The notes beneath the pieces are model-generated. The model had not been told where the DNA came from. It did not search any database and saw only the letters and a program-made list of their open reading frames with translations. A stretch of 27,908 nucleotides of DNA from a candidate division FCPU426 bacterium (GTDB lineage Bacteria > Oederibacteriota > JAAXVQ01 > JAUVAV01). The stretch covers positions 1 to 27,908 of the forward strand of contig DAOWGI010000033.1 in NCBI GenBank assembly GCA_030637655.1, given 5' to 3'. This document shows, piece after piece, positions 1 through 27,908 of the stretch. Position 1 is the stretch's first letter, and each line of letters begins with the position of its first letter. Both the position numbers and the translations under genes were made by a program.

Positions 1-253
<253 letters not shown>

Positions 254-272
254 AGATGTTTTTGTTGAAGCG

Positions 273-1184
273 TTATTTCACACCGGATTCCAGGATTTCC
301 AGGGTGCGTTTTCCTGCGTTCAGCCGGGCTTGAACACCATAGGGCAGGGTTACTTGGTTGGTAATATGTCCGAACTTAAAGCCGGAAACCAGCGGTATCT
401 TTAAAGGCGCCAAACGCTGTTGGAAGACTTCCTGCAAAGAAAAACTCTTTCCCGGTCCTTTGGGTTTGCAAGCCATAAAGGTACCCAGTACAATCCCGGC
501 AGCATCCTTTAATTTACCGGCAGCCAGGAGGTGGGTAAGCAGGCGATCTATACGATAGGGCGCTTCGTCAATATCTTCGATAAATACAATGCGGTTTTTA
601 GTTTCCAGCTCATAGGCAGTTCCTAAGCTGGTGGTGAGCAAGGATAAAGTTCCGCCAATGAGCTTGCCTTGGGCAATACCTGAGCGCAAGGTTTGTTTTC
701 CCAGGGGAAGCCGGCCGAGTGGAATTTTCTGAAAAACCGCTTTCTGTAACCAGCGTGTTGAAAAATCGGACAGACCGGTGGCGGCGGCCGGCAGGGGCCC
801 CCAAAAACTGATGAGTCCGGATTTTTGCAAGGCCAGATGGAGCAAAGTAAGATCAGAAAATCCTACCACAACTTTGGGATGCTTTTTTAATATCGTGTTG
901 GGTAGCTGCTCCAATACCCGAGCCAGGCCATAACCGCCGCGAGTGAAAAATATACCTTTGACTTTTGGATTCGTAAAAGCAGTCCGCAGATCATATGCGC
1001 GTTGTTGATCCGTGCCGGCCAAATACCCGGTGCGTTGTAAGGCGTACTTTCCTAAAACGACCCGAAGTCCGAGAGCTGCCAATTGCTTCACAGCTACAGT
1101 TATTGAAGTGCTGCTGTGCGGCGGTGAGGCAGGTGAAAGCAGTGCGACCTGGTCTTTGGGTTGTAAACAGGCTGGATGTAGCAT
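273..1184 (-). CDS. ldcA: LD-carboxypeptidase (peptidase S66, muramoyltetrapeptide carboxypeptidase)
   Basis: S66 motifs SPAS, RGGYG, GFSD (catalytic Ser), GGTLS, EDIDE (Glu) and FGH (His); 303 aa. Confidence 0.92.
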   Translation of the reverse strand: MLHPACLQPKDQVALLSPASPPHSSTSITVAVKQLAALGLRVVLGKYALQRTGYLAGTDQQRAYDLRTAFTNPKVKGIFFTRGGYGLARVLEQLPNTILKKHPKVVVGFSDLTLLHLALQKSGLISFWGPLPAAATGLSDFSTRWLQKAVFQKIPLGRLPLGKQTLRSGIAQGKLIGGTLSLLTTSLGTAYELETKNRIVFIEDIDEAPYRIDRLLTHLLAAGKLKDAAGIVLGTFMACKPKGPGKSFSLQEVFQQRLAPLKIPLVSGFKFGHITNQVTLPYGVQARLNAGKRTLEILESGVK

Positions 1185-1190
1185 TTCAGG

Positions 1191-1724
1191 CTAGAAAAGC
1201 AGGCTGCAGATGATAAAAGCAGCAATGATTCCGGTGAAATCTCCCAGGAGCGAGGCTGGGAGGGCATGTCTGGTTTTTCGAACCGCAATGGAACCAAAAT
1301 ATACAGCTAAAACGTAAAAAGTGGTTTCAGTTGATCCTTCAATAACACTGACCAGGCGTCCGACGAAACTATCCGGACCGAAGTTCTGGAAAACATCGGA
1401 GATTAGTCCCAGGGTTCCGGAACCGGAGAGCGGGCGTAGCAGAGCAATTGGCAATGCTTCCGGAGGGAATCCCACCCAACTGGTGATAGGGCGCAAGAGC
1501 GCGATCAGTAAATCCATGGCGCCGCTGGCACGAAACATTCCGATGGCAACCAGGATGGCTACCAGATATGGGATTATTTTTACCCCAATCCAGAAGCCTT
1601 CTTTGGCTCCTTCGATGAAACTCTCATAGACCTTTATTTTTTTAACGGCTATGGCATACAGCGGAATGCCCAAGAGCAACAACGGGACCACCCAATTGGA
1701 AGCAGCGTTTAAAAACTCTTTCAT
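1191..1724 (-). CDS. spmB: Spore maturation protein B-like membrane protein (nucleoside recognition/Gate domain)
   Basis: KKIKVYESFIEGAKEG, LLRPLSGSG and GSTETTFYVLAVYFGS motifs; ATGA overlap with the upstream spmA stop. Confidence 0.9.
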   Translation of the reverse strand: MKEFLNAASNWVVPLLLLGIPLYAIAVKKIKVYESFIEGAKEGFWIGVKIIPYLVAILVAIGMFRASGAMDLLIALLRPITSWVGFPPEALPIALLRPLSGSGTLGLISDVFQNFGPDSFVGRLVSVIEGSTETTFYVLAVYFGSIAVRKTRHALPASLLGDFTGIIAAFIICSLLF

Positions 1725-2332
1725 TTGGGATCACCTCCGGATGGGTTGCTTTTTTTAAAATAGGGCAGACTCGCGAAAAATTTTGCGCTAAAGACGGCAA
1801 CCAGCGTGGAACAGGTGGTAGCCAGTATGGCGGCAATGATTATTTCCGAAGGATTTTTTGAGCCCGAAGCAGCCCGCAGTCCGATGACCACAGCCGGTAT
1901 CAGTTGTACAGAGCTGGAGTTTAAGGCCAAAAAGGTACACATGGCATTGGTGGCTGTTTCCTGATCTTTATTTAAAGTCTGCAATTCTTGCATGGCTTTT
2001 AATCCCAGGGGAGTGGCCGCGTTACCCAGACCGAGCATATTGGCGCCCATGTTCAGGGCTATAGCACCTAAGGCTGGATGGTCTTTGGGGACTTCGGGAA
2101 AGAGCCAGCGAAAGAGGGGACGCAGTAATTTGGCCAAGGCTTGCACCAAGCCTGCGTCTTGGGCAATGCGCATCAAGCCTAAAAAGAGCGCCATGGCGCC
2201 GATCAAACCGATGGATAATTCTACTGCGCTGGTGGCGGATTGGAAGGCGGCCTTGGAAACCTCGGACATGGTTCCGCGGAAGGCGGCAGTGAGTACGGCC
2301 AAAAGGATGAGACTCAACCAGACAATGTTCAA
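1721..2332 (-). CDS. spmA: Spore maturation protein A-like membrane protein (nucleoside recognition/Gate domain)
   Basis: LFPEVPKDHPA and ANMLGLGNAATPLGLKAMQELQ motifs; TTG start preceded by AAAGGAG. Confidence 0.9.
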   Translation of the reverse strand: MNIVWLSLILLAVLTAAFRGTMSEVSKAAFQSATSAVELSIGLIGAMALFLGLMRIAQDAGLVQALAKLLRPLFRWLFPEVPKDHPALGAIALNMGANMLGLGNAATPLGLKAMQELQTLNKDQETATNAMCTFLALNSSSVQLIPAVVIGLRAASGSKNPSEIIIAAILATTCSTLVAVFSAKFFASLPYFKKSNPSGGDPK

Positions 2333-2412
2333 AGCAATGTCTCCTTTCGCATATAAAATGGCTGTAACTACTCAGGTGTGTAAAAAAACTATTCGAGTAT
2401 TCACGCTTGGAC

Positions 2413-2551
2413 GGCCGCTTTGGTCTTTTTTCAAGCGCGCCAAAGCGGAAAACCAAGGTCCAGACCGGCAACGGGCAATAGGAGGATGTGTTTTTCTAAA
2501 CCACATCTCCGCAGTTGCCGCTGCCCCGCTTGAAAAAAGACCAAAGCGGCC
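2413..2551. repeat. 139-bp palindromic element with perfect 25-bp terminal inverted repeats
   Basis: GGCCGCTTTGGTCTTTTTTCAAGCG (2413-2437) is the exact reverse complement of 2527-2551; internal stems CGGCAAC/GTTGCCG and GATGTG/CACATC. Confidence 0.85.
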
Positions 2552-2584
2552 TGCTCCTTGCAGACCTGAGTAGTTACTAATAGT

Positions 2585-2747
2585 GTAGTGTCTCCAAAAT
2601 ATGGGTACATTTGATTTTATACTTCTATCGTCATTCCGGCATGCTTTCAGCCGGAATCCAGGGGTTTTGTTTGAAAAAGTCACAGTCCTGGACCCCGGCT
2701 ACAATCATGCCGGGGTGACGTCTGTACCGTTAATTAAGAGACACTAC
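2585..2747. mobile_element. MITE-like element with 10-bp TIR and 6-bp TSD, enclosing a GTCA-CCGG palindromic core
   Basis: TIR GTAGTGTCTC (2585-2594) / GAGACACTAC (2738-2747); direct repeat AATAGT at 2579-2584 and 2748-2753; core at 2629-2720. Confidence 0.75.
2629..2720. repeat. Paired-hairpin REP-like core (GTCATTCCGG...CCGGAATCCAG / CTGGACCCCGG...CCGGGGTGAC)
   Basis: Two inverted half-sites, each an internal hairpin; a related copy lies at 9966-10058. Confidence 0.8.
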
Positions 2748-2840
2748 AATAGTTTTTAATTGTAGCGGCCTGAGGCCCTTGCGGTCAAATCAATAATAGC
2801 AAAATCGTATTTTATTCATGGCCGGATGAGTTGAAATCTA

Positions 2841-2849
2841 TGCTATAAT
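2841..2849 (+). promoter_or_regulatory. Extended -10 promoter element (TGnTATAAT) for rmlC
   Basis: TGCTATAAT about 35 bp upstream of the rmlC start; the same 9-mer occurs at 20960 and 21576 upstream of other genes. Confidence 0.6.
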
Positions 2850-2882
2850 TTCAAAAATAAATTTACAATGAGGTGCGCGGTA

Positions 2883-3422
2883 ATGAAATTTACGTCACTG
2901 CGTTTGCAAGATGTAATTTGCATTGAACCGAAAGTTTTTAGCGATGAACGCGGTTTTTTTCTGGAAAGTTATCAGGCTGAACGTTTTGCCGGGCAGGGCA
3001 TTACCTTGCCGTTTGTGCAGGACAATCACAGCCGCTCAACCAAGGGTGTATTGCGCGGATTGCATTATCAGCTCGCGCCCTGTGAACAAGGAAAATTGGT
3101 CCGGGTGACAAAGGGCGCTATTTTTGATGTAGCGGTGGATATTCGGCCGGGATCAGCCACCTTTGGACAATGGGTAGGCGAAATACTGGATGCTGAGAAT
3201 AAAAAAATGCTCTATATTCCGCCCGGCTTTGCCCATGGTTTTTGCGCTGTGCAGGACCAAACCGATGTGCTGTACAAAGCCACCCACGTGTATGCGCCGG
3301 AATCAGACCGGGGAATTTTATGGAATGATCCGGATATTGGCATTGCCTGGCCGGATATTGGCATGGAATATTTAATCTCACCCAAAGACCGTAATAATCC
3401 CTGTTTAAAAGAGCTTACTTAA
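2883..3422 (+). CDS. rmlC: dTDP-4-dehydrorhamnose 3,5-epimerase
   Basis: DERGFF, FVQDNHSRS, GVLRGLHYQ, QGKLVRV and IPPGFAHGF motifs; start moved to ATG 2883 following GAGGTG. Confidence 0.95.
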   Translation: MKFTSLRLQDVICIEPKVFSDERGFFLESYQAERFAGQGITLPFVQDNHSRSTKGVLRGLHYQLAPCEQGKLVRVTKGAIFDVAVDIRPGSATFGQWVGEILDAENKKMLYIPPGFAHGFCAVQDQTDVLYKATHVYAPESDRGILWNDPDIGIAWPDIGMEYLISPKDRNNPCLKELT

Positions 3423-3440
3423 TCTGTTTTTAAGTGCTGA

Positions 3441-3704
3441 GGTGAATTGTAATCACAAGTGCAACATTTTGAAAATAGTTAGTTCATTTTAAAGGCAGCA
3501 AAAAAAGATCCACCACCAAGGCACGAAGACACAAAGGAACACCAAGGAAAGAAAAAGGCTAGGAACTATTAAAGCTAATATTAAAACCTTTGTGAAACTT
3601 AGTGCCTTGGTGACTTAGTGGTGAATCTTTTAAAGGGTTTTTATCACCTATCTATTGCTTGTGCTTGTCTTTTGTTGGTGTTGCAATATGAGTTACAATC
3701 TGCC
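3441..3704 (+). mobile_element. MITE-like element, family A copy 1 (26-bp ends, degenerate 15-bp TSD)
   Basis: Ends GGTGAATTGTAATCACAAGTGCAACA (3441-3466) and TGTTGCAATATGAGTTACAATCTGCC (3679-3704) are identical to the ends of the inverted copy at 9902-10154. Flanks GTTTTTAAGTGCTGA / GTTTTTAAATGCCGG match at 12/15. Internal CACCAAG-type inverted repeat at about 3503-3631. Confidence 0.85.
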
Positions 3705-3819
3705 GTTTTTAAATGCCGGCAAATAAACCATTGTACTTTAAGGTGGATTTTGTTAATATTCTTTACCTTTGCTTACGAGCAAAAGTATATGTTTTAAAAA
3801 GAAAGGAAGTTGTTACGTA

Positions 3820-4074
3820 ATGCCGATATATGAGTATGAATGTCAAACCTGTGGAGCGAATTTTGAACTGATTCAATCCATGTCTGCTCCCAATCCAAAA
3901 CAGTGCGAAAAGTGCGGGCAGGGACCTGTACAACGTTTGATATCCCGTTCCGGCTTTGTTCTCAAAGGCGGAGGGTTTTACAGCAATGAATATCCTTCCA
4001 GCAGTCGTAAGGCCGGTTTGCAAGCGGAGAGTAAAGGCAGTTCGGATTCCAAAGCAACCGCGACTGGTAAATAA
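3820..4074 (+). CDS. FmdB-family zinc-ribbon regulatory protein
   Basis: MPIYEYECQTCG...CEKCG...LISRSGFVLKGGGFY; start at ATG 3820 after AAAGGAAG. Confidence 0.88.
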   Translation: MPIYEYECQTCGANFELIQSMSAPNPKQCEKCGQGPVQRLISRSGFVLKGGGFYSNEYPSSSRKAGLQAESKGSSDSKATATGK

Positions 4075-4133
4075 CCGCATTTTAGCAGGGCACATTCCCT
4101 GCGCTCCGGTTTTCCAAAGGAAAAGACACCTGG

Positions 4134-4640
4134 CTAGGTTGTCTTTTCAACATCCTTATTTAAAATGCGATTGATCAATTCTGAAACCTGTTGCAGTGTG
4201 ACCCGGCTGTAGACCTGTTCATTGATGGTCACTACCGGGGCCAGTCCGCATACGCCCAGACAACGCGTGTTTTCCAAAGAAAACATTCCGTCTTTGGTGG
4301 TCTCGCCCAGGCCAATGCCCAATTCGGTTTGGAAAGCATTCAGCACTTTGTCCGCGCCTTTTACAAAGCAGGCGGTTCCCATGCAAACGGAAATGGCATA
4401 TTTGCCGCGCGGTTGGAGGCGGAAGAAATGGTAAAAGGTGGAAACGCCGCTTACGGTGGAGGCGGGGACTTGCAGACGTTGGGCGACTTCGTACATATGC
4501 TCCTCAGACAAGTAACCGTACTTATCCTGGATTTTATGCAAAATGTCCATCAGATAGCTCTCGGAATGTTCTTTTTGCAAACAGGTTTCTATAAAGGAAA
4601 CGATGTCAGGATGCAAGGTATATTCGGTTTTAGTTGTCAT
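4134..4640 (-). CDS. hydC: [FeFe]-hydrogenase small [2Fe-2S] subunit (NuoE/HydC/HndA-like)
   Basis: VSGVSTFYHFF, VCMGTACFVKG and RCLGVCGLAPV motifs; ATGA overlap with the hydA stop. Confidence 0.9.
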   Translation of the reverse strand: MTTKTEYTLHPDIVSFIETCLQKEHSESYLMDILHKIQDKYGYLSEEHMYEVAQRLQVPASTVSGVSTFYHFFRLQPRGKYAISVCMGTACFVKGADKVLNAFQTELGIGLGETTKDGMFSLENTRCLGVCGLAPVVTINEQVYSRVTLQQVSELINRILNKDVEKTT

Positions 4641-6391
4641 TTCACACCTCGTGGATTCCGGGGAAAGTATTTGGTATGCAAGAGATGACGCGCTTTCTCA
4701 CTGCCCGGATGGGAAAGATATTTTTCATATAATTCTTTGATGTATGGATTGTCATGTGATTTGCGGACCTGTTTTTTCTGGTCAATGGTATACAAGGCCT
4801 GCGCGCGCAGTTTGTGTATTTCTTTGTCCAGAATATGGCGTCCTGCCGGAGGATAGGGTTGACCGCCGCCGCCGATGCAGCCGCCCGGACAGGCCATAAG
4901 TTCAATAAGGTGATATTGTTTCTCGCCGGATTTTACTTTTTCCAGGATCGCGCGGGCATTGGTTAGGCCGTTGGCTACGGCGACATTCAGGGTTTTGCCT
5001 GCTACCTTCAGCGAGGCTTCTTTTAAACCTTCCGCGTTACGGACCTGGGTGAAATTTAAATTTTTAAGAGATTCGCCGGTTAGCTTTTCTACGACTGTCC
5101 GGAGCGCGGCTTCCATAACACCGCCGGTGGCGCCAAAAATATCCGCCGCGCCGGAAGAGAAGCCCAGGGGACTATCAAAATCTTCTTCCGACAGCTTGGT
5201 GAAGTCAATACCATATGCTTTGATCATCCAGATAAGTTCGCGCGTGGTCAAGACCGCGTCTGTGTAAGGAAGTCCGCCGGCCGTGCGGTGTTCCGGACGC
5301 TGGATCTCGAATTTTTTCGCAGTGCACGGCATAATGCCCACCACGTAAATATCCTTGGGATCCAGCGATTTTATTTCCGCGTAATAGGTTTTTAACAACA
5401 CAGAAAGCATGGTCATGGGTGAACTACAACTGGAAGCATGCGGGATTAGTTCCGGAAAAAAGTGCTCCAAATATTTAATCCAGCCCGGAGAACAGGATGT
5501 CAGTAAAGGCAGGTTTTCATTTTTCTCCAATCGGCCGATAAATTCATGCGCTTCTTCCACCACGGTTAAGTCAGCGCCGAAATTGGTATCAAACACAGTA
5601 TCAAAGCCCAAACGCCGCAAGGCCGTTACCGTCTGCAGGGTGGCCGGAGTTCCCGGAGCCAGTCCGAAGCCCTCGCCAATAGCAGCCCGAATGGACGGGG
5701 CGATTTGCGCAATCACATGTTTGCCGGGATCGGCCAAGGCCTGCCAGACTTCATCTGTGGAACGCTGCTCCAGGAAGGCGGCGGTGGGACAAACATTAAT
5801 GCATTGTCCGCAATTGATGCAGACCGAATCCTTAAGCGGTGCCTCAAAAGCCGGGGCAACCACATTTTTTACACCCCGATGCATCTGGCTTAAATTATGT
5901 ACGCCTTGTATTTCCGAACAGACGCGTATGCAGCGATGGCAGAGAATGCATTTTTCCGAATCACGAACCACTGAGAGACTGGAATTCTCAATGGGGAATT
6001 GTTTGCGTTTGCCCTCAAAAAGACGTTCGCGCACACCTAAGGAGTAGGCCAGATTCTGCAATTCGCATTGGCCGTCCCGTTCGCAGGTCTGGCATTCGCG
6101 CGGGTGATTGTCCAAAATGAGTTCGATCAGATCGCGCCGGGCTTGACGGATTTCCGGAGAGTTGGTTCTGATGTTCATGCCTGCTTGGACCTCAGTGGAG
6201 CAGGAGGTCTGAAAGGTCCGGGCGCCTTCTACTTCCACCACACAGATGCGGCAAGCGCCTTCTACCGAGAGATCCGGATGATAGCACAAACGCGGAATGT
6301 GGATGCCGATTGTTTGCGCGGCTTCCATGATTGTGGTTTTTTCCGGTACGCTGATGGGCAGGTTGTCGATGGTTAGCTGAATAGTTTTCAT
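4637..6391 (-). CDS. hydA: [FeFe]-hydrogenase group A catalytic subunit (HydA/HndD-like)
   Basis: H-cluster motifs TSCSPGW, MPCTAKKFE and ELMACPGGCIGGGGQP; N-terminal 2Fe-2S, His-ligated 4Fe-4S (HPRECQTC) and two 4Fe-4S domains; start at ATG 6391 after AGAGG. Confidence 0.96.
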   Translation of the reverse strand: MKTIQLTIDNLPISVPEKTTIMEAAQTIGIHIPRLCYHPDLSVEGACRICVVEVEGARTFQTSCSTEVQAGMNIRTNSPEIRQARRDLIELILDNHPRECQTCERDGQCELQNLAYSLGVRERLFEGKRKQFPIENSSLSVVRDSEKCILCHRCIRVCSEIQGVHNLSQMHRGVKNVVAPAFEAPLKDSVCINCGQCINVCPTAAFLEQRSTDEVWQALADPGKHVIAQIAPSIRAAIGEGFGLAPGTPATLQTVTALRRLGFDTVFDTNFGADLTVVEEAHEFIGRLEKNENLPLLTSCSPGWIKYLEHFFPELIPHASSCSSPMTMLSVLLKTYYAEIKSLDPKDIYVVGIMPCTAKKFEIQRPEHRTAGGLPYTDAVLTTRELIWMIKAYGIDFTKLSEEDFDSPLGFSSGAADIFGATGGVMEAALRTVVEKLTGESLKNLNFTQVRNAEGLKEASLKVAGKTLNVAVANGLTNARAILEKVKSGEKQYHLIELMACPGGCIGGGGQPYPPAGRHILDKEIHKLRAQALYTIDQKKQVRKSHDNPYIKELYEKYLSHPGSEKARHLLHTKYFPRNPRGVK

Positions 6392-6411
6392 GATTGTAAA
6401 CCTCTTTTTAA

Positions 6412-6548
6412 GGGCGGACAAGTGAATCCGCTCCTACCTGTTTGCGGGCGCACTTGGTGCGCCCCTACAATGATGGGCAGACACGGGGGTCTGCCCCTAC
6501 GGTTATTGATATTTTTACGGTGCGGGCGAACACAAGGTTCGCCCCTAC
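6412..6548 (-). repeat. Tandem array of four GTAG-type REP palindromes
   Basis: Four units at 6412-6437, 6445-6468, 6475-6500 and 6524-6548, each reading GTAGGRGC-hairpin-GCCC on the minus strand with different inner stems. Confidence 0.9.
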
Positions 6549-6550
6549 GA

Positions 6551-8731
6551 TTATTTTTTTAATACTGCCTCAAATTTACATACATTAAAACACTCGCCGC
6601 ATTTGATGCAGCGTGCTTGATCAATCTCGTGCGGTTTTCGGGCAGTGCCTTTGATGCACGTTACCGGACAGCGGCGGGCGCACAAAGTACAGCCAATACA
6701 TTTTTCCGGGTCAATTTCAAACCGGGTTAATTTAGAACACTTTTGGGTCGGGCAGCGCTTGTCCTGAATGTGTGTGATAAATTCTTCGCGAAAATATTTT
6801 AGGGCATTCAGGACAGGGTTGGGTGCGGTTTGACCCAATCCGCAGAGTGAAGTTTTCTTAATCAGCCGGCCAAGACGCTCCAATTTGTCAAGGTCTTCCA
6901 TGGTTCCGTGGCCGGCGGTAATACGTTCCAAAATTTCCAGCATACGCAAGGTGCCCTCACGGCAGGGGACGCATTTGCCGCAAGATTCATCCTGGGTAAA
7001 TTCAAGGAAGAATTTCGCGGTGGCAACCATGCAATCCTCATCATCCAGTACGATCATTCCTCCGGATCCCATGATGGATCCCACTTGTGTCAAAGAATCA
7101 TAATCAACCGGCGTGTCGATCAGGCCGGCCGGAATACAACCGCCGGAGGGACCGCCGGTCTGCACGGCTTTTAAGGTTCGGCCTGCTTCCACCCCGCCGC
7201 CGATATCATAAATGATTTCTCTAAGGGTGGTGCCCATGGGTACTTCCACTAATCCGGAATTTTTTATTTTTCCGGCCAAAGCAAAGACCTTAGTCCCTTT
7301 GCTTTTTTCAGTTCCGATACGGGCAAACCAGTCAGCTCCATGGCGCACGATTACCGGAACATTGGCCCAGGTCTCAACATTGTTGATCACCGTGGGATGA
7401 CCCCACAAGCCGCTTTGCGTGGGATAGGGAGGACGTAAACGGGGCTGGCCGCGTTTGCCCTCGATGGAATACATTAAAGCTGTCTCTTCGCCGCAGACAA
7501 ACGCGCCGGCACCGAGCCGGATTTCCAGATCAAAATTATATCCTGAACCCAGAATGTTTTCACCCAACAAATTGACTTGACAACATTGTTCGATCGCGTT
7601 TTCCAGACGTTTGATGGCCAGCGGGTATTCGGCACGCACATAAAGATAGCCTTTTTGCGCGCCAATGGCCAAGGCGCCAATGGCCATGCCGTGAATAATA
7701 CTGTACGGATCGCCTTCCAAAGTACTCCGGTCCATGAAAGCGCCCGGATCCCCCTCATCCGCGTTGCAGATCACAAAACGAACCGGGTCTGAGCTCGTAA
7801 TCGCGTCATTCCATTTGCGACCGGTTGGATATCCGCCGCCACCGCGGCCGCGCAGACCGGATTTTGAAATTTCGTCAATAATGGCTTGGGGATCATTTTT
7901 TTCTAAAACCAGAGCCAAAGCTTCAAATCCATCATTGGCAATATAATCCGCCAGAGACTCAGGATCAATAATTCCGCTGTTGCGCAAGGTAAGGCGGGTC
8001 TGTTTGTTAAAAAAGGCAACATCGCCGTAGAGTGAGAAGAAACGATTTATCAAAGGATCGATATCCGCCAACAGAGGTTTATAGACTTTGCCTTCAATAA
8101 AGTGGGAGGAAATAATTTTATCCAGTTCTTTCTCAGTGCTGAAGGCATACATCACTTTTTCCGGGAAGACCAGCATGCCCACGCGGCCGCCTTCTTCACC
8201 GGCTGAATATAATCCCAGACAGCCGCCATGAAAGGAGCGCACCGAACCTTCCGCCACGCCCCTGGTTTTCAAGCGTTCGTTAAAAATATTTTCCCACTTG
8301 GTCGGTAATTCCGTGGTTGCCGTGGAAAGGGAGGAAAAGGTGACCAGGCGGTTGTACAGATTTGAGGTTTTCTTGTCCAAAATAAGATCTACGACCGGTT
8401 GGCCCTGGAGTACATGCTGTTGGAAGATTTCCTGGACCTTGGGCACGGTAACCCGTTCATATTTGAACGGAAATTTATCCGGCACAAAAACACCCACAAT
8501 AGGTTCCTGGGAACAACGGCCGGTGCATCCGACCTGTTTGATGTGAATGTCCTTGCGGCCTGAAGCTTTTAACAGCTTTTCGAATTCAGCACGGACTTGC
8601 TGCGCGCCGGCGGCATTTTCGCAGGTTGCTGAACCGATTTGAATCACGGTTTTGCTGCCGGCCAAATACTGTTCGCGTTTTTGCAAGAGCTGTTGCTTGA
8701 TGTGATTGAATTGATCTAATATTTTTCCCAT
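6551..8731 (-). CDS. hydB: [FeFe]-hydrogenase diaphorase subunit (NuoF/HydB/HndC-like) with an extra N-terminal thioredoxin-like ferredoxin domain
   Basis: SGLRGRGGGGYPTG, NADEGDPGAFMDR, GAGAFVCGEETAL, GGPSGG, ESCGKCVPCREG and a C-terminal 2x[4Fe-4S] domain; start at ATG 8731 after AAGGTG. Confidence 0.93.
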   Translation of the reverse strand: MGKILDQFNHIKQQLLQKREQYLAGSKTVIQIGSATCENAAGAQQVRAEFEKLLKASGRKDIHIKQVGCTGRCSQEPIVGVFVPDKFPFKYERVTVPKVQEIFQQHVLQGQPVVDLILDKKTSNLYNRLVTFSSLSTATTELPTKWENIFNERLKTRGVAEGSVRSFHGGCLGLYSAGEEGGRVGMLVFPEKVMYAFSTEKELDKIISSHFIEGKVYKPLLADIDPLINRFFSLYGDVAFFNKQTRLTLRNSGIIDPESLADYIANDGFEALALVLEKNDPQAIIDEISKSGLRGRGGGGYPTGRKWNDAITSSDPVRFVICNADEGDPGAFMDRSTLEGDPYSIIHGMAIGALAIGAQKGYLYVRAEYPLAIKRLENAIEQCCQVNLLGENILGSGYNFDLEIRLGAGAFVCGEETALMYSIEGKRGQPRLRPPYPTQSGLWGHPTVINNVETWANVPVIVRHGADWFARIGTEKSKGTKVFALAGKIKNSGLVEVPMGTTLREIIYDIGGGVEAGRTLKAVQTGGPSGGCIPAGLIDTPVDYDSLTQVGSIMGSGGMIVLDDEDCMVATAKFFLEFTQDESCGKCVPCREGTLRMLEILERITAGHGTMEDLDKLERLGRLIKKTSLCGLGQTAPNPVLNALKYFREEFITHIQDKRCPTQKCSKLTRFEIDPEKCIGCTLCARRCPVTCIKGTARKPHEIDQARCIKCGECFNVCKFEAVLKK

Positions 8732-8802
8732 AGGTGTCACCTTTTTATGGCTGCATTTGCTCAGAGCGGAATACATATCTTCTAAGGCTGGGCTCTCAGG
8801 CT

Positions 8803-8847
8803 GGAAAAGAAAATGTCAGGAACGATCCCTTTAAGGATCGTTCCTGA
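8803..8847 (-). terminator. Rho-independent terminator after fba
   Basis: 13-bp stem TCAGGAACGATCC/GGATCGTTCCTGA (8816-8847) followed on the minus strand by CATTTTCTTTT. Confidence 0.75.
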
Positions 8848-8859
8848 TGCCAAACAGTC

Positions 8860-9888
<1,029 letters not shown>

Positions 9889-9901
9889 TTAAAAGTAACA
9901 T

Positions 9902-10154
9902 GGCAGATTGTAACTCATATTGCAACATACCTGATCTTGGTAAAAAAGGTTTTTTCTTTAAAGTTCGTCACCCCGGAACGATTTTATCCGGGGTCCAGTA
10001 AATCCTTCGTTTGTAAGTAGTCGTCCTGGATCCCGGCTAAAGGATTGCCGGGATGACGACCTAAAAAGACCTTAAAATCAGTATTGTGATTCAGCGTCTG
10101 TTATTAGGTTCAATGACAACTTAATAACTGTTGCACTTGTGATTACAATTCACC
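9902..10154 (-). mobile_element. MITE-like element, family A copy 2 (26-bp ends, perfect 15-bp TSD)
   Basis: Same two ends as 3441-3704 in inverted orientation; AGTTAAAAGTAACAT is duplicated at 9887-9901 and 10155-10169; internal GTCACCCCGG-type core at 9966-10058. Confidence 0.88.
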
Positions 10155-10162
10155 AGTTAAAA

Positions 10163-10342
10163 GTAACATGTCAGTGAACTAATGGAAAGAAAATTAACCG
10201 CCGATAAACACCGATAAATACAGATTAAAATTTTTTTTATCTCTTAAGCTACAAATATCTGCGTCTATCTGCGTTCATCGGCGGTTAAATTTTGGTTCCG
10301 GTTTATCCGGATTAGGTTTTTCCCGCTTCACTGACATATTAC
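10163..10342. mobile_element. MITE-like element with 16-bp TIR and 8-bp TSD
   Basis: GTAACATGTCAGTGAA (10163-10178) vs TTCACTGACATATTAC (10327-10342), 15/16 complementary; flanks AGTTAAAA / AGTCAAAA; internal inverted-repeat core TTAACCGCCGAT...ATCGGCGGTTAA at 10194-10288. Confidence 0.72.
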
Positions 10343-10417
10343 AGTCAAAACTGCTTTTTACCGTAACTGGTTTATATAATATGGAAGTTATAATTCCCCT
10401 GTTTAGGAGGGATTATT

Positions 10418-13213
10418 ATGCGAAGAATCATTTTTATCGGACTAGGCTTGTTTTTGCCGGTTTTTTCTCTTTTTGCCTCCGGTCCGGCCACAGCAGTATC
10501 GCTTGAGCAGTATTTTGTGTCTAATAGGGGTTATGACCTTAATGACGGATTAACTGTTGCTACGGCCTTTGGCAGTGTGACCCGAGTCGTTGCCGCCTTG
10601 GATACGCTGGATAATTCAGGAAGCACTCTTAAGGTCCAGGTGATACTGGAGACCGGGACTTACAATACAACCGCTTTAAACCTGAAATATAACAGTCTTG
10701 CGGCTTTGGAATTTTATGGGGATATAACCGGATTCTGGTTTGGTTCAACCGGAGAGATTCAGATACTCAACCACGATTCCAATACCCAGAATTATCTGCT
10801 CCGAATAGAAAATGGTGTAACTCCGATTGTTTTTAAAACCATATATTTTTACACCCTAAATACTAATATGTTGCAGACTATGATTGATATTCAAAATAGC
10901 CGTGATATCACGTTTAACCATTGTAAGATCGTGTACATGTCAACCACAATATCCTATACGCTGCAAAGTCTTGTGAAGATCAGTGGCAGTCAAAATGTTA
11001 ATTTCAACCAAACCCGGATTGGAATTGAGGATAATTCAGGGATGGTAACCACTGCTGTCCGGAATATCTGGGCGAACAACAGTTCGGAGGTGTTGTTTGA
11101 TCATGTGATTATTGATGCCTGGCATCCGACCGGTTTGCCTTTCCCTCCACCCACACCGGATGTCCTGGTTTACCTGACGCAGACTAATAATGCTGTTTTT
11201 GCTGGATGCGATCTGTATTCGCACAATGACGATGCTGTTGTGCATGGTTTTGAGCTGGCGCCGGATTCTGCCAATACCCGGATTGAGAGCTGCGGGGTTT
11301 CACGTACGACGTATGCGGTGCTGATGGACAATTGCTGGACAGCCGGAATTCAGAACAATGTGCTGGCCAATAGCAGTGTGGGTATTTATGCGGACAATGC
11401 CAGGAACTGTCAAATTAGTAACAATCTGATACGTAACCATTGGCAGACCGGAGTACGCCTGATCGATCAATGCCAGGATACAGTATTCTTTAATAATATC
11501 GTGACAAATAACGGCGGATCAACCGGACCGCAGATCGCGTTTTCGATTTCTGATCCTGCGCAGATAGGCGAATCCCTGGCCTGGCAGAGCGGCTATAACT
11601 TAATCTTGCCCAATACCGGGCAGCTGTTTGCCGAACATCAACCCCTGCCGTACGCTACAGCCACACCAGTACCCATACACAATCTCAAACAATGGATCGA
11701 GCAGACCGGGCAGGATGATTTTGGGGGGAGTATCTGTTATCCGGTGGCTTTTGCCACACCAGAGCTTATTGAACCCAACTGGGGTGAAGAAAGTTGGGGA
11801 CATGGGACTGTAAATTTTGTCGGCCGTCCGGCAGCAGCTAAAGATTACTATAATCAACTCCGTCCGTTTTCCGGTGAAACCACCGCGGACCTCGGGTGTA
11901 TCGAACGTTTGGATGCCATTGGTGCGTATCATCACTTTGCCCTGCAACCGGATACAACCGTGGCCGGGATAGGAAACACAATCGCAGTAAAGGTTGAATT
12001 CCGTAATAGCCAAAATCAACAGATCGCCGACCAACCGGATTACCGCTTGTATTTCTATCTGCAAAACGGCAGCCTGCCTTTCAATGTAGAAAGCACGGGT
12101 ATTATCCAATCGCCTGATTATGCGCTGCAAGCTGCCGATTCGGCGGGTTTGTATTATGTGGATGCCAACAGTTTTACCGCAGAGGTGACCTCTTTTCGGC
12201 TGGAAGTGGCGCGGCATGATCTGGATTCCAGGGAGGTTACCTTCCGGCTAAGGGTGATAGAGTGGGAAGATTGGGACAATACAACTTCCCTGGCATATGG
12301 TGGACGGACGGATGATGCTTCAGCGCAACTGCGCTGGATTTCCGGGGCATCGGCACAAAACAGCCGGATTACGGCTTCTACGTCCCCGGTCCTGGCCTCA
12401 GGTGCTGTGGAAGATTATTTTTTGCTCAAAATAACCGCACAGGATTCTGACGGCAATCCGATAGGTGGTTTGAAATTTCCGGACTTTGTGTTTAAAATTA
12501 CCGGTGGAAAGTATGATTTGGATGCTTTGACATTTGCTGAGGATTTGTTTCAGCCGGGAACCTATCAAATCGAATTACGAAGCACGGAGGTAGGAGTCAG
12601 GACCATAGAGGTAACGGTATTGGAGACTGCCTTGCCTGCTTTGCAAGTTATTTTTCAGCCGGGTATTTATGGGGTTGTGACAGCTCAAGATACCGGCCAG
12701 GGCCTGTCGGATATACGAATTACACTCACAGCGCCGGACAACACACAGGTTGGCGCGACAGTTACAGATGCCCAAGGGAGATATCGCATTGCTTTGAGCG
12801 CTGTGGATACAGGGACCTACCAAATAACCGCTGTAGATCCGTCGGAAAGGTATGTGCGTCAGAAGCTGCATATTACCATTCCATCCGATACCTCCGGATA
12901 TCAGGCCATGGTCATGAACAATGACCGGCCGGGCAAGATCGAGGCATATGGTTATCCCAATCCGGCGCAGCGCGGCTCTGCCATAAATATAATGTACAAT
13001 GTTCCACGTTCCGGACATTGTAAGCTGGAAGTCTTTGATATGCGCGGCAGACGTCTGATCACACTGTTGGATGAGCGCATACCGGCCGGGCCAGGAACTG
13101 TGGTCTGGGATGCTTTGAATCGTTTTGATAAACAGCCGGCCCCGGGTACTTATGTAGTAGTGCTGCGTTTGGATTCAGACACCCAGACGTGGAAATTGGT
13201 GATAGCGCCGTAG
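10418..13213 (+). CDS. Secreted right-handed beta-helix protein with Ig-like/invasin and carboxypeptidase-regulatory-like domains and a C-terminal T9SS-type/FlgD-Ig sorting domain
   Basis: AGGAGG RBS; signal peptide; parallel beta-helix repeats (NNLIRN, NNIVTNN); ITAQDSDGNPIGG; TVTDAQGRYRI; C-terminus YPNP...VFDMRGR...WD...PGTYVVVL...KLVI. Confidence 0.8.
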   Translation: MRRIIFIGLGLFLPVFSLFASGPATAVSLEQYFVSNRGYDLNDGLTVATAFGSVTRVVAALDTLDNSGSTLKVQVILETGTYNTTALNLKYNSLAALEFYGDITGFWFGSTGEIQILNHDSNTQNYLLRIENGVTPIVFKTIYFYTLNTNMLQTMIDIQNSRDITFNHCKIVYMSTTISYTLQSLVKISGSQNVNFNQTRIGIEDNSGMVTTAVRNIWANNSSEVLFDHVIIDAWHPTGLPFPPPTPDVLVYLTQTNNAVFAGCDLYSHNDDAVVHGFELAPDSANTRIESCGVSRTTYAVLMDNCWTAGIQNNVLANSSVGIYADNARNCQISNNLIRNHWQTGVRLIDQCQDTVFFNNIVTNNGGSTGPQIAFSISDPAQIGESLAWQSGYNLILPNTGQLFAEHQPLPYATATPVPIHNLKQWIEQTGQDDFGGSICYPVAFATPELIEPNWGEESWGHGTVNFVGRPAAAKDYYNQLRPFSGETTADLGCIERLDAIGAYHHFALQPDTTVAGIGNTIAVKVEFRNSQNQQIADQPDYRLYFYLQNGSLPFNVESTGIIQSPDYALQAADSAGLYYVDANSFTAEVTSFRLEVARHDLDSREVTFRLRVIEWEDWDNTTSLAYGGRTDDASAQLRWISGASAQNSRITASTSPVLASGAVEDYFLLKITAQDSDGNPIGGLKFPDFVFKITGGKYDLDALTFAEDLFQPGTYQIELRSTEVGVRTIEVTVLETALPALQVIFQPGIYGVVTAQDTGQGLSDIRITLTAPDNTQVGATVTDAQGRYRIALSAVDTGTYQITAVDPSERYVRQKLHITIPSDTSGYQAMVMNNDRPGKIEAYGYPNPAQRGSAINIMYNVPRSGHCKLEVFDMRGRRLITLLDERIPAGPGTVVWDALNRFDKQPAPGTYVVVLRLDSDTQTWKLVIAP

Positions 13214-13290
13214 GGGCGCACTGAGTGCGCCCGTTAAACGCCCCTTGGTTTGCCCCTATTCGTTAACGGGCGCACTCAGTGCGCCCCTAC
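13210..13290. repeat. REPIN-like inverted pair of GTAG REPs
   Basis: GTAGGGGCGCACTGAGTGCGCCCGTTAA (13210-13237) and its exact reverse complement (13263-13290); the first copy supplies the TAG stop of the upstream gene. Confidence 0.92.
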
Positions 13291-13328
13291 GGTGTTATTG
13301 TTTTTGAATTTAATTAAAGGACTACTGC

Positions 13329-15266
13329 ATGTTACGACGAGTATTAGCTACATTATTAATTTTGCTTTCTGTCCTTTCCCTGGCGCAGGCCTATCCTTTG
13401 CAAGAGGTAGGGACCTCTGCGGCAATACTGCTTACTCAACCCGGGTCATCGCGTTTGTTGGCCATGGGAACCGGCGGGACCGGAGCTGCTCAGGGCCAGG
13501 AAGGTTTGTGGTGGAATCCGGCAGCTTTGGCACGCTATCCTTATTTTAATGTGGAGCTGTCTTTCCGGCAGCACTGGGTGGATACAGAGATCGGTTATTT
13601 CGGCACCTCGATTTCCACTCCCTGGGGCACGCTGGGATTAGGCAGTATCTACTCGCAGACCACAGGCATTGAAGGATACGATATAGCCGGTAATCCTACC
13701 GGACAGTTTGCTACGCGGGATATGAGTTTTAAATTTGGATATGCCTATTCGTTCGATACGCTATTTCTAGGCGCTGCGGTGAATTACATCAGTCAGGATT
13801 TTCATTTCAGCCGGGTAAGCGGCCTGGCCGGCGATGTAGGGATAGTCTGGGAGTTTCATCCTGGAATATCTTTAGGAGCAGCTGCCATGCACATTGGCAA
13901 GACTGAACTGGGAGATCCTTTTGGCATGGAGATCCGCTACGGGTTTAATGCCAAAGTTTTCACGAATATGAACTTGGCTTATGATTTAGTATTACCACGC
14001 GATAATGAAATATACCTGGCCGGTGGTGCAGAGTGGTTTATAGCGGATTTCTTTTCCTTGCGCGCCGGCTGGCGGAGCGGACCGGGAATTCCTTCCCAGC
14101 TTGGCCAATTAGCCGGTTTTTCCGCAGGTGTGGGGTTTGCTTGGAACGATTTTTTCTTGGATTATGTGTTTGAACCCTCTGGTGTGTTAGAGCATGCGCA
14201 TCATGTCAGCTTTGGTTATCGGTTTACTGAAAAGCCGCCTAAACCCACACCTACAGCCACAGCCTTTGTGCCTGCTGAACCACGCTTGAAAATTGAAACC
14301 CGGAAATATGAAGGCAAGATGGTTTTTATACCCAAAGCTACGAAAAAAGATTTTGCTGTGAAAGAATTCTGCTTCAAGATTAAAGACCAGGATGGCAAGG
14401 TGATCCGGACTTTTAATTACGCAGGTAAAGCCATACCCCGCCAAATGGTCTGGGACGGTACTGATGAGCAAGGACGAAAAGTCAAGCAGGCCGATTTCTC
14501 CTTTGCCTTTGAGTATATCACGGAAAAAGGGGTAAAGACCGTGATTCAGGCCTGGCCGACAGTAGATCCGGTTCTAAAACTGTGGTTTGAAAAGGGCGGC
14601 GAGGGTGTGTCCGCGCAAGCTGCTTTTCGTTTTCACGGACCCTTGGCTGAGGTGAAGTCCTGGCGCTTGAGCATAACCGGGCAAGATACCAATCAGGTGG
14701 TAAAAATCTTTGCCGCGAAAAAGGCATTGCCAAAAATCATTGTCTGGGATGGTAAAGATCTGCAAGGCCGCTGGGCGGCAGTCAATAAAAAATATAAGTA
14801 TCAGCTCGCGCTGATTGGGAAAAATGGAGCTAAAGCAATCCTGCAAGACAATATTATTGCTATTCCAGCCAGAACACTGACTCCGAAAAAAGGAAAAATC
14901 CGTTTTAAGATTTTGGAGATTCTTTTTAATTTTAATGATGCGCATCTGTCCGCGAAGATGGGAGATAAAATTAAAAAAGCAGTGGAAATCCATCAGACCT
15001 ATGGACAAAAAGCAAAGATTGAAATTCAGGGGCATGCGGATGATGTGGGAAGCGCGTGGGCCAATCACAATGTCAGCCGCAAACGCGCTTTAGAAGTAAA
15101 AGCGCATATGCGGGGATTGGGAATTCCGGCGGCTTGGGAATTGAAGATTGCGGGTTATGGAAACGAACAGCCGCTGCTACGCAGCCGGAAAGAATCCGTG
15201 CGCGCCAGGAACCGCCGGGTAGAGATTGAGATCGAAATTCCTATTCCCACGAAGCAACAAAAATAG
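13329..15266 (+). CDS. PorV/PorQ-family beta-barrel fused to two FlgD-Ig-like domains and a C-terminal OmpA peptidoglycan-binding domain
   Basis: N-terminal SRLLAMG...WNPAALA...GGAEW...SLRAG...HHVSFGYRF; PT linker; two WDG(T/K)D motifs; ILFNF...IQGHADDVG...KRA...GYG...NRRVEI. Confidence 0.85.
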   Translation: MLRRVLATLLILLSVLSLAQAYPLQEVGTSAAILLTQPGSSRLLAMGTGGTGAAQGQEGLWWNPAALARYPYFNVELSFRQHWVDTEIGYFGTSISTPWGTLGLGSIYSQTTGIEGYDIAGNPTGQFATRDMSFKFGYAYSFDTLFLGAAVNYISQDFHFSRVSGLAGDVGIVWEFHPGISLGAAAMHIGKTELGDPFGMEIRYGFNAKVFTNMNLAYDLVLPRDNEIYLAGGAEWFIADFFSLRAGWRSGPGIPSQLGQLAGFSAGVGFAWNDFFLDYVFEPSGVLEHAHHVSFGYRFTEKPPKPTPTATAFVPAEPRLKIETRKYEGKMVFIPKATKKDFAVKEFCFKIKDQDGKVIRTFNYAGKAIPRQMVWDGTDEQGRKVKQADFSFAFEYITEKGVKTVIQAWPTVDPVLKLWFEKGGEGVSAQAAFRFHGPLAEVKSWRLSITGQDTNQVVKIFAAKKALPKIIVWDGKDLQGRWAAVNKKYKYQLALIGKNGAKAILQDNIIAIPARTLTPKKGKIRFKILEILFNFNDAHLSAKMGDKIKKAVEIHQTYGQKAKIEIQGHADDVGSAWANHNVSRKRALEVKAHMRGLGIPAAWELKIAGYGNEQPLLRSRKESVRARNRRVEIEIEIPIPTKQQK

Positions 15267-15331
15267 AGTTGATTCTCGCCGGGACTCTTGCCATAATCAA
15301 ATGATTACAGGAATAAAAACAGAATAAAAAC

Positions 15332-15436
15332 GTAGGGGCGAACCTTGCCTGTGCCCGTCTTTTGGGTATGTTCGCCCGTGAAGGGGCAGCTTCACGGGTC
15401 TGCCCATCGTAGGGGCGCACTGAGTGCGCCCGTTAA
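15332..15436 (+). repeat. Cluster of three GTAG-type REPs
   Basis: Units at 15332-15378 (with a loop insert), about 15378-15405 (degenerate) and 15409-15436 (consensus). Confidence 0.85.
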
Positions 15437-15494
15437 TCGGCCATGGAAACCCACTGGAAACGCCGGCTAAAAACATTGGAGGCAGTATTAAATC

Positions 15495-16424
15495 ATGAGT
15501 AAAAATATATTACTGGTTTTGATTTGTCTGTCCATGCTGGGCATGACTTTGGAAGTTTTGGCCGGTTCCGGCCTGAGCGCAGCGCAGGTATTATTGCAGC
15601 AAAACGGTGCCCGGCCGGCCGGCCGGGGTGGAGCTTTTGCCGCAGCCTCACAAGACATCTACGCGATTCATGTGAATCCGGCCGGAGCGCATGATATTGA
15701 AAAAATGGAAATTATGCTTATGCACGTGGCCGGGTTTGAGGGTTTGTCCACAGAATATTTGGTTGGCGCGGTTCCTTTGCCGGACTTGGGAACCGTAGGA
15801 CTCCAATTTTTATATCGCTCACAGCCTGCCATTGACAACAATGTTCCTGGTGAGTCTGCGGTAAACGTTAAAGATATGATTTACGGATTGACTTTTGCCC
15901 GTTCTCTAATGGCCGGATTCAGTATAGGCGTGAATGTCAAGCTGCTGGTCTTACAGTTGGGTCCGGTGGATGCTTCGGCCTTCTCGTTGGATTTGGGCAC
16001 GCAATACAAACTCAATGACCAATTTACTTTTGGTTTAACTATGCGCAATCTGGGAACTCCGATCATGTTTCGCTCGGAAGAGGATCCTTTGCCTGCCACA
16101 CTGGTGGTGGGCGCGAATTATGTGGTGTACAATAAAGCCCAACATAAGTTGGTCACGGCTTTGGATATGGATTATCTGATACCCGAAGAAAATACAACTT
16201 TGCATGTTGGCGTTGAGTATTGGTTCCAACGCTTGCTGGCCCTGCGTGCGGGGTATGTGTATTCAGCGCGGAAAAGCGTACGCGGCCCGGCAGTAGGTGT
16301 GGGGTTTCGTTTCCAGGCCGGAGATAAAGTGGATCTGGTATTGGACTACACGCTTTTGCCGCAATTTTGGGAAGATGAGGATTTTGAGATCGAGAATCTT
16401 TTCACCTTCAGCGTTAAATTCTGA
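15495..16424 (+). CDS. PorV/PorQ-family (UPF0164-like) outer-membrane protein
   Basis: GARPAGRGGAFAA...VNPAG, DLG, RNLG, GVEYW, ALRAGY motifs and a terminal Phe; GGAGG RBS. Confidence 0.85.
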   Translation: MSKNILLVLICLSMLGMTLEVLAGSGLSAAQVLLQQNGARPAGRGGAFAAASQDIYAIHVNPAGAHDIEKMEIMLMHVAGFEGLSTEYLVGAVPLPDLGTVGLQFLYRSQPAIDNNVPGESAVNVKDMIYGLTFARSLMAGFSIGVNVKLLVLQLGPVDASAFSLDLGTQYKLNDQFTFGLTMRNLGTPIMFRSEEDPLPATLVVGANYVVYNKAQHKLVTALDMDYLIPEENTTLHVGVEYWFQRLLALRAGYVYSARKSVRGPAVGVGFRFQAGDKVDLVLDYTLLPQFWEDEDFEIENLFTFSVKF

Positions 16425-16429
16425 AAAGG

Positions 16430-16548
16430 CAGAATACAGAATACAGAAGAAGATCAAAACCGTAGGGGCGGATCCACTTGTCCTGAGCGAAGTCGAAGAA
16501 TGTATCCGCCCTTGAAAAAAACCGTAGGGGCGCACTGAGTGCGCCCGT
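16430..16548 (+). repeat. CAGAATA heptamer repeats followed by two GTAG REPs
   Basis: CAGAATACAGAATACAGAA, then a REP at 16462-16511 with a loop insert and a consensus REP at 16524-16548. Confidence 0.85.
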
Positions 16549-16571
16549 AAAACAATAACCTGGAGCGTACT

Positions 16572-17192
16572 GTGAAATCGGACGGTTGGATTGAACGCGC
16601 AATAAAAAACACCCAACGTACTTTGGATGTGATTGCCAACCCTGGAAAACTGTTTGCAGAACTCTCGGATTCTCAAGATACAAGTGTTTCCTGGTCTGCT
16701 TTAATTATAACTTCATTATTATTCTCAATCACTACCTTGATTGCGTACTCACATAATATTCCTTTTTCGGTTGAACCAATTTTAGCTGTCTCAAATTATC
16801 GGATTTTACAAGCGCTGCTGATGCCTGTGATTCTTGGGCTTGGTTGGCTGATTTGCAGTATGATTGCTATGGTCTTAAATGTAATCTTGCGAGGCCGCAC
16901 TGGCTTGCCAAGAATAATGGCTGTAAGCGCGCCGGCTATTTTTGTTCCTATGTGGATTATGCTGTGGCCTACGGAATTGGCAGTATCGCTTGGAATTTTG
17001 AATCCCAATGTTACCGGCTTGCCGGGCATATGGGCCAAACACATTATGCCTGCGCTTACTTTTATATATACCTTAGCTATGTTGTGGTTGGCGTATTGGC
17101 AAGCCTTTCGTTTGCTGTTAAGAGAGGCTTTTGCCTTAGCGGTATTATCACTCATTCCAACTTTGGGATTTTATTCACTCTGGCTCAGATAA
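16572..17192 (+). CDS. Yip1-like multi-pass membrane protein
   Basis: N-terminal VIANPGKLFAEL motif followed by about 5 hydrophobic segments; GTG start after TGGAG. Confidence 0.6.
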   Translation: MKSDGWIERAIKNTQRTLDVIANPGKLFAELSDSQDTSVSWSALIITSLLFSITTLIAYSHNIPFSVEPILAVSNYRILQALLMPVILGLGWLICSMIAMVLNVILRGRTGLPRIMAVSAPAIFVPMWIMLWPTELAVSLGILNPNVTGLPGIWAKHIMPALTFIYTLAMLWLAYWQAFRLLLREAFALAVLSLIPTLGFYSLWLR

Positions 17193-17494
17193 AAATACAC
17201 AGGCTTAAGACGCATGATATATATAATGTATCATCTCGTCTCCACACTTGACGTTGGCGCTATTTTTGGCAATTCGAGATTATGTCTTTTAAAAATGGGA
17301 CTATTCTATTTTTTTTACAAATTGCAAAAAAAAGTGTTGCATTTTGCGTGTAAATATTTTAAAACTGAAAGCCTAAAAGTAATGCCCAACAGTGTGAATG
17401 GAAAATGATTAGGAGAGGGGGGCTGTTTCCAGAAAATCCAAATGTTATAAATAAATCCTAAAAAATATTTGCAATGATGAAAGGGGGAAACCAA

Positions 17495-19255
17495 GTGAAA
17501 AAGCTAGTTGCTATCTTAGCAGCAGTACTAATCAGCAGTTCGGTTGTCAGTTCAGCTTTAGCACATCAAGATCAATCCTTTTTAAACAGAGCATCTTCTG
17601 GAATCTTTGAAGAAAATTATGATCTCTTCAAATTAAGTCCGGCTTATCTGCCAGGTTTTGAAAAAAATGCCTTCTGGGGCCAACTCTCCAACCTATATAA
17701 TACCAGTGACCGTCTCGTGAACAATACGAATTCCAACTATTACTTAGCCGGTGGACACATGGATGTTATGGGTATGGGCCGCGCCGGTATTATGAGTGAC
17801 TGGTATTCGTATTCCACGCCGCAGAACACGGATACCTGGAACAGCGGTGCTGGATTCAATGGTTTTGGCGAACGCACTATTGTCCGGTATCGCGATCGCG
17901 ATGATGATGAAATCATCGACTTCCGCGAGGAGACCTATGGCCGCGCGGAGAGAACCACCAACCGTTATACCAATGATATTTACGCGGCCTATGGTATGGG
18001 CGGCATTGCCGGTTTTGATCTGGGCGCCGGTATTCGCGCGAATTGGAATTCCTACGCGCCTACCTACAATCCGTATGCTCCGAGTTCACGTAATTCATTT
18101 GATGAATTCGGTTATGAGCGTGAATTGGATCTTCTAACCAACCAATTGATCTATACCTATGATACTGAAGGTACCGGTTCTTTGACCTATGGGGCCAATG
18201 ACTGGTTCTTGATTTTGTCCGGCCGTTCCCAGAATTTGATGCCCAATACTGATGTGGTGTTCAATGTGGGGCCGGTGCTGCTCGGGCGTGACAATACGCT
18301 GGAATGGAATTGGATGGAAACGATCGATAACGCGCCTAGTGATCCAAACATTATTTCCGAATCACTGCGTGAACGCAGTGAAGAAGGCATGGAAGAAGGC
18401 TATGGCACCCAGTATTATCCGGGTGGCGGCATGGGCTTCTTCGGAACTGTGCGTATGGATATGAAGACCTCCTTTACCGGAGGAGGGCAGTTGAACAACC
18501 GTTTGATTACTGATCTGGGTTTCTATACAGCTGGCGGCACTCTGGATGAAGACAAAGCCAAGAAGACCACCATTGACCGTAATTATTACCGTGCCACCTT
18601 GGTAAGCGGCTTTTTGCAGACCAGAAATGATGTGCAAACCTGGGAAGACACCTGGGAAGGCACTTTCGGAACAACCTCCATGGTTGCGAAAGTACGCGCG
18701 TTGTGGGAAAATGAAGGTTGGGATTATGGTATGGGAATTGGTCTTGAAAGCACGAGCTATGAGACGGAAACCACTTGGGTTGATAATTACAACCGTAATA
18801 TTCGCACTGTGGTCAATGATACGGACAATACCAATGACTCCACTGCAGTCACGACCAGCAGCGATACCCGGGAAACGAAAACCAAAAATGTCATTAATGC
18901 CTTCTCTTTGCCGGTTGCGATTCAAATGCATTTCTTGAAGAATTTCTCAATCCAATTAAGCGCGGAGCATCAAATTGCCTTAATGCAGAATGACTCCTCA
19001 TTGGTAGAAAAAGCACGTGATCTGCAAACCACAGTCACCACCACAGATGATGGGGTGGTAAGCGTGAATGTAATTGGTGATTCCACCAACATCACTGCTG
19101 CTGACAGCTATTCGTCTTATCAGGCAACGCAGAGTACCCATTTTGCTTATGGTGTGACATGGTGGCCATTTGAGCAGGTCCGGGTGGATTTTACCGGTCT
19201 GACTAATATTACTCAATTGTCCAACTATGAAATCTCAATCAGTCTATACTATTAA
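17495..19255 (+). CDS. Putative outer-membrane beta-barrel protein of unknown function
   Basis: GTG start after AGGGGG; signal peptide ending SALA; alternating beta-strand pattern with long Thr/Asp-rich hairpins; C-terminal aromatic beta-signal-like YEISISLYY. Confidence 0.7.
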   Translation: MKKLVAILAAVLISSSVVSSALAHQDQSFLNRASSGIFEENYDLFKLSPAYLPGFEKNAFWGQLSNLYNTSDRLVNNTNSNYYLAGGHMDVMGMGRAGIMSDWYSYSTPQNTDTWNSGAGFNGFGERTIVRYRDRDDDEIIDFREETYGRAERTTNRYTNDIYAAYGMGGIAGFDLGAGIRANWNSYAPTYNPYAPSSRNSFDEFGYERELDLLTNQLIYTYDTEGTGSLTYGANDWFLILSGRSQNLMPNTDVVFNVGPVLLGRDNTLEWNWMETIDNAPSDPNIISESLRERSEEGMEEGYGTQYYPGGGMGFFGTVRMDMKTSFTGGGQLNNRLITDLGFYTAGGTLDEDKAKKTTIDRNYYRATLVSGFLQTRNDVQTWEDTWEGTFGTTSMVAKVRALWENEGWDYGMGIGLESTSYETETTWVDNYNRNIRTVVNDTDNTNDSTAVTTSSDTRETKTKNVINAFSLPVAIQMHFLKNFSIQLSAEHQIALMQNDSSLVEKARDLQTTVTTTDDGVVSVNVIGDSTNITAADSYSSYQATQSTHFAYGVTWWPFEQVRVDFTGLTNITQLSNYEISISLYY

Positions 19256-19277
19256 TCGAAAGGAGCGTGAGCATATA

Positions 19278-20789
19278 ATGAAAAAGTTACTCGCAATTGC
19301 ACTAACGCTCGGGCTCTGTGGAGCTGCCGCAATATACCTGAGCTCCTGTGCTCAATTGAGCGGACCTCTCAGCCCGGAATTAACTCTGTTGTCTGCCAAC
19401 AGTCAGACCGCGGATAAACGTATGCCAACAGTAGGCGGCACCACAGCGCCTGGAAGTGTGTCAGATACTGCTAAAGTGTATTTTATTGAGAGCGGATCAA
19501 GCCCGCGCATGGCCATGGATCCGAATACCCTGAATACGAGTACGGTCCTAGTATATACACAAAATGATGATGGATTAGGTGAAACGCTTTATTCTTATAC
19601 AGTTTCTTACAATGCGACGAATAAAGAGATAACCATTACACCATCAGGTGGTACTTGGACGGATGACAAACATTATCATGTGGTCATCACTACAGGCTGC
19701 CAAAGTATGTCCAATATTGCATTGGATGGTAATGGCAACCGTATTCCTGAAAGCGAGACATTTGACAATGTGCATTTCTATTTCAGTTTAGGTTCAGCCA
19801 TAACTGCGCCTGGGTATACGAGCGCGAATAAAGAGTTACAAGTGACCGCGAGAGTAGAAGCCAATGGGTTTGGCCCTTCAACACTTAATTTTGGCGGTTC
19901 AGCAGTAGGTAATGTTCGGGCTGCTTATTCGTATGTGACTATTACAGTAGTATTGTCTGTAAGCGGCGGGACCGATGATCCGAATATTGCGTATGATACA
20001 TCTACGTTTTTCCCTGGCGGAACTTCTTTACATAGTAATATAGAATTGATAGATTCTGCAGGCAATGTTCCTTCTGTTGTGAGTACATCGAATACTACTT
20101 CTGTTTATTCCAATGATGCCTTGATAATTGTTCTACAAAATGTTCCTGCTAATATTTTTTACGAACTTAAAATCAAAGGCGGAACGAATGGCATTCGATC
20201 ATCTTCCGGTGCTGCTTTGTATGTAAACAAGCCCTTGTATCTGGATGGTGATGGAGACGGAAAAGCGGAAGCCAATGATGATACCAAAGTGGCAAATTTC
20301 GGTACTGCTCAAGCTGACAATACTGATATTCCGCGTTTGTGTGTGTCATTAGTTACTCCTGATCCAAACTTGAATTCCTCTTCTCCTATTGGACAGCGCC
20401 GTATCCAGGTATCTTTCACAATTACGTCCTTCTATGGTACCGGGACTCTGGATCCAGCGACTATTACCAACCAGAACTTCCGCCTGATCAACGAAAATCC
20501 GAATCCGGATGAAGCTTTCCTGCCTACAGCCTTGGAACTGGATAATTCCACACCAGGAGCGCCGGTGGTGTATGTCTATGTGCCTTTGGCATTTGAAGGC
20601 AATTATGGTAATGGTTCGCGTAGTGTTACTCTTCTGGTCCGCAATGTAAAGACCAATGACGGCGCTCAGAGCATGGCCATGGATCAGGATACAGACCATG
20701 GTACTGGGGATCCGACTGGTGACGGTGTAGCTGGCACAGATGAAGACTATTATAGTGGGTCTTTTAGTGTCTATCATCATGGTCAATAA
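19278..20789 (+). CDS. Putative surface lipoprotein with Ig-like (SbsA/Big_5-like) domains and DxDxDG Ca-binding-like loops
   Basis: AAGGAG RBS; MKKLL...YLSSC lipobox; MDPNTLN...ITITP...YHVVIT Ig pattern; LDGNGN, LDGDGDG and GDGVAG motifs. Confidence 0.7.
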   Translation: MKKLLAIALTLGLCGAAAIYLSSCAQLSGPLSPELTLLSANSQTADKRMPTVGGTTAPGSVSDTAKVYFIESGSSPRMAMDPNTLNTSTVLVYTQNDDGLGETLYSYTVSYNATNKEITITPSGGTWTDDKHYHVVITTGCQSMSNIALDGNGNRIPESETFDNVHFYFSLGSAITAPGYTSANKELQVTARVEANGFGPSTLNFGGSAVGNVRAAYSYVTITVVLSVSGGTDDPNIAYDTSTFFPGGTSLHSNIELIDSAGNVPSVVSTSNTTSVYSNDALIIVLQNVPANIFYELKIKGGTNGIRSSSGAALYVNKPLYLDGDGDGKAEANDDTKVANFGTAQADNTDIPRLCVSLVTPDPNLNSSSPIGQRRIQVSFTITSFYGTGTLDPATITNQNFRLINENPNPDEAFLPTALELDNSTPGAPVVYVYVPLAFEGNYGNGSRSVTLLVRNVKTNDGAQSMAMDQDTDHGTGDPTGDGVAGTDEDYYSGSFSVYHHGQ

Positions 20790-20806
20790 GTAAGTTCTTT
20801 TCAAAT

Positions 20807-20850
20807 GCCTGTCCTGCCAAACCGCCGGGTTTGGCAGGACAGGCGCTTTT
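20807..20850 (+). terminator. Strong hairpin, probable terminator of the barrel-lipoprotein operon
   Basis: 17-bp perfect stem GCCTGTCCTGCCAAACC/GGTTTGGCAGGACAGGC with a 4-nt loop, followed by GCTTTT. Confidence 0.7.
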
Positions 20851-20878
20851 CCAGCCAACATATAGTTCAACAAAATAA

Positions 20879-20903
20879 ACGGGCGCACTCAGTGCGCCCC
20901 TAC
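20879..20903 (-). repeat. GTAG REP (consensus copy)
   Basis: Reverse complement of GTAGGGGCGCACTGAGTGCGCCCGT. Confidence 0.9.
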
Positions 20904-20939
20904 AAAGATTACTTGCTTTTTCAGAAAAGTGATGATTAC

Positions 20940-20968
20940 TTGATTAAGAAAATGGTTGCTGCTATAAT
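20940..20968 (+). promoter_or_regulatory. Sigma70-type promoter upstream of the HEPN remnant/MNT gene
   Basis: TTGATT (20940-20945), 17-bp spacer, TATAAT (20963-20968) with a TG extension. Confidence 0.6.
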
Positions 20969-20985
20969 GAAGCTGATATAATTGT

Positions 20986-21090
20986 GATGATTATAAACTA
21001 AGTTTCTCAAAGAAAGCAAACAAGCGTTTTTCGGTAAAATATCTTGGAAAAACCAGTGAGATATTAAAATGGCTAAAAAACTATCTTTAA
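20986..21090 (+). pseudogene. C-terminal remnant of a HEPN-domain toxin
   Basis: The frame reads DDYKLSFSKKANKRFSVKYLGKTSEILKWLKNYL*, resembling HEPN C-termini. Its Trp codon overlaps the MNT ATG. An in-frame TGA lies at 20974 and there is no start codon. Confidence 0.65.
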
Positions 21091-21401
21091 AAAAAACAAA
21101 TATTTACAAAATTCTTCAATTTGTGCAATTGCTCAAACAACAAGGCGTTAAAGTGTTGAGAGTGATACTTTTTGGATCTTATGCCACGGGTTGCGCTGAT
21201 TCTGATAGTGATATCGACATTGCGGTTATTTCAAAACAGTTTGGCCGGGATAATATCGCCGAGATGATGTGGTTGCGCAAATTAGCGCTTAAAGTGGATT
21301 CGCACCTGGAACCGCTTCCCCTTACTCCTCAGGACCTTAATAATTCATACAGCACCTTTGCCCAGGAAATCAAACAATATGGGATCGATGTTAAAATCTG
21401 A
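21069..21401 (+). CDS. Minimal nucleotidyltransferase (MNT/MntA-type antitoxin)
   Basis: ILFGSYATG...SDSDIDIAVIS (GS-x-DxD) motif; 110 aa; ends EIKQYGI. Confidence 0.88.
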   Translation: MAKKLSLKKTNIYKILQFVQLLKQQGVKVLRVILFGSYATGCADSDSDIDIAVISKQFGRDNIAEMMWLRKLALKVDSHLEPLPLTPQDLNNSYSTFAQEIKQYGIDVKI

Positions 21402-21468
21402 GATTGTTTTCAAACGTGCTGTGAATAAGGACCTCGTCCTTGCGTTTATTAATTTCCAAACAACCAAA

Positions 21469-21783
21469 TTAACGGGCGCACTCAGTGCGCCCCTACGATT
21501 TTTTGATTTTGTGTCTATTCTGACGCCTGGCTTCTGACTTCTTAATTCTGACGCCTGTATTCTCCCTTTGAATTATGCTATAATTTTTCAATATTTTTTA
21601 AAAGGAATTCTGGAATTTCCAGGTAGGGGCGCACCGAGTGCGCCCGAAAACCGGTAGGGGCGGATCCACTTGTCCGCCCGTAAAAAAATCAAACCCGTAG
21701 GGGCGCACTGAGTGCGCCCGTAAACAGGCAGGGCCTTGTCACGCCATAGTTCCACAGGAACGAAGGCGGATGACCGCCCGTAA
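21469..21783. repeat. REP cluster: one minus-strand REP, TTCTG heptamer repeats and 3-4 plus-strand REPs
   Basis: REP at 21469-21496 (-); TTCTGAC repeats at about 21518-21563; REPs at 21623-21646, 21654-21680 and 21697-21721, plus a degenerate unit with an insert at about 21727-21781. Confidence 0.88.
21576..21584 (+). promoter_or_regulatory. Extended -10 element upstream of the large secreted protein
   Basis: TGCTATAAT in an AT-rich context; a transcript from here would carry the REP array as its 5' leader. Confidence 0.5.
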
Positions 21784-21796
21784 AAGGAGATTGATT

Positions 21797-24700
21797 ATGC
21801 GGAAAATAAATATTTTTTTTCAGGCTGTTTCTCTTATTCTGCTGGTTTCAACAACTGTTTACGCAGAAACCTACACAGTTACTAGCAGGGAAGACAGCGG
21901 AGTAAACACCCTGCGCTGGGCTGTACAGCAGGCCAATGCCATGCCTGGTGCGGATTTGATTATTTTTCCTGTAGTTAACTCTATAACTGTCTACTCTCCA
22001 ATACAAATTACAGATAGGGTTGAGCTGTATGGTGCCGGAACCCAAGTGGTTGGTGGGAATAAAACTGAAGATGTTTTTGAATTTATGAGCGGTAGTGATG
22101 GAAGCACTCTATCAGCTATTGCAATAAATGAGGCGGATGTGGCTATTGGAATTTGGTCAGATCATAACCGGATAAAAGGATGTAGAATTGGAAGTAGTTG
22201 GTCGGGAAGTGGTGGTTCAGAAATCGGTTTGTATATTGAGGGAAGTTTTAATGAAATCGGGGGTACTGCGGACTTTGAGGGTAATACTTTGGATGCAAGT
22301 TTTACTTATCATATTAAAGTAGAGGATGGAATTCAAAATAATTTTCAAGCGAACTATATACGCGGTGGATATTTTAATATAGACAATGCTGCAGGATATT
22401 GCTTGGTTGGTGGTGAAAGGACAACCGGTGGTAATGTTTTTGCCGGCACTGAAATAAATATAAATGGAATTGGCGGGAATACTATTTGTGGCAATTATAT
22501 CGGTGTGTATCAGGATCAAAGTTCACATATGGCAACAACTGGTTTGGCGATTACTTCTCCGAGTAATGTAATTGGTTTATCCTTGAATAATTTCGGGAAC
22601 ATCATTTGCGCAATTAATACTTGTATGAATATTCAAAGTTCAAATAATGTGATACAAAATAATTTAATAGGACTGAATTTAAATGATATAGCCTGCAATG
22701 CTGCGAACGCTATTGAAATAACATCTGGAGGCAATAATTTAATTGGTGGCGCAAGGAATGCTTTGCGTTTCGAAAGCAATGTTATTGCTGGTGCGAAAAT
22801 TACTTGTATTGTAGTGGGCGGTTCTGGTGGCAATACGATCTCGGGCAATATAATAGGTTTGGATTCTGACGGTGACACTGCTATGGGAGCTAACGATGGC
22901 ATAGACTTAGTAACGTCTAATAATCTGATTGGAGGTTCCAACGCAAATCTTTCCGATCAAAGAGGGAATATTGTATCAGGTCATAATTTGCGCGGTATTC
23001 AGGTGGCAGGGCATAATAATATGATTTTTGGCAATTACATAGGTACGGACCTTTCCGGCACAACTACAATTGAAAATAATCAAATGAATATATGGATTGC
23101 GGGAAGTACTAACACGCAGATTGGTGGATTGGATCCTGGTTTGCGAAATATTATCTGCGGTAGTGACTATGGAATACGTAGTTATGGTAATTCAACATAT
23201 GTGTATAACAATTGGATAGGATATTACGCAGATCTCTCGTTGGATTCTGACCCTCCAATTACAGGTATTTCATTAGAATGGGGTATAAATAATCAGATTG
23301 GAATGCAAAACCAACCGGCCAGTGGGAATCTTATTCGGGCAGCAGCCAACGGAGTTTATATAGCCGGAGCTGGAACTGATTATAATGCGATTTGTGGCAA
23401 TACTATATGCGCATTTGGCAGTAATGGTATTTTATTAGCAGGTGACGGGGCGAACAACAACAAAATCGCACCTGTTATTATTACGCCGTCAGATGTGGCG
23501 CTTATTCAAGGCACAACCACAGGACCGGATGATTATATTGAAGTCTTTGTCTCCAACCGGGGCGCTGGGGTTTACGGAGGCAGTGTTCGCTTCGTCGGCT
23601 CCACTACCGCGGTTTCCGGGAATTGGTCATTGGTCCCAACCGGGTTGACAGGCGGAGAGTATGTGTGCGCTATTGCAACAGACAGCAGTAATAATTCCTC
23701 CGGATTTTCGTTGAACCAATTAGTGCAGGTGCCAACCCCTACGTACACACCAACACCGGGCAATACTCCTACTTCTACACCCACCCCAACCGCAACCCCG
23801 GTTTTTCAGGCCTTTGTCTACTCCATCTCACCGGAATATAGCCATGCCAAAGCCCAAGTGTCATGCACAGTGCGCGGTGAGAGCTTTTTTACGCCTGTGA
23901 GTGTGAGACTGCAGGGTAATGGGATTGCTGCAAGATATGCCGCTAATGTTGTGCTTCTCAATTCCAAGGTGATTACTTGCACTTTTGATCTGAGCGGGCT
24001 GGCGGGCGGGACATATGCAGTCCGGGTGGATAGTTTTGGCGTTTATGGCGTGCTGAACAATGGGTTGAAAATCATTAATCCCATTGCTTTGCCAATTAAT
24101 TGGGAAGTGTTGGATATGGGTCAGGCCGGAACACACGCTATGGCCAATGATACCAGAGGCATCTATGTCGGAGACGGGGACAATGATGCTCTGCAGGAAG
24201 TCTTTTCCGCCGGGTTGCTCCAAAATATTTTAAAATATGACCTGGACACAACTTGGTCAATCTCCGCCTTGCCGGCCGGGACTATCGGAGAAAGTTATAC
24301 CGGTGTTATTACTTGTGATATGGACAATGACGGTTTGCGCGAGGTGTACGGCACAACGCTGGACCATTATGTGTATCAGTTCAGCGGCGCTAATTTGGCA
24401 GCCAAGACCAATATATCCGGGGATCTGGGATATGAGCAGTATGCTCTGGTTTGTGGTGACGGCAATAATGACCATGCTTTAGAGATATATACAGCAGCCG
24501 GGGATGGCAATGAGGGTATTATCTATCAATTCTCCTATGTTGGCAGTTGGTCCAATACACCCATAGGTTCATGCACAGAAAAAATAGTGGCTATAGCAGT
24601 TGGTGACGGGGACAATGACGGCAGCAACGAGGTCTATGGCGCATGTGAGGACCATAATCTTTATCAATTCAAATACAATGGGACCTCCTGGGCCAAGAGT

Positions 24701-25435
24701 ATTGTGCATACCGGTGAAAACGATGCCAAAGCCGTAGTAATTGGTGATGGTAATCAGGATGGTCAAAATGAGGTATATACTGCCAATCTGGATGGGAATA
24801 TATACCAACTCAAGTGGACTTCAGGTTTTTACTGGAATCCTTTGACCATCACTGCTGCCAATTCCTATGCCATAACAGTCAGTGATATTGATAATAATGC
24901 TACAGATGAGCTCTACTGTGCCGGGACAGACGGGCATGTGTATCAAATGCAGTATTCAGGAGGAGCCTGGAATAGCACGGATTTGGGGACTATTCCAGGC
25001 ACAATCTACAGCCTGGCAGCCGGAGACGGCGACAATGATTATCAGCTTGAGTTGTATGCTCTGGCTGGTGATCACCATGTATACCAAATTAAGGCAAGCC
25101 ACGCTAATCCTACAGCCACGCCCACAGTTACACCGATTAAGAATTTTGATGGAAATATAATCTCCAAAAAGCATATCTATGCTGCGCCTAATCCGGCGCG
25201 GGGCAGTCATGCCAACATTGTGATCTATACCAATCAAGCTGCTGATGTCAGCGGCATACTCTTTACCACCTCAAATCAGGAGGTGCTCTCTTTTAGACGG
25301 CACTATTCAGCCGGCAAGAATGTGGAGCGGATCAATATCAGCAATCTGGCCAATGGCGTATATCTTCTGCTGGTAAAAGCCAAAGCAGGCGGAGTGGAAG
25401 AGCGAGTGATAAAAAAGATAGCGATTGTGAAGTGA
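21797..25435 (+). CDS. Large secreted protein: parallel beta-helix, PT linker, IPT/TIG-like domain, FG-GAP/VCBS-type beta-propeller and T9SS-like C-terminal domain
   Basis: AAGGAG RBS and ATG 21797; signal peptide; YTVTS..DSG..TLRWAV; repeated IGG/GNYIG; PTPTYTPTP; repeated GDGDND...EVY blades; C-terminus APNP...LANGVYLL...KKIAIVK. Confidence 0.85.
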   Translation: MRKINIFFQAVSLILLVSTTVYAETYTVTSREDSGVNTLRWAVQQANAMPGADLIIFPVVNSITVYSPIQITDRVELYGAGTQVVGGNKTEDVFEFMSGSDGSTLSAIAINEADVAIGIWSDHNRIKGCRIGSSWSGSGGSEIGLYIEGSFNEIGGTADFEGNTLDASFTYHIKVEDGIQNNFQANYIRGGYFNIDNAAGYCLVGGERTTGGNVFAGTEININGIGGNTICGNYIGVYQDQSSHMATTGLAITSPSNVIGLSLNNFGNIICAINTCMNIQSSNNVIQNNLIGLNLNDIACNAANAIEITSGGNNLIGGARNALRFESNVIAGAKITCIVVGGSGGNTISGNIIGLDSDGDTAMGANDGIDLVTSNNLIGGSNANLSDQRGNIVSGHNLRGIQVAGHNNMIFGNYIGTDLSGTTTIENNQMNIWIAGSTNTQIGGLDPGLRNIICGSDYGIRSYGNSTYVYNNWIGYYADLSLDSDPPITGISLEWGINNQIGMQNQPASGNLIRAAANGVYIAGAGTDYNAICGNTICAFGSNGILLAGDGANNNKIAPVIITPSDVALIQGTTTGPDDYIEVFVSNRGAGVYGGSVRFVGSTTAVSGNWSLVPTGLTGGEYVCAIATDSSNNSSGFSLNQLVQVPTPTYTPTPGNTPTSTPTPTATPVFQAFVYSISPEYSHAKAQVSCTVRGESFFTPVSVRLQGNGIAARYAANVVLLNSKVITCTFDLSGLAGGTYAVRVDSFGVYGVLNNGLKIINPIALPINWEVLDMGQAGTHAMANDTRGIYVGDGDNDALQEVFSAGLLQNILKYDLDTTWSISALPAGTIGESYTGVITCDMDNDGLREVYGTTLDHYVYQFSGANLAAKTNISGDLGYEQYALVCGDGNNDHALEIYTAAGDGNEGIIYQFSYVGSWSNTPIGSCTEKIVAIAVGDGDNDGSNEVYGACEDHNLYQFKYNGTSWAKSIVHTGENDAKAVVIGDGNQDGQNEVYTANLDGNIYQLKWTSGFYWNPLTITAANSYAITVSDIDNNATDELYCAGTDGHVYQMQYSGGAWNSTDLGTIPGTIYSLAAGDGDNDYQLELYALAGDHHVYQIKASHANPTATPTVTPIKNFDGNIISKKHIYAAPNPARGSHANIVIYTNQAADVSGILFTTSNQEVLSFRRHYSAGKNVERINISNLANGVYLLLVKAKAGGVEERVIKKIAIVK

Positions 25436-25484
25436 AATTAAGCGAATTATAAAACTGATGCACGGATTTTATATGTGTCATCCT

Positions 25485-25541
25485 GTAAGGGCGCACCTGC
25501 TTGTCACGCCGAAGTCAACGACGAAGGCGGAAGTGCGCCCG
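25485..25541 (+). repeat. REP variant with a loop insert
   Basis: GTAAGGGCGCAC...[CTTGTCACGCCGAAGTCAACGACGAAGGCGGA]...GTGCGCCCG. Confidence 0.8.
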
Positions 25542-25665
25542 TGACCCATGGCAACGCCCTGATCACAGTGTCTCGGCAATGAAAAAATATCTCATTTTTC
25601 TCATTTTTTTTGAAAGGATTTTGGCAAAAACCTGTCTGAATATATATCCAACCAATATAGGAGAA

Positions 25666-25692
25666 GCAGGGGCGCATTAAATACGCCCCTGC
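25666..25692. repeat. REP-like hairpin between the SD and the start codon
   Basis: 9-bp stem GCAGGGGCG/CGCCCCTGC between AGGAG (25659-25663) and ATG 25700. Confidence 0.75.
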
Positions 25693-25699
25693 AATCAAG

Positions 25700-27908
25700 A
25701 TGAATATATTCAGCAGGCACGCAAATCGACTTATATCCATAATTCTTTCCATTTTATTGATTCTACCCGTCCAATTTGTTTCCAACGTAGGGGCACTATG
25801 CTTGTCCGACATCGCTTTAGCGAAGTCGGATGCCGTGCCCCTACAAAATAATGTCCAACCCCCAACCCAATTCAGGCAACTAGTCATCTATGTACCGGAT
25901 ATATTTGATTCTACCAGGCAGGTGGAAAAAGCCCTGAGCCGTCTGCGCGCCAAAGGCATAGCGAAAAAAGACATTATCAATCTGGCCCAACATGCTGGAT
26001 TTGATGTCCAACAAGGGCTCAAGACGCAGGCCAAACAATTGGCCGGGATAGTGGATCTGGAATCAGCCAAACGCAATGGTTTGAAAGCCTATCTGGTGGC
26101 CAAAGGCACCGGTGGTTTGGTGGTTCGTTCGTATCTGGCCACTGCCAAGAAACTGCGCTCTGTGGGTGCGCCAATTGAAAATGTTGTAGCAGTAGGTGTG
26201 CCGCATCAGGGCCGGCAGTGGGCCAAGCTGGCCTATGCCATAGCTTGGCCTCTGCCAAAAGTCGGCAGCCGCTCATTGGCTGTTCGTGATTTGGCGCCGG
26301 ATTCTCCCTTTATGCGCGAGCTCAATCAGCATAAGCATAAGCGCGAACACTTGCTGGAAGGTGCCAAGGCTGCCTTAAAAAAGATTGATGATTTCACCTT
26401 CAAAAAAGAGCTGAAGACCAAGCTGGCAGCCATAGATCGGGCGAAAACCGGGGTGCGGGATGAAGTGGAACGCATCCTGTATTTCCCTGAGCGCGTACAA
26501 TTAAGCGATAGGGATAAATCGCGTATACGCGAGATGAAAACCATAGGCCAAGAAATCAATAAAATTATAACCGTAGGGGTCGCCCCCCCTGTCCTGAGCG
26601 GAGCCGAAGGACCTGTCGCCCCTTCTCTTGTACTCTTGCAGAAAACGGCCAATAAAATCAAAAAACAGCAGCAAAAAATAGACCAACGCATTCAACAATA
26701 CGCAGGGGCACGGTGCGCCGTGCCCCTACAAAAATCCTTGGCCAAAATCAACGACCTGTCAAAAACCGTCAGTGCGTCAGCTAGCCAAGTGCAGAAACAG
26801 TTGCAGCAAAAGCTGGAGTCTTCGCAGCTCTATAAAATAAAGGTTGCTTGTTCAGCCGGCTTGACAGATCCCAAAACCAATATGCAAAAACATTTAGCAA
26901 AAATAAGTTCGGCTGTGAGCAATCAGGTGCAAGACCCGGAAATAAATAAGCAGATGGATGCGATTGCAGAGTATGTCAAACAAGTTCAACCGGATTTGGA
27001 AAAAGAGTGGCAAAGATTCACACAAAAAGCTGTAACCGAGCAATTAGAATTAAAGCGCACGCAGGAAAAGTTCGTCAGTACAGCCTTTTTGCAGACAGCC
27101 TGGGACACAATGGATCAAAAAAGAAAGCAGTGGCTGGACACTGTCAAACAATACGCGAATAACAAAGCCCAAGCTCTGCTGGAAATACAATTGGAATCCT
27201 ACCAGATGCAATTGCGGGATCAAGTGAAACAAATGGATGTAAAAGTAAGAGACAAACAAGCAGAACTTTTGCAAAAACTGGATTCTGTCACAGAGAAGTT
27301 AAGCGCGCAGGCAGATATTTTGTTTGCCAATAATCACATAGGTGATGTGAAGCAAAAGGTGAAAGAGCAGTTTTGGGAATATAAAAAAGCCAAACAGACT
27401 TTCTTGGCACAAGCCGAAAAAACCAAACGCGAAGTCTCGGACAAAATATTTCGCAACGAGTATTTTGTGTACTTGAAGCAAGCAGACCGCATGGACCAAG
27501 TGCTTATGGAGGCTGTGGACAAAAAGACGCGGCATCTTCAATACGCGCTCCTGGGTTTGGAAAAGGGTCAGGCAACCAAGGAAATGGAGATGTTCGCGCA
27601 AAGTTCGCGTAAACGCCTAAGCCGGGAAATTGAAAAATCAAAAAAACAAATCGTAGGGGCGGGGTTTACCCCCGCCCGCCAAACAACCGCAGGGGCGGGA
27701 TTTGTTGACCCCAAAAATGTAGGGGCAGGGTTCACCCCTGCCCTTAAAGACTGGGAAGTGCTGCAAGATGTCCGTTATTTATATAAACAGGCTGTAGCGC
27801 TAAAAACTACCTTGCCGCAGCAAAGTATTGCCTTGCAAAAAAGCCTGGCTGCCTGTGAGGTAATCGAACACCTGGAAAAATACGGTGATATAGAACAACA
27901 ATTAAAAA
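25700..27908 (+). CDS. Large putative secreted protein (partial, at least 736 codons): degenerate alpha/beta-hydrolase domain plus long coiled-coil region with in-frame REP insertions
   Basis: Manually translated and open from ATG 25700 to the window end; missing from the ORF track. Signal-like MNIFSRHANRLISIILSILLILP; AYLVAKGTGGLVVRSYL, VVAVGVPHQG and VRDLAPDSPFMRELN; then K/Q/E-rich helices. Confidence 0.85.
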   Translation, partial: MNIFSRHANRLISIILSILLILPVQFVSNVGALCLSDIALAKSDAVPLQNNVQPPTQFRQLVIYVPDIFDSTRQVEKALSRLRAKGIAKKDIINLAQHAGFDVQQGLKTQAKQLAGIVDLESAKRNGLKAYLVAKGTGGLVVRSYLATAKKLRSVGAPIENVVAVGVPHQGRQWAKLAYAIAWPLPKVGSRSLAVRDLAPDSPFMRELNQHKHKREHLLEGAKAALKKIDDFTFKKELKTKLAAIDRAKTGVRDEVERILYFPERVQLSDRDKSRIREMKTIGQEINKIITVGVAPPVLSGAEGPVAPSLVLLQKTANKIKKQQQKIDQRIQQYAGARCAVPLQKSLAKINDLSKTVSASASQVQKQLQQKLESSQLYKIKVACSAGLTDPKTNMQKHLAKISSAVSNQVQDPEINKQMDAIAEYVKQVQPDLEKEWQRFTQKAVTEQLELKRTQEKFVSTAFLQTAWDTMDQKRKQWLDTVKQYANNKAQALLEIQLESYQMQLRDQVKQMDVKVRDKQAELLQKLDSVTEKLSAQADILFANNHIGDVKQKVKEQFWEYKKAKQTFLAQAEKTKREVSDKIFRNEYFVYLKQADRMDQVLMEAVDKKTRHLQYALLGLEKGQATKEMEMFAQSSRKRLSREIEKSKKQIVGAGFTPARQTTAGAGFVDPKNVGAGFTPALKDWEVLQDVRYLYKQAVALKTTLPQQSIALQKSLAACEVIEHLEKYGDIEQQLK

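What the first reader, a model, noticed from the sequence alone, without database searches (positions are those of the whole stretch)
25700..27908. Hidden large ORF carrying six REP palindromes translated in the same frame
Seen: an ORF missing from the track contains REPs at 25787-25844 (VGALCLSDIALAKSDAVPL), 26573-26623 (VGVAPPVLSGAEGPVAP), 26702-26729 (AGARCAVPL) and a triple at 27653-27744 (VGAGFTPAR, AGAGFVDP, VGAGFTPAL). All are on the sense strand in the G(T/C)A GGG G frame, which avoids the TAG in the foot, and none breaks the ORF. Two carry nested inserts. Established: REPs are nearly always extragenic; Rickettsia palindromic elements are the known coding precedent. Inference: selection preserves translation while REPs add Gly/Pro peptides to a coiled-coil protein, a route to protein diversification by selfish repeats.
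Basis: partly seen in the sequence, partly recalled or inferred. Interest (0 to 1): 0.8.

Follow-up and report, generated by a model that had tools for sequence, protein, structure and literature searches.

The report
Mobile REP hairpins translated inside a gene
A real gene for a large secreted rod-shaped protein carries six copies of a small selfish palindromic repeat that are read in frame as short flexible linker peptides, a tidy and unusually dense example of something already described in other bacteria.

Summary
ORF 25700-27907 (736 codons, cut by the contig end) is open and carries six GTAG/GCAG-headed REP units, all in the GTA-GGG-G frame. Four are intact hairpins (REP1, 3, 4, 6). REP2 and REP5 are decayed relics.

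The ORF is a real gene:
- dN/dS is 0.26 against a paralog on contig C111.
- 6 of 6 indels against that paralog are multiples of three, and all lie at or next to REPs.
- Orthologs of 2200-2460 aa occur in other genera.

The protein has a signal-peptide-like N-terminus, a lipase-like alpha/beta fold and a long helical rod. All four REP loci fall in low-confidence, non-helical breaks of the model.

The repeats belong to a genome-wide family of 588 heads, 431 of them intergenic. A RAYT transposase gene is present. Orthologs from REP-poor genomes lack the peptides. REP-rich relatives carry their own in-frame REPs elsewhere, including 39-nt tandem arrays of 6 versus 3 units.

Frame preservation is shown; adaptive diversification is not. 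Rickettsia is not the only precedent: in-frame intragenic GTAG REPs were catalogued by Di Nocera et al. 2013 (PMC3733652). This scan has also noted in-frame REPs elsewhere in this genome (mutL, thrS).

Verdict: a new, unusually dense member of a known kind.

The parts
25659..25665 (+). Shine-Dalgarno-like AGGAGAA, 36 nt upstream of the ATG in linear sequence
   Evidence: Read directly from the sequence. The same AGGAGA-hairpin-CAATCAA(G/A)ATG layout appears upstream of the paralogs on C111 and C6.
25666..25692 (+). REP-like hairpin (GCAG...CTGC) between the SD-like motif and the start codon
   Evidence: Arms are 92% complementary. Folding gives -18.0 kcal/mol, z -4.77.
25700..27907 (+). 5' part (736 codons) of a gene for a protein of about 2200-2460 aa, cut by the contig end
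   Evidence: ORF listed. Homologs. dN/dS 0.255 against paralog C111. 6 of 6 indels are multiples of 3.
25700..25786 (+). Signal-peptide-like N-terminus (basic stretch followed by a hydrophobic helix, aa 1-29)
   Evidence: Model helix 3-21. The hydrophobic stretch is conserved in all homologs. The signal-peptide reading is inference; no predictor was run.
25787..25844 (+). REP1: 58-nt composite double-foot REP (GTAGGGGCAC...GTGCCCCTAC with an inner hairpin), read as VGALCLSDIALAKSDAVPL (aa 30-48)
   Evidence: Arms found. -37.5 kcal/mol, z -7.0. Ten copies of the composite in the genome. All four paralogs have a REP at this site, in different variants.
25874..26389 (+). Lipase-like alpha/beta-hydrolase-fold domain (about aa 59-230) with an invariant K-G-(T/S)-G-G turn
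   Evidence: Beta-alpha elements in the model. Foldseek matches PlaB 6zth at E 2.7e-4, plus Burkholderia and Bacillus lipases. Weak Pfam DUF7379 hit, E 0.0025, below cut-off. Invariant K135 G136 G138 G139.
26573..26623 (+). REP2: decayed composite REP (head GTAGGGGT, inner unit GTCCTGAGCGGAGCCGAAGGAC), read as VGVAPPVLSGAEGPVAP (aa 292-308)
   Evidence: Sequence. The fold is no better than shuffles, z +0.69. The inner unit recurs in REPs at C27:16480 and C90:22878. A public-run contig of 328 nt with no differences covers 26406-26733.
26702..26729 (+). REP3: 28-nt double-foot REP (GCAG head on +, GTAG head on -), read as AGARCAVPL (aa 335-343)
   Evidence: Perfect 10-bp stem. -21.2 kcal/mol, z -3.7. 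Shared with C111.
27653..27678 (+). REP4: single-foot GTAG REP, read as VGAGFTPAR (aa 652-660)
   Evidence: -19.2 kcal/mol, z -3.3. The identical 25-mer recurs in C111 in the other frame.
27689..27712 (+). REP5: decayed REP (GCAG head, 3' arm lost), read as AGAGFVDP (aa 664-671)
   Evidence: z -0.58. C111 keeps a full hairpin here, and the window lacks 15 nt of it.
27719..27744 (+). REP6: single-foot GTAG REP, read as VGAGFTPAL (aa 674-682)
   Evidence: -18.0 kcal/mol, z -3.4. It is followed in the window by a 96-nt in-frame deletion relative to C111.

Best explanation
The ORF is the first third of a real, translated gene. It encodes a large, probably secreted protein with three parts: a signal-peptide-like N-terminus, a lipase-like alpha/beta-fold domain whose usual nucleophile position seems to be glycine, and a very long alpha-helical rod.

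GTAG-type REP elements are the small hairpin repeats associated with RAYT (TnpA-REP) tyrosine transposases. They are abundant between the genes of this genome and have lodged at four places in this gene. The ribosome reads them through as 8-19-residue Gly/Ala/Pro-rich peptides.

They persist because three conditions are met:
- They are in one of the two stop-free sense frames.
- Every associated length change is a multiple of three.
- They sit in non-helical linkers, where extra residues do little harm.

Once present, they act as hot spots for in-frame insertions, deletions and replacement by other REP variants, so paralogs and orthologs differ mainly at these sites.

Shown: the gene is real and under purifying selection; the repeats belong to the family; the frame is kept; the indels cluster at REPs. 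Inferred: mobilisation by the RAYT, insertion polarity at some sites, translation itself, and near-neutrality of the peptides.
For: Gene reality:
- dN/dS is 0.255 over 626 non-REP codons against paralog C111:15398-.
- 6 of 6 indels against that paralog (6, 21, 15, 96, 30 and 111 nt) are multiples of 3, and each lies in or within about 10 nt of a REP.
- Homologs at 34-45% identity sit in open frames of 2234-2459 aa in 6 other genomes. P0002 is 90% identical and P0001 74-86% identical.

REP identity:
- GTAGGGGC occurs 616 times in the 3.28-Mb genome.
- The strict census finds 588 heads: 431 intergenic, 40 partial, 51 shallow and 66 deep in ORFs.
- One RAYT passes the NCBIfam REP_Tyr_transpos cut-off (84.6 against 80). 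A second scores 63.4.
- REP1 is one of 10 copies of a 58-nt composite.

Polarity:
- Pattern counts against the control are 236/10, 343/5 and 113/12 in G001, G007 and G003. They are only 20/8 in G009 and 4/16 in G011.
- Orthologs in G011, G009 and G006 carry no bona fide REP (the whole-genome REP content of G006 was not counted) and lack the peptides.
- G001 and G007 lack them at the window's sites but have their own frame-0 arrays elsewhere, with 3 and 6 units of 39 nt.
- G003 has a REP at the post-signal site in frame 1.

Linker location: all four REP loci fall within low-pLDDT, non-helical segments of the model (22-58, 287-314, 327-351, 655-685).

Independent support for the architecture: P0002 has the same REP4-6 peptides, and a 328-nt run contig spans 26406-26733 with no differences.
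Against: - There is no transcript or peptide evidence.
- Against G001 and G007, REP3 and the REP4-6 block replace stretches of similar length and are not net insertions. The sites are variable linkers where alignment is weak, so 'insertion' is an inference there.
- The two RAYT-like genes are not closely flanked by GTAGGG REPs. The nearest to the first lies about 600 nt away, and there are none in the 3.3-kb locus around the second.
- REP3 and REP6 are sequence variants found nowhere else in the assembly, yet keep perfect stems. That could hint at selection on the hairpin rather than plain neutrality.
- Low pLDDT at the REP peptides may partly reflect an 11-row alignment in which those columns have no homologs.
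- The paralog on C111 has an in-frame TAA, so members of this family can decay.
- The C-terminal two thirds of the gene is not in the assembly.
Confidence: 0.85

Rival explanations
1. Adaptive use. The REP-encoded Gly/Ala/Pro peptides would be selected as hinges, or as a source of length and sequence variation in a surface or secreted rod protein. The repeats would then be a diversification device and not merely tolerated passengers.
For: - REP loci are where paralogs and orthologs differ: 6 of 6 indels lie there.
- Four different REP variants occupy the post-signal site in four paralogs.
- The in-frame 39-nt arrays have 6 units in G007 and 3 in G001.
- In ORFs of at least 1500 aa, 28 of 28 sense-oriented heads in 8 of 8 genes are in frame 0. 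Intergenic REPs are open about equally in frame 0 (0.86) and frame 1 (0.89).
- The family was colonised separately in three lineages.
Against: - dN/dS in REP zones is 0.64 on 63 codons. This is relaxed constraint, not positive selection.
- Two of the six units are simply decaying.
- Across all host ORFs the frame bias is not significant at the gene level: 12 against 7 genes, p 0.36.
- Elements within a gene or among paralogs are not independent.
- Hot-spot behaviour is expected of any repeat through slippage and recombination, with no benefit required.
Confidence: 0.08
2. Function at the nucleic-acid level. The intragenic hairpins would be kept because they act in the long mRNA or in the DNA. 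Possible roles are barriers to 3'-5' exonucleases, translation pauses at domain boundaries, or protein-binding sites. The peptides would be a by-product.
For: - Stable hairpins of -18 to -37.5 kcal/mol persist in the coding sequence.
- REP3 and REP6 are private variants with perfect stems.
- REP density rises with ORF length: 1.12, 1.65 and 7.39 per 100 kb for ORFs under 500, 500-1499 and at least 1500 aa.
- A REP hairpin sits between the SD-like motif and the ATG in three paralogs.
- mRNA stabilisation by REPs is an established idea, cited in PMC3733652 (passages).
Against: - REP2 and REP5 have lost their stems without loss of the ORF.
- The C111 copies of REP3 and REP6 carry stem mismatches.
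- The enrichment in giant ORFs rests largely on two genes, C8 and C82, and is equally explained by their having more tolerant linker sequence.
- No RNA data are available.
Confidence: 0.05
3. The ORF is not a functioning gene. It would be a decaying pseudogene, or a chance or assembly-made open frame across REP-rich DNA.
For: - The gene is truncated by the contig end, which itself falls at a REP copy.
- The paralog on C111 has an in-frame TAA.
- The only Pfam hit is below its cut-off.
Against: - dN/dS is 0.255.
- All 6 indels are in frame.
- Conserved orthologs of more than 2200 aa are found in 6 genomes.
- Independent assemblies give the same architecture.
- The N-terminal domain is a confident lipase-like fold.
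Confidence: 0.02

Closest known systems
Intragenic GTAG-tagged REPs (Di Nocera, De Gregorio & Rocco 2013, BMC Genomics 14:522, PMC3733652)
   Same: Both are short GTAG-headed GC-rich hairpins. Both are mostly intergenic, with a minority lying wholly inside ORFs and read in frame as 7-30-residue, often V-G/A-initiated, peptides such as VGPALAAG, VAGVADPG... and VGAGLPA. Singles, dimers and clusters all occur. The authors also suggest that they sit in flexible linkers (passages and Additional file 3 part 1).
   Different: The host here is an uncultured bacterium from cold-seep metagenomes. A single gene carries six units in 2.2 kb, a density at or above the intergenic average. The case includes composite (nested) units, and the hosts are mainly giant, domain-poor proteins and not housekeeping enzymes. 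I did not see any analysis of reading-frame bias in the passages I read.
Double-foot REPs and in-frame REP insertions in tnpA-REP genes, subclass 2.4 (Quentin et al. 2018, PMC6006769)
   Same: REP1 and REP3 have a 5' GT[AG]G-type head and its reverse complement at the 3' end, which is that paper's 'double foot'. That paper also reports REP insertions that do not disrupt a reading frame (passages).
   Different: The insertions reported there lie in the transposase gene itself. Here the host is an unrelated structural or secreted protein. REP4 and REP6 are single-foot. I could not assign this genome's RAYTs to subclass 2.4 (motifs compared by eye only).
Rickettsia palindromic elements (RPE; Ogata et al. 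2000, cited in PMC3184786 and PMC3733652)
   Same: Both are selfish palindromic repeats inserted in frame in genes that stay functional, adding peptide segments.
   Different: RPEs are about 105-146 nt (table in PMC3184786), against 24-58 nt here. They lack the GTAG head and RAYT link. According to PMC3733652, the short intragenic R. conorii repeats belong to the CGTC class. The present elements work like RPEs but are not members.
Lipase-like alpha/beta hydrolases (e.g. Legionella PlaB 6zth, Burkholderia and Bacillus lipases)
   Same: The N-terminal domain of the host protein has a matching fold (Foldseek E 2.7e-4 to 5.6e-2, prob 1.00).
   Different: Identity is 15-24%. The strand-turn-helix where lipases carry the nucleophile reads K-G-(T/S)-G-G and is invariant in 11 homologs. 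The canonical small-x-Ser-x-small motif is recalled, not tested. The domain is followed by a helical rod of more than 2000 aa.

Membership tests
GTAG-type REP (RAYT/TnpA-REP-associated repetitive extragenic palindrome) | 5' GTAG (GT[AG]G-like) tetranucleotide next to the stem | tested here: met
   Four of six units start with GTAG (REP1, 2, 4, 6). REP3 has GTAG on the minus strand and GCAG on the plus strand. REP5 has GCAG.
GTAG-type REP (RAYT/TnpA-REP-associated repetitive extragenic palindrome) | Short (about 20-40 nt) GC-rich imperfect palindrome forming a stable hairpin | tested here: met
   REP1, 3, 4 and 6 have z -3.3 to -7.0. REP2 and REP5 fail (z +0.69 and -0.58) and are relics. REP1 and REP2 are longer composites (58 and 51 nt).
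GTAG-type REP (RAYT/TnpA-REP-associated repetitive extragenic palindrome) | High copy number, predominantly intergenic | tested here: met
   588 strict heads, 431 of them intergenic. That is 101 per 100 kb of intergenic DNA against 1.1-7.4 per 100 kb inside ORFs (using my own crude ORF map).
GTAG-type REP (RAYT/TnpA-REP-associated repetitive extragenic palindrome) | A RAYT (REP-associated tyrosine transposase) gene in the same genome | tested here: met
   C87:11898-12236(-) matches PF01797 at 69.5 bits. Its 214-aa ORF scores 84.6 against NCBIfam NF047646 (cut-off 80). A second gene on C82 scores 63.4, below the cut-off.
GTAG-type REP (RAYT/TnpA-REP-associated repetitive extragenic palindrome) | RAYT gene flanked by its cognate REPs (REPtron) | tested here: not met
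   In L001 the nearest GTAGGG heads lie about 600 nt from the RAYT ORF. L002 has none in 3.3 kb. Only the GTAGGG head was searched, so other head variants were not excluded.
GTAG-type REP (RAYT/TnpA-REP-associated repetitive extragenic palindrome) | Mobilisation or cleavage by the RAYT | not testable with these tools
   This needs biochemistry or population data. Only indirect signs were seen: identical copies at many loci and variant turnover at fixed sites.
Double-foot REP (TnpA-REP subclass 2.4 of Quentin et al. 2018) | 5' GT[AG]G together with 3' C[TC]AC on one element | tested here: met
   REP1 reads GTAGGGGCAC...GTGCCCCTAC. REP3 reads GCAG...CTAC, which is GTAG...CTGC on the minus strand. 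REP4 and REP6 are single-foot.
Double-foot REP (TnpA-REP subclass 2.4 of Quentin et al. 2018) | Cognate transposase with the subclass 2.4 motifs (NH[IFV]H, WQ, YIxNNP, as in the table passage) | tested here: inconclusive
   By eye, the C87 ORF shows NHFH and YIDRNP, and the C82 ORF shows NHIH and YIHLNP. The match is partial and no phylogeny was made.
Rickettsia palindromic elements (RPE) | Element of about 105-146 nt without a GTAG tag | tested here: not met
   The units here are 24-58 nt and GTAG-tagged. The RPE size comes from the table in PMC3184786.
Alpha/beta-hydrolase lipases (host protein N-terminal domain) | Alpha/beta-hydrolase fold | tested here: met
   Foldseek matches PlaB 6zth at E 2.7e-4 and several bacterial lipases at prob 1.00 over about 130-190 columns. 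The model has pLDDT of about 72-84 over aa 61-150.
Alpha/beta-hydrolase lipases (host protein N-terminal domain) | Nucleophile serine in the strand-turn-helix elbow, with the Asp/His triad | tested here: inconclusive
   The turn after strand 130-135 reads A-K-G-T-G-G, with K135, G136, G138 and G139 invariant. There is no Ser at the expected place if aligned to the recalled A-H-S-x-G-G motif. No residue-level structural alignment was inspected.

The most novel reading that the evidence does not exclude
REP hairpins are not just tolerated in this genome's giant, rod-like or repeat-rich protein genes. They are retained there by selection, either as in-frame 'VGA...P' hinge or linker modules whose copy number tunes protein length, or as structural punctuation of very long mRNAs. 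The observations that fit are: arrays stepping by 13 codons (6 against 3 units between two related species); the exclusive use of frame 0 in all 8 host genes of at least 1500 aa; private REP variants with perfect stems; and a REP hairpin bridging the SD-like motif and the start codon in three paralogs.
Probability: 0.12. Interest if true: 0.65.

Novelty: new member of a known kind. Interest (0 to 1): 0.35.

Why it matters
This case shows, with within-genome paralogs and cross-genus orthologs, how a RAYT-type REP family can remodel a protein-coding gene without killing it. Every length change is in frame. The changes sit in linkers and cluster at the repeats. Different lineages of the same protein family have been colonised independently.

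There are practical consequences. Such repeats break short-read assemblies inside genes: this contig ends at one. They seed spurious similarity between unrelated proteins: the REP1 peptide gave weak hits on five other contigs. They can also hide real genes from annotation.

Conceptually it adds a dense example from an uncultured lineage to a phenomenon described in 2000 and 2013. It does not open a new class.

Tried and rejected
- Expression: the look-up of sequencing runs listed no RNA holder, only DNA contigs of cold-seep and marine-sediment metagenomes. Nothing can be said about expression.
- Read laying on 4 runs gave only short contigs that fragment at the REPs. They did not yield REP presence/absence alleles. 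The one 'skip' joint (26579 to 26704, with 13 other letters between) is simply the C111-type paralog.
- Extending the contig: no other contig overlaps the window end. tblastn with full-length orthologs found no C-terminal part of the gene anywhere in the assembly. C82's REP-rich 5'-open ORF is not the missing part.
- Taxonomy: the search for related loci in genome contigs returned only 'uncultured bacterium' titles. I did not name a phylum. An Omnitrophota guess based on the giant genes was dropped as untested.
- The literature search for REPs together with giant genes and Omnitrophota listed no paper holding all three terms among the 10 shown.
- My relaxed hairpin census produced many false positives (long-loop GCAGGG hits). 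It was replaced by the strict census.
- TRF found no DNA-level tandem repeat in the C8 giant ORF.
- Rejected idea: that the REP peptides are native conserved coding motifs. The same sequences abound between genes, and orthologs in REP-poor genomes lack them.
- Rejected claim: 'clean insertions' for all six units. Only the differences among close paralogs are clean.
Full report
**What is there**

The window is an entire 27,908-bp contig (C27) of a 120-contig, 3.28-Mb, roughly 45% GC metagenome-assembled genome. An ATG-started frame runs from 25700 to the last base with no stop, giving 736 codons.

The word GYAGGGGY occurs 28 times in the window against 2.96 expected from shuffles, with 0 of 100 shuffles reaching 28. 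Eleven of those hits lie between 25666 and 27741.

All are therefore read GTA/GCA-GGG-G.., and the quoted peptides are exact.

Folding separates them into two groups:
- REP1 (-37.5 kcal/mol, z -7.0), REP3 (z -3.7), REP4 (z -3.3) and REP6 (z -3.4) are intact hairpins.
- REP2 (z +0.69) and REP5 (z -0.58) fold no better than shuffled sequence and are decayed relics.

**The repeats are a genome-wide REP family**

The canonical unit is GTAG followed by a GGGCNNNN / NNNNGCCC stem with a 3-8-nt loop, 23-26 nt in all. Some copies carry the reverse-complement foot CTAC as well, the 'double foot' form. REP1 and REP3 are of this kind.

GTAGGGGC occurs 616 times in the genome.

A strict census found 588 heads (GTAGGG head, at least 7.5 of 8 stem pairs, loop 3-8). 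Of these, 431 are intergenic, 40 overlap an ORF end, 51 are shallow in an ORF and 66 are deep in an ORF. Deep means at least 100 codons from the first start and at least 20 from the stop.

This census has three caveats:
- The ORF map is my own crude longest-ORF map, which% of the genome coding.
- Both heads of a double-foot unit are counted.
- An earlier relaxed census was discarded for false positives.

Density is 101 heads per 100 kb of intergenic DNA. Inside ORFs it is 1.12, 1.65 and 7.39 per 100 kb for ORFs under 500, 500-1499 and at least 1500 aa. The finding's gene has six units in 2.2 kb, three of them strict heads. That makes it as REP-dense as intergenic DNA.

The 'nested inserts' are real, but they are family variants:
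- REP1 is one of 10 genomic copies of a 58-nt composite.
- REP2's inner unit recurs inside GTAG REPs at C27:16480 and C90:22878.

The genome encodes a RAYT. A 214-aa ORF on C87 passes the NCBIfam REP-associated tyrosine transposase cut-off (84.6 against 80). A second gene on C82 scores 63.4. Neither is closely flanked by GTAGGG heads.

**The ORF is a real gene**

A word-indexed search of public proteins found five relatives:
- P0001: 779 aa, 74-86% identical.
- P0002: 1106 aa, 90% identical over the overlap, and continuing well past the window end.
- P0003, P0004 and P0005: three proteins at 35-40% identity.

Whole-genome search of 40 relatives found homologs in 7 of them. I fetched the loci of six: G007, G001, G003, G011, G009 and G006. 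In these the frames are 2234-2459 codons long. The window therefore holds about the first third of the gene.

The same MAG holds paralogs on C111 (about 88% nucleotide identity), at the end of C6 and at the start of C36.

Against C111 the comparison gives:
- dN/dS 0.255 over 626 non-REP codons.
- dN/dS 0.64 over the 63 codons of the REP zones.
- An alignment made without regard to codons has six gaps of 6, 21, 15, 96, 30 and 111 nt. All are multiples of three, and all lie inside or within about 10 nt of a REP.

**What the protein looks like**

An AlphaFold2 model built from an 11-row alignment has mean pLDDT 63.4. It shows:
- an N-terminal hydrophobic helix (aa 3-21) after a basic stretch, which looks like a signal peptide (inference; no predictor was run);
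- a beta-alpha domain at about aa 59-230;
- helices up to 98 residues long thereafter.

Foldseek matches the domain to bacterial lipases and to Legionella PlaB (E 2.7e-4). Pfam gives only a sub-threshold DUF7379 hit. The turn where lipases carry their nucleophile reads K-G-(T/S)-G-G and is invariant. Compared with the recalled lipase motif, the serine seems replaced by glycine, so the domain may not be a conventional hydrolase.

All four REP loci (aa 30-48, 292-308, 335-343, 652-682) lie within low-confidence, non-helical segments (22-58, 287-314, 327-351, 655-685). The caveat is that these columns have few homologs in the alignment.

**Are the REPs insertions?**

The same REP pattern is abundant in some relatives and scarce in others (pattern count against control):

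| Genome | Pattern / control |
|---|---|
| G001 | 236 / 10 |
| G007 | 343 / 5 |
| G003 | 113 / 12 |
| G009 | 20 / 8 |
| G011 | 4 / 16 |

Orthologs in G011, G009 and G006 contain no bona fide REP and lack the peptides. The whole-genome REP content of G006 was not counted.

G001 and G007 lack REPs at the window's sites but carry their own frame-0 tandem arrays near codon 1950. The period is 39 nt (13 codons), with three units in G001 and six in G007. G003 has a REP at the post-signal-peptide site, read in frame 1. The family has therefore been colonised independently at different places.

Polarity is less tidy than 'clean insertions'. Against G001 and G007, REP3 and the REP4-6 block occupy stretches of similar length in poorly conserved linkers.

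The clean events are among the close paralogs:
- The 30-nt inner hairpin of REP1 is present in C27 and C36 and absent in C111 and C6.
- C111 has a deletion running from REP2 to REP3.
- There are 21- and 15-nt differences inside REP4 and REP5.
- The window and P0002 have a 96-nt deletion just after REP6.

All four paralogs have a REP at the REP1 site, but in four different variants. C111's REP4 is identical to 11 other genomic copies, whereas the window's REP3 and REP6 are unique variants with perfect stems. REP sites therefore turn over.

**Frame**

Within the window all six units are in frame 0. This is not a family rule. Just beyond the window end, C111, P0001 and P0002 read REPs in frame 1 (NRRGGV...). 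Run contigs show that such a copy also follows the window's last base, which explains why the contig ends there.

Genome-wide counts:
- Deep sense-oriented heads split 34 : 9 : 0 over frames 0 : 1 : 2, and frame 2 contains the TAG.
- Intergenic REPs are stop-free in frames 0 and 1 about equally (0.86 and 0.89).
- The element-level bias is nominally strong (binomial p about 9e-5).
- At the gene level it is 12 against 7 (p 0.36).
- In the eight hosts of at least 1500 aa, all 28 sense heads are in frame 0.
- Elements within a gene or among paralogs are not independent.

**Comparison with what is known**

In-frame intragenic GTAG REPs are already documented. Di Nocera et al. 2013 (PMC3733652; abstract, passages and part 1 of Additional file 3 read) list about 70 in Opitutus terrae alone, and others in Pseudomonas, Citrobacter and Stenotrophomonas. 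The peptides there include VGPALAAG, VAGVADPG... and VGAGLPA. The authors already suggest a location in flexible linkers.

Quentin et al. 2018 (PMC6006769, passages) define double-foot REPs and report REP insertions that keep the tnpA-REP frame open. Delihas 2011 (PMC3184786, passages) reviews repeats fused in frame, including RPEs of about 105-146 nt.

Earlier notes of this scan report in-frame REPs in mutL and at the end of thrS of this same genome. I did not re-test those.

The present case is therefore a new, very dense member of a known kind. It works like RPEs but is not one.

**Verdict**

- Best explanation: tolerated read-through of RAYT-type REPs in linkers of a real secreted lipase-fold-plus-rod protein, with the REP sites acting as in-frame indel hot spots (confidence 0.85).
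- Interest 0.35.

Noticed in passing
window 25659-25702; also C111:15300-15400 and C6:14650-14770: A REP-type hairpin (27 nt in the window, longer composites in the paralogs) sits exactly between an AGGAGA Shine-Dalgarno-like motif and CAATCAA(G/A)ATG. The linear SD-to-ATG distance is 36 nt, but only about 9 nt if the hairpin folds. The layout is shared by three paralogs.
   Followed up: partly
G000 C111:17735-17737 (L022): The paralog has an in-frame TAA where P0002 has Gln. The frame then stays open and conserved for about 188 more codons, up to the contig end. The public protein P0001 (96% identical) ends at the same codon. This is either a recent nonsense mutation or a split gene.
   Followed up: partly
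G000 C8:2-25597 (-) (L020, L021): A giant open frame of at least 8532 codons has no Pfam hit at E<=0.001. It contains many YDxxGRL-like repeats (the resemblance to YD/RHS repeats is recalled, not tested) and 16 frame-0 REP heads. Five REPs recur at a spacing of about 282 nt (94 aa), each a different variant, while the flanking protein sequence is barely conserved.
   Followed up: partly
G000 C82:2-5038 (+) (L019) and C82:7650-8669: A 5'-open 1679-codon ORF carries 8 in-frame REPs. One is a composite, and there is a 42-nt-period pair. It has a borderline Pfam Ntox10 hit (26.7 bits against a cut-off of 26.8). A RAYT-like gene lies 2.6 kb downstream.
   Followed up: no
L013 (G007) ORF nt 5950-6170; L014 (G001) ORF nt 5800-5903: Orthologs in two species of another genus carry tandem, same-orientation REP arrays with a 39-nt period, read as (VGADPRVRPGSSN)n. 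G007 has six units and G001 has three. This is an in-frame copy-number difference made of REPs.
   Followed up: partly
window end 27908 and 27647-27680: Public-run contigs continue past the last base for 27 nt and then run into a copy of REP4. The contig break is therefore caused by a REP repeated within the same gene. Depth in the REP bins is 10-100 times that of the flanks, because the repeats are shared across the community.
   Followed up: yes
whole genome G000: At least two further GTAG-headed hairpin families exist: GTAGGGAACGGTCGCGACCGTTCC (66 identical intergenic copies) and one containing GTAGAGACGCGAT (about 140 hits of its 10-mers). The first also occurs in frame, as VGNGRDRS in C82 and VGNGRNRR in P0002.
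   Followed up: no
window 25486-25545 and 21474-21719, 6446-6548, 13210-13290, 15332-15431, 16462-16546: Clusters of two to three REPs, some composite, fill most intergenic gaps of the contig. One is a large inverted pair at 13210-13290. Another is a triple just upstream of the 1221-aa ORF at 21770-25435.
   Followed up: no
window aa 130-141 (nt 26087-26122): The lipase-like domain has K-G-(T/S)-G-G, invariant in 11 homologs, at the strand-turn-helix where a nucleophile serine would be expected. The domain may be a pseudo-enzyme or may use a shifted nucleophile.
   Followed up: partly
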